Below, piece by piece: positions 1-64,000 of a stretch of 64,000 bases of DNA. Position 1 is the first letter of the stretch. The number at the start of each line of letters is the position of its first letter. This stretch comes from the human T2T-CHM13v2.0 reference genome, Homo sapiens: assembly GCF_009914755.1 (NCBI RefSeq), contig NC_060930.1. One strand, given 5' to 3'. The translations under genes were made by a program, and so were the position numbers. The notes under the pieces were generated by a model, which did no database searches, had not been told where the DNA came from, and saw nothing but the letters and a program-made list of their open reading frames with translations.

Positions 1-810
1 TACGGCACTCCCATGTTTACCACAGCAGTATTCACAATAGCCAATATATGGTTTCAACCTAAGTGCCCATCTATAGATGAATGGACAAAGAACATTTGGT
101 ATGTGTGTGTGTGTGTATATGTATATACACACATATCTCTTTAGTATATATGTATATACATATATACATTTATGTATACAATTATGTATATATGTATATA
201 CATATATACATTTATGTATACAATTATGTATATATGTATATATGTGTATATATATGAAAATAGATATATATATATAAAATGGAATACTATTCAGCTGTAA
301 AACAGAATGAAATCCTGTCATTTGTAGCAACATGGATGAACCTGGAGGACATCACATTAGGTGAAATAAACTAGGCAAAGAAAAATAAACACCGCATGAT
401 CTCACTCATACATGAAATCTAAATATGTTGATTCTACAGAAGTAGAGAGTTAGAATAGTGGTTACCAGAGGCTGGGAAGAGTAGGGGGAAAGGAAGAATG
501 GGGAGAGATTGGACAAAAAGTACAAAGTAACAGGAAGAATAAGTTTTGGTGTTCCATTACACAGTAGGGTGACTGTAGCTAATAATAATGTATTATGGCT
601 CTAAATGTATTGTAGCTGTAATGTATTATAACTCTAAATAGTCAAGATAGCTTGACTATTATCATCCTAAAGAAGTGATAAATATTTACGGTGATGGACA
701 TTCTAATTACCCTGATTTTATCATTATACAATGTATACATGCAGTTAAAATCACACTGTACCCCATAAATATGTACAATTATGATGTACACATAATAAAT
801 ACAACAAAAA
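1..810 (+). mobile_element. LINE-1 3' end (L1MA-like), interrupted by a TA-rich microsatellite
   Basis: Typical L1 ORF2-end/3'UTR motifs (ttcacaatagcc, atggaatactattcagc, catggatgaacctggaggac, ctgtaccccataaatatgtac) ending in an A-rich tail. Confidence 0.85.
101..275. repeat. (TG)n/(TA)n low-complexity repeat with an internal ~40-bp duplication
   Basis: Visible directly; tatatgtatatacatatatacatttatgtatacaattatg occurs twice. Confidence 0.9.
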
Positions 811-1745
811 ATGAAGAATATTCATACAAGAAAATACCCAAAACAAAGCATGGAGAGAAAAATAAAGCATGGAGAGAAAAAACCACAGACGAGAGGCAAG
901 AAATATCTAATATACAAATAAGGAAGCCTTAAACTAATATCATTGGAATCTCAGGAAGAAAAGAGAGAATGAGTTAAAACCAATATTTGAGAATTTTCTA
1001 AAATTAACATAAGACATTAAGTCACAGACTCAAGAATCCCGAATATGGCAAATACAATGATTACCGCATTTAGAAATATCAAAATAAAACCAAAGACAGA
1101 AAAATCTTAAAAGGCAGATAGAGGCGAAAAATATTATCTTGAAAGGAACAACCATTCAATGGAGAGAGATCTTAACAGAAACAAGAAAGCCAAAGACTGT
1201 GGAATGAATCCTGATCACCTTGGAGCAGACCTTGAATTTCACCACCAATGAAAATACCCTTGAAGAATGAAGGTTAAGAATAAAAAATTTCAGATAACAA
1301 AAACAGAGGAATTTATCATCACCAGATCTACACTAATGTTAAGTACCAAACAATGTTTTTCAGGCAGACGATGAATGATTACAGATGGAAACTCAAGGAA
1401 GAGGGAAGGAGTGAAAAGGAAAAATATGTAACTGAATAAAAATCGGTAATTAGTGCAACAACCTACCATATATATCAAGGCAAAGGTTATTAGTAGAGAT
1501 TAAGGGAGTTTTATTAATAACACTAAATGTAATTCACCAGGAAGATAAAACAATCCTAATTCTGGCTATGTATACATTGTATGTATAGGAAAGCCACACG
1601 ATATATAAAGCAAAAATTAATAGAGGCAAAAGGAAAAACAGATTCCCAATCATAGCAGAAGATTTTTAACACATTTCTTTCAGTAAATGACAGAATAAGC
1701 ACCTAAAAAAGTACTGCACCAGACAACTATATTCTTTTCAAAAAC
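810..1745 (+). mobile_element. Degraded old L1 (ORF1 to ORF2-endonuclease fragments)
   Basis: A-rich sequence with L1M-like motifs (attggaatctcaggaagaa, aattcaccaggaagataaaacaatcct). Confidence 0.6.
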
Positions 1746-2127
1746 CAGGGAGAGATTGAAAATAGATGAGAGCAGGGGACTGCCCTTCCTCCAACAGCTC
1801 ACTCCTCAGCCCTCTGGAGCTACTTGGGTATCCTCAACGTGCCGGTCTTACACATGGCACTATCACTTGAATTTCCTAGCTTTCCTCAACAGGTGAATTC
1901 TTATTAATTTTTTTCAAATACTTGGTTCAGACATAAATCCCTTGTTATTTCTCTCTTCTCTTCTGGGCTGTTTTAGAACCTGGATAATACTTGGGTTGTA
2001 TTGTGGCACACGTTGCATTGCGATATAGGATTTATTTAGATCTTGCATTGTGCACTGTGACTTCTGCTAGATACCTCTAGCACAGTTCTGATATTTAGGA
2101 GATGCTCTATATGTGCTTCCGGTCTTA

Positions 2128-2475
2128 CAGTCATGTATCACTTAACAACAAGGATACAGGCTGAAAAATGCATTGTTAGATGATTTCATCATTGTGGGAA
2201 CATCATAGAGGGCACTTACACAAACCTGGATGGTAGAGCTTACTCCACACCTAGGATATATGGGACAGCCTATTGCTCCTAAGCTACAAGCCTGTATAGC
2301 ATGATACTGTACTGAATACTATAGGCAACTGTAACACAATGGGAAGTATTTGTGTATTGAAACATATCTAAACACAGAAAAGATACAGTAAAAAATATGG
2401 TATTATGATCTCATGGGATCACTGTAGTATATGCAGTCAGTTGCTGACCAAAACATCTGATGTGACACATGACTC
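2128..2475 (+). mobile_element. Tigger3a (TcMar-Tigger non-autonomous element), full length
   Basis: 348 bp; TIR ends cagtcatg...catgact; TA dinucleotides on both sides (2126-2127, 2476-2477); internal sequence matches recalled consensus. Confidence 0.9.
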
Positions 2476-5194
2476 TATTTGCCAGATCACAATCATCATC
2501 TTTTCTCCCTCCTCATCTTTACTTTAAAAGTAAACATCTACCCTCAACAAATGCTCATACATAGTCCTGTACCAACAGCTAAGATAATTGAATTTTTAGA
2601 AACATTTAAAAATGTGGAGACACTGTAAATGACTGGAGTGTGTAGGAACTCACTGGCTGCATCCTGAATGTCAAGGTTAAAACCTAAGCACCAACAAATA
2701 TGGAAAGTGAAAGATGAATAATTAAGAAATGGGCTAACTGTACCATTTGAAAGTTTCCATTACCAAGGCTTAATATTTAAGTAATGCTTCCTGATTTGGG
2801 CACGAAATAATTAATTACGATTAATAGTGCTTGGGAATGTATTTTCAAGTTCTGAAAAAATGATGTGGAATGTATCATAGTTTGTGAACTATGCAACTTT
2901 GTCTTGTTATTTCAGCCCATGGAGAAGAGAATATTTCTTTGTCTTTACCTCATGCAGTAGCATGCCAGGCCACTGCTGGGTCAGGCAACAAATAAGTTGT
3001 TTGTGCCTGAAAAAATAATGGTAGCCCTATCTTCTTTCAGAATAGTCATGGGAAACAATGAAAACAAAATAGCAAGTTATAAAATGGCAACTTTATTTTT
3101 TCAATAATTCTTACCTCATTTATAACTATTAACTATTTGTGTAGTTTTTCAAAATGTTTTCTGCCTACTGTATCTCTTCACTGTATCCCCAGGTTAGTGT
3201 GTTATTGAATTCATTGTGCTCAATAAAGGTTGGAGCCAATGAATAAATAAATAAAATGAATGTCTGTCTACACTAACTCTAGAATCTTAATTTTAAACCA
3301 TAAAAAAAGAAAGGTGAATGTTTTCCAAACAACAACAACAAAAATACAAAAACAATTCTTATTAATTAAATGGAACATGGACTTTTGTTCCCAATTTTAT
3401 TTTTGAATTCCTTTAATTTCCTCTTGTCTAAATCTTGAACACAACATGTTTAAAAACCAAATCTTAACTACTTGCCACCAAAGTGGCCGCCTTGTTTTGT
3501 CTGACAATGTGTTCCAGCTTTTCTTCTTTCAGACATCTCTTTCCACAGCCTCTCCTTTCTCTATAAGTTCTCTTAACAAGATTCCTCAATTGCCTGACAC
3601 TTCTCTACTAATCTAGTAATACATCTTCATTAAAATTTTATTTTTCTTTTTGAAGAGCTTGTCTTTTCCTCCTTATCATTAAAGCTTTAAATACCCAAAG
3701 GAAAACTAGTTAATAATTTCTCAGAACATAAAATCTAAGAACTAGAAAAAAAAGATATCAATTTGTTTATTTTCTTAAGACTGTGAAATCCAGTCTTACT
3801 TACAAAAATGGAAAGCTTTTTCACACTTTACACTGTCCAGATGTCAAGGTATAACCTTTTAGTAAAACAAATAGAAAATTAATACTCCTTATTGGTGTGT
3901 AAACATTAGGCTACTTTTCTTATATTGCTGCAGGAGATATGCCAAGCTATTTGTCTTTTTAAGCTTTGCAAATGTAAAATATAGTAATGTGGTTTACTTT
4001 AGTCTATTACAAATTCACCTCACTGTCTATTAACATATCTCAACTCTAACTCAATGGCACTTCTACCTGTATTATTCATTTTTCATTATCCCATAATCCA
4101 GAGCTCTTGGATGAGACTCCGTAAAACACAACTATTAGGTCCAAACTCAGGGATATTCATCTGTTGGGACGCGGATTAAATCATCAAGTTATTTCAGCAG
4201 GCTAAACCAACTGCCACTCAATTGTAGTGTGCGTTTCCTACCAGTGCTCATTCTAACCACAATTCATGATTAAAAATTTTTGTATTCAATTCAGATTGCC
4301 TCTGGCACCAACCTGAATTAACTTGCCAAAGTACTGTGCATTTTTAGTTACTTAGCCAATAAACTGGCAGCCTAAGTCTCCTCCTGTATATTGTGATCTA
4401 AATGAGGCTTTACAAGCCTCAATTTTCCCCAAAGAGAGTTCACACTGAGCTGAAGACAAAAAATTTTCACATTTTATCAGTCTCAGGTCAGAACATCATC
4501 TGTCAAAATCAATTGTCTTTTTTCTCACTTTTCTCGTTATTAAAAATTCCAGCAGAATATGTATGAGGTGAAGCCACAGAACAAACTTGGTAGCCTGGAA
4601 AGTTTTAGAGTTTTAAAGTCAGCTCAGTGTCAGGGCAAAAAGAACAGAATATAGGTATGAGTTACTGTGGTTCATCAGAATACTTTAAAAAATATCGGTA
4701 AGTTAGAAACACTTAACTATTCAGTAGTAGGAGATGAGTTAATTAGATTATATTGCATGCATTCAGTGGAATGCTATGTGATCATTAAAACTAATGATAA
4801 AACATTTTTATTGACTTGAAAGGCAAGTTATAATATAATTTATTTCCCATATATATGTGCATACAAGAAATTAAGGGAGATTACTAACAGTGATTATATC
4901 TAGGTTAGAAAATTTCAGGCAACCTTATTTTTTACTTTTCTATATTATTGATTTGTATTTTTATTAAAAATGAACACATCTACTTCTAGCCACAATAGAG
5001 AAACAAGAACCAGATCTCCTTTTCCACTTTAAACAACTGAAAAACTAGGTAAAATATATGAACCAATGGTTTTCAGATATGGGACCACAGGCAGTGCAGG
5101 ACGGTTATCCTTGAGAGAAGAAAAATGTGAGATGGGCTTCACAAGATCTCAGCTTATTGTCAGGGTGAGTTTCCAGGCAGCAGCATAAGAAAGG

Positions 5195-5557
5195 TGTATT
5201 ACTGCATTCTCACACTGTTAATAAAGACACACCCGAGACTGGGTAATTTATAAAGAAAAAGAGGTTCAATGGATTCACAGTTCCACGTAGCTGGGGAGGT
5301 CTCACAATCATGGTGGAAGACAAAAGGCATGACTTACATGGTGGCAGACAAAAAGGAAAATGAGAGGCAGACAAAAGGGAAAACCCCTTACAAAATCATC
5401 AGATTTTGTGAGACTTCTTCACTACCATGAGAACAGCATGGGGGAACCGCCCCCATGATTCAATTATCTCCCACTGGGTCCCTCCAACAACATGTGGGAA
5501 TTATGGGAGCTAAAATTCGAGATGAGTTTTGGGTGGGGATACAGCTAAACCATATCA
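5195..5557 (-). mobile_element. THE1B-like MaLR solo LTR
   Basis: TG...CA ends, reverse complement of tgatatggttt.gctgt.tccccaccc; 5-bp TSD AAAGG at 5190-5194 and 5558-5562. Confidence 0.9.
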
Positions 5558-6328
5558 AAAGGGAAGCCCAAATTGAGCCGGGAATATTCCTGGGTTGAGG
5601 AGACAGAGCTCAGAATTTGGGGAGTACAAGGTGGCTAGAAGTAGCAGGGCAGGATACCAGAGAGAAAGAGTGGCAAGAGAGTGAGCCCCAGAGACCTGCA
5701 GAGGAGTTCTCTGGAGTCCTCAGCTCAGCACTTCACAGCTGACGCTGTGAGGAAACTTAAAGTTAGGAAAAGAATCAAGAAAGCAATAGAGTCCCACCAG
5801 GACAGAATTACTCTTGTTTCAGTAACCAGAGTGGAAAGTTCATAATGTATAAGTATCAGTACTCAGGAGGATATTGCCTCAGTAAGGGGGCCAAATTAAC
5901 CCTAGATAAAAGATTGCTCTCATCCTGTGTATCAAAGTGCCTCAGAAGGACTGATCTATTTCTAGGTACTGTACCTTAACTGTATCCAGAAACAAAGCTC
6001 AAAAATATTTAAAAGATTCAGCATCCAACAGCATAAATTCATAATGTCTGACATCTATACGGAAATTACAAGGCATGCAAGGAGGAAGGACAAACAATCT
6101 ATGAGGGTAAAACTCAACCATTACAAAAGACACAGAAATGGAAAATATAATAGGATTAGAAGACTAAGACATTTTTAAAAATTGTAAATATACTCTGTAT
6201 GTTCACAGAGGTAAAGCAGAGGTATGTTAAGGAGAAATATGGAAGCTAAAAAGAGGCCCAAATTAAACTACTAGATTTGAAAAATATCATGTTCAGATAA
6301 AAAAAATGTACTGGTTGAGATTAGTAGC

Positions 6329-6714
6329 TGATATGGTTTGGCTGTGTATCCCCACCCAAATATCATCTCGAACTGTAATCTCATGTGTTGAGGGAGGGGC
6401 CTTTAATCTTTACGTGTCGAGGGAAGGAGGTGATTGGATCATGGAGATGGTTTCTCCCATGCTGTTCTTGTGATAATGAGAGAGTTCTCATGAGATCTGA
6501 TGGTTTTCTAAGTGTTTGGCAAGTTCCTCCTTTGCATGCTGACACTCTCTCCTGCTGCCTTGTGAAGAAGGTGCCTGCTTCCCTTTCTGCCATGATTATG
6601 TTTCCTGAGGCCTCCTCAGCCATGCAGAACTGTAAGTCAGTGAAACCTCTTCCCTTTATAACTTACCTTGTCTTGTGTAGTATCTTTATAGCATTGTCAG
6701 AACAGGCAAATACA
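6329..6714 (+). mobile_element. THE1C/D-like MaLR solo LTR
   Basis: Starts tgatatggtttggctgtgt, ends aataca; 5-bp TSD GTAGC on both sides. Confidence 0.9.
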
Positions 6715-9288
6715 GTAGCTAATAATGGCGTTAAAATGGAATAATTAAAAGTACACAAGTCATTCTAAAGAAGGGAGTAAAGAAGAAGAAGGGTATAAAG
6801 AACAGAAAGAATAAATAGAAAGTAATAGCAGGATGGTAGATTAATACATAAAGAAATCAATATTCACATTCAAGGCATATGCTTTAAACACTTAGATTAA
6901 AAGGTAGAAATGACCAGATTGGATTTAAAAAGACATATCTGAAAGATACCCATTGTATTATTAAAAAAAAATCGGCTAAAAGCAAATGTATGAACATTGA
7001 TATACTATGCTAACATTGAAAGAAAATTGAAGTAGCTATATTCATATCAGGCAATGTAAATTTCAGAGCAAATAATATTGCTGATGATCATTTCATGATG
7101 ACAAGAGTTTATTAATTAAGAGGTACATGTTTTATGTACCAAGTAACAGAGCTTTAAAATATTAATACATGAAGCAACACTGATAGGACTGAAAAAAATA
7201 AATGAACCTACAGTTACAGCCAAAGTTTTCAGCATTTTTTCCATCAATAATTGATCGGCCAATGAATAGAAAATCCAAGGATATAAAAGACTAATAATAT
7301 TAGCAAACAGCTGACCTAACTGATATTTATAGAACCCTATAACCACCAGCAGCAAAATTATCAAGTATAGACAATATTTACCAAGATAGGCTATATTCTG
7401 AGTAATAAAAAACTCTCAATAAATTGTAAAGAATTGAAGTTATAAAAAGTATGTTTTCTGACCATAATAGGATTAAATTAGAACATAGTAACAGGAAGAT
7501 ATCTCGAAATTTCTGAAGCATCTGAAAAATATAACACACTCCCAAATAACCCACAAGTGAAAGAATATTAGAAAGCATTTTGAATTGAGTGAAAATTGAA
7601 ATATTACACAAAAAATTGTGAAAGACGCAGCTATTCAGAGTCCAGAGGGATTTTATAATATTAAATGTTTATATTAAAAATAAATAAATACCTTAAATCT
7701 GTTATCTTACCTTCTACTTTAGGAAACTAAAAAAATAGTAAGTGAAATCCAAAGAAAGCAGAAAGGAGGAAATAATAAAGAGAAGAGCAGAAATCGAATA
7801 AATAAAAATTGCAAAAGTAATGACAAAATCAGTAGAAGAAAAGCTAGATCTTTAAAAAAGTGTCAAAATTGATAAGACATTTAAGCAAATTAGATCAGAA
7901 TAAAAAGAGAAAAATAAAATTACCAATATCAGAAATGAGACAGGGCATATCTCTACATATCTTTCAGAAACCATAAAGATAATAATAGTGTGAAAAACTT
8001 TATGCCAGTAATCAAAAACTTAGATGAAATTGAGAAGTTCCTTTCTAGGCACAAACTTCCATGGCACCTTTAAGAAGAAATAGACAACCTGAACATCTCT
8101 TTATATATTAAAGGCAGAATTTATATTTGAATAACTCACAAAAGACAAAACTCCAGGTACAGGTAACTTTTCCGTTTTTTTCTACCAAGTACATTGGGAA
8201 GAAAAGAAATTATGCAAACTCTTCCAGAAACTGGGAGAGAAGAGAACACTTTCAATCTCAATTTGTGAGGGCATAATTACTCTTGTAACAAAATCAGACA
8301 AACACACAAAAGGAAAACTAAAGCCTAATATCCCCCATGAATATAAATACATAATTTCTTCAGATTTTAATGAATCAATTCCAACAATATGTAAAAAAGA
8401 TAATACATGTGATCAAGTAGGGGTTATCCCATGATTACAAGTTTGGTTTAATATGTAATTCATCACATTAGTAGGCTAAAACGATATAATTTACCACATT
8501 ACAAGCCAAAGGAAGAAAAATCATATGATCCTCACAATAGATATAGAAAAAGCCTTTGACAAAATCCAATGCTGATCCCTGATTAAAAAACAAACAAACA
8601 ACAATAAAAAAAAACTCTCAGTAAACAAGAACTAGAGGAGAATTTCCTCAATCTGATAAAGAACATCTAGGAAAAATCTGTAGCTCCATCACTACACTTA
8701 ATGGTGGAAGCCTGGATGCTTTCCCTGTAAGATTCGGAATCAGTTAATGATGTGTGCTCTTGTAGTTTATACTGTAGTGTGCTGCTGGTCCTAGCCAGTG
8801 CAATAAGGGAGGAAAACAACAACAACAAAAAAAGGTTTTCAGATTGGAAACAAAGAAATAAAACTTTCCTTTCAGATGATATACTTGTTAATGTAGAACA
8901 TGTAGGAATCTACAAAATGGCTTCTGAAACTGATAAGTGACTTTACCAAGTTTGCAACGTATCGATTTAATCTATATATCAATGGAATTTCTATATACTA
9001 TCAATAAGTAAATAGAAATTAAAATTAAAGAGACAATGCTCTCATAAAGACAAAATATTAGGGATATGTTGACTAAAGATATAGAAAAAGCCTTTGACAA
9101 AATCCAACGTTGGAGATGTGGAGCAACTGGAACTCTCAAACACTGACCGTAGGGATGACAAATGACACTATCACTTTGAAAAACAGTCTGGCAGTTTATT
9201 TAAAAAAGCTAAATAACCCCCACCCCCAGCATAAGACACAGATAACCTACTCCTTGATATTTACCCAAGAGAAGTGAAAACCACATGT

Positions 9289-9504
9289 CAGTTTGGGGCT
9301 ACAATAAATAAATCTGCTATGAACATTAGTGTACAAGTCTTTGTTTACAACAAACAAAATAAGTTAGTATACTTATTTATCACAAATAAACAAAGTGTAC
9401 TTATTTATCATAAATAAATAGTACACTAACTTATTTTGTTTGTTGTGAACAAAGACTTGTACACTAATGTTCATAGCACATTTATTTATCATAGCCCCAA
9501 ACTG
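9289..9504. repeat. Near-perfect inverted repeat (~85-bp arms) inside the L1
   Basis: Left arm from 9289 is the reverse complement of the right arm ending at 9504, with about 5 mismatches. Confidence 0.95.
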
Positions 9505-10019
9505 GAAACAACTGATAGATCTATCAATAGGTTAATGGATGGAGAAATTGTGGTGTGGAATATCACTCAAAAATATGATGGAATGAAATGTGGAAAATTG
9601 CAACAATATAGATAAATCCCAAATAATTTTTCTGAGTAAAAGAATCCAGACCAAAAAGGAGATTATATACTATATACATATATTATATGATTCCATTTAT
9701 GCAAAACCCTAGAAATATCAGACTAGTCTTAATGACAGAAGGCAGATTAGCTGTTGTCTAGAGGTAGTAGAAGAAGGTAGGAATGGATTATACAGAAGGA
9801 GAAAAACACTTTTAGGAGTGAAGGATCTGGTCCTTATCTTGATTGTGGTGATTGTTTCATGGGCATATTTATATGTTAAAGCTAATCAAATTGTATACTT
9901 TAAGTGATTGTAGTTGATTGTATGACAATTGTACTTCAATAAAGCTGTAATAAAGGACAGATATTATCTGTAAAGTAAAACACAAACATAGGGTGATAAA
10001 AGTTCATGGCTGTCTGCTC

Positions 10020-10330
10020 TATTCTCCCAGATTTGTTCTAACTAGTTGTGTGAACTTAGGCAAGTAATATTATACTTCTAGTCTCAAGGTACTCCTTGAA
10101 GTAGAAAGAGCTGATAGGATGAGATGATTTTTAAGGATCTTTCCTATGAATCTGTAATAGCAGCAGCTGTCTTTTATTGTATGTGTGATACATACCAAGC
10201 ACTGTACTCACTTTACATCATGGGATGTGACTTAGAGAAATCAATGACTTTTCCAAGATCACAAAGCGATTAACTAGAAGATCCAAGGTCAAACAGTTCT
10301 ACCTGACCCTAGAGCCTGTGCTTCCAGCCA
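10020..10330. mobile_element. MIR fragments
   Basis: actagttgtgtgaacttaggcaagt and tgacttttccaagatcaca MIR-like cores. Confidence 0.55.
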
Positions 10331-11176
10331 GTCTTCTCTGCCTCTATGAACACAATTGTTTCACCAGTGCTCACCACCTAGTAACCCTCCTAGCAGTTTA
10401 GCTTTGATATGGTCTATGACCTACCACCTGACCTATCTAGTCCCCTTATATTTGCTATCTTTTCCCATGGTTTAACATCCAGCATAGATAATTCTTTATG
10501 TGATTTGTGGAATTTGATGGCACAGCTCTTATTAATGTTAATGTGAGTCATGGAGCAGAACTGTATCCATTGTGCTGAGAATTTATACTAGATACAATTT
10601 CATCACTAACAGAACAGCTCACAAATTAGAAGGATTTAATATAATTTTGAATCTTACTTTTTATTTTCTATCATTGCCTTTTCACTCAAGAAGAAAAGTG
10701 GAACAAAAAAATTCATCATGTACAAGATTATGTGTAATTTCTTCTCCTATGGAATTTAACTTTACTTGAAAGAAGAGATGATAGAAATCCCTGAAGATCC
10801 CTCTCCTAGGAGATATCAGTTATAAGCTTCTCTGTCTTTTGCTTGCATATATTTCTCAAGAGAGAGCATATAGTATTATTTATCATCAAATGAAAAAAAG
10901 AGTATGCTAATTAATTAATTAATTAAGCATATGCAATGGAGGGAAATAGGCTTATCAGAAAATTTCACCACCACAAATCAGCCCTGGACCCCCCTCCTAT
11001 CTTAAGTGGGCCGTCTTGCTGCTGAATTCATAATAGCCTGGAGGGTGAACTGATTAACAATAAACTGTTCAGCTTTACAGCAACACTTTTTTTACTTACA
11101 CCGTGACTTACACTTTTTATGATGGGTCCAAAGTAAGGATTTCAAGAGGCCTGTAGAAGAGCCTCCTGCCAGGAAA

Positions 11177-12284
11177 AGACCATAGGAACAGAGGAAGGAT
11201 GGCACAGAAAACCAGCCAGACCATAGGAACAGGGGAAGGATGGCACAGAAAACCAGCCAGACTATAGGAACAGGGGAAGGATGGCACAGAAAACCAGCCA
11301 GACTATAGGAACAGGGGAAGGATGGCACAGAAAACCAGCCAGACCATAGGAATAGAGGAAGGATGGCACAGAAAACCAGCCAGACTATAAGAACAGGGGC
11401 AGGATGGCACAGAAAACCAGCCAGACCTTAGGAACAGGGGAAGGATGGCACAGAAAACCAGCCAGACTATAGGAACAGGGGAAGGATGGCACAGAAAACC
11501 AGCCAGACCATAGGAACAGGGGAAGGATGGCACAGAAAACCAGCCAGACCATAGGAACAGGGGAAGGATGGCACAGAAAACCAGCCAGACCATAGGAACA
11601 GGGGAAGGATGGCACAGAAAACCAGCCAGACTATAGGAACATGGGAAGGATGGCATAGAAAACCAGCCAGACCACAGGAACAGAGGAAGGATGGCACAGA
11701 AAACAAGCCAGACCATAGGAACAGGGGAAGGATGGCACAGAAAACCAGCCAGACCATAGGAACAGGGGAAGGATGGCACAGAAAACCAGCCAGACCATAG
11801 GAACAGGGGAAGGATGGCACAGAAAACCAGCCAGACCATAGGAACAGAGGAAGGATGGCACAGAAAACCAGCCAGACTATAGGAACAGGGAAAGGATGGC
11901 ACAGAAAACCAGCCAGACCATAGGAACAGAGGAAGGATGGCACAGAAAACCAGCCAGACCATAGGAACAGGGGAAGGATGGCACAGAAAACCAGCCAGAC
12001 TATAGGAACAGCGGAAGGATGGCACAGAAACCAGCCAGAGTATAGGAACAGAGGAAGGATGGCACAGAAAACCAGCCAGACCATAGGAACAGAGGAAGGA
12101 TGGCACAGAAAACCAGCCAGACCATAGGAACAGGGGAAGGATGGCACAGAAAACCAGCCAGACCATAGGAACAGCGGAAGGATGGCACAGAAACCAGCCA
12201 GAGTATAGGAACAGAGGAAGGATGGCACAGAAAACCAGCCAGACCATAGGAACAGGGGAAGGATGGCACAGAAAACCAGCCAGA
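11177..12284. repeat. 41-bp minisatellite (VNTR), about 27 copies
   Basis: Unit AGACCATAGGAACAGGGGAAGGATGGCACAGAAAACCAGCC repeated head-to-tail without spacers. Confidence 0.98.
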
Positions 12285-12874
12285 TCGAATTGTACCCTTT
12301 TTTTGGTCCCTACCTCTCCTTATTTTCCTTACCTATGTTTTGTCTTTCTTCTATCTCTTATGATTCTATTAGTTCTTAATTTCTAAGAAACAAGAGGCTA
12401 AAGGAACTCAGAACTCAGAGGTGGAAGAATAGGCTTCATGTCTTTCATCCTCCCTGTTCCTTTCATTCCAAATTGCTCTCAAGGTTCCTGTGACCGCTGG
12501 CAAAAAGGCTTGGTCCATCACAATGCCTTCTTCCTGTCCTGAGCTACCTTGAATCAGGTACATGAGAAAAGGGATGCTGGAAAGTCTTTATAAGTAGAAA
12601 ACACATTTATTTTTATTTTATGGTTGTTTAATGTTGGAAGGCATATGCTTTAAAAAAAACTTTTAGAAATAGCTTTTTCAAGGTATAATTGACCTACAAT
12701 CAAGTGTACATATTCAAATTGTACAGTAAGGTTTGACATACGTATAAGTGAGGAAATCAACACCACAATCAAGATAAGCATCTCCATCACTCCAAAAGCC
12801 AAACACACTTATGATTTCATTTTTCCTCCTTACAACCTGTCCCCAACCCCTGCTTATCCTTGTCACCCATGTGA

Positions 12875-13199
12875 CAGGATTCATACATCCATCTGCAGGT
12901 TGTACTTAACCCACACATGTGTTTTGTTTGACTGTTATATAGTATTACAATTTCTAAATCAGTTTTCAAAAGTTAAAAAGCAGTAGATTTCACATACTAA
13001 ACCTAGATTTCTGTCTTTTTAAAGACTCCCAAATTCTGGTGAGTCTGGGCCAGCATTTTGACTGTCAGCATGCATTTGTCAGACCTGTGCAGTTAACAGC
13101 CTCTCCAGACGGACACACATTCTCCAGTTTCCTTGAGTCCCCACAGGCTTGCTTTACTTATTGATGTTGTTTGTTTGGCCTTTGAATGTTTCATCCCTG
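12875..13199 (+). mobile_element. MER102-like hAT-Charlie fossil
   Basis: cagg...ccctg ends; internal atgtgttttgtttg, agatttcacatactaaacctagattt, ctctccagttt motifs. Confidence 0.6.
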
Positions 13200-13638
13200 C
13201 CACTCAATCTACCCTCCATCCTAGGACAAATGCTTGCCTGTCTCTCCAAATACCACAAACTTTTCTTGTTTTGCTTTTATTCTTGCAAAGAGCTCTTCCG
13301 TTCTCTCCTTACCTAGCTCAATAGTTAGCTCTTTAGTGATGCTTTTTATTTTCAAAATCTCTTTAGGCAGAATACATTGCTCTCTGATCTGCATTCCTGC
13401 AGCATTTTATAACTACTGTTATTAGGGAGCATGTCACATCGTTAGTTGTTTGCACATCTGGCCCTCCTGCTAGTAGACGGTGACCTCCTCAAATCCAGGG
13501 CAGACATTTTTTGTCCTTAAGTCCTCAGCATCTAGCTTAGTGCCCTATGCTAGGCAGAGCCCTATGATATGTTTCTTACATGTCAAACTAAAGTGATTCT
13601 TAAAACATAAGTCCTCTATTCTGTATCTGCAATTCAAA

Positions 13639-13640
<2 letters not shown>

Positions 13641-13683
<43 letters not shown>
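13641..13683. repeat. (TG)21 microsatellite
   Basis: Visible directly. Confidence 0.98.
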
Positions 13684-13685
<2 letters not shown>

Positions 13686-14274
13686 CTCAACTACCTTGAT
13701 GCTGATTTAGATGCAATAATTGCTGGACTCACATGTGGCATCATTGAAACAGAGAGATCATTTAGCTTGTAGGTGGGAAGTTTCCCGATCTAATTTCCCA
13801 CATTTGGAAGGTGTATATTCATTATGGTGTGTCAAACAGTTGCTAAATTAATATGATATTTCTTCCCCCTCACACATATGTGATTAATCCTTGTATCCAT
13901 GAGCACAAAAGAGCTTAACATGTATGTACATTAATCAAAACTTTTCTAATTGTGAGCTTCTTGCCCAGAAAGTTTCCTAAACGTAGGCAAGTTTTTTCAT
14001 TAAAATCGTAACATTTATTTCTAGCTAGTTTTCCTACCCGTTGCTGACTCTCTGACTATAATCCATCCTATTTCTGACCAGAGGCCATCGTGTTTTCATT
14101 GGGTCTACATCAAAACAAATCTTGAAAAAAAACTTCATGCAACAAATCTTTCCTTGGATACAATGTGTTGGAGTTCAATGCTGCTTCTCAGAAGTGAGCA
14201 TGAAAAAAAAAAACAAAACCTGGCTTATATTTTTCAATCCAATTCTTTTTACAAAAGCATTTTGTGAACGCCTA

Positions 14275-14334
14275 GCATGTTCAAAAAGCTCTATATACAT
14301 TGTGGCATGTTCAAAAAGCTCTATATACATTGTG
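14275..14334. repeat. Perfect 30-bp tandem duplication
   Basis: gcatgttcaaaaagctctatatacattgtg twice. Confidence 0.95.
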
Positions 14335-15973
14335 GAGAATAAAGAAATAGTAATACCTAGTCCATTTCCTCAAGGATCTCACAATGTACTGGGAGCAACT
14401 GAAAAATATAAGAGCATTTCAGGTACCGGAAGAAAATCGAAGAAAATCAAAGAAAAGCCCAGAGATTGGTACATCAGCCAGCATATTCATAGAGTAGTCA
14501 AATATACTATGGGCCACCTGAAACACAGTTTATATGATGGGGTTGGAGAGGACATGTGAAGCTGAGGGTTGGGAAGGGGTGGGGGGTTAAATATGACATT
14601 GTAAAAGATTTATCACATCTGAGGAGTCTGAATTTTTATTCCATTTGGGTAATAGGGAGCCATTAAATATTGCAGGGTGAGGGTTCATATTGGAAATGAA
14701 TATTTGGTTATCTGCTTTGTGTCAGGGTATTGTTTCAGCATTTATGCATGGCATCTTAAGGTTAAGGTAAGTTATGGTATCTCTCTCTGGCTCTCTTTCT
14801 GTAAATAAAACAGATGTTTACTGATGATCTGAACGGTAGTTTCAAGTTTGTAACAGAGTAGTGAAGACCCACAGAAAATGAGCCATCTCTACAACCCAGA
14901 AAATTCTGTCCCCAAGGATGATAATTTTGCAGCATGTTTAGGATTTATGTAGTCATATAATGCTGGGCACATTTTATTTCTAAGAAGAATTTTGTTCTAT
15001 TTGTTTTGATCTGGTATAAAAAGTGACTCCTACCTGGTAGTTCTGGGCCACTGAAGATGGAGACCATTATCCTGACGACTCTGGTGAATCTGCTTGTATT
15101 TTAAAAACAGGCATTTGTGAATCCAGTACACAGCAAGAGAAGGCAGGGCTAAGACCCACAGGGTGACTGCATTAAGACTCTTTTCTTGTCTCTTTTGCCA
15201 CTCTGATGGATGATAATAATTTTCTTTTTCCCTGCTGATAATAAATTTATGCTTTCTTCTATCAGTATGTGACTGTTTCCAGAGTTTTTCTCAGCTTAGC
15301 CTTGATAAAATTATCCTTCAGAGGAAGGTGATGGAACTTTCCGTCCTAGCCTCTTAGGAATGGACCCTTGGGGACTGGCTTCTGCAGGACCCACGCTATA
15401 AGGCAAAGAACCAGCCTTGAGACTGTCTTAATAAAGCCGAGCATTTCATGTGTCAGACAAATAGCCCCGGGCCACAGTAAAGGACCCCAAATGTAAGCAG
15501 ATGGCAATATTCCTTGCATGAGAAGGAACTGGGGTGGATCACGAAGACAAGGGCACTGCAGCCTAATGGCCCACGTGAATTTAAGCAAAGAGGCTTGCCT
15601 TGACATTGTTTCCAGGAGGGAACCAACACCCACTGAGAAATCTTCCTGGGCAGCAATCTCTCCAAGAGTCAGGATACCCCTCAAGTCTGCACTGTTAATC
15701 CCTGTCCAGATGGGCCTAACCAGGAAAACTGTGATGATTTCAGTCTAAATTTCACCTTAGCCTCAATTGTGGATTTAGTTCTCAATTGTGTATTTTTACC
15801 CCCTAGGTGTGGATGTTTCCTGGCTGGAAACTATTTTGTTTTGAAGAGTGTTTTTGTGACACAGCTTAAATGGATAGATATTAAATCTGGAGCCTATTTT
15901 AAGCTTTTGAGGGGGTCATGTCAGGGGCTGGGGACCAGAAGCAACAGTGGCAGAGTAAGAATCAAGACATTTT

Positions 15974-16282
15974 GGCTGGGCACAGTGGCTCACACCTGTA
16001 ATTCCCATCATTTTGGGAGGTCGAGGCAGGCAGATCACCTGAGGTCAGGGGTTTGAGACCAGCCTGACCAACATGGCGAAACCCCATCTCTACTAAAAAT
16101 ACAAAAATTAGCCAGGCGTGGTGGCAGGTGCTTGAAATCCCAGCTACTTGGGAGGCTGAGACAGGAGAATCGTTTGAACCCGGGAGGCGGAGGTTGCTGT
16201 GAGCCGAGATCTCGCCACTGTAACTCCAGCCTGAGCAACAGAGTGAGACTCTGTCTCAAAAAAAAAAAAAAAAAAAAAAAAA
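15974..16282 (+). mobile_element. AluS
   Basis: Dimeric Alu with poly(A); flanking direct repeat agacatttt. Confidence 0.97.
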
Positions 16283-17535
16283 GCAAATAGACATTTTCAA
16301 AACAGCTAAAGAGCTCTGTTCTCCTTCTCCTGCCGGTTGCCCATCTCTGATCCTCACAACTAGCAAGGAGAATATCATTAACGGATTGCAGTTGAGGGAT
16401 TCTTGCCTCTATATACAAGCAATCTCACTCTATGAGAGAACGTCTAAGAAAATGACTGTGAGAATTCCTAGTTGAAAAAGTTAAAATACTTATGAATATG
16501 ATTTTATAACTGAAGAAACCATGAGCTGAATCTGCTCACCATGATAATTTGAGGTTTAATTAATTAATGACTAAAGTACCTTGAAAACACAAAGGACTGT
16601 ATAAATGCTAAATATTATTAAATGTTAATAGCCATGTTCTCGAATAACACTGATATTAATTTAAATTCCTAAACCTTATTATCAGAATGAAATGCATGCT
16701 AATGAGGCTTTACTAATAAATATTTTGTTTATGATGTATTTAGAGTGGTATTACTTATCTTGCTAGAGCAAATATAAATTACGGCACATGGCAAAAGGGT
16801 GGCTGTCTTTTCTTCACGATAATTAAAATGGAAATGTAGAGAAATATAATGAATATATTAGGCAGAAATTTTGTGTTAGAACCACTGAGGTTTGCTTTAT
16901 AACTGAGCTGGTGATTCCACTTCTTCTCCTAATAGTGGTTCCAGGATTTGTTTGTCCACTTTTGCCTCATTAGACCCTCTTAACTGATACTGAATGAAGC
17001 GTATTTACATTTTCAAGCAAATTGAATGAAAATTAAAAAATTCAAGGAAAATCGCATGTCATTCTTTGATATTCTTGGATGCTTTCAATCAAGCTTGGGG
17101 ATTTCTTTTTATACCGCTTCTTGCTGGGACAACTGACAAGTCACTATCATTGCTCTACAGATGGGAAGCGGGCTTGCCTTGCTGTTCGTTTCCTGCCTTG
17201 ACTGGCTGATAAAGCTAGAGTTTGCTTCTTGGGATGCTGAATCATTCGTGTTTCAATTAGTGAAGACCTGAGTGAATTTCAGGTAGAATATATATTCATA
17301 CATTATTTATATGTGGTTTTTTATTCCAAATTGCAGTGGCTGCTTATATGTAGGGTACAGATGGCTTAGTCCAGACCCCTTCAAGTTTAGAAGTCTGAAA
17401 TTTATGCATACTCTCGAGTCATAGGCATCAAACAACTTTTCTTTCAACCTTCTTCTTACCAGTAGGGTGACCACAACTCTTGTTCCAACATGTAAAAATA
17501 ATATCTAATACTAGTATTGTCATGTGCTAGCATAG

Positions 17536-17894
<359 letters not shown>

Positions 17895-17992
17895 CAGTGC
17901 TATATATTTTACCTGTATTTTAAAATTCAATCCTCATGAAAACTCTATGAAATAAATAGGTAATAACAATATATCTAAAAATAGCACACATT

Positions 17993-18330
<338 letters not shown>

Positions 18331-21076
18331 TCAAGCAATCTATAAATTAGAAAAATATATTTTTATTATTGGTTTGTAAAGACACTTCATAAAGCAATGA
18401 TCATAACTCTCTGTCATTTTTGGGCAAAAGCTTTTAGAATTTTTCTTCTAATTTTTAAAGTTTTTGAAGTATTACAGTTTAAAGAAAGCATATTATAGTT
18501 AGTCGTATCGGGCCATGTTTTCCTTTGGGATTTAGTCCATTGTATCTGAATTTAGAAAACCTTTTCCTATCAACAGATGAAAAAACAATTTACAAATAAT
18601 TTTTCTTGCTCTTTAATCACTTGAGATTGCTTAAATGTTTTCTCTCTTTTTTTTATGTTTAGTTCATTAATTCATCTGAAATGTATTATGATATCTATTC
18701 TAAAGCCAAGCTTCAAATAGACCTTTTGTTCCAAAGGTTAACCACTATTTCTAGGATTTTTATAAAGCATGATTAGAACTTAGAAAGCAACCAGGCTTCT
18801 CAGTGTGGCAATAACTCTGTAAAGTATCACTATGCTGCATCTGCTCAACAGGTTTTTGTAGCACTGAATATACCATATGGGAACAAAATCATGTTGAAAT
18901 GGCCACCCAGGCTTGGCACATTTTGGCTGAATCCTCATGAGGGTCAGAACCATGTTCTTGAATCCCTTGGGTGTGAACAGCAGAAATGGCTGCCCTGAAA
19001 GAACAAGAACCTTGGCTTTGTTCCTATCATTTTTTCCAAAGGCCAAGACTTAAAGTCACACACCGATACAGACAGCTAAAGAAAGTCTCCAGATAACAAG
19101 CCAGCAATGCATCAACCCATGATGCAGCTGCGGTAGAGATGATCTTTATGTCAAAAGCTGCTTAATGCAGCCAGAATATTGGCTACAAACCAGTCATATA
19201 GGAAATGGACTCATGTTGCCTCATCGATTATTTTCTAAATAGTGGCAATTTTAAGGCCTCTCGATAATAGCTTTGCTGTTGAACCTAAACAGGAAAAAAT
19301 TGATGATTTCTGGAATTATTACGCATAGAAGATGAAAAAGAAATTAATATGCATCACATCCAGCCGGCATCCAGCAATGTTGATAATGGCTAACATGCTC
19401 TGAGAACTCACTATGAGTGTGCAGTACACATTTTACACGTCATTTCCAATTCAACCCTCACGATAATCCTATGGAATTATCAAACTATTATCACCTGGAA
19501 CAATTTATCCTCATTTAACAGACATCCACCTAGAAAGTGGAGAACCAGGGATTTCAATCTGATTCCAGAGCCTAGGCACTTAATCTCTGTATTGCCTATT
19601 TGAGTTAGGTATAGTACCTATTTAGTAAGATTTTGACTAATAGAATGAGTAAGTTAATTATTGGGGAAATATGTAAAATAATATTACCTATAAATATTTA
19701 AAAGCAAACAAAATTATAATTACCATAAAAAGATTTATTTATTTAGTGCAACCTATAAAATCTACTTCAACAATGTTACAAAGTAAAAATACATCTTTGG
19801 CTGATAGTGTGAATAAACACAAAGTATCAACTTCCAGAAAAGGCCATGTATTACCCTCATATTTTAATACCAGCAATTATAAAATAATAATTTAATTTGA
19901 TCTGCCTATTTACAGATTTTTAAATATAGACAGTGAAAATAGACATGACAGGAGAGAGACTGAAACTACCACAATAAATGACCAATGAAATTCAGCTTCT
20001 CAAGACAGTTGATAATTTTTATCGGGTTTTCTCATATTACATTTATGCACACATTAAAAGATGCATAAGAGAAATATGACTTAAAAATATTTATGAAAAT
20101 TGATTATCTATAACATTCAAATGTAATGGGAAAAAGCAATCAAAAAGTAGAAGAGTAAAAATCTTAAATATGTATCTGCCTACATAATTTTTCAGGTTCT
20201 GTTTGCAAAAATATAAACTAATGCGTAAACAAATAATTGATGGATTCCACAGGTAACTATTGAAGAACAGTTACCTCTGTTCACACAATCTTAGAAAAAA
20301 CTTTCAAAGAAAAGAATATGAAATTATGATAAGTATTTCACTGCAATCTCCTATATCCAAATATTTAGAAAGAATATCAGTTTCACATTGTAAACTTTAG
20401 TTTAGAAAACTAAAAAAATGAAATGAGGAGTCATTATTCCATTATTTATTATTTGTCTGAGTTTAAGAACATCAGGAATTTCTGCATCTCAGGTAAATAA
20501 ATCAAGCGTAAGTCAATCTGCAGAAATATAAGGCTCCCTACAATGGCAGATGACATGGGACACAGAGATACAAATACAGGTGAAACATTAAAGGTTGAAA
20601 ACATCATAATAAATAAAGACAGACAATCTCAACAGGATGGTGACCAGTTAGTGACACCACTCTCGGATTATCAAGAAAGAGAAGGTAGGTTAAAGGTCAC
20701 AGCACCCTGGCTGAGTCCTGGTAGCAGGGCATAAGCAAAGTGCTTTTCCATATCAGCATTTTGGAAAATACCTTTTTCTCAACATACAGACCATTGAAGA
20801 AGTCACAGGATTTTAAAGCTGTTAGCTGGAAAGAAAGATAAACAATGCGTCAAAAGCCATTGTCATGCTATTAAAATCTTGGCCAGATTCTTCTTTGTGC
20901 TTTCCACATCTCCCGAAATTTATGCAGTGAAATGTGTTTGCAGTAATTATTTAAAAGAATAAGTAGGTCCTCATAGATAAATTACCAATCTGTTAATTCT
21001 TTATGAATAAAATTAGTTTAATTCTAAAATTGAAATTTAAGAGTTCTTAACCCAAGCCTTTATAATCAATAATAGT

Positions 21077-21303
21077 CCTTTCCTTCCTTCCATCTCTTCC
21101 TCTCCTTTCCATCCCCCTTCCTTCTTTCCCTCCTTCCTTCCTCCCTTCCTTCCTTCCTTCCTTCCTTCCTTCCTTCCTTCCCTCCCTCCTTCCTTCCTTC
21201 CTTTCCTTCCTTCCTTCCTTCCTTCCTTCCTTCCTTCCTTTCCTTTCCTTCCTTCCTTCCTTCCTTCCTTCCTTCCTTCCTTCCTTCCTTCCTTCCCTCC
21301 TTC
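21077..21303. repeat. (TTCC)n polypyrimidine microsatellite
   Basis: Visible directly. Confidence 0.97.
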
Positions 21304-21756
21304 ACCAGTTATTTAAAACATTTCTATTAAGGAAACAGAGTGTTCCAGATTCCTGTTTATTTGGGGGATAGGAAGTCTCATAAGACAAAGTTCCTGATGT
21401 CCAGGAGTCTAAGGTTTACTATGGAAAATAAACATATTATAAAGTAATTTGAATAGTATAATTAAACTATAATCTTTTTTTAAAAAACTACTGTAATTAA
21501 AGATGTTGCAGTGGGCCTGGCTATAGCAAAAAGGAAATTCTGTTTGGATGCACCAAGGAAGGGTCTGCAGAGAAGGAGGCCACTGGGCTGGAAGGGAATG
21601 ACGCATTAGGCACTGGGTAGAGGAGGGGTGAGAGATTCCCAAGCTCTGGAGCATCATGTCCAACCCTGAGGGAGAACTATGCAGGGAGGAATAGATGGTG
21701 TTCCTTATGACCTGGGCAAAAGCTACTTTTAGAAGGGGGTTTAGAAATAATGCCAG

Positions 21757-22155
<399 letters not shown>

Positions 22156-22783
22156 CTAAAAGAAGAAAATGAATTGCCAAGGTTTGCAGAAACGTTTGAC
22201 CATCTCTGTTCCAGATGCTGCAGTTGCTCCTGTTCTGGCTCTTACGGGCCACAGAAGACAAAAGGCCGGGCCACCTTGCTCCTCCTCAGACTCCTCCCTT
22301 CTTCTCTCCCCTTCCGGCACTTGGCAGATTCTTTCTCTACACGTGGCCAGTGCACAAGCTCTCGGGACTCCTTCTCCTTGGCAGGAGGCTTAGCTGCATC
22401 TCCACTGGCTCCTTTCTCACAGGATCAGAGGTCTTGATGGACCCAGGGCTCTATTTCCCTGGTAAAGAAATGCACCCATTCCTTACCCACCCCATCCCTC
22501 TTCCCTCAACACCCCTTTCAGCTTTGTGGAAAGGCAAGCAGAAGAGGAGACTTGGAAAAGGACTTGGACACACCTAACCCAGAAAAAAGGAACCTTCCCG
22601 ACTCCCTATAATCTAGCCCAGTTCACTACTTTCCATGCACTGGGGCCAGAGTTCCTACTGGTAGTAAAATGTGCCTTTGCCTTATATGAGTGTCTATTCA
22701 GATATTTCTCCCTGGAAAGCTCTCAGAATGTGGTGGCTGTGATTTCAGAACTTGAATATTCCTGAGTTTCCTAATCAAAACAA

Positions 22784-22815
<32 letters not shown>

Positions 22816-22841
22816 TGTCTGTCTGTCTCTCTCTCTCTCTT
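22784..22841. repeat. Compound microsatellite (TGCC)n(TGTC)n(TC)n
   Basis: Visible directly. Confidence 0.9.
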
Positions 22842-22849
22842 TCTGTACA

Positions 22850-23380
22850 TTGCAAGGCCAATGTCATAAGGGAGACTTATATGCCATTCTAAGGTGTGGT
22901 GGGAGTGGGGTTATATAGGTGACCACTGAAGGGTTTTAAGCCACATGTTCAGAAGAGCATTTCTAAAAGACCATTTAGGTAGGTGTATTTAGACTAGATT
23001 GTGGGGAGTGACAGGGTGGGGGGAGATCTAAGAGGCAGAGGACTAAATTAAAGATGGTAAGGACCCTAGCCAGGGAAAGAAGCACAAAGGAAGGCATATT
23101 TTAGTCATTGGGGCTTAGTAATGAGTGGAAAATCTCATTGAAAAGCTGAATGACACAATCGCCAACTAGAGAAGTTACTCAATGTGGAGGAAGACAATGG
23201 CTTATATTTTAAATATCCCCAAATAAATGAGTTTGGGGTGCTTCAGGAATAGATGTGGAGTAGATTTAAGATATGGCTCTGGCCTTTGGAAGATAACTGG
23301 GATGTCATGGAAGCCATAGATTTGGGTGAGATCAACCACGGAGGGTGTTCGGAACACAAAGGCCACAGAGCTGGGAATGG
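22850..23380 (-). mobile_element. L2 remnant
   Basis: Purine-rich antisense L2 motifs (ccactgaagggttttaagc, gaagccatagatttgggtgagatc). Confidence 0.55.
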
Positions 23381-24049
23381 AAATGTTGGTAGTATGTATA
23401 CCTTACATTTATCTGTATCACTTTACAAATGCATGTAAAGTGAATAGAGAAAGAAGAAGAGAGATGGAGTAAGAAAGATTGAGAAGAAATTTTCCAAGAT
23501 GTAAAATTCTTCTGGAATTTATCAATGTCTTTAGACCAGGTGTCAGAAAAACTATGGACTGTGGACCTATATGTATAGATAAGCCTGGACCAGAGAATGA
23601 GCTAAGTGAGCAGGAGCTTCTTCTGGCCATCTTCTCCACCAAGGCCCTGGGCTGTCAGTGATGCATCTGACAATTAGTTACCAATAAATACCATGGGAGC
23701 CATTAGGAGACACTATAAGTTTTGCAGAACATTGCTGAAATCGCCAAAATGTCCTATTTAAAATATTAATATCTAAAAGTATTTGGTGCAATTATGTGTA
23801 AATTTAATAGAAACAAAATAATCTATCATCTGGTAAAGACTCAAGAAAATTAAAGGGAACTGAATGAGCTGGTCTTGAACTTTAGTCCCTGTTTTTATAC
23901 ATCTGCTCTGCGTATCTGCTTTTAGAAGCTGGCGCTTATTGTTTGGGAAGAAAGAATACTAATGAATTCATTCTACTGACAATATTTTATGTAGGCATAT
24001 TGTTTATCAAACCATAAAGGAATAAGTAGATGGTTTCTTATGATCTCTT

Positions 24050-24816
24050 CTGGACAAGTTGGCTGCAGAATTTGCAAAATAAAAATGTGGAGCCCTTTGA
24101 TCAAAAAGCAGGAAGAAGTGCCATTAAAGGTACTAAAATATACAGCTTTTTCCTTTCTTCCATAGTCTTTCTCTCAACTCATCATGATGTTTTTTATTTG
24201 TTATGTAATGTTGTTCTAAGTAAAGAAAAATTAAAATTTCAAGTCATTACCATATATTCTTTATATTGTGCATTGCCAGTTTAAAATCCAAATATAAAAG
24301 CATTTAACTAGATGCAGAATCACTGAAATGACAAAAGCCATACATGCTCATACATGCATAAGTAATGTACAGAAGTAACATCAGGAAGAAAGAAGATGAT
24401 AGAGATCTTGGTCACTCGTGTTTCTTAGAGACCACCATCACACTTCTGCCTTTGAAGCTGCTCTGGTTCAAATGGAAAGCCTAGCCTCTCAGGACTGTCA
24501 GCACACCCGCTTCCTCAGTCGTAGACATTACACACTTTATACTTACATTGAGACCCGTGGAACACTCGCCTATCATGGGTGCACTGGAATTCTGTGCTCA
24601 CAGGACATGTCAGTGGCAGCAAGGAATGGCAGGCACGCACATTGCACCCTATCTCCCCTGCTTATGCACTGCTGTGGTATCCTATAGGGCTTCTCTTACA
24701 ACACAAAAGTTCAAAGATAAAATTGTTAATTTCAGTACAGCAACAGCAAAGCATTAATCCACTGAGCCCTGGCCCTGCGCAACTGCAGAGGTTGCATGCC
24801 CCATGAAGCCTCCTGG
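24050..24816 (-). mobile_element. MER45-family hAT-Tip100 fossil
   Basis: Reverse complement of ggcttcatggggcatgcaacctctgcagttgcgcagggcc start; ttatctttgaacttttgtgttgtaag and atgtctacgactgag internal motifs. Confidence 0.7.
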
Positions 24817-27800
24817 GCTTGCAGGTTTCAAAGAGAAGCCTGCTCATGCCAGCCAGCATCCATCATCTCTAGGATCTGCCAGCAGTGCCAGGAGCTGAGT
24901 ACACATGGACTTCAGATCAGTTGTAAGCTCTGAGCTCGGTGTCCACCTTCTGCAGATGCTGCTGCTGTCCCGCTAGTACAGAAGCCTTCCAGGGCTCTCT
25001 GCTCAGTCCTAGCAGCTCTCAGAGTCACCTAACAGACCTTCCTAAACATACTTACATCCTGTTCAAGTGGCTCTGATGTGAGTGAGACTGGGCATTATAA
25101 GCATCCAGCTGTCAAGAATCAACTAGGGTTTTTTGTCTTTGGAAGTACCTTTTCAGAAGAGTTGATCCTCAAAGAAGATATTTATCTAGTGGCTTTACAT
25201 AACATGCTTATGCAATCTGTGAAGTCTAGATGCAAATGATGCACTCAATTTTTGATGTTTTCCAACCAATATTGACTGAGCACTCAATATGTACAGGCAA
25301 TGTGTGGGGAACTGAGGATATGAGGGTAAGTGAATATGGACACGGTCCCTGGACTCTCAAAACTTACAATCTAGTATTGGCCAGTTTGAAGGACTGAGAT
25401 AAGGCTACTGTTATTTCATTGGAATCACATAATATATTTAGTATTTTTAATAATAGAAGTTCATAAAATGCAAGAACATAGGTCTTCTGAAACCACTTGT
25501 CCGGTAGGTCTTTCCAATCTTCAATACTGACTCTTAGAGTAAAAAAAAAAAAAAAAAAAAGGTAGCCTGGATGTGGTAGGGGGAGGGGAGTGGGATGGAA
25601 GGAAAATGAAAACTAGGAAGTTGATTGCTCCAAACAGAGTTTCAACGTAGACTCATTAGTAAAAATGAACTACCTTCCTGGTTAACTGAACTGAGTTTAA
25701 TCACTATGAAATAATTCAGTGCTGACAGACAAGATGGGCATCATTACCTTGTTCCTTGTATTCCACTTCTGGATTTTTATGAGACTTTTCCACTTCACTG
25801 GAAAGTCGTCTTCGTCAATCAATTTTACGTATTCGGTTTGGATCACTTTCCTAAGGTAGATTAAGATCCAAGTGTACTTTTGTGTTTTTAACTATATTAA
25901 TTGCTTGATCAGCTCCCATTTCAGAGAAGCTCAGGGAAATGCTTTGTGCTTACATCTCTAGTCTCTGAAAGCTGCTTCTTTGCCTTTTCCTTCTTGTCTA
26001 TTAACCCTGCACTTGCCATGCAAATTATACAAATGTTGCACTTCTGGCACTAGTAAATTACATTTATATTTGAATTTCATTAGACACTTTCACGGGTGAT
26101 TGAGCTTGTTTACGTTCTTCCTTTCTAATCAAACGACTGAAATCTAAGGTCTGTCTCTGACTCAATGGTATGGCAAACAAGTTTTATTCTTGCAAAATAA
26201 TTTCTAAGTAATTGAAAATGGGAAAAAAAGAGGAAGAAAAAAGCGTCTTCAAATGCAGACTTCTTTTTTCTTTCTTATGAGCAACTGAAATCCTAGAATT
26301 GAAAACTGTTTAATTAAGCATTTTGAAATAAACACCAACAACCCAATGAAGAAAGTATAAACACAACCATTTGTATATTTTCGATTCTTGTGCTGAGGAT
26401 AACTATGTTGACACTTTAAAAAATCTATGTCTTTGTAAGGGCAAAACAAAACAATCAAATTGTTCCAAATGGATTTGGATATTTAAGAGGTCCATACCAT
26501 TAATAAGAATTGACCTCAATCTTGCCTTGAATAAAATACTGTCTCCTAGTATTTATGAAGACCTTTGTAACAGATAACAAAGCATGGTATTAAGTAAAAG
26601 TTGACATATTCTCTCTAGAGGATTATAAGTAATGAGATTGTGTGAGTAAACAATCCATCTTTCATTTGGTGTGATATTTCTAGGTATGTTAAACATATAT
26701 TTTTCAGTATTCTAAAATAGCACAAAAGGATTAATTGATTTACTAAAGCGTTTAAAACTTTTATATTCTCTTTCCAAAGAAATACAAATTACTTTGGAGA
26801 TCTCTCCTTACAAAAATGACTGTTTACTTGAGAAGAAAAACAAAGAACATTAAAAACACAATTGGCCTCGGATGATAATTTGAGATTTCTCTAAACTCTA
26901 TGTTATGTAGGACTAAATTTTTATTAATGATTTCTCATGTCCTACTTCTAGTTTCTCAAATTTTTAATAAATGAGCACACATTATATATTTAAAACTACC
27001 CATTGTCTTTCCTTTTGTCTCATCCAGATTTTTAAATCCACTGTACTGCAGCCAAACTGGACTAGCGGTTAGTCCCCAAACATCTCTATACTCCCAATCT
27101 CGGGCTTTTCTTGAGGCAAATCTTTCCATTTGCCTAAAATCTATTCCCCGGTATCTATGCCTAACATTGTTCTGCTGGTCTTTCATTTCTCAATACAAAT
27201 ACCAGATTCTCTGTCGAAATTTTCCCTAAAGAGATCTCTCCCATCTTTGAAGCACACATTTAGAATACTCTGAAAAGCAGTGTTTAGAGTGAGACCTGGG
27301 TTTAAATGATAACTGAGCACTGGTTACATATCTTTGGGCAAACTGACCTCTCAGACTTTATGACTTTTGTCTGTGACATAGGAGGCACATGCCCATATGA
27401 CTGGGAGAAACAAATGAGATAATTTAGGGAAAATTCTTGGTTGGTCCAGTGTTAGTTCCATAGAAGGGCTCAGGATTTGTAGCCACTGCTATAATTCTAT
27501 TACTACCCACATTTCATCCATGACAAATCATCTACTTTAGTTGGGAGAGTACATGTATACTTTCCTAACTATTGATAGATCATAATGATAAGAAAATATC
27601 TATGTTTCTTTGCTTTCATCCATCACAATATCTAACACAATGTCATGGCACTTAATAAATAATTCTTAATTAACTGTTTCTTCCGTGAGTACCTTGAATG
27701 GCTTATTCACTGAAAAAAGAAAAAACATATCCAGTCATTCTCTTTTCTCACCCAACTTGTGAGCTTGCGTGTGTGCATGTGCAGGGGAGGGGGAGAAAAG

Positions 27801-28409
27801 TATGTGTACACTCTCATAGGCTTAGCTGGCAAACATCTCTGGAGTGGGGTGCCAGCTAACGTTGTATTCCTGTGGTGGGAAAAAAAAAATGCTTCTAAAA
27901 ATTGGTAATTCTCATCAATACACAGAATGTAATTAAATATGCCAGTAAATTACATTTATATTTGAATTCAGAGCCTTATCAGCTAGGAGATAACTAGAAA
28001 CAAATTTTCCTAATAATAAATTCTTAAGGATTTAATCTAGAAAATGATATTTAGTTCAGCATCAAGTTTTCAAGCTTATTTTAGCTTTGGAAAATTATAA
28101 TTTCTGAGTAACTAAAACTTGAGAAATAAAAGACATCTTGCTAGCATAATTTGTAAAGCATTCAGTGGTTAAAATAAGAAAAATTAGCCTTTGAGTGAAA
28201 CTTAAAACACGTTTGTCAAAAGCTAGCAGCCAAAACACAGGAAAGCAATTTATCCAAAATTAGATTGCTTTGAAATACTAAGGTTAATGGAATCAAGAGA
28301 GGAAAAAGGTGGTGAGATAATTTGGGATCGTTAAGACCTTCAACTTAGATGGGACATAATCTAAGTTAACTATGTGAACATTAACTCATGTCTTAAAATG
28401 CTCCAAACA

Positions 28410-31328
28410 GAGTGGGGGCTGGCAAGATGGCCAAATAGGAGTAGCTCTGGTCTGCAGCTCCCAGTGAGATCAATGCAGAAGGCAGGTGATTTCTGCATTT
28501 CCGAATGAGGTACCTGGCTCATTTCACTGGGACTGGTTAGACTGGGTGCAGCCCAAGGAGGGCAAGCCAAAGCAGGGTGGGGTGTCACCTCACCCAGGAA
28601 GCACTAGGGGTTGGGGAGCTCCCTCCCCTAGCCAAGGGAAGCTGTGAGGGACTGTGCCCTAAGGAATGGTATATTCAAGCCCAGAAACTATGCTTTTTCC
28701 ACGGTCTTCACAACCTGCAGAGCAGGAGATTCCCTCAGGTGCCTACACCACCAGGACCCTGGGTTTCAAGCACAAAACTGGGTGGCCGTTTGGGCAGACA
28801 CTGAGCTAGCTGCAGGATTTGTTTTTGTTTTTTTTTCATGTCCCAGTGGTGATTGAAACACCAGTGAGACAGAACCATTCATTCCCCTGGAAAGGGGGCT
28901 GAAGCCAGGGAGCCAAGTGTTCTAGCTCAGTGGATCCCACCCCCATGGAGCCCAGCAAACTAAGATCCACTGGCTTGAAATTCTCGCTGCCAGCACAGCA
29001 GTCTGAAGTTGACCTGGGATGCTTGTGCTTGGTGGGAGGAGGGGCATCCACCATTACTGAAGTGTGAGTAGGCAGGTTTTCCCCTCACAGTGTAAACAAA
29101 GCTACTGGGAAGTTTGAACTGGGCAGAGCCCACCAGAGCTCAGCAAAGATGCTGTAGCCAGACTCTCTCTAGATTCCTCCTCTCTGGATAGGGCATCTCT
29201 GAAAGGCAGCAGCCCTAGTCAGGGGCTTATAGATAAAACTCCCATCTCCCTGGGACAGAGCACCTGGGGGAAGGGGCGGCTGTGGGCGCAGCTTCAGCAG
29301 ACTTAAACATTCCTGCCTACCAACTCAGAAGGCAGCAGCCAATCTCCCAGCACACACTCGAGGTCTGCTTAGGGACAGACTGCCTCCTCAAGTGGGTCCC
29401 TGACCCCTGTGCCTCCTGACTAAGAGACACCTCCCAGCAGGGGTCGACAGACACCTCACACAGGAGAGCTCTGGCTGGCATCTGGTGGGTGCCCCTCTGG
29501 GACAAAGCTTCCAGAGGAAGGAACAGGCAGCAATCTTTGCTGTTCTGCAGCCTCTGCTGGTGATACCCAGGCAAATAGGGTCTGGAGTGGACCTCCAGTA
29601 AACTCCGGCAGACCTGCAGCAGAGGGGCCTGACAGTTAGAAGGAAAACTAACAAACAGAAAGGAATAGCATCAACATCAACCAAAAGAACGTCCACACAG
29701 AAACCCCATCTGAAGGTCACCAACATCAAAGACCAAAGGTAGATAAATCCATGAAGATGAGGAAAAACCACTGCAAAAAGGCTGAAAATTCCAAAATTCC
29801 AAAATACCTCTTCTCCTCCAAAGGATCACAACTCCTTGTCAGCAAGGAAACAAAAGCGGATGGAGAATGAGTTTGACGAATTGACAGAAGTAGGCTTCAG
29901 AAGGTGAGTAATAACAAACTCCTCTGAGCTAAAGGAACATGTTCTAACCCAATGCAAGGAAGCTTTAAGAACCTTGAAAAAAGGTTAGAGGAATTGCTAA
30001 CTAGAATACCCAGTTTAGAGAAGAACATAAATGACCTGATGGAGCTGAAAAACACAGCATGAGAACTTCGTGAAGCATACACAACTATCAATAGATGAAT
30101 CAATCACGTGGAAGAAAGGAAATCAGAGATTGAAGATCAACTTAATGAAATAAAGCATGAAGACAAGATTAGAGAAAAAGAATGAAAAGAAATGATAAAG
30201 ACTCCAAGAAATATGGGACTATGTTGGAAAACAGTCTTCAGGATATTATCCAGGAGAGCATCCCCAACCTAGCAAGACAGGTTAACATTCAAATTCAGGA
30301 AATACAGAGAACACCATAGAGATATTCCTCCAGAAGAGCAACCCCAAGATACATAATTGTCAGATTCACCAAGGTTGAAATTCAGGAAAAAATGGTAAGG
30401 GCAGCCAGAGAGAAAGGTCTGGTTACCCACAAAGGGAAGCCCATCAGACTAATAGCAGATCTCTCTGCAGAAACCCTAAGAGCCAGAAGAGAGGGGGCCA
30501 ATATTCAACATTCTTAAAGAAAAGAATTTTCAACCCAGAATTTCATATCCAGACAAACTAAGTTAATCATATCCAGCCATAAGCGAAGGAGAAATAAAAT
30601 CCTTTACAGACAAGCAAATGCTGAGAGATTTTGTCACCACCAGGCCTGCCTTACAAAATCTCCTGAAGGAAGCACTAAATATGGAAAGGAAAAACTGTTA
30701 CTAGTCACTACAAAAACAGCAAATTGTAAAGCCCACAGACACTATGAAGAAACTGCATCAAGTAATGGGCAACATAACCAGCTAGCATCATAATGACAGG
30801 ATGAAATTCACACATAGCAATATTAACCTTAAATGTAAATGGGCTAAATGTCCCAATTAAAAGACACAGACTGGCAAATTGGATAGTCAAGACCCATCAG
30901 TGTGGTGTATTCAGGAGACCCACCTCATGTGGAGAGACACACATAGTCTCAAAATAAAGGGATGGAGGAATATTTACCAAGCAAATGGAAAGCAAAAAAA
31001 AAAGCAGGCATTGCAATCGTAGTCTCTGATAAAACAGACTTTAAACCAACAAAGATCAAGACAAAGAAGGGCATTAAATAATGGTAAAGGAATCAATGCA
31101 ACAAGAAGAGCTAATGAGCTAACTATCCTAAATATATATGCACCCAAACAGGAGCACCCAGATTCATAAAGCAAGTTCTTAGAGACCTACGAAGACACTT
31201 AGACTCCCACAATAATAGTGGGAGACTTTAACACCGCACTGTCAATATTAGACAGGTCAATGAGACAGAACATTAACAAGGATATTCAGGACTTGAACTC
31301 AGGTCTGGACCAAGTCGACCTAATAGAC
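28410..31328 (+). mobile_element. L1PA (L1PA7/8-like) 5' part: 5'UTR, disrupted ORF1, start of ORF2 endonuclease
   Basis: ggcaagatggccaaatagga 5' end; ORF1 remnants; atgacagga ORF2 start near 30793; EN motif GDFNT in ORF 31218..31451; ends abruptly at gacctaatagac. Confidence 0.92.
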
Positions 31329-31891
31329 CTAAAATCACTTGCATGTGTGCAAAAGAAAGCCACAGAATGTGTGTCAGCATTGTTTATAGTCATAGGAAAT
31401 TTCAAACATGTGTACTTTGTAAATCATAGGACAATAATAAATTATTTGTGACATATTCCAATAATGGAAAGCTCCACTGCAGTTTGAATGAATGACGTGA
31501 AAGAAGATGCATCAAAACAAATAGAAATAAAAATGTATTGTGTTGGATAAAAGGCAAGTTACATCATCATTATATAAAGTGTTTGATGTTAATTTTGTAC
31601 ATTTTAATTTATATACACTACACAGAGTATAAATTTTAATGTATGTATATACATATATAAATGTTAGTTTATATGTATGTAAATATATAATTTATTTTTG
31701 ATTAATTATAATTAAGAATAAAGAATACAGCATATAAACATAATTTTCTATAGTGTGTTATATATAGTACTTATATTAAGTATAAAATTTAATTTAAATA
31801 CAGTATGAACTTATATCTTTTAAGTTTATGCGTTATGTGCATATGAATATGTAATAAAACTGTGAAATACATGTAGAAGAGTAAGAAAAAA
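31329..31891. other. Non-L1PA segment (old L1ME-like 3' fragment plus AT-rich DNA) between the two L1PA parts
   Basis: Loss of L1PA similarity; cacttgcatgtgtgcaaaag...cagcattgtttatag resembles an old L1M 3' end. Confidence 0.6.
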
Positions 31892-33815
31892 AGAAAACCC
31901 CATCGTCTCAGCCCAAAAATCCCTTAAGCAAATAAGCAACTTCAGCAAAGTCCCAGGATACAAAATCAATGTGCAAAAATAACGAGCATTCCTATACAGC
32001 AATAATAGACAAATAGCCAAATCATAAGTGAACTTTCATTCACAATTGCTACAAAGAAAATAAAACACCTAGGAATACAACTTACAAGGGATGTGAAAGA
32101 CCTCTTCAAGGAGAACTACAAACCACTGCTCAAGGAAATAAGAGAGGACACAAACAAATGGAAAAACACTCCGTGCTCACGGATAAGAAGAAACAATATC
32201 GTGAAAATGGCCATACTGCCTCAAGTAATTTCTAGATTCAATGCTATCCCCATCAAGCTACCATTGACTTTCTTCACAGAATTAGAAAAAAACACTTCAA
32301 ATTTCACATGGAACCAAAAAAAGCCCATATAGCCAAGACAATCTTAAGCAAAAAGAACATAGCTGGAGGCGCCATGCTACCTGACTTCAAACTATACTAC
32401 AAGGGTACAGTAACCAAAACAGCATGGCACTGGTACCAAAACAGATGTATAGACCAATGGAATGGAACAGAGCCCTCAGAAATAACACCACACATCCATA
32501 ACCATCTGATTTTTGACAAACTTGACAAAAACAAGCAGTAGGGAAAGGATTCCCAACTGAATAAATGGTGTTGGGAAAACTTGCTAGCCATATGCAGAAA
32601 ACTGAAACTGGACCCCTTCCTTAAACTTTGTACAAAAATTAACTCAAGATGGATTAAAGACTTAAACGTAAGACCTAAATCCATAAAAACTCTAGAAGAA
32701 AACCTAAGCAATACCATTCAGGACATAGGCTTGGGCAAAGACTTCATGACTAAAACACCAAAAATAATGGCAACAAAAGCCAAAATTGACAAATGGGATC
32801 TAATTAAACTAAAGAGCTTCTGCACAGCAAAAGAAACGATCATCGGAGTGAACAGGCAACCTACAGAATGGGAGAAAATTTTTGCAATCTATCCATCTGG
32901 CAAAGGGCTAGTATCCAGAATCTAGAAGGAACTTAACCAAATTTACAAGAAGAAAACAACCCCATCAAAAAGTGGGCAAAGAATACGAACAGACACTTCT
33001 CAAAAGAAGACATTTATGCAGCCAGCAAACACGTGAGAAAAAGCTCATCATCACTGGTCATTAGAGAGATGCAAATCAAAACCACAACGAGATACCATCT
33101 CACGCCAGTTAGAATGGTGATCATTAAAAAGTCAGGAAACAACAGATGCTGGAGAGGATGTGGAGAAATAGGAACACTTTTACACTGCTGGTGAAGGTGT
33201 AAATTAGTTCAACCATTGTGGAAGACAGTGTGGTGATTCCTCAAGGATCTAGGACCAGAAATACCATTTGAAACAGCGATCCTATTACTGGGTGTATACC
33301 CGAAGGATTATATATCACTGTACTATAAAGACACATGCACATGCATGTTTATGGCAGCACTATTCACAATAGCAAAGACTTGGAACCAACCCAAATGTCC
33401 ATCAGTGATAGACTGGAAAAAGAAAATGTGGCACATATACACCATGGAATACTATGCAGCCATAAAAAAGGATGAGTTCATGTCCTTTGCAGGGACATGG
33501 ATGAAGCTGGAAATCATCATTCTCAGCAAACTAACTCAGGGACAGAAAACCAAACACCGCATCTTCTCATTCATAAGTGGGAGTTGAACAATTTGAGAAC
33601 ACATGGACACAGGGAGGAGAACACCACACAATGGGGCCTGTTGTGGGGTGGGGAGCTAGGGGAGGGATAGCATTAGGAGAAATACCTAATGTAGGTGATG
33701 GGTTGATGGGTGCAGCAAACCACCATGGTATGTGTATACCTATGTAAGAAACCTGCACATTCTGCATATGTATCCCAGAACTTAAAGTATAATTAAAAAG
33801 AAAAGAAAAGAAAAA
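31892..33815 (+). mobile_element. L1PA 3' part: ORF2 C-terminal remnants, 3'UTR, A-rich tail
   Basis: ORF2 peptides ([51 protein letters not shown]); ends cttaaagtataattaaaaagaaaag. Confidence 0.95.
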
Positions 33816-33989
33816 TGCAACCTGTGTAAGTAGAGAAATTTCACAAAGTAATAGCTAAATGTGTACCACACCTGTGTTTTAGGGAGCTTGGTTGTTTTTA
33901 AAAATAATTTGGAATCAATACTTTAAACCCTGTTTTATTATTTACCATTATTTCTCACAATCAATATATCACATACATATATACTTGTT

Positions 33990-34150
33990 TATTTGCTTAC
34001 TGTTATCTTTGCTTCACTGGGATATAAGTTCCATGAAATGAAGAACTTTGGACTTGTTCACTGCTAAATCTGCAGTACATAGAACAGTGCCAACATACAG
34101 AGGGATCTTAGAATATATTTGTTGAATATATGAATAAGTGAACGAGTAAA
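33990..34150 (+). mobile_element. L2 3' end remnant within the transduced segment
   Basis: gatataagttccatga...cttgttcactgct...agaacagtgcc...atatttgttgaatatatgaat. Confidence 0.6.
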
Positions 34151-34256
34151 TTTCACTTGGCATCTTTTTTTCTTTTTACTTATCATGTTTTGAGGATTTC
34201 TCCATGTTACTAAAGAGTAAAATACCTTTTTAAGGAAGAAATCATGGTGTACCTAC

Positions 34257-34580
34257 TGATATACTTTGGCAGTGTCCCCACCCAAATCTCATCTCAAATT
34301 GTAATCACCATAATCCACACATGTAGAGAAAGGAACCCAGTGGGAGGTGATTGGATCATGGTGATGGTTTGGTTTCCCTCATGCTGTTCTTGTGATAGTG
34401 AGTTCTCACGAGATCTGATGGTTTTATAAGGGGCTCTTCCCTGTTCGCTCCTCACTCTTCCCTCTCCTGCCACCTTGTGAAGAAGGAGGTGTTTGCTTCC
34501 ACTTCTGCCATGATTATAAGTTTCCTGAGGCCTCCCCAGGCATGTGAAACTGTGAGTCAATTAAACCTCTTTCCTCCATT
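34257..34580 (+). mobile_element. THE1-type LTR truncated at its poly(A) site (U5 missing)
   Basis: Starts tgatatactttggcagtgtccccacccaaatctcatc; stops 15 nt after ATTAAA (34560-34565); followed by an (AAC)n tail instead of the ...ctaataca end. Confidence 0.9.
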
Positions 34581-37500
34581 AAAACAACAACAACAACAAA
34601 ATGCTCCAAACAACTGGGGAATGTTAGGGAAAATATTCCAAGAAAAAGAAGGGCCCAAGGTGATTACTGTATTTTCCTTTTAGAAGGATAATGGGAAGCC
34701 CATTGAAATTCTTTTCTGGTGAAGCTGCTTTTCACTTACAAATGACTTGACAGAAAACTCAAGTTTACAAAAAGAAAATGGCAGTTAATGTTAAGATGAC
34801 TGCAAGTATAATTTGTAGAATCACTTGAGAAAAAAGTGAGTTTTTGATATGAGTTACTGAAGTGTATCTCTGGATATTATTTGGGGCTCCTTGGAGTAAC
34901 AGAGGGAAATGATGTAGAAATGAAACTATAGGGTTTGGCCATGAGGCTGCCTCACAGCACTTGCATCAATTACATTTGTTAATTTCATCCATCCTTCGAC
35001 TTATATTCATTAATTAATTCATTCATTTGTTTGCAAGTGTTTCAATGTGTCCTGAGAAGTATGACCATTGCAAAAACTACAATAACAAAAATAGAGTCAT
35101 GAACTGTGTTTTCTTTTAATGGAAGTAAGTAATAACCATGTTTATTATAATAGGTCCCCTTGAGTTGCACTTAGTATTTAATATTTTTAAAGTCAAATAA
35201 TTCTGTTGCCATGACCTTTTTTCCCCTCCAGATCACTAAGAAACCAGAAATGTGTAAATTAAATGTACCAGTATCCAAAGCTATAGTATTTATATTTTTT
35301 GAAAAGAGTAATATTATTTGTTAGAGATCTTGTTCAGTCATTTATAAATAGTCACCTTTGTAAAGCAAGAAATAACCTTGTTTAAAAAACCACTGACATT
35401 GTTGTTCTATTGTCAGCTGCTGGTAATTGAAAATGTGTTTCTGCCAGTTCTACCTAAGATGGAATGTAATTCCTTCTAAGATCTTGATCTTAAATTGGTA
35501 GCAAGAAAGCCAAAAAGGAAAAGCAAGAAGTCTTTGCTTGTTCTTTGCATGAGTAATTTTGTACTGCCCTTTCTGATAATGTGAGTTATTATTCTTACCG
35601 ACTCTTGGAAGGCAGCAGTAGGCTTCTATTTTTTTTTTTTTTTTGCAGCTCTGTTTTACTCAATTGATATGGAAGTGGGTCTCTGCCTGGCTTTGGAACA
35701 CACATTTGTAATGTTTATTTTAAAATAAAATCCAGATTGCTTTGTTAGAACAAGCATCTATACACAGTAAATAGCTGAAGTCTTGCCACAGTCTCCTCAG
35801 CTTCGCTGCTCCTGAGAGACCACAAACTTGTCCTGGAACATGTGTAACCTAATAGCCCAGAGTATAACAATGATGACAGGGAATCAGTCTTGGTCTCAAA
35901 ATATATTGATCTGGGATAATCTTAACTGTTACCAGCCTCGATTAGATAACTACCCAAATCTAATATTTCAGAATGATCACAGTCTGCCATGCTTATCTAT
36001 ATTTCAAGGAATGCAAACAGAATTTTAATTACATTTGTAACACTGCCTGAGGTAATCATATCACAGAAAATACTGAAGAGCTCTTCTAAAATTCATATTT
36101 TTTTCCTGTTGGAGGAAATACAGAGGACAGCTGGAAGTAAGAGTAAAATTCTTTCTTAATCATCAGAGAATTTGAAAAATAAACAAACAAGTTGATTTGG
36201 GGGAGATGATACCTTCTCATCAACCAAGTACAAGGAGCAACTTAATCTTGGAGTTGGGATAAGTTTATGAGGTCACATAGGCAATTTTTTTCACTAGAGC
36301 TCCAACTCCATCTGTATTATTTTGAATAGAGGTCGCCCTGACTCTCACCACTTCTAGAGATTGGGAATTTACTATTTAGCAATGCAGTTTGGCCAATCCC
36401 ATTTCTAAAGCACTCTAAATGTTAAGAGAGTTCCTTATATTGAGGCAAAAAAAATTAGCTTCCTCTGGAACTTCTTTTTATTGTTCTTTGTGCTGTCCTG
36501 TGGAATTAACCGAATACATCTAATTAACTCCTGTTTCACATGACAGTCTTTCAAATATTTGATGATACCTACCATGACCAGTGTTTGGTCCAGTGGTGTT
36601 AATTTTCTTTCCTTTGATTTCCTGCACACGGCAGGGATGTAGGAATGGGGTTAACTTCTTTCTCCTTTTTCTTTTTAAATCACAAAGGTGTCCTTTAAAA
36701 GGGCTACTCTTGCATTGCCTTTGTATAGGCTCTTAGCTAAATTAAGTACCATGCTTACTTTAGCCCTTCAATATATGTGATATTTTATATCAAACTGCAT
36801 ATGTATTTTGATGTTTAAAATTTCTGGTCATTAGGCATATAAGCATTTGGATTTTTAAACAAAGGATCATCTTGATGATACCATGTATGAAATTAGCACA
36901 CTGATTACAGTGAAGTTTAAAAATTAGAACCTCATATGCCATAGTTTGTTGACTTATTTAAAATTAGTTCATGTGGCATACAGATGGTAGAAATACAAAT
37001 CTGAAGCTGAACCATCATATGTTCAACTGCTTCAAGATATTGTGATAAATAAGAAGCAGTACTTAGCGAACTCAATCTATCAGTTAGTAGAGGGAAGACA
37101 GGTAGGTGGGTGTCAGACATGTAGTATGTTTTTCCCAAAGATGAAAATAAACTTATGGTGCATGTCTGGGAAGTTTTCCTGGTAAGCTCATTTGCTGAGA
37201 CATTCTGACATCCACAAGTTGTTGTAGATGACTGTATGAATTAACTGAGCCTGCAGATGCTTCTCTGAAGCCAGAAACTCCGTGCTATGCACCCATGCAA
37301 CATGAAGTGGGAGAGCAGTGGCATGAACTGGGAAATGTCAAAAGGCAACTTTTCAAGTTCTAGATCTTGACGGAGGCTGGACATTCATGAGACTAACGGA
37401 ATTATGGATTGCACTGTATGTAAACCGGATCTCACCTGGAAAATAAAGAAACCAAATCAAATAAATGTTATAGGGAACTTTCTGAAACCACACTACAATA

Positions 37501-40460
37501 TCCAGATGTGGCTTTGTTTCTTTGCAAGTGAATCGTTGCAATGTGGTTTTTCAAATGCTGGTATCTAAAGACCAAATTCTCAAAACTTTGGGAACAAGGA
37601 AAGGAGGAAACTTTAATTTATCATGGACCTTTCACACATTCAAAGGATAAAACTTGATTCTCTGGCTGCAGTGGTGCATAAATCCCATAAAGCTAGTCAG
37701 CCATTGGCTAATATTCTAAAATCCCTAAAGCACCAGTTAGAGTGGGAGAAAGAAGTCCCATTTAACTGGGCATCTAAGATGCTTTACTGATAAAGCAGGA
37801 CCAACAACTCTATCTGAGGCATTGCAGCATCGAGTTCCCCTGAAACTAATGGGATCATTGTACTTTATTAGCCTTTCTTACAAAGCGTCCGTTTAATGAA
37901 GCTTTGGTAGGAATTAACTTTTTTTTTTTCCTTTTGATGCCCAAAGAACTATCTAGTTAAGGTCATTCCACTTAAAAGCATTTTTTCTCATTACTCAAAT
38001 GAATCAACAAAATAGAAGTCTCAACTTCTTGCCTCAATAGGATGGTCCAGTCCCAAATGGGAGCACTGGATAAACAATGCATGAAGAGCACATAGAAAAT
38101 AGCAGAACTTTGAGTTTCCTGAAGCAACTGTAACTACAGTCTCATAAAGAAGAATGATTATGGAAAATGTTCAGTCAGATAAAGCTGGAAGCTCAAGGAT
38201 GACAATTCTCTTTCATACAACATTGTACATAAGTCTATAATGTTCTCTTTTTAAGTGGTATTTAAAAATGGAGTAAAAGCCATATGAACATTTCATGTTT
38301 TTAAAGGTTTACCTCAATCAGAATTTTGGAATGCATGATGAAATATTAATTTAAAACCATGATAAGTTTGGTTAATTTTAATTAATTTAAAACCATTATG
38401 ATTTGTAGCTAGATGTTTTATATGGTCTCCACCTACATTTTGGAGCTAAAAAGCTAAGAAATTAAGAAATATCAAATATCAATCAAATATCAGTCATCAA
38501 ATGTGCATGTAATAGTGCAAAATAAGAAAGAAATAGATGACAAGGTTCTTATTTCAAAGCTATTATAATCCAGGTAGGAGAATGAAATGAACACACATAG
38601 TCAACATCTAAGTGATAATGAGATAGGCATACAGTTTAATGCTAGGGGGGCATAAAAGCTAAGAAGTGATGTGTCTGCATGGGCTACAGTTGTCATGGAC
38701 CATGTAATGTAGATAAGGTTCTTCAGGACCTGGAGCATGGAAAATTGGAATTGATGGGGATGAGGAAAAAGAGCACTTTTCTAGATAGCTTTTTGGAATG
38801 GCAGTGATGGGGCGGGACTTGTTGATGCAGAAGAACAGGGGGAGCTATTAATAGGTTAGAGAAGAAATGTGATGGAGGCCCTAAGTGCCTCCATCCAGTC
38901 CAATGTGAGAAGTAACAGACAACTTTGGGACATACTGAGCAAGGAGGCAATGGGATCGCGGTGGGTAGAGGAGGCTGGGTAGCACAGGGGAACCAGCCCG
39001 ACTTATCCCTCAATCCCCAGAGTCCAGGTAAAGCTCAGTGTCTGCATCTCATGACCAGGATTCCACAGGACCAGCCACATAACACTTCCACATTGAGCAA
39101 TGTGAAAAAAAAAATGCAGTTGCATTTGAAGAACTAGAAATCATTACTCACGTATAAGATGCTCGTGTTTTCATATGATGCTGGCAGTAGTGTTGACAGA
39201 AATAAAGGTTGCGAGGAGGTTGTTCAGAGCATTCATGTGTAAGCAGATGAGGATCAGGACCATGTTTATTAATGACTCAGGATGAAACTGAAGACTTAAA
39301 TATAGAAATCGGAATTATTGGGTCCTGCTGTATTCTCACTTCTGATTTCCATCTAATGAGGTAAACATCTTTCCGGCTTTATTAGTCTCAAAATATACTT
39401 CAGGTCATAAACTTGTGACTTTTCATCAGTTGGTATGTTATGTAAATGCCATTTGTTATAATTTGCTCAATTATTGCCTAGCAAAATACCACACAACTAA
39501 TACTCAACAAAATGCTAATTGATAACAACTGTGATTATGTCTAACAAAAATAAACATTCGAATAAAGTTCTTACCATTAAAATAAGCTCAATACCCCCCT
39601 TAATAGTAGTAAGTTAATAACACTCTAATTTTTTTACATTTTCATTTGAGGGAGGAAAGTGAGAGATGTTTCAAATCTATGTTGCTCATCAGGCCTTGCA
39701 TAGGAAGAGGGGAAGTACATTTTAAGGTTCACTTTTGCTTGATCAGCCAAGAGAATGGAGATGATAATGATAAAGCCTTATAAAAAGAAAGTGAATATTT
39801 TATCCCTAAAAGAAAACCAGCAAGACAACTTTTAAAAAATTCCATTAGGAAAGGAAGATAAGCAAAGTCTTGTTTCAAATCTATATAAACTGCAGTCAGG
39901 CTGATAGTTGGCAGCATAATTTGATGGCCTCTGTATATTTGCACACATACTGTTAGCAGCGAAAAAAAAATCAGGTGTGTATGTTTTCTCTTTATTTCAG
40001 AGAATTCTATGAGTTTAAGGCTGGAAAAATCTATCACACGAGCTTGTGATAGCAATAAGAGATAAGAAGACAAGTAAGGGAAGGCCCTCCTGTAAAAAGT
40101 GCCTTGGAAATTTCTCATCACACCAAACTGATAAAAACTCAACATGCAGAGCACACTAAGAATAACAAGGTCTAAAATGAGATTCTATTTGCTCTGCAAT
40201 AGAACAATATTGGGTAGAGTCAGTTTGTAACAAAGGATGAGGTGGAGTGAGTGAGCAGAATAACAGGGAAATACCCTTAGTGAAAAAAAGACACAGTGAC
40301 AACAAATACCTCAGTGTCAGTGATGGGGCCCACTCCTAGAACAGTACTGAGATGCAAACCCGTTGGTGGGCCTCCTCTCTAAGCAGGACCCCAACGTTTC
40401 TATTCAAGAACCTTCCCAATTGTCTGTTCAGCACTTCTTGGCACTTTTTCATATGCCAAC

Positions 40461-40880
40461 TGTATGGGTCTCATCTTGTCCCCCTAAAAGATATGTTGAG
40501 GTTTGAACCCCAGTACCTGTGAATGTGACTTTATTTGGAAATAGAGACTTTGTTAAGCTGGGATCCTATTGGAGTGGTGCAGGCCTTTAATCCAATCTGA
40601 CCGGGATTCTTATCAGAAGAGACACAGGGAGAACGCCGTGTATCGATAAAGGCAGCGATTGATGTGGCTAGAAATCAAGCATTGCCAGGACTACAGGAGA
40701 AACGAAGAGAAAGGTATGAAACAGATTCTTCCCTAGAGACTTCATTCAGAGAGAGCGTGGCTGTGCCCACACCTTGATTTCATGTCTTCCAGCTTCCAGA
40801 ACAGTAAGACAAGACATTTCTGTTGTTTTTAGGCACCAGTTTTTAGTACTTTGTTATGGCAGCACAGCAAATGAATATAC
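40461..40880 (+). mobile_element. MLT1 (A/B/C-like) MaLR solo LTR
   Basis: cccagtacctgtgaatgtgactttatttggaaatag ... tactttgttatggcagc. Confidence 0.85.
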
Positions 40881-42084
40881 CAACCATGATTCATTATCAA
40901 TAGTCTGGTGTAAAAAATCTTGTTTTCCACAATGAGACAGCAACCTCCATGAAGGCAGCGTCCATGTACTATACGCTTCTTCTCTGAAGCATCTAGTTCA
41001 CTGTTACAATAGATACCAAGCCCTTCATTGTAACCACTAATGCCACGCAGTCTTCTGGAGTACAAAGTTAAGACTGCTGAACAGGTGGCAAATGGGTGCT
41101 AAAATCTGCTGGATGCTAATTGCTAAATGGATGAAGCCTCTGGAGTGGATTTGTTCTAAAGCAAATTGCTGTATATTTTACTTCGTAAGTGTTTTCTAAT
41201 GATTTCTATGTTGCCTGCTTCCATAAAATATTTTACTTGAGTGACACAACTAACAAGCATAAAACAGGACAATTAAAACAAAATGGAAAATGTTAGGGGT
41301 AAAAAAGAAGGATCAGAAAAGATGTAGTTTTAGCAACGTGATAGTTACTACAATTGAGAGCTAACTGTACCTCTGAGCTTACTGGCAGCCAAGGAAAAAA
41401 GGTTTTATGGTTGGTTTTGGATCAAAGGGAAAACATTTAACTTCACCTAAAAGATGAATTTTCTATTTCTCATAAAACCTATAAAAATTTGTATGTGAAG
41501 TCTTAAAGTAAATTTTTATGGAAACAATGTATAGTCAAGAAACTAAATTGTTAGTTTCTTTGACAATTATTTGTCAGAAGACTTCGATGCATTTTGCAAA
41601 TGGACATATTTTAAGTAACTCCTGAAAGGATATAGAGGATGTTTATGGATTTAGTCATTTATTCATCCCACAAAAATGTTTAAGTACCTAAAATGTGTGA
41701 GGTGTGAGGTGTTAAGACCTAGGTGCGATCCCTGTCCTCAACAAACTTTTTGATTGGTGAAAATACAATTCATAAGATAGAGATTGTAATGAAACATGGC
41801 ATTTCAATAACCAAAAAAATGAGCAAGGCATTGAGAAACACAGAACCTAGCTCAGGACATAACACTAGGATGTTATTTAAGGTAAGATTCGATGGGAGCT
41901 AAAATTACACAGTCCAGTTGCATTTTGTCCCAGTAGCTGGCAGGACTATTATAAATCGAGAGAAAAAAGCAGAGCTTAAAAATTTATGATCTGTTGGCCC
42001 AATCTCCAGTAGAGTGGCTTTTTTTGTTGTTGTTGTTCACACAATCATATAATACTTTTTGGCACGTTTGAATATTAAAAATAT

Positions 42085-42678
42085 TTTTGTGTTGTCAATT
42101 AACAACTTATGGTATAAATTTGTGGGGTAGAAAGTGACATCATCATAATGGATACAATATGGAATGATTAAAGCCAGATAGTTGACATATCCACCAACTT
42201 CAATACTTAATGATTTTGTGGTGAGAACATTTGAAATTTACTCTCTTAGCAATTTTGAAGTGTACAATAGTCTATTATTAACTATATTCACCATGCTGTG
42301 CAATAGAACTCAAGGAAAAAGAATATACTCCTTGCATCTGAGATTTTGTGCCCTTTCATGATGTGCCCATCATCTCCTCATTCTTCCATCCCACAGCCTC
42401 TGTAACCACCATTTTGCTCCCTGCTTCTATGAGTTTGATTATTTTAGATCCCACATATGAGTGAGAACATATGTTATTTTTCTTTCTGTGCTTAATTTAT
42501 TTCACTAGCATAATGTTCTCCAGTTCCGTCTGCGTTGCCGTCAATTACAGATTGCCTTCATTTTTATGGCTGAATAATATTCCCATGTGTGTATGTACCA
42601 CATTTTCTTTATCCTTCATGTATTGATGGCCACTTAGGTTGAATCCATAACTTGGCTATTGTAAATAGAGCTGCAATT
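42085..42678 (-). mobile_element. L1MA 3' end
   Basis: gtgagaacatttgaaatttactctcttagcaatttt; tttttatggctgaataatattcc. Confidence 0.85.
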
Positions 42679-43094
42679 AATTTTTTAAAATTACATTGCT
42701 GGCTTCTTTGGAAATAGGGAAATCTGAACCATATAGCAACAATTTGCTTCATGATTTGGTCATCTAGGTTTGGGAAAGCACTACCCTGGATGGTCTCCCA
42801 CAATAACCAGTTGATTTGTGGTGTGTTTGTGGAGTGGGTACACATAATTGATATGTTCTCTATGAGCTCCAAGTGTTAACACTCTTGTTTTCCAAAAGTA
42901 ACTTATGTTTATAGATCAGAGACATTCAAGTTGCATGGTTATCATTCTGTTGCAAAAATATAAGACTAGGCCTTTATTGTTACCTGAGTGTAATGCTAAG
43001 CTACTGTCAACCAAAGTGAGTTGAGGGGTACCTGAAAAATATGCATGCATTATTTTTCTCTCAAAAGAAGAGGATCAATCTATTCCAACAACTA

Positions 43095-43174
43095 CTATGT
43101 TGGTGCAAAAGTAATTGCGGTTTTTGCCATTACTTTCAATGGCAAACCCGCAATTACTTTTGCACCAATCTTAA
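43095..43174. mobile_element. MADE1 (Hsmar1-derived MITE), 80-bp palindrome
   Basis: ttggtgcaaaagtaattgcggtttttgccatt...aatggcaaacccgcaattacttttgcaccaa. Confidence 0.95.
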
Positions 43175-43239
43175 ATGAACAAGTACTTCAAATTCCAGAG
43201 TTATGCAACACCTGGCATGGCAAGTCACATAAAGTGTAG

Positions 43240-43495
43240 TAATGACAAAAACCACCATTTACGGAGCATATATAGTGCATCCAGGCATTGCATTTCATGC
43301 TTTATCTACATTTTCTTATTTAATCTCCATAATAAACATATGTGGCCTAAGTTATTACTGTCACTCGACAGCAAAGAACCTGGGGCTCAGGCAGAGATTT
43401 GGCAACTTGCCTGAGGTTTCCAAACTGGTAAACGGGCAAAGCTGGAATTCAATTCTAGGTCTGTTTGACACCAGAATCTGAGTTCTCAGTTACTG
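43240..43495 (-). mobile_element. MIR
   Basis: cttatttaatctccataataa...gggctcaggcagagatttggcaacttgcctgaggt...gctggaattcaattctaggtctg. Confidence 0.7.
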
Positions 43496-43585
43496 GACTA
43501 TTCCATTTACGAAATCAAAGGTCTCAACACAAAACTATACTGCACACAAACAAACTATACTCGTACATATGCATACACTCATCTA

Positions 43586-44036
43586 CTGTTGATGCTTGAA
43601 TAATGTGAGGCTTAGGGACACTGCTCCCCAACACAGTGAGAAACACCAGTATAACTTTTGACTTCCCCATAAACTTAACTACTAATTGCCTAATATTGAC
43701 CAGAAATCTTACCAATACCATAAAACAGTCGATTAACACACACATTGTATGTTATATGTATTACATTCTGTATTCCCATAAGAAAGTAAGCTAGAGAAAA
43801 GAAAATGTTATTAAGCAAATTGTAAGGAAGAGAAAATATATTTACCATTCATTAAGTGGAAGTGGATCATCGTAAAGTTCTTCATCCTCGTCATCTTCAC
43901 GTTGAGTTGGGAGAGGAGGGGTGAGGGAAGGGGTTCATCTTGCTGTCTCAGGAGTGGCAGAGGTGGAAGAAAATCCATGTATCCATGTATAAGTGGACCT
44001 CTGCAGTTCAAACCCATATTGCTCAAGGGTAAACTG
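43586..44036 (-). mobile_element. Tigger2a (MER28)-like element
   Basis: TIR-like ends ctgttgatgcttgaa...tcaagggtaaactg flanked by TA; aagtggaagtggatcatc internal motif. Confidence 0.85.
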
Positions 44037-44398
44037 TATATACACAATACACATACACACACAATAGATATTCTGTGCCCAATATTTTAACAATTATGAC
44101 AAACACATCTTGTCTGAAGTCTTTTTCAGAGCTGTGTTTGATGAGATATTGTGAAGTAAGTGGATTTACTGGATTCTAGCTACAAAGAGCTTGACAATCT
44201 ACAGGACCATAATAATGGGAAAAGGTCAAACTGTTTAGAAGACAGTATTGAGAAAGCTGATTCATTGTATTGAGAATAATAAAAATACCTATAGAAATGC
44301 AGATTAAAATAATAATGATACAACACTTAACAGCTATTCTATTGGCAATATTAGAAAGCTGGAAAAAGCCGAGTGTTGGTAAGCATGTGGAAATACAG

Positions 44399-44577
44399 CA
44401 GCGGTTCTCAGCCTTATTTGCAAATTAGAATCGCCCAGGGAACTTTAAATAATACTGCTGTGTCTATTCTGCTCCCAGAAAGTCTGGCTTAATGAGCCTG
44501 GTTTATAGCCTAGGTGACTGGATTTTTAAAATCTCCCCAAGTGAGCCTAACATGCAGCCAGGCTTTAGCACCACCAA
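44399..44577. mobile_element. MER5A hAT-Charlie, inserted in an old L1ME fragment
   Basis: cagcggttctcagc...attagaatcgcccaggga...ccccaagtgagcctaacatgcagccagg. Confidence 0.75.
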
Positions 44578-44819
44578 GATAGAAAAGCTGTCATGGTTAC
44601 CAGTGCCCTTGTAGCCATTCTCGAGAACAACTGGCTGTACTTGAATTATATTTACGTATACCACATGATCCAACAATCTTGATCCTGAAGATACATCCCA
44701 GAGGAATTCTCACAATGATCCCGAAAATACATGTGTATACAAGGATGTTCATCCTATTGTTACTCACAGTAACAGGACTGCAGACAATCTGTTTGTCCAT
44801 CAAGGGGGTGAATAAATGG

Positions 44820-45690
44820 CCAAGTGGACAATTTAGGCAGGAGGCTGGATACAAGAGCCTGGCATACAGGGGAGATGTCTGGGTATAAGTTAGAGGGTCA
44901 CCAACCTATAGATGACATTTAAAGTCACAAGACCTAATGAGATCACTTAGAATGTAGATGGGTAGATGAGGCAAAGGCCAAATCTTAGATATTCCTACAT
45001 GTATGGATATGGTATAGAAAGAAGGAGCCAGCAGAGGAGATGAAGATGGAGTGGCTGGTGAAGAGGAGGAAGACAGGTGGAAATGCAGTGTCAGGAGAAC
45101 CCTGACAATTGAGGAGTGGTCATCTCTGTCACCTGATGCTGAGAAGTCAAGCAAACTCTGACTCTGGTGAGAAATAGATTTTGGCGATCTTGATAAGAGC
45201 TGTTTCAGTTTCATGGTGGGGACGAAGGGCCAATTAAAATAGATTTTTGAAGAGAATGGGAGGTAGGGAAGAGAAAGGAGTGAGTGTAGTGAGTCCTTTT
45301 GGGGAATTTTGTATGAGCATAAAAGAAAAGTGGGATGATATCCCAAAATCTAGAGGGAGATGTGGGGCAGGGTGAGTGTTGCTTTAAAAGATGGTTAGTA
45401 TGAATATGTGGCTGACCGTCCTGGGGAAGGATCTAGTAAAGATGATTTGATTGATGTTGCAGGAGAAAAAGGAAGCAAGGTCATGGGGGAAGTGCAAGGA
45501 AGTGGATTCCAGGCACACATTTAGGGCAGGGGATGTGGCAGAAGATGCAAGTCTGTTGGTGGAATTGGGGATGAGAAATGTTTCTTTTTTTCCGTAAGTA
45601 TGAAATACAGCCATCAGCCGAAAATGAGAGGTGTAGGAGATGTTGGAGATTGGATAAGAGAAGAAGTTGTGAAACAGTCACTTAATTTAC
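44820..45690 (-). mobile_element. L2 fragment
   Basis: tagatgacatttaaagtcacaagacctaatgagatcac; gatcttgataagagctgtttcagt; purine-rich antisense L2. Confidence 0.7.
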
Positions 45691-46744
45691 AAGAGAACTG
45701 TTGTTGTTGGCTGGATCATTCCTGTCATGACTGACGTCAGTTTAGATGCTATTTTCCTAAGAAATCTCTTAGCTGCCCTAATAGTCAGAACGTCCCCTAT
45801 CCGAGCCCTTACACATCATGTTGTCATGGATGTTTATTTGCCTCTGTGTTCTTTCTTATCACTTCCTATGACAGAGTTTGGGTTTAGAGTTAGAAACCCA
45901 GTGCCTGGCACAGTGTTCTCCACATATATTTAATTGTTAAGTGAATTGTTGTGCATGTATGGAAAGAGTATGTGTCAACAGAGTGATACCTATTTTAAAG
46001 CATACAGGATTATTTTCAGTGAAGTCTGAAAGTGCCCTCTTGCGGATGCAAGTAAATCAAGGCTAAGTATTTAATATTCAACAATACTATCATCTTGATT
46101 CAAGATTTAAGTATCATTCCTCCTAGAATAATCCCACATATTGTTTTCAAATAATTGTAGCAATAATTGCATATAAACAGATATATACCTTTAAAATTCA
46201 GAGAGCTAGTATTGGGGAAATGACTCACAAGGATGCAATCTTCCCAGTCCAAATTTTCTAGGATAAAATCTCAGCAAAACCAATGCCTCTTAGCATTTTA
46301 AGTCAATGAGATCACATTTAGAGTGAAATGTGTTCAGAAATATATTACCTCGTCCTAAACCTCTATGGGATCCATATACTCTTGATTTAGACTGCAATTT
46401 TTTCCAATAAGCTACATCCGGATTTGGAGGAATACATTTTCATTATATGTACCAGCTAATCCTTTAATAACTGAAACCAGTGTAGGTAGCTGACACTTAG
46501 ATGCCCTCAAAATTACTTTGCTCAAATGTTGGCTGTAAAACTATGTAGCTCTATGCATGAGATATACAGGAAAAAATGTTTTTACAAACCTGGATCTGTC
46601 ATAAACAGTATCTTCAGGCCCTACTCTCTTCACACCAGAGATAATTTTTTAGCTGTTGAAAAATATTCCAAATCACTTTCTAGGTAACGAAGATACAGTA
46701 AATAAAACATTTGTCGTTTGGGGCTTAGAATCATGTGATTATAG

Positions 46745-47362
<618 letters not shown>

Positions 47363-47439
47363 TTATTATCTTTCTTTTAAACAACTATTTATCAAGGTTC
47401 TACCCTGCACCAGGAACTGGGGATATAAAAACAAACAAC

Positions 47440-47531
47440 GACTTGATCGTTACATAGTCTATGCATGTAACAAAATATCACATGTACCCCATAAATATGT
47501 AAAATATTATGTGTCAAAAAATTACAAAAAG
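47440..47531 (+). mobile_element. Very short 5'-truncated L1MA 3' end
   Basis: atgcatgtaacaaaatatcacatgtaccccataaatatgta followed by A-rich tail. Confidence 0.7.
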
Positions 47532-50500
47532 AAATGAAAGACACTGCAGTGGGAGCGAAATTACATGAATGAATAAAACACTGAGTGATAAGCGCCAAAA
47601 GAGATAAGTAAACATTGTCTAAGAGAACAACGGGTTAAGGAATTCATGTTTTTGAGAATAAATGCCAAGAGCTTAGTGGCATGTCAGAAAAGTCTTTAAG
47701 GAGAGAGTCACATTTGAGTTAGACTAGTCAATAAGTAAACTAGATTACAAAAGTTGGTTTAAAGAATTTCAAGGAAAATTTTGATGGGATACAATTGTGT
47801 TGTTTATTTTCCAAATATGTGAAGTTTTTGAAGATATTTTATCATTATCAATTTCTAATTTAATTCTATTATGATTAGAGATCTTGAAATGTATTAAAAC
47901 TTGCTTTACAGTCCAGCATATGGTCTATCTTGGAGAAAGTACATGTTCACCTGTAAATAAAGTGTAGCATGAAGTTGTTGGATGTATTGTACTGTGAAAG
48001 TCAATTATGTCATTGTGGTTCGTAGTGACTTTCAGATCTTCTGAATTTTTTTCTCAGTTGTCAATTACCTAGAGAGGTGGTGTTTAAAATCTCCCTCCAT
48101 GACTGTTGATGTTTCTATTTGTTTCTTTAATTCTGTCAACTTTTACGTCATATATTTTGAAGCTCTGTTATTAAACACATATACTTAACGATTGTTTTAT
48201 CTTCCATATGAATCATTTTGAAATGTCTTTTATCTGTTTTAAAATATCTCTCTTATCTTCGATAACAATCTTTGTCATGAAGTGTACTTTATCTCATATT
48301 AATATGTCCATAGCATCCTCTTCACAATGATTCCATAGTGTATGTTTTTCACCCTTTTACTATCAACCTGTTTCTGTCTTTATATTTAAAGTACTTTAGC
48401 TGCAAATGAAAGGATTGTATTCTTTTTTATGGCTGAATAGTATTTCATTGTGTGTATATACCAAATTTTCTTTATCCACTCATTTGTTGTCGGACACCTA
48501 AATGAATTCCATATCTTGGCTATTTTGAACAGTGCCACAACAAAGATGGGGTGCAGATGACTCTTCAACATATTGATGTCCTTTTTTTTGGAAAAATTCC
48601 TAGTAGTGGAATTGCTGGGTCATATGGTAGTTCTATTTGTAGATTTTTGAGGAACCTCCATACTGTCATCCACAGTGGCTCTACTAGTTTACATTCCCAA
48701 GAACAGCCTTTATTGTGCCGGGGGCACTTTCCTTCTATATCCAATTTATTAAGAGGTGTTATAAAGGAATATTAAATTTTGTCAAATGCTTTTTCTGCAC
48801 GTATTGATATGATGATTTGGTTTTTGTCCTTCATTCTGTTGATGTAATGTATTATGTCTATTGACATGCTTGTGCTGAATCATTCTTGTATTCCTGGGAT
48901 AAATCCCATTCAATCCTGGTATATTAACTTTTTGATTGCTGTTGAATTTGTTTGCTAGTATTTGTTGAGGATTTGTGTGTCTATGTTCATCAGGAATATT
49001 TGCTTATAGTTTCTTTTTGTGTTGTGTCCTTGTCTGGTTTTGGTATCAGTGTTACCCTGGCCCTGTAAAATGAGTTTGAAAAAATTCCCTTCACTTCAAT
49101 TTTTGGGATATTCTGAGAAGAATTGGTATTAATTCTTTTTTGAAGGTTTGATAGAATTCGGTAGTGAAGCCATTGGTCCTGAATTTTCCTTTGTTGGGAG
49201 ACATTTTATTAATGATTTAATCTAGTGACTTGTTATTATTCTGGTTAGGTTTTATGTTTCTTTCGGAATCAATCTTAGTGGGTTTTATTTCTCCAGAAAT
49301 TCATACATTTTCTCTAGGTTTTTCAAAGTTATTGTTGTATAGTTGTTCATAATAGTCTCTAATAATCTTTTGTATTTCTGTGGTATCTGTTGTGATATCT
49401 GCTTTATTATTTCTCATTTTATTTATTTGGGCCTTTTTTTTCTTATTCTAGCTAATTGTTCATCAATTTCGTTTATCTTTTCAAAAAATCAACTTTTTAT
49501 TGATTTTTGTGTTTTACCAGACTCAATTTCATTTATCTCTGTTTTGATATTTATTTCTTTTCTTCTACTAACTTGGGATTTGGCATGTTCTTACTTTTCT
49601 AGTTTCTTAAGTTGCATTGTTACATTATTTATTTAAAATCTTTTTAGTTTTTTTGATATAGACATTTATTGCTGTAAACTTGCCTCTAGATACTGCTTTT
49701 CCTGTGTCCCATAAGCTTTGATATGTTGTGTTTCCGTTTTTATTTCTTTCAAAAAATTTACATTTTATTCTTAATTTATTTCTTTATCCATTCATCATTC
49801 AGGAGCATGTTGTTTACTACATAATTTCTATATATTTGTATATTATTGAATATTCCTATCGTTATTGATTTCTAGTTTTATTCTATTGTGATCAGGTAAG
49901 ACCCTTGTTAGGATTCTGGTTTTTAAAAAGATGTTTTGAGGCTTGTTTTGTGTCCTTAACATATAGTCAGTCCTGGAGAATGTTACATGTGCTGTAAATT
50001 CCCCTTAAATCTTATAAAATTTCCTGTTTATATCTGTGTGTTCTGGTGTTGGGTGCATATATAATAGTTGTTATATTATCTTGCTGAATTAGTACATTTG
50101 TTATTATATAATGTCCTTCTTTGTCTCCTTTTATAGCTTTTGATTTGAATTCTGTTTTGTCTAATATAAATATAGCTGTTCCTGCTCACTTTTGCTTTAG
50201 TTTGCATGGACTATCTTTTTCTTTCCCTTCATGTTCAACCTACCTATGTGTGTCTTTACAGGTTAGGTGAGTTTATTTTGGCAGCATATAGTTGGGTCCT
50301 CTTTTTTGAATCCATTCAGCCAGTCTATATCTTTTAAATGGGGAATTTAATTTACTTATATCTAGGGTTATTATTGATAGGTGAGGACTTACTCCTATCA
50401 TGTTGATTTTTTCTGGTTGTGTTATGTATCTTTTGTTTCTTACTTTCTCTCTTGTTTATTTTTGTTGTTGGTTGTTTTCTGTAGTGATAAAGTTTGATTC

Positions 50501-51104
50501 CTTTCTTTCTCCTTTGTGTCTCAGACTACCAGTGAGTTTTATAGTTTCATATGGTTTTGTGATGGTGGTTGCTGTCTTTTCATTTCCAGATGTAAGACTC
50601 ACTTGAAGTTTTCTTGTAAGACCATTCTAGTGGTGATGAATTCTGCTAGTTTTTGTTTGCTGGAAAAAGATGTTATTTCTCTTTCACTTCTGAAGAATAG
50701 CTTTGCTAGGTGTAACATACCTGGCTGGCAGTTTTTTTCTTTCAGTTCTTGAATATGTCATCCCTTTCTCTCCTGGCCAGTAAGGTTTCTGCTGCTAAAT
50801 CTGTTGTTAGTCTTATGAAGATTCCCTTCTATGTGACTTGACACTTTTCTCTTGCTGCTTTGAGAACCCTTTCTATGTCTTTGACTTTTGACAATTTGAA
50901 TATAATGTGGTTGGTAGAAGATTTGCTTGGGTTGAATCTACCTGGGGTTCTTTGAGCTTCCTGGACCTGGATGTTCATCTCTCTCCCATGACTTGAAGTT
51001 TTCAGCTATTATTTTATTAAATATGTTTTCTGCATTTTTTCTTCTCTTCTCCTTCTGTAATGCCCATACAGCAAATATTTGCTTAATGGTGTCCCATAAA
51101 TCCT

Positions 51105-51403
51105 GTAGATTCTCTTCATTTTCTTCTTTCTTTCTTTCTTTTCCTTTCTTTTTCTTCTTTCTTTTCCTTTCTTTTTCTCCTTCCTTCCTTCTGTCCTTTC
51201 TCTTTCTCTTTCTTTCTTTCTCTCTTTCTCTCTCTCTTTCTTTCTTTTTCTTTCCTTCTTTCTTTCTGCCTGTCTCTCTCTCATTCCCTTTCTCTCTCCT
51301 CCTTCCCTTCCCTTCCCTCCCCTTCCCTTCCTTTCCCTCCCCCTCCCTCCCCTTCCCTTCCCCTCCCTCCCCTTCCCTTTCCCCTTCCCTTCCCTTCCTT
51401 TTC
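51105..51403. repeat. (CTTT)/(CCCTT)n polypyrimidine tract
   Basis: Visible directly. Confidence 0.93.
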
Positions 51404-53500
51404 CTGTATTACAAATCACCTGTCTTCAAATTCAGAAATTCTTTCTTTTGCTTGGTCTAGTCTGTTATCAAAGCTATCTATTATATATTTTTTATTTCAT
51501 TCATTGATTCTTTCAGCTATATGATTTCTGTTAGGTTCTTTTAAATCATATTTATCTCATTACTGAATTTCTCATTTAAATAGTGAATTATTTTCCTGAT
51601 TTCATTTAATTGTCTATCTGTATTATCTTGTATTTCACCAAGTTAAGATTATTATTTTGAATTCTTTTTCTGGAATTTCACATATTTTCTTATGATTAGG
51701 GTCTGTTCTAGAGAATTGTGTTCCTTTGGAAGTGTCATGTTTTCTTGCTTTTGTATGCTTGATGTGTCTCTGTGATGATTTCTATACATCAGGTGGAAAA
51801 ATCACCGCTTTCAATTTTATAAAGTAGATTTCCTAGGAAAAGATTTACTTGTATGAATAGATCTTGGATGTCAGTTTGATGGGCTATGTTGGGTTTGGCT
51901 GTAGGTGAATGCAATAGCGTTGTCTTTGTGTAGTTTCTTTAGCTATAATTCATGTTAGTGATGTTTGTGAGTGATCCAGTGGTGTAGGCTGAGACAGTTT
52001 GGTGCAGCTTTGCTGGAGTTGGGCTTTCTAGGCAGTTTTAAAGGTTGGGGGCATGTGCATGCACATCATGAGTCTGCCAACTTGAGGTTAGGATTAAGAG
52101 GATAGGTCTATTACTATGGCCAGGAGCATGAGCATGCAGTTAATTGGCCATCCTGGGGCTGTGCTTGTCAGGAGCAGCCTGCTCTGGGCTGTTTCTTGGG
52201 CCCAGAATTCCAGCATACAGTCTCTCAGCAGATCTGGGGGCACGTCTGCTGGGTAGTGGTGCCAGGGAAGTGGCAGGACTATTACTCAGGCCTGGGACCT
52301 GGCTACATGGCTTCTTCACTAGCATGTCTGTGTGTCTGCTGGGGGTTTCCCACATGGCTGCTTCTCAGGCCTGCATGCAGTTACACAGCTGCTTGGTCAA
52401 CCAGCACACCTGGTCAGCTTTCATGTGGTGGATAAGCAGAAAAAAAGCAAAGGAAGCACAAGTCAAACTTCAGAATGAAGCATGAAAGAAATTCAACTAT
52501 AATGGCTATTCCTTCAAAACTAATCTGTCATTTAACATTACATATAATAGATGTGCTTGAATTTATGGCTACCATCTTACTATTTGTTTTTGCTTTCCTA
52601 TATACTTTTTGTTATTCTTTTGTTCCTTTCTTGATATCTTTGGGATTAAATAAGTGCTTTTTAGAACTTTAATTTGTCAGATAGCTTTTAAAAAGGCTAT
52701 ACCTCTTTTGATTATTTTTAGTTTTTGCTGTAGAGATTACAATAAACATTCTTAACTTTTCACAGACCTTTAGAGTCAATATTGCAGTACTTCATGTCAG
52801 ATGTGTGAAACTTGGAAATGCATAAATTCATTTATCCCGTCACTATCCTTTTTGTTAGATTGTTTCACATTTATTACATTTATGCATGAATATCATAATT
52901 CAATGATAAAGTTTTTAAGTAAGTCATATATATTTTAAAGAGATTAAGAGGAAAAGTTGGAATTAATATTTACTCATAGGTTTATCCTTTCTAGCACTCT
53001 TTTTTTTCCCCCAAAATGTAACTTTCCTTCCTTTCACTTCAGCCTGAGTAACTTTATTTTCCATTTGTTTATAGTTCAGGCTGTCACTGATGAGTTCTCC
53101 TAATCCTAATTTATCTTAAAATGTCTTTATTTTTCTTTCATTCATAAAGGACTTTTTGGGGCATACAATTTTGGGTTGACAGCCTCTCCTCTACTTGCCC
53201 CACCATTGTGGATGTAAAGTGGTATTTCTTTGTGGCTTTAGATTGCATTTTCCTAATAACAAATGATATTGAGCATCTTTTGGTGTGCTTTTGGTCATCC
53301 ATATAACTTTTTTTGTTAAATTTCTATTCTAAATGTTTTATTTTTAGCCAATTTTAAGTTGGGTTATTTGTCTTATTATTGAAGTATAAGAGTTATTTAT
53401 ATATTCTGGATACAAGTCTCTTCTCAGATATATAGTTTGCAAATATTTCTCCCAGTCTGTGGCTTTCTTTTCTTTCTTAATAGTACTTTTTAAAGTGCAA

Positions 53501-55329
53501 TCTTTTTTTTGTTTTTATTTTACTTTAAGTTCCAGGATACAAGTACAGAATGGGTAGGTTTGTTACATAGGTATACCTGTGCCATGGTGGTTTGCTGCAC
53601 CTATCAACCCATCATCTAGGTTTTAAGCCCCGCATGCACTGGCTATTTCTCCTAATGCTCTCCTTCCCCTCGCCCCCTACTCCTGACTGGCCCCGCTGTG
53701 TGTTGTTCCCCTCCCTGTGTCCATGTGTTCTCATTGTTCAACTCCCACTTATGAGTGAGAATATGCAGTGTTTGGTTTTCTGTTCCTATGTTAGTTTGCT
53801 GAGGATGATGGCTTTCAGCTTCATCCATGTCCCTGCAAAGGACATGATCTGATTCCTTTTTATGGCTGCATAGTATTCCATGGTGTATATGTACCAAATT
53901 TTCTTTATCCAGTCTATCATTGATGGGTATTTTGGTTGGTTCCAAGTCTTTGCTATTGTAAATAGCACTGCAATAAAGATATGTATGCATGTGTCTTTAT
54001 AGTAGAATGATTTATATTCCTTTGGGTACATACCCAATAATGGGATTGCTGGGTCAAATGGTATTTCTGGTTCTAGATCTTTGAGGAATCACCACACTGT
54101 CTTCCACTAATTTACATTCCCACAAATAGTGTAAAAGCCTTCCTATTTCTCCACAGCCTCACCAGCATCTGTTGTTTCTTGACTTTTTAATAATCACCAT
54201 ACTGACTAGCATAAGATGGTATCTCAATATGCTTTTGATTTGCATTTATTTAATGATCAGTGATGTTGAGCTTTTTTTATGTTTGTTGGCTGCATAAATG
54301 TCCTCCTTTGAAAAGTATCTGTTTATATCCTTTGCCCACTTTTTGATGGCATTGTTTGTTTTTTTCTTGTAAATTTGTTTAAGTTCCTTGTGGATTCTGG
54401 ATATTAGACCTTTGTCAGATGGGTAGATTGCAAAAATTTTCCTCCCATTCTATATGCTGCCTGTTCTCTGATGATAGTTATTTTTTTGCTGTGCAGAAGC
54501 TCTTTAGTTTAATTAGATCCCATTTGTCAATTTTGGTTTTGTTGCAATTGCTTTTGGCATTTTCGTCATGAAGTCTTTGACTGTGCCTATGTCCTGAATG
54601 GTATTGCCTAGGTTTTATTCTAGGGTTTTTATGGTTTTGGATTTTATATTTAAGTCTTTAATCCATCTTGAGTTAATTGTTGTATAAGATCTAAGGAAGG
54701 GGTCCAGTCTGTGTTTTCTGCATATGGCTTGCCAGTTTTCCCAGCACCATTGATTAAAAAGGGAATCCTTTCCCTATTGCTTGTTTTTGTCAGGTTTGCC
54801 GAAGATCAGATGTTTGTAGATGTGTGGTGTTATTTCTGAGGTCTCTGTTCTGTTCCATTGGTCTATGTGTCTGTTTTGGTACCAGTAGCATGCTGTTTTG
54901 CTTACTGTGGCCTTGTAATATAGTTTGAAGTCAGGTAGTGTGGTGCCTCCAGCTTTGTTCTTTTTGCTTAGCATTGTCTTGGCTATACAGGCTCTTTTTT
55001 GGTTCCATACGAAATTGAAAGTATTTTTTTCTAATTCTATGAAGAATGTCAATGGTAGTTTGATGGGAATAGCACTGAATCTACAAATTACTTTGAACAG
55101 GATTGCCATTTTCACAATGCCAATTCTTCCTATCCATGAGGATGGTCCATTTGTTTGTAATCTCTCATTTCCTTGAGCAGTGGTTTGTAGTTCTCCTTGA
55201 AGAGGTCCTTCACATCCCTTGTTAGCTGTATTCCTAGGTATTTTACTCTCTTTGTAGCAATTGTGAATGGGATTCCATTCGCGATTTGGCTCTCTGCATG
55301 TCTTATTGTTGTACAGGAATGCTTGTGAC
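53501..55329 (-). mobile_element. 5'-truncated L1PA nested in older L1
   Basis: ttttattttactttaagttc 3' end; ORF2 peptides in ORFs 53786..54037 and 54774..55331; TSD core AAAGTGCAA at 53492-53500 and 55330-55338. Confidence 0.93.
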
Positions 55330-56099
55330 AAAGTGCAAAAGTTTTAATGTGTGATTTTGCAATAGTTTTCTTTTATTGGTTACAATTAGGGTGTCATATC
55401 TAAGATATTTTGCCTAACTCTAGGTCATGAAGAATTATGCTCTTTTTTTTCCTAAGACTATAAGCTCTCATATTTAGTTATATGATCCATTTAAGTTAAT
55501 TTGTGTGTAATGCATTAGGTAAGGCTCTAAAATATTTTCTTGTTTGCATGCATATAGATATACAATTGCCTCAGTATCATTTATTGAATAGACTATCCTT
55601 TCTTCATTGAATTGTTTTCGTATATTTGTTGAAAGTCAATTGACCATAAGAGTAAGGGTTTATTCCTGAACACTTAATTCTATTCCACTGGCATAGACGT
55701 TCATTGTTATGTAAGTACTCCACTCTCTTGATTATTTTAACTTTTTAGTAAAATAATCAGGAATGGACTTAAAGTCCTCCAAATTTGTTCTTTTTTTGGT
55801 TCTTTCAAAAAACAGCTTCTATTCCTCATCTGGTATTTCCTATTCATTTATCATGATTGTATTTTTCTTTATGTTCTTGAGCATAATTATATTACTGCCT
55901 TAAAACTCTTGTCTGCTAATTCCAGCATCTCCGTGTTGGTCTACATGATTTCCTTTTCTCTTGTGTATGAGTCCCATTTTCTGTTTCTTTGTTTGTTAGC
56001 TAATTTTGAACTATAGTCTGGACATTGTGCATGCTATATTATAGAAACTCTGGATTCTGTTATTATTGTTCAGTTTCGAAGATTATCATGCAATTAGTG

Positions 56100-57320
56100 G
56101 AGAAATAATGATAAAATTAGATAATCACCTCTTAAAACTCCTAATAAGTAATTGATTTAGGTGCCAGTCACCAATGAATGATATGTCAATTGAAACTAGG
56201 TAGTTGCATGGGTCCCAGATATAGGCCCACAGATTACTTGCCAGTTATAAAGTGAAAAATATACTTAACAGTGAAATAATCTTAACCCATACCTCAAGTG
56301 ATCAAACTAGTGTCACTAACAGTAGGGAGCAATGTTATATTCTATGATTCCGGCTATGATATCAAGTACACAACTTTGTTTCTAAAATATTCCGTGAACA
56401 TATTTAATATGAATATTTACATGTATAAAGATATTAATCAAATCTTTAGCTAGATAACAGAAAATATAATGGAAAGAAGCAAATTAAAACACCAGGAAAG
56501 AGACAATAAGATAAATGAAAAATGTAGAACAATCTATAAAACAACTGGGCAGGATGCATCAGAAAGTTAATTACGTTAGGTTAAGAAAATACAGGGGAGT
56601 TTTCTAGATTAAAACAGAGAGATACAACCAAATGAAGACTGAGAACTTTAATTGGATCCTGGTCTAAAAAGACTGGCTTTAAAAAACTTTTTTGGTGTTA
56701 TTATTTGACATGTAATAGCTATACATATTTATGGGATAAGATGTGATATTTTGGTACATGTATACAATGTCTAATGATCAAATCTGGTAATTTGTATATC
56801 ATCCCAAACATTGATCATTTCTTTGTGTCTAGTCTTTTAGCTATTTTAAAATATACAATAAATTGTTGTTAATTATAGTCACTCTATAGCTCTATAGAGC
56901 ACTACAACTTATTCCTTTTATCTAGCTTTGCTTTTGTCTCCATTAACCAAACTTTGCTATCCCTTCCTCCTCAAATAAATTTTGAAAGCAAAACAATCAA
57001 TAACATGAAATTTGCGTAGAGAAGATTACATTATGTTAGAGTTTTTAAAAATGTTATCAAGTATTATAATGTTCATTTTTTATAGAGAAAGGTGCTTTTT
57101 TTAAGGAGATGCAGACTGAAGGATGTGGAAGTGAAATGTCATGATTCCTATAATCCACTTTCAAGGTTTAGGTTCAGGAAAACAGACAGAGATTAGATAT
57201 CTATATAAATAAATCATATGTGATAATGAGAACGCATGCTGAATCTAGGTGATCAGTACATACGTGCTCATTGTATTATTTCAATTTTACTATATGTTTG
57301 AAAATTTTCATAATAAAATA
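56100..57320 (+). mobile_element. Old L1MC/ME 3' region interrupted by an antisense L1MA 3' end (~56690-56970)
   Basis: aattggatcctggtc; ends tttgaaaattttcataataaaa; insert reads tacatatttatggg...catgtatacaatgtctaatgatcaaatc. Confidence 0.65.
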
Positions 57321-59234
57321 TCAATGAAAAAATCTCTTTCAGCATTTGCCCATCCAACAGCTCTCAGGGTTCTGGGTAAGAACTGATCCGAATGCACTTT
57401 TGCTATTCTGTCTCCTACCAGGGCTTTGTCATTTATTTTTTCTTGGAAAGAATGCAAGACAATTTCTAGGCCAGTATGTGCCTGTATCACTCATACCTGA
57501 GAAGTAATTCTTTCTTTATTCAGGTATAACATTGGACAAAAGAAAAAAAATTGAGAACAGGGGAAAGAAGTTTCCATTGTCTCTGAGGCCTTCCATAAGA
57601 GCGAATCAAGAACTGACCTTATTTCTCAGATCTGGATGTAAACATGTACTCTTTCTGCCTCCTGCATCTGTGACCTCACCATGCCCAGCATAAGCTTATG
57701 CTGACCCCAGAGTGTGGCAGTATTATTCCAACTCAGCAGTTTGAGGAGAGCTTCCTTTGAGGGTATTCTATCAATGATTCCATCTTTCCACTACCCAGGA
57801 AGGTCCTTCTCCACCCCCACCTCTTCATTCCTGAAATAAAAGCCATTGAATAGTTCAATCAGCTTCATTAGTTGGCTAGTGTCAAGGGCCATTATAATCT
57901 CTGCTGTGATTTGATGATATCTCTTCACTTTGTTATTTTTCAGCTCCTAATTGCACCCTATACTTTTGACATCTCTATTGGACTGATGTTAATGTCAAGT
58001 TGTTCTGATTCATGTGCTTCATTGAAATCTGGTACTGAGGCAGCTGAAATATGAATTGGTTGAAGACTTTTTGAAGTGCTCTAGCTACAAGCCTTTCTTT
58101 TTGACTTCTGTAGCACCTAGAAGTAGTTTTATTTTTGAGAAAAGAATAAATGCATATGAGTTTGAAATTGTACATGATGTTAAAAGTGCATCAACTTATG
58201 TTCAAATTAGAAAGGGAAGATATTAACAATACTTAATACTATGTAATTTTGGGAAAAATTAAAATAACTTAAAACAACTTTATAAGAGCAATACATGCTT
58301 ATGGACAGAAAACACACACATATATTCCCCAAATCCAAAATACAGAGGATCAAAGAAGAAAATAAAAATGAACCGCAAACACCTTCCCATTCATTAGGTT
58401 TTTGCTGTACAATCTGAGAGTTTTTCTTTGTGTAAAAATATCTACTTATTCATTTTTTATTAAAAAATGCAATGAGACAATGGACATTTGATTCAAACCT
58501 GTGTTAATTATACTATATGCCACAGGCTTCATGCCAGTAAATATAGATATTTATACTTTTTACAGTTTTGCTATATTTCATTCATCAGTAATTAAACAAT
58601 TTCATTTGTATGAACATTTATATCGTTTGAAAACTTTTCCTCGTCGTGTGTATGAAGCTACTCTTGGATCCTCGCCTAAGCCAACCACACAGCCAGCCAT
58701 TTTTCTAGTCCTGCTTTGCGAGACTCCAGCCCATTTCCTACCAAAATGATTTCTATGACAAATCCTTCAACATGTAAATTTGGGAAACACTAATAACAAA
58801 GTAAAGCAGTCTTAATTACTCATGGGATTCTTGGGGTTCTTAAGATAATCCCTGTGAGTCAACAAGAGGGACACATGGCAATCATCATTTCCCAAATCCA
58901 TTTCCTCACAGAGCATGTCAAGGACTTAATGTTCCATGGAAAACAATTTTAGAAATAGTATTTTGATCCCATGTCATCCTTGTTTATATTCCTTTCTATT
59001 TGGGTGTCCTGATGCCAACTCAAGTTCAAACTTTTTTTCTAATAGATTTATCATTTTTTAAATTACTAAATAATGAAAAAAGTTCACTTCAGTTAAAGAT
59101 GCATTTATTGGGTATCTACTTTGTGCCAGGTATTGTCTAAAGTAGCAGGGATAAAAATTATTCATAAGAAACTAAATTTATAAAATAGAGGAGCTCCTAG
59201 TGGAGCCTAATGATTCCTTAAGAACTTCAGTGGA

Positions 59235-59638
59235 TGGTAGGTTTGGATCTGTGTCCCCACCCATATCTCATGTTGAAATGTAATCTCCAGTGCTGGAGGT
59301 GGGGCCTGGTGGGAGGTGATTGGATCATGAAGGTGGCTTAGCACCATTCCCCTAGTGCTATTCTTGTGATAGAGTTCTCATGAGATCTGGTTGTTTAAAA
59401 GTGTGTAGCACCTTCCCACTCTCGCTCTTTCTCTGCTCCCAGCCATGTGAAGTGCCGGCTCCCCTTTCGCCTTCCACGATGATTCTAAGTTTCCTAAGGC
59501 CTCCCTAGAAGCCTAGCAGATACCAGAATAATGTTTGCTGTACAGCCTGCAGAACCATGAGTGAATTAAACCTCTTTTCTTTATAAATTACCCAGTCCCA
59601 GGTATTTCTTTTTTGCAATGCAAGGACAGACTAATACA
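59235..59638 (+). mobile_element. MST (A/B) MaLR solo LTR
   Basis: gtttggatctgtgtccccacccatatctcatgttgaaatgtaat ... aattaaacctcttttctttataaattacccagt...gactaataca. Confidence 0.9.
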
Positions 59639-59639
59639 A

Positions 59640-60001
59640 AGGACATTTAGTGTTTTGATGTCCCAGGTCTGGCCAATCAGACAGTCATAGTGTCTTGCAC
59701 ACAGAGACTCAAAGACAATCAGATGTAACTGGGGCTGTTGTTGTCACTGCTGATAAAGAGGTACACACTTTTTCCTCTGTATTTGAACCTGGGAGAAGCT
59801 GGCTAAGGGTCTGCTGACAGTGACTGTGTCCCAACCCAAAGACTGAGGGTCAAGTCAAATGGACAAGCACTGCACCAAAAGATGGAGGGCGGGTCCCGAT
59901 GAGTTCAATCCAGCTGGTTTTGATTCATGTGGGATTCAGTTACATGAGCCAATTTTGGTTGGGTTTTCTGTGACTTGCATCCAAGAGAGTCCTCACTAAT
60001 A
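59640..60001 (+). mobile_element. Older MLT1-type LTR fragment
   Basis: ttcagttacatgagccaat...gttgggttttctgtgacttgcatccaagagagtcctcactaata 3' end. Confidence 0.6.
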
Positions 60002-60942
60002 GAATACTGTTTTTTGCTTGCTAAAAATCATTCAAAATGTGTTAGGAAACTTTGTTGGCTGAGGATGAATATAATTAGGTATGAAGTCAAGTCCTTTTTA
60101 ATGATTTAGAAAAATGTAGTGTGAATCCTAAAAGTTGTTTTTTAACTCAATCTTTGATCTCAGCTTGCTTTCTTACAACTGACCTATTTTTTCCTAAAAG
60201 TGGAAGCACAATGAATTATGATGAAAGGTTTTGTTTAGGTTTGATTTTAGTTGACAGAAGTTTTACTGTGTATAACCATCTCAGTAAATGACCAAATAAC
60301 CTAGATAAGTTTAAGTCATATTTACTCGTTTCTCTTAAATTAAGAAAAGTATTGTTACTGATCCCACATAAGTCAGGTTTCACCAAAGCCTGAAGGAGTC
60401 CACTTGAAAAAGGGTTTACACAAGAGAAGTCTCTGATTCTGAACTCCCCAAGTATTCTTCTACATTAAACTAGAGCCCCTCAATAACCCTAACTTACTAG
60501 CATTTTGATTAACCATTAATTGTATGCATCCCATTTTGAGGGTCCTTCTGAATGAAAACCCACTTCCCCCTGTCAACTCTACCGAATTTCCATCAGAGTA
60601 GTTGACTATATTTTTAATCTCATTTGTGGTGTGAGTTTTTCTGTCTCCCTGCTGAAGGCTGAGACCCTCAGGCTATATCTCCCAAGTTCTAACTCAGTAT
60701 CTCTAGCGCCAACATACCATTTGTCCGTTGAAGCCTGGACTGGTCTTTTGCAGGCAGATTGGTCTAGAAATTTTTCAATAATAAATAAGGAATGGTAAGT
60801 TGTGCTCTTTGTCATCTCAAGTGAAACTGCTTTGCAAGTTTTAATTGTATTATTCAAATAACTGGAATAAATACATAATTATATGATCTAAGTCTATAAT
60901 ACTAGCTGGATAGGTCACAGGATAGCATCTTTCTAGATATGA

Positions 60943-61337
<395 letters not shown>

Positions 61338-62679
61338 GCAAAATATATTTTTCTTTATACTTGGTGGGCTATTCCTCGAAGGCAGAATTTCCCAAAGTAC
61401 ACTGTATGTGATATTAGCTTTTGGTCTGGTCAAGAGTGAAAGGGAACAATGATACCTATAAAATAGAGGACAAAGTATAACCTGTAATAAAAGAACGACA
61501 GCAGAGCAGATGGACTAAGGAAATACAAAAGGAGGTACTCAGGAGCCACTTAAGAAATTTTAACAATAACTTTTCTTCCTTTGAGAAATTTGACAATACA
61601 CAAATTTAGCCTTGGCTTTATTATTCCTTGCAAGTTGTATTTTAGGACAGTGTTAGACACACCATAATTTCAAAAGCAGAGATCGTAGAAACACAATTCT
61701 TATCAAGATTAATAAGCTAACTTTTCCAACAATGTTGTCCCTATTTCCATTTTATAAACATAAAAAGTTTGACCTTGTATAGGCAGTCTGAAATTCTTTT
61801 AAAAAACTGAGTATAAATAAATTTCATAAATGTGATAGTGGTCTATTTTGTTTAAAAAACATTAAAGAAATATTACACATTACAACATTACCAATTAACA
61901 CTTTAATTTACTCATCTGCAATTTCTGAGACATTATTTATTGAAAATTAATAGGCTGACAAAAAGCAGAACCAATACGCAGCAGGCACAACCAGTGACAA
62001 ATCTGAATGAATACTGATCAATCCAATTAATACCTGGGAAACTAAAATTAAATTAGTAAAATGCCTACTTGAGCTGGTTTATATAAGTTGGATAAGGTTA
62101 TTTGGAATTCATCAATATCTGTTTTTCTTACAAATCATGCGCTTATTTTTAGTGTCTGTCCTTAGGCCACTGAAGAAATGGAAGTGGCCATGTGAATCGT
62201 GAAGCATGCATTGAATGTATGCATGGGCAAGCGATTAGGAGAAACTGTCTTATTGTGGAAGGAAAGCACATGAAGTGCTTGTCAAACTTCATGAGACATT
62301 GCACCTAGAATGGTAGAAGATGCTGGTATTAGGATTTTATTGGAGTAATTTCAAGTCACATACTTGATTGGCTCTAATTCAATGAGTCTGATCTATCATT
62401 TAGTTTCCTTGGACTTGAGATAAATGACTTATGGTGTGTTCGAAGGTTTTGGTCATGGTTGTGCTTCCAAACATAAATAACACTGCATGGAAGCTTTTCT
62501 TGAAGTTTGATTTTATATCACTTCATTCCTGAGCATTAACTAGATCTCTCTTACCCTTATGCTTAAAGCCTCCTTCTTCTGGGTTATGGATGATAAGACA
62601 CATCACGATGGGAGGCCTGCTAGCTTCTGATCAGTTACTAAGAAAATTGATGTGTTTTAGTAGAAGGAGCATGGAGTTT

Positions 62680-63100
62680 CTTTCTCTTTGACTTAACTCA
62701 GACTGGGCCCCTCTCAGTCCTCTTTCTGACAAGGCTCTAATCTTGGGCTCTGCCCTTGGTCCAGTTATTCCAGTTTTAGCAAGAAGCCTGCTGAGTCAGT
62801 TTAGCAAAAATCCCCTACCCTCAGTCTGACCACCCTTGATACTGAATCACCCAGGCCTGCCTTCAGCAAAAATCCTGTGAGGTCACTTTAATACAATTGC
62901 CCTTCCTCTTAGTAATTTTCCATCCTCTGATACCCTACCCTGCTCCTTGGCTATAAATCCCCACTTTTCCTTATTGTTTTTGGACCTGAGCCCAGTCTCT
63001 CTCTCCTTCTATAATACAAAGCCCCATTGTGGTAGTCCTTCTTGGATGAAGTCTTCCTTACCATCTTTAATAAGTGTCACCAATAATTTTTCCTTTAATA
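62680..63100 (+). mobile_element. MER31-like ERV1 solo LTR
   Basis: ccagttttagcaagaa.cctgct.agtcagtttagc; cttagtaattttccatcc; ctgctccttggctataaat; ends aataatttttcctttaata. Confidence 0.8.
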
Positions 63101-63194
63101 AAAGCAAGGCATATTTCCACGGTGAGGCTGCCAGCTTCTGATTAGTTACTGAGAAAATCAGTGTGTTTTAGTAGAAAGAACATAAAGTTTGTGG

Positions 63195-63340
63195 TTCTAA
63201 GAACTGAACATACAAACTTTTCAATTAGGCAAGTCACTTAACTAGAGCTTCAGGTTTCTTGTGCGTAAATTTGGGCTAATGGTAACATTCTTCCAGGTTT
63301 TGTAAGGATTAAAGTCATGCATATAAAATTTCTTTGTAAA
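63195..63340 (+). mobile_element. MIR remnant
   Basis: ggcaagtcacttaact...ttcaggtttctt...ttgtaaggattaaa. Confidence 0.6.
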
Positions 63341-63599
63341 CTGGGAAGTAAGTCATACATTTTTGTTACTGTTAGTTAAAGCACTTTAACTTGCTTATCA
63401 CTCATAGACATTTACAGATCACATACTTCAAGATAAAATACGTTGCTTAAAGTCAACTAATGCAATACCCAAATTAAATTTAAACGTAACCCTCAATATT
63501 TCAAATACTTGAACACATTATTGAATTATATGTTATAGAAGCAAGAAAAAGAATCAACCTATTGGTGAAATGTGAGATGCAGGGTTACAGTTCGTTTCT

Positions 63600-63900
63600 C
63601 TCTTTTTTTTTTTTTTTTGAGATGGAGTCTCCCTCTGTCGTCTGGGCTGAAGTATGGTGGTGCGATCTCGGCTCACTGCAACCTCTGCCTCCTAGGTTCA
63701 AGCAATTCTCCTGTCTTAGCCTCCTGAATAGCTGGGATTACAGGCACACGCCATGACACTCAGTTAATTTTTGTATTTTTAGTAGAGATGGGGTTTCACC
63801 ATGTTGGTCAGGCTGGTCTTGAACTCCTGACCCCAGGTGATCCACCTGCCTTAGCCTCTCAAAGTGCTGGGATTACAGGAGGGAGCCACCACGCCAGGCC
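63600..63900 (-). mobile_element. AluS (Sx-like)
   Basis: Poly-T plus reverse Alu; diverged TSD ta(c/g)agtt(c/t)gtttct. Confidence 0.96.
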
Positions 63901-64000
63901 TAGAGTTTGTTTCTACATCTTGACAAAATAGTTGCTAAATCCAGGAAGGCCCAAGGAGAGGAGTCATCTCACTGTGAGCACCTTTTTTGGAAATGGCACA

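What the first reader, a model, noticed from the sequence alone, without database searches (positions are those of the whole stretch)
28395..34612. L1 3' transduction terminated at a THE1 LTR poly(A) site (6.2-kb composite insertion)
Seen: the 15-mer AAAATGCTCCAAACA immediately precedes the L1 5' end (28395-28409, in a TT/AAAA endonuclease site). It recurs not after the L1 tail (33815) but at 34598-34612, after a second A-rich tail, (AAC)n. In between lie ~440 bp of non-L1 DNA (with an L2 remnant) and a THE1 LTR cut 15 nt after its ATTAAA signal, lacking U5. Established: L1 read-through to downstream poly(A) signals causes 3' transduction, and MaLR LTRs carry a poly(A) signal at this position. 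Inference: the transcript started at an L1 promoter elsewhere, was polyadenylated by a THE1 LTR, and was inserted here by TPRT. So 33816-34580 is foreign DNA that tags the source locus, and the LTR was moved by L1 machinery. Repeat annotation would show these as unrelated neighbours.
Basis: partly seen in the sequence, partly recalled or inferred. Interest (0 to 1): 0.8.

Follow-up and report, generated by a model that had tools for sequence, protein, structure and literature searches.

The report
L1 insertion carrying chromosome-3 DNA
An old L1 jumping gene on human chromosome 6 arrived with about 765 bases copied from chromosome 3 that end at the poly(A) site of a retroviral-type LTR, which is a clean but ordinary case of L1 carrying neighbouring DNA, with the twist that no L1 sits at the chromosome-3 donor site today.

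Summary
The exact 15-mer occurs only at 28395-28409 and 34598-34612. It brackets an L1 with a complete 5' end, an A-rich tail, 441 bp of non-L1 DNA, an LTR cut 14-18 nt after ATTAAA, and a second A-rich tail.

I found the donor at G000:C3:23482317-23483078. There the same 441 bp runs into a complete 367-bp LTR, 52 nt longer than the window copy, flanked by CCTAC/CCTAT. So the chromosome-3 DNA and the LTR were moved as RNA by L1 machinery.

The donor has no sense L1 in the 20 kb upstream. The read-through source element is therefore inferred, not shown. It was probably an allele that was never fixed. A template-switch chimera is the main rival.

New here: the L1 is not intact. 1.57 kb of ORF2, including the reverse-transcriptase core, is replaced at 31329-31891 by a polyadenylated 563-bp copy of a chromosome-2 sequence. 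This is either a nested retrocopy with a target-site deletion or part of the same chimeric event.

No outgroup genomes were available. I rate it a new member of a known kind, of modest interest.

The parts
28395..28409 (+). 5' copy of the 15-bp target-site duplication, starting at a tctt|aaaa nick site
28410..31328 (+). L1 5' segment: complete 5' end, long 5' UTR, ORF1, start of ORF2 (endonuclease region). It matches positions about 1-2935 of three full-length 6.43-kb relatives at 83-87%.
   Evidence: Pfam Transposase_22 (L1 ORF1) at 30320-30517, E 9.6e-23; 1 of 11 open pieces tested matched.
31329..31884 (+). Foreign piece inside the L1, a copy of G000:C2:118100060-118100628 (p = 11.4% over 553 nt). 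It ends 26 nt after AATAAA (31853-31858).
31885..31891 (+). g plus a short A run (6-7 A) between the chromosome-2 piece and the resumed L1. Read as a remnant of a poly(A) tail.
   Evidence: absent from both the chromosome-2 locus and the L1 relatives
31892..33794 (+). L1 3' segment: ORF2 C-terminal part and 3' UTR. It matches positions about 4505-6425 of the relatives at 87-89%. The 1.57 kb between the two L1 segments is missing.
   Evidence: In relative L015 the RVT_1 hit (4446-4958, E 7.7e-21) lies almost wholly inside the missing stretch.
33795..33815 (+). First A-rich tail, aaaaagaaaagaaaagaaaaa. Its last about 10 nt (agaaaaa...) are also present at the donor, so the junction is ambiguous over 33806-33815.
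33816..34256 (+). 441 bp copied from chromosome 3 (donor G000:C3:23482327-23482763), p = 5.8% over 433 nt. It contains an ancient interspersed-repeat remnant at about 33994-34142.
34257..34583 (+). MaLR-type LTR ('THE1' by recall) copied from the donor's solo LTR. It stops 14-18 nt after ATTAAA (34560-34565) and lacks the last 52 nt of the donor LTR.
34584..34597 (+). Second A-rich tail, now (AAC)n
34598..34612 (+). 3' copy of the 15-bp target-site duplication

Best explanation
One target-primed reverse transcription event, roughly 20-40 million years ago, inserted a single long RNA at a tctt|aaaa site on chromosome 6.

The RNA most likely began at the promoter of a full-length L1 that then sat on chromosome 3, just upstream of what is now C3:23482317. 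Transcription ran through the L1's own weak poly(A) signal and across 441 nt of flank. The RNA was cleaved and polyadenylated at the ATTAAA signal of a sense-oriented solo MaLR (THE1-type) LTR.

The L1 proteins copied this read-through RNA into chromosome 6, giving L1 - A tract - flank - LTR without its last 52 nt - A tail between 15-bp duplications. The source L1 allele on chromosome 3 was never fixed, or was lost, so only the empty allele survives.

Separately and later, probably soon after, a 5'-truncated retrocopy of a polyadenylated chromosome-2 transcript was inserted in the same orientation at a ttt|agaaaa site inside ORF2. That insertion deleted 1.57 kb of target DNA.

Shown: the single duplication, the donor locus, the direction of copying, the use of the poly(A) site, the absence of an L1 at the donor now, and the internal replacement. 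Inferred: the former source L1, and the order of the two events.
For: 1. Exact 15-bp duplication around the whole block and none around the L1 alone.
2. The L1 5' end is complete.
3. Two A-rich tracts, as described for 3' transductions (PMC4859970, passages read).
4. The foreign 3' part matches one other place in the genome over its full length. That place continues on both sides, with the LTR complete and flanked by CCTAC/CCTAT. This fixes the direction as chromosome 3 to chromosome 6.
5. The window LTR is nearer to the donor LTR (87%) than any of the 38 other scored copies (80-83%). It is also the only one cut at position 315 of 367.
6. The cut lies 14-18 nt after ATTAAA.
7. At the donor the copied stretch begins at aaat|agaaaaa, an acceptable L1 endonuclease target. 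This is where a source L1's tail and 3' duplication would lie.
8. Donor-copy divergence is 7.8% pairwise. The L1 3' end differs from its nearest relatives by 9-11% pairwise. The L1 and the carried DNA are therefore of similar age.
9. A lost ancestral L1 allele is the reading given in print for comparable cases where no L1 is found at the source (PMC13174262, passage read).
10. Internal piece: it has AATAAA 26 nt before its end, a short A run, an endonuclease-like site in the L1 relatives, no duplication and 1.57 kb lost. These match the described features of target-site-deletion insertions (PMC4859970).
Against: 1. No L1 lies next to the donor sequence, and no sense L1 of this type lies in the 20.3 kb upstream. 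The only L1-like hit there is a 71% antisense fragment. The key element of the model is therefore unseen.
2. No second insertion carries the chromosome-3 tag, so there is no sibling to confirm an active source there.
3. The internal chromosome-2 piece is not younger than the chromosome-3 piece. Its divergence is 11.4% +/- 1.35 against 7.8% +/- 1.0. A later nested insertion would be expected to be equal or younger.
4. The internal piece has the same orientation as the L1. A single chimeric event requires this, whereas an independent insertion has a 50% chance of it.
5. Two foreign polyadenylated RNA pieces in one element is an unlikely coincidence under independent events.
Confidence: 0.65

Rival explanations
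1. Template-switch (or RNA-ligation) chimera made in one event. Reverse transcription was primed on the poly(A) tail of an L1-independent chromosome-3 transcript that ended at the LTR signal, for example an intronic, prematurely polyadenylated host-gene RNA. After about 770 nt, at the A-rich agaaaaa, the enzyme jumped to the poly(A) tail of an L1 RNA. In the fullest form of this model it later jumped to the tail of a chromosome-2 RNA and back to L1 RNA. This would give a four-part mosaic under one 15-bp duplication.
For: - The donor has no L1.
- All parts share one orientation. Each foreign piece ends at a poly(A) site and is joined through an A run to the next segment at an A-rich template position: agaaaaatgc and agaaaacccc.
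- The 5'-most part is full length at its 5' end and the block has short direct repeats. These meet the listed criteria for such chimeras (PMC2104539, passages read).
- The chromosome-2 and chromosome-3 pieces are of similar or equal age.
- The donor lies 22 kb upstream of + strand UQ_con exons, so a sense host pre-mRNA may cross it.
Against: - Known chimeras nearly always have the LINE as the 3' part, where priming starts. Here L1 is the 5' part, which goes against cis preference (PMC2104539; PMC13174262).
- A full 5.4-6 kb L1 copy after a jump is demanding.
- The four-part form needs three jumps, the last landing inside L1 RNA with only 1 nt of overlap.
- The junction signatures are equally those of endonuclease nick sites.
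- 3' transduction is far commoner a priori (recalled: about 10-20% of full-length L1s).
Confidence: 0.2
2. 3' transduction from a chromosome-3 source L1 that already carried the chromosome-2 piece. Such a source would be defective for reverse transcriptase, so its RNA would have been mobilised in trans by another L1's proteins.
For: The chromosome-2 piece looks somewhat older than the chromosome-3 piece (11.4% against 7.8%), and the element lacks the RT core.
Against: - Trans-mobilisation of L1 RNA is rare (recalled cis preference).
- The source would have had little time to acquire a nested insertion.
- No other L1 in the genome carries the chromosome-2 piece. Only 2 full-length matches were found, the window and the chromosome-2 locus itself.
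- The divergence difference is only about 2 standard errors. The chromosome-3 piece is itself uneven (5.8% and 10.5% in its two halves).
Confidence: 0.07
3. Unrelated neighbours: an L1, a stretch of local DNA and an LTR that integrated on its own, with the 15-mer repeat arising by chance.
For: This is what a repeat annotation alone would suggest.
Against: - 0 of 100 shuffles give a second exact 15-mer.
- 33806-34583 is a copy of a chromosome-3 locus whose flanks continue on both sides.
- The LTR lacks its 3' end, has no 5-bp duplication of its own here, and ends in an A-rich tail.
Confidence: 0.02

Closest known systems
L1 3' transduction (Moran 1999; Goodier 2000; Pickeral 2000: recalled, not held. 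Anatomy as summarised in PMC4859970, passages read)
   Same: L1 followed by an A tract, then unique DNA from another locus that ends 10-30 nt after a poly(A) signal, then a second tail. One target-site duplication surrounds everything, at an endonuclease-type target.
   Different: The donor locus has no L1 in this assembly, so the source is inferred. The terminating signal belongs to a solo MaLR LTR, so a piece of LTR was copied by L1 machinery. The L1 body is also interrupted.
Orphan transduction or non-reference source element (Solyom 2012, seen only in the table and reference list of PMC4859970), and the 'lost ancestral L1 allele' reading for 5' chimeras in Law and Burns 2026 (PMC13174262, passage read)
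   Same: The carried DNA maps to a locus that lacks an L1 in the reference. This is explained by a source allele that is polymorphic or lost.
   Different: Here the L1 itself is present in the offspring with a full 5' end. The event is tens of millions of years old, so the source allele cannot be recovered from present populations.
Chimeric retrogenes formed by template switching during LINE reverse transcription (Buzdin and colleagues; criteria in PMC2104539, passages read)
   Same: Copies of RNAs from different loci are fused head to tail in one orientation, with a poly(A) end and short direct repeats. The 5'-most part is full length.
   Different: In the described chimeras the LINE is the 3' part and the 5' part is usually a small nuclear RNA. 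Here L1 is the 5' part and the 3' part is an unannotated transcript ending in an LTR. That paper says the two human tripartite cases lacked identifiable direct repeats; this block has a perfect 15-bp pair.
L1-mediated insertions with target-site deletion (Gilbert 2002; Symer 2002: seen in the reference list. Described in PMC4859970, passage read)
   Same: The internal chromosome-2 piece ends in an A run at an endonuclease-like site, has no duplication, and replaces 1.57 kb of the target.
   Different: The inserted RNA is a non-repeat, unannotated transcript fragment, and the target is itself a young (at the time) L1. The pre-insertion state has not been seen.

Membership tests
L1 3' transduction | L1 3' end, A-rich tract, non-L1 DNA, second A-rich tail, in that order and in one orientation | tested here: met
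L1 3' transduction | A target-site duplication brackets the L1 plus the extra DNA, not the L1 alone, at an endonuclease-type target | tested here: met
   Exact 15-mer at 28395 and 34598 only; tctt|aaaa. After the L1 tail only the 7-mer aaaatgc recurs. It is not adjacent to the L1 5' end and is native to the donor.
L1 3' transduction | The extra DNA ends shortly after a poly(A) signal | tested here: met
   ATTAAA at 34560-34565; homology to the donor ends at 34580-34583
L1 3' transduction | The extra DNA maps to a unique donor locus that continues beyond the copied stretch | tested here: met
   G000:C3:23482317-23483078. The donor LTR is 52 nt longer and unrelated flanks lie on both sides.
L1 3' transduction | The extra DNA was contiguous with the 3' end of a source L1 at the donor when transcribed | tested here: inconclusive
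   In this assembly there is no L1 at the junction and no sense L1 of this type in the 20.3 kb upstream. An ancestral allele that was lost cannot be seen with these tools. The junction aaat|agaaaaa is a possible nick site.
L1 3' transduction | Empty site in outgroups: one copy of the 15-mer, joining 28394 to 34613 | not testable with these tools
   No other primate genome is held.
Template-switch chimeric retrogene | Parts from different loci directly joined in the same orientation and flanked by short direct repeats | tested here: met
   criteria from PMC2104539
Template-switch chimeric retrogene | The 5' part is a full-length RNA copy; the 3' part is a 5'-truncated copy, usually of a LINE | tested here: inconclusive
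   The L1 5' end is complete. The true 5' end of the chromosome-3 RNA is unknown. The LINE is the 5' part, not the 3' part, which is atypical.
L1-mediated insertion with target-site deletion (internal piece) | A poly(A)-ended insert at an endonuclease-like site, no duplication, target DNA lost | tested here: met
   AATAAA at 31853-31858, an A run at 31886-31891, ttt|agaaaacccc in 3 of 3 relatives, and about 1570 bp missing against 3 of 3 relatives
L1-mediated insertion with target-site deletion (internal piece) | The pre-insertion state (intact ORF2 at this locus) is seen in another genome | not testable with these tools
   No outgroup genomes are held.
MaLR / THE1 LTR | Abundant LTR of about 350-370 bp with TG..CA ends, a 5-bp flanking repeat, and a poly(A) signal about 50-70 nt before the 3' end | tested here: met
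   The donor copy is 367 bp, tgatg...aataca, flanked by CCTAC/CCTAT, with ATTAAA 67 nt before its end. There were 9033 first-look candidates, and 38 of 39 non-self scored matches are full length at 80-83%.
MaLR / THE1 LTR | Assignment to the THE1 subfamily by a repeat library | not testable with these tools
No Dfam or Repbase is available here.

The most novel reading that the evidence does not exclude
The whole block is a single four-part retro-chimera made by three template jumps in one reverse-transcription event. The order of copying would be: chromosome-3 RNA, then L1 RNA, then chromosome-2 RNA, then back to L1 RNA through to its 5' end. It is sealed under one perfect 15-bp target-site duplication. 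That would make it a human multipartite chimera with intact duplications and with L1 as the 5' partner. The paper read here (PMC2104539) says neither was seen for the two human tripartite cases.
Probability: 0.12. Interest if true: 0.55.

Novelty: new member of a known kind. Interest (0 to 1): 0.3.

Why it matters
Repeat annotation would therefore misread the origin of that LTR fragment and count it as an LTR insertion.

The carried tag points to a precise place on chromosome 3 where an active L1 probably once sat and has vanished. This is a small, concrete example of how transduced tags record extinct source elements.

The LTR's poly(A) signal clearly worked in vivo at the time.

The second foreign piece inside the L1 makes the locus a useful test case for telling nested retrocopy insertions from multi-template chimeras once primate alignments are consulted.

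None of this changes what is known about L1 biology. 3' transduction, lost sources and target-site deletions are all established.

Tried and rejected
- The classic papers were not held, so what I say of them is recall or comes from reference lists. These are Pickeral 2000, Szak 2003, Solyom 2012, Buzdin 2003 and Smit 1993.
- Pfam on 11 open pieces of the window L1 gave only the ORF1 hit (1 of 11). I therefore mapped the missing ORF2 part through a relative. There, 2 of 7 pieces matched: RVT_1 above its cut-off, and Exo_endo_phos_2 at 22.4 bits, below its 27.4 cut-off.
- I looked for a source L1 in 30 kb around the chromosome-3 donor. I found only a 71% antisense L1 fragment and two other antisense LTR copies.
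- I looked for an L1 of this type in the 10 kb upstream of the chromosome-2 donor. I found only an ancient L1-like stretch at 59.5%.
- I tested whether the two L1 halves come from different subfamilies. The best genome-wide relatives of the 5' 891 bp are 83-87% identical and those of the 3' 891 bp are 89-91%. The three relatives picked by their 5' end match the 3' half at 87-89%. This gives no sign of two origins, but it is not a sharp test.
- I considered the 7-mer aaaatgc after the L1 tail as a duplication for the L1 alone. I rejected it because it is 8 nt away from the L1 5' end on the left and is part of the donor sequence.
- I rejected splicing from the L1 into a chromosome-3 acceptor (the donor reads ...aaatag| before the copied part). 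The L1 keeps its whole 3' end and tail, and there is no donor site.
Full report
**Observation.** The 15-mer AAAATGCTCCAAACA occurs exactly twice in the window, at 28395-28409 and 34598-34612. None of 100 shuffles gave two exact copies, and allowing two mismatches adds none. In 27000-36000 it is the only perfect direct repeat of 15 nt or more.

The first copy begins at gtctt|aaaa and is followed directly by an L1 5' end. The second follows an (AAC)n tract.

**The L1.** The first 891 bp have thousands of relatives in the same genome (5269 first-look candidates). The 39 non-self matches scored are 83-87% identical. I fetched three full-length relatives of about 6.43 kb.
- They align to the window from 28412, within 1-3 nt of their own 5' ends, so the element is full length at its 5' end.
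- They align to its 3' end up to 33793-33815.
- Pfam finds the L1 ORF1 domain at 30320-30517 (E 9.6e-23). That was 1 of 11 open pieces tested; the other 10 gave nothing.

**The L1 is interrupted.** Window 28412-31328 matches relative positions about 1-2935, and 31892-33808 matches about 4505-6425. The window's 563 bp at 31329-31891 stand in place of about 1570 bp in all 3 relatives. In relative L015 the RVT_1 match (4446-4958, E 7.7e-21) lies almost wholly in that missing stretch. A weak endonuclease-domain match (22.4 bits, below the cut-off) spans the left break; this was 2 of 7 pieces matched.

**The carried DNA and its donor.** A search of the window's own assembly with 33816-34256 gave the window itself, one full-length match at G000:C3:23482327-23482763 (92%), and four short weak matches to the middle of the query. 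Read in full and aligned, the homology runs from window 33806 to 34583.

At the donor the 441 bp continue into an LTR of 367 bp. It begins tgatg and ends aataca, and is flanked by CCTAC and CCTAT. It runs 52 nt beyond the point where the window copy stops. Unrelated DNA follows on both sides. The direction of copying is therefore chromosome 3 to chromosome 6.

With the donor LTR as query there were 9033 first-look candidates and 40 were scored. The window copy is the nearest (87%). The 38 other non-self matches are 80-83% identical and all reach position 363-367, while the window copy alone stops at 315.

The stop lies 14-18 nt after ATTAAA (34560-34565), the usual distance for cleavage.

**What is not there.** At the donor, the base before the copied stretch begins unique AT-rich DNA (...gttttgaaat|agaaaaatgcaac...), not an L1 tail. 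I compared the whole chromosome-6 block with 30 kb of chromosome 3 (C3:23462000-23491999). This gave four matches: the donor itself, a 71% antisense L1 fragment, and two antisense LTR copies. No sense L1 of this kind lies in the 20.3 kb upstream. No other insertion in the genome carries the chromosome-3 tag.

**Age.**

| Comparison | Aligned nt | Difference |
|---|---|---|
| Donor vs copy, whole | 746 | 7.8% +/- 1.0 (K2P 0.083) |
| Donor vs copy, unique part | 433 | 5.8% |
| Donor vs copy, LTR part | 313 | 10.5% |

The L1 3' end differs from its nearest relatives by 9-11%, a similar per-lineage distance. With recalled neutral rates of about 1.0-2.2 x 10^-9 per site per year, this puts the event very roughly 20-40 million years ago.

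**The internal piece.** 31329-31891 has one other full-length match, G000:C2:118100060-118100628, at 86%. Substitutions alone give p = 11.4% +/- 1.35 over 553 nt. At that locus the flanks are unrelated to the window. The only L1-like DNA in the 10 kb upstream is an ancient stretch at 59.5% identity ending 79 nt before the piece.

In the window:
- The piece starts with a 1-nt overlap at the L1 break.
- It ends 26 nt after AATAAA (31853-31858).
- It is followed by g and 6-7 A.
- L1 then resumes at agaaaacccc, where all three relatives read ttt|agaaaacccc.
- There is no duplication around it.

These are the marks of the 3' end of a polyadenylated RNA copied in at an endonuclease-like site with loss of target DNA. 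A review describes the same features for target-site-deletion insertions (PMC4859970, passage read).

**Mechanism.** That the block is one L1-type, RNA-mediated insertion carrying chromosome-3 DNA cut at the LTR poly(A) site is, in my view, nearly certain. How the L1 and the chromosome-3 RNA came to be joined is less certain.

*Read-through (my preferred reading, about 0.65).* I favour transcription from a source L1 that once sat at the donor. 3' transduction is common. The anatomy matches the textbook description: two A tracts, one duplication, and the carried DNA starting where the source's 3' duplication would be (PMC4859970). The donor junction aaat|agaaaaa is a usable nick site. Most active L1 alleles are never fixed. 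A recent survey applies the same 'lost allele' reading to L1 chimeras whose source L1 cannot be found (PMC13174262).

The donor lies 22 kb upstream of + strand exons encoding a ubiquitin-conjugating domain (C3:23504626 and 23537582). By recall this is UBE2E2, and the donor would be intronic and sense. A full-length sense L1 there would be selected against, which fits its loss. Sense LTR poly(A) signals in introns are known to terminate transcripts (PMC1794541, passages read).

*Template switching or RNA ligation (main rival, about 0.2).* The same host-gene context offers an L1-independent way to make a chromosome-3 RNA ending at the LTR. The criteria for such chimeras are one orientation, short direct repeats and a full-length 5' part (PMC2104539). 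These are formally met.

Three further observations fit a single multi-jump event:
- The element holds a second foreign polyadenylated piece.
- That piece is in the same orientation.
- It is no younger than the first.

Against this: the LINE is the 5' part rather than the 3' part. Three jumps are needed, one of them landing inside L1 RNA. The A-rich junctions are equally well explained as nick sites.

I could not separate these readings because no other primate genome is available here.

**Comparison and verdict.** This is a well-resolved instance of L1-mediated co-mobilisation of flanking DNA, ended by an LTR's poly(A) signal, with the donor identified. It is a new member of a known kind.

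Its interpretation is partly supported: the foreign origin, the RNA route and the LTR poly(A) site are shown, while the L1-promoter source at the donor is inferred.

The absent source and the second foreign insert earn it a modest 0.3.

Noticed in passing
window 31329-31891: Inside the L1, 563 bp copied from G000:C2:118100060-118100628 replace about 1.57 kb of ORF2, including the RT core. [quoted passage not shown] It is either a nested retrocopy with a target-site deletion or part of a multi-template chimera.
   Followed up: yes
window 33811-33817 and 28395-28401: The 7-mer aaaatgc that follows the first L1 tail equals the first 7 nt of the 15-bp duplication. It is native to the chromosome-3 donor and is not adjacent to the L1 5' end, so I take it as chance. 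It could mislead an annotator into calling a 7-bp duplication for the L1 alone.
   Followed up: partly
window 33816-34256 versus 34257-34580 (donor L002:1501-2250): The LTR half of the carried DNA differs from its donor almost twice as much as the unique half (10.5% against 5.8%). The chromosome-2 piece differs by 11.4%. Uneven rates or conversion among LTR copies might explain this. I did not examine it.
   Followed up: no
G000:C3:23482317 (L002) and C3:23504626-23504808, 23537582-23537737: The donor lies 22 and 55 kb upstream of + strand exons matching Pfam UQ_con positions 15-76 and 64-116. It is probably inside an intron of an E2 ubiquitin-conjugating enzyme gene (UBE2E2 by recall), in sense orientation.
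   Followed up: partly
window 33994-34142: Four weak matches elsewhere in the genome (74-87% over 46-100 nt) mark an ancient interspersed repeat inside the carried DNA.
   Followed up: partly
window 33795-33815 and 34581-34597: Both A tails are now patterned, (AAAAG)3 and (AAC)5, although the second must have been added as plain poly(A). Tail patterning therefore says nothing about whether the first tail was genomic or freshly added.
   Followed up: no
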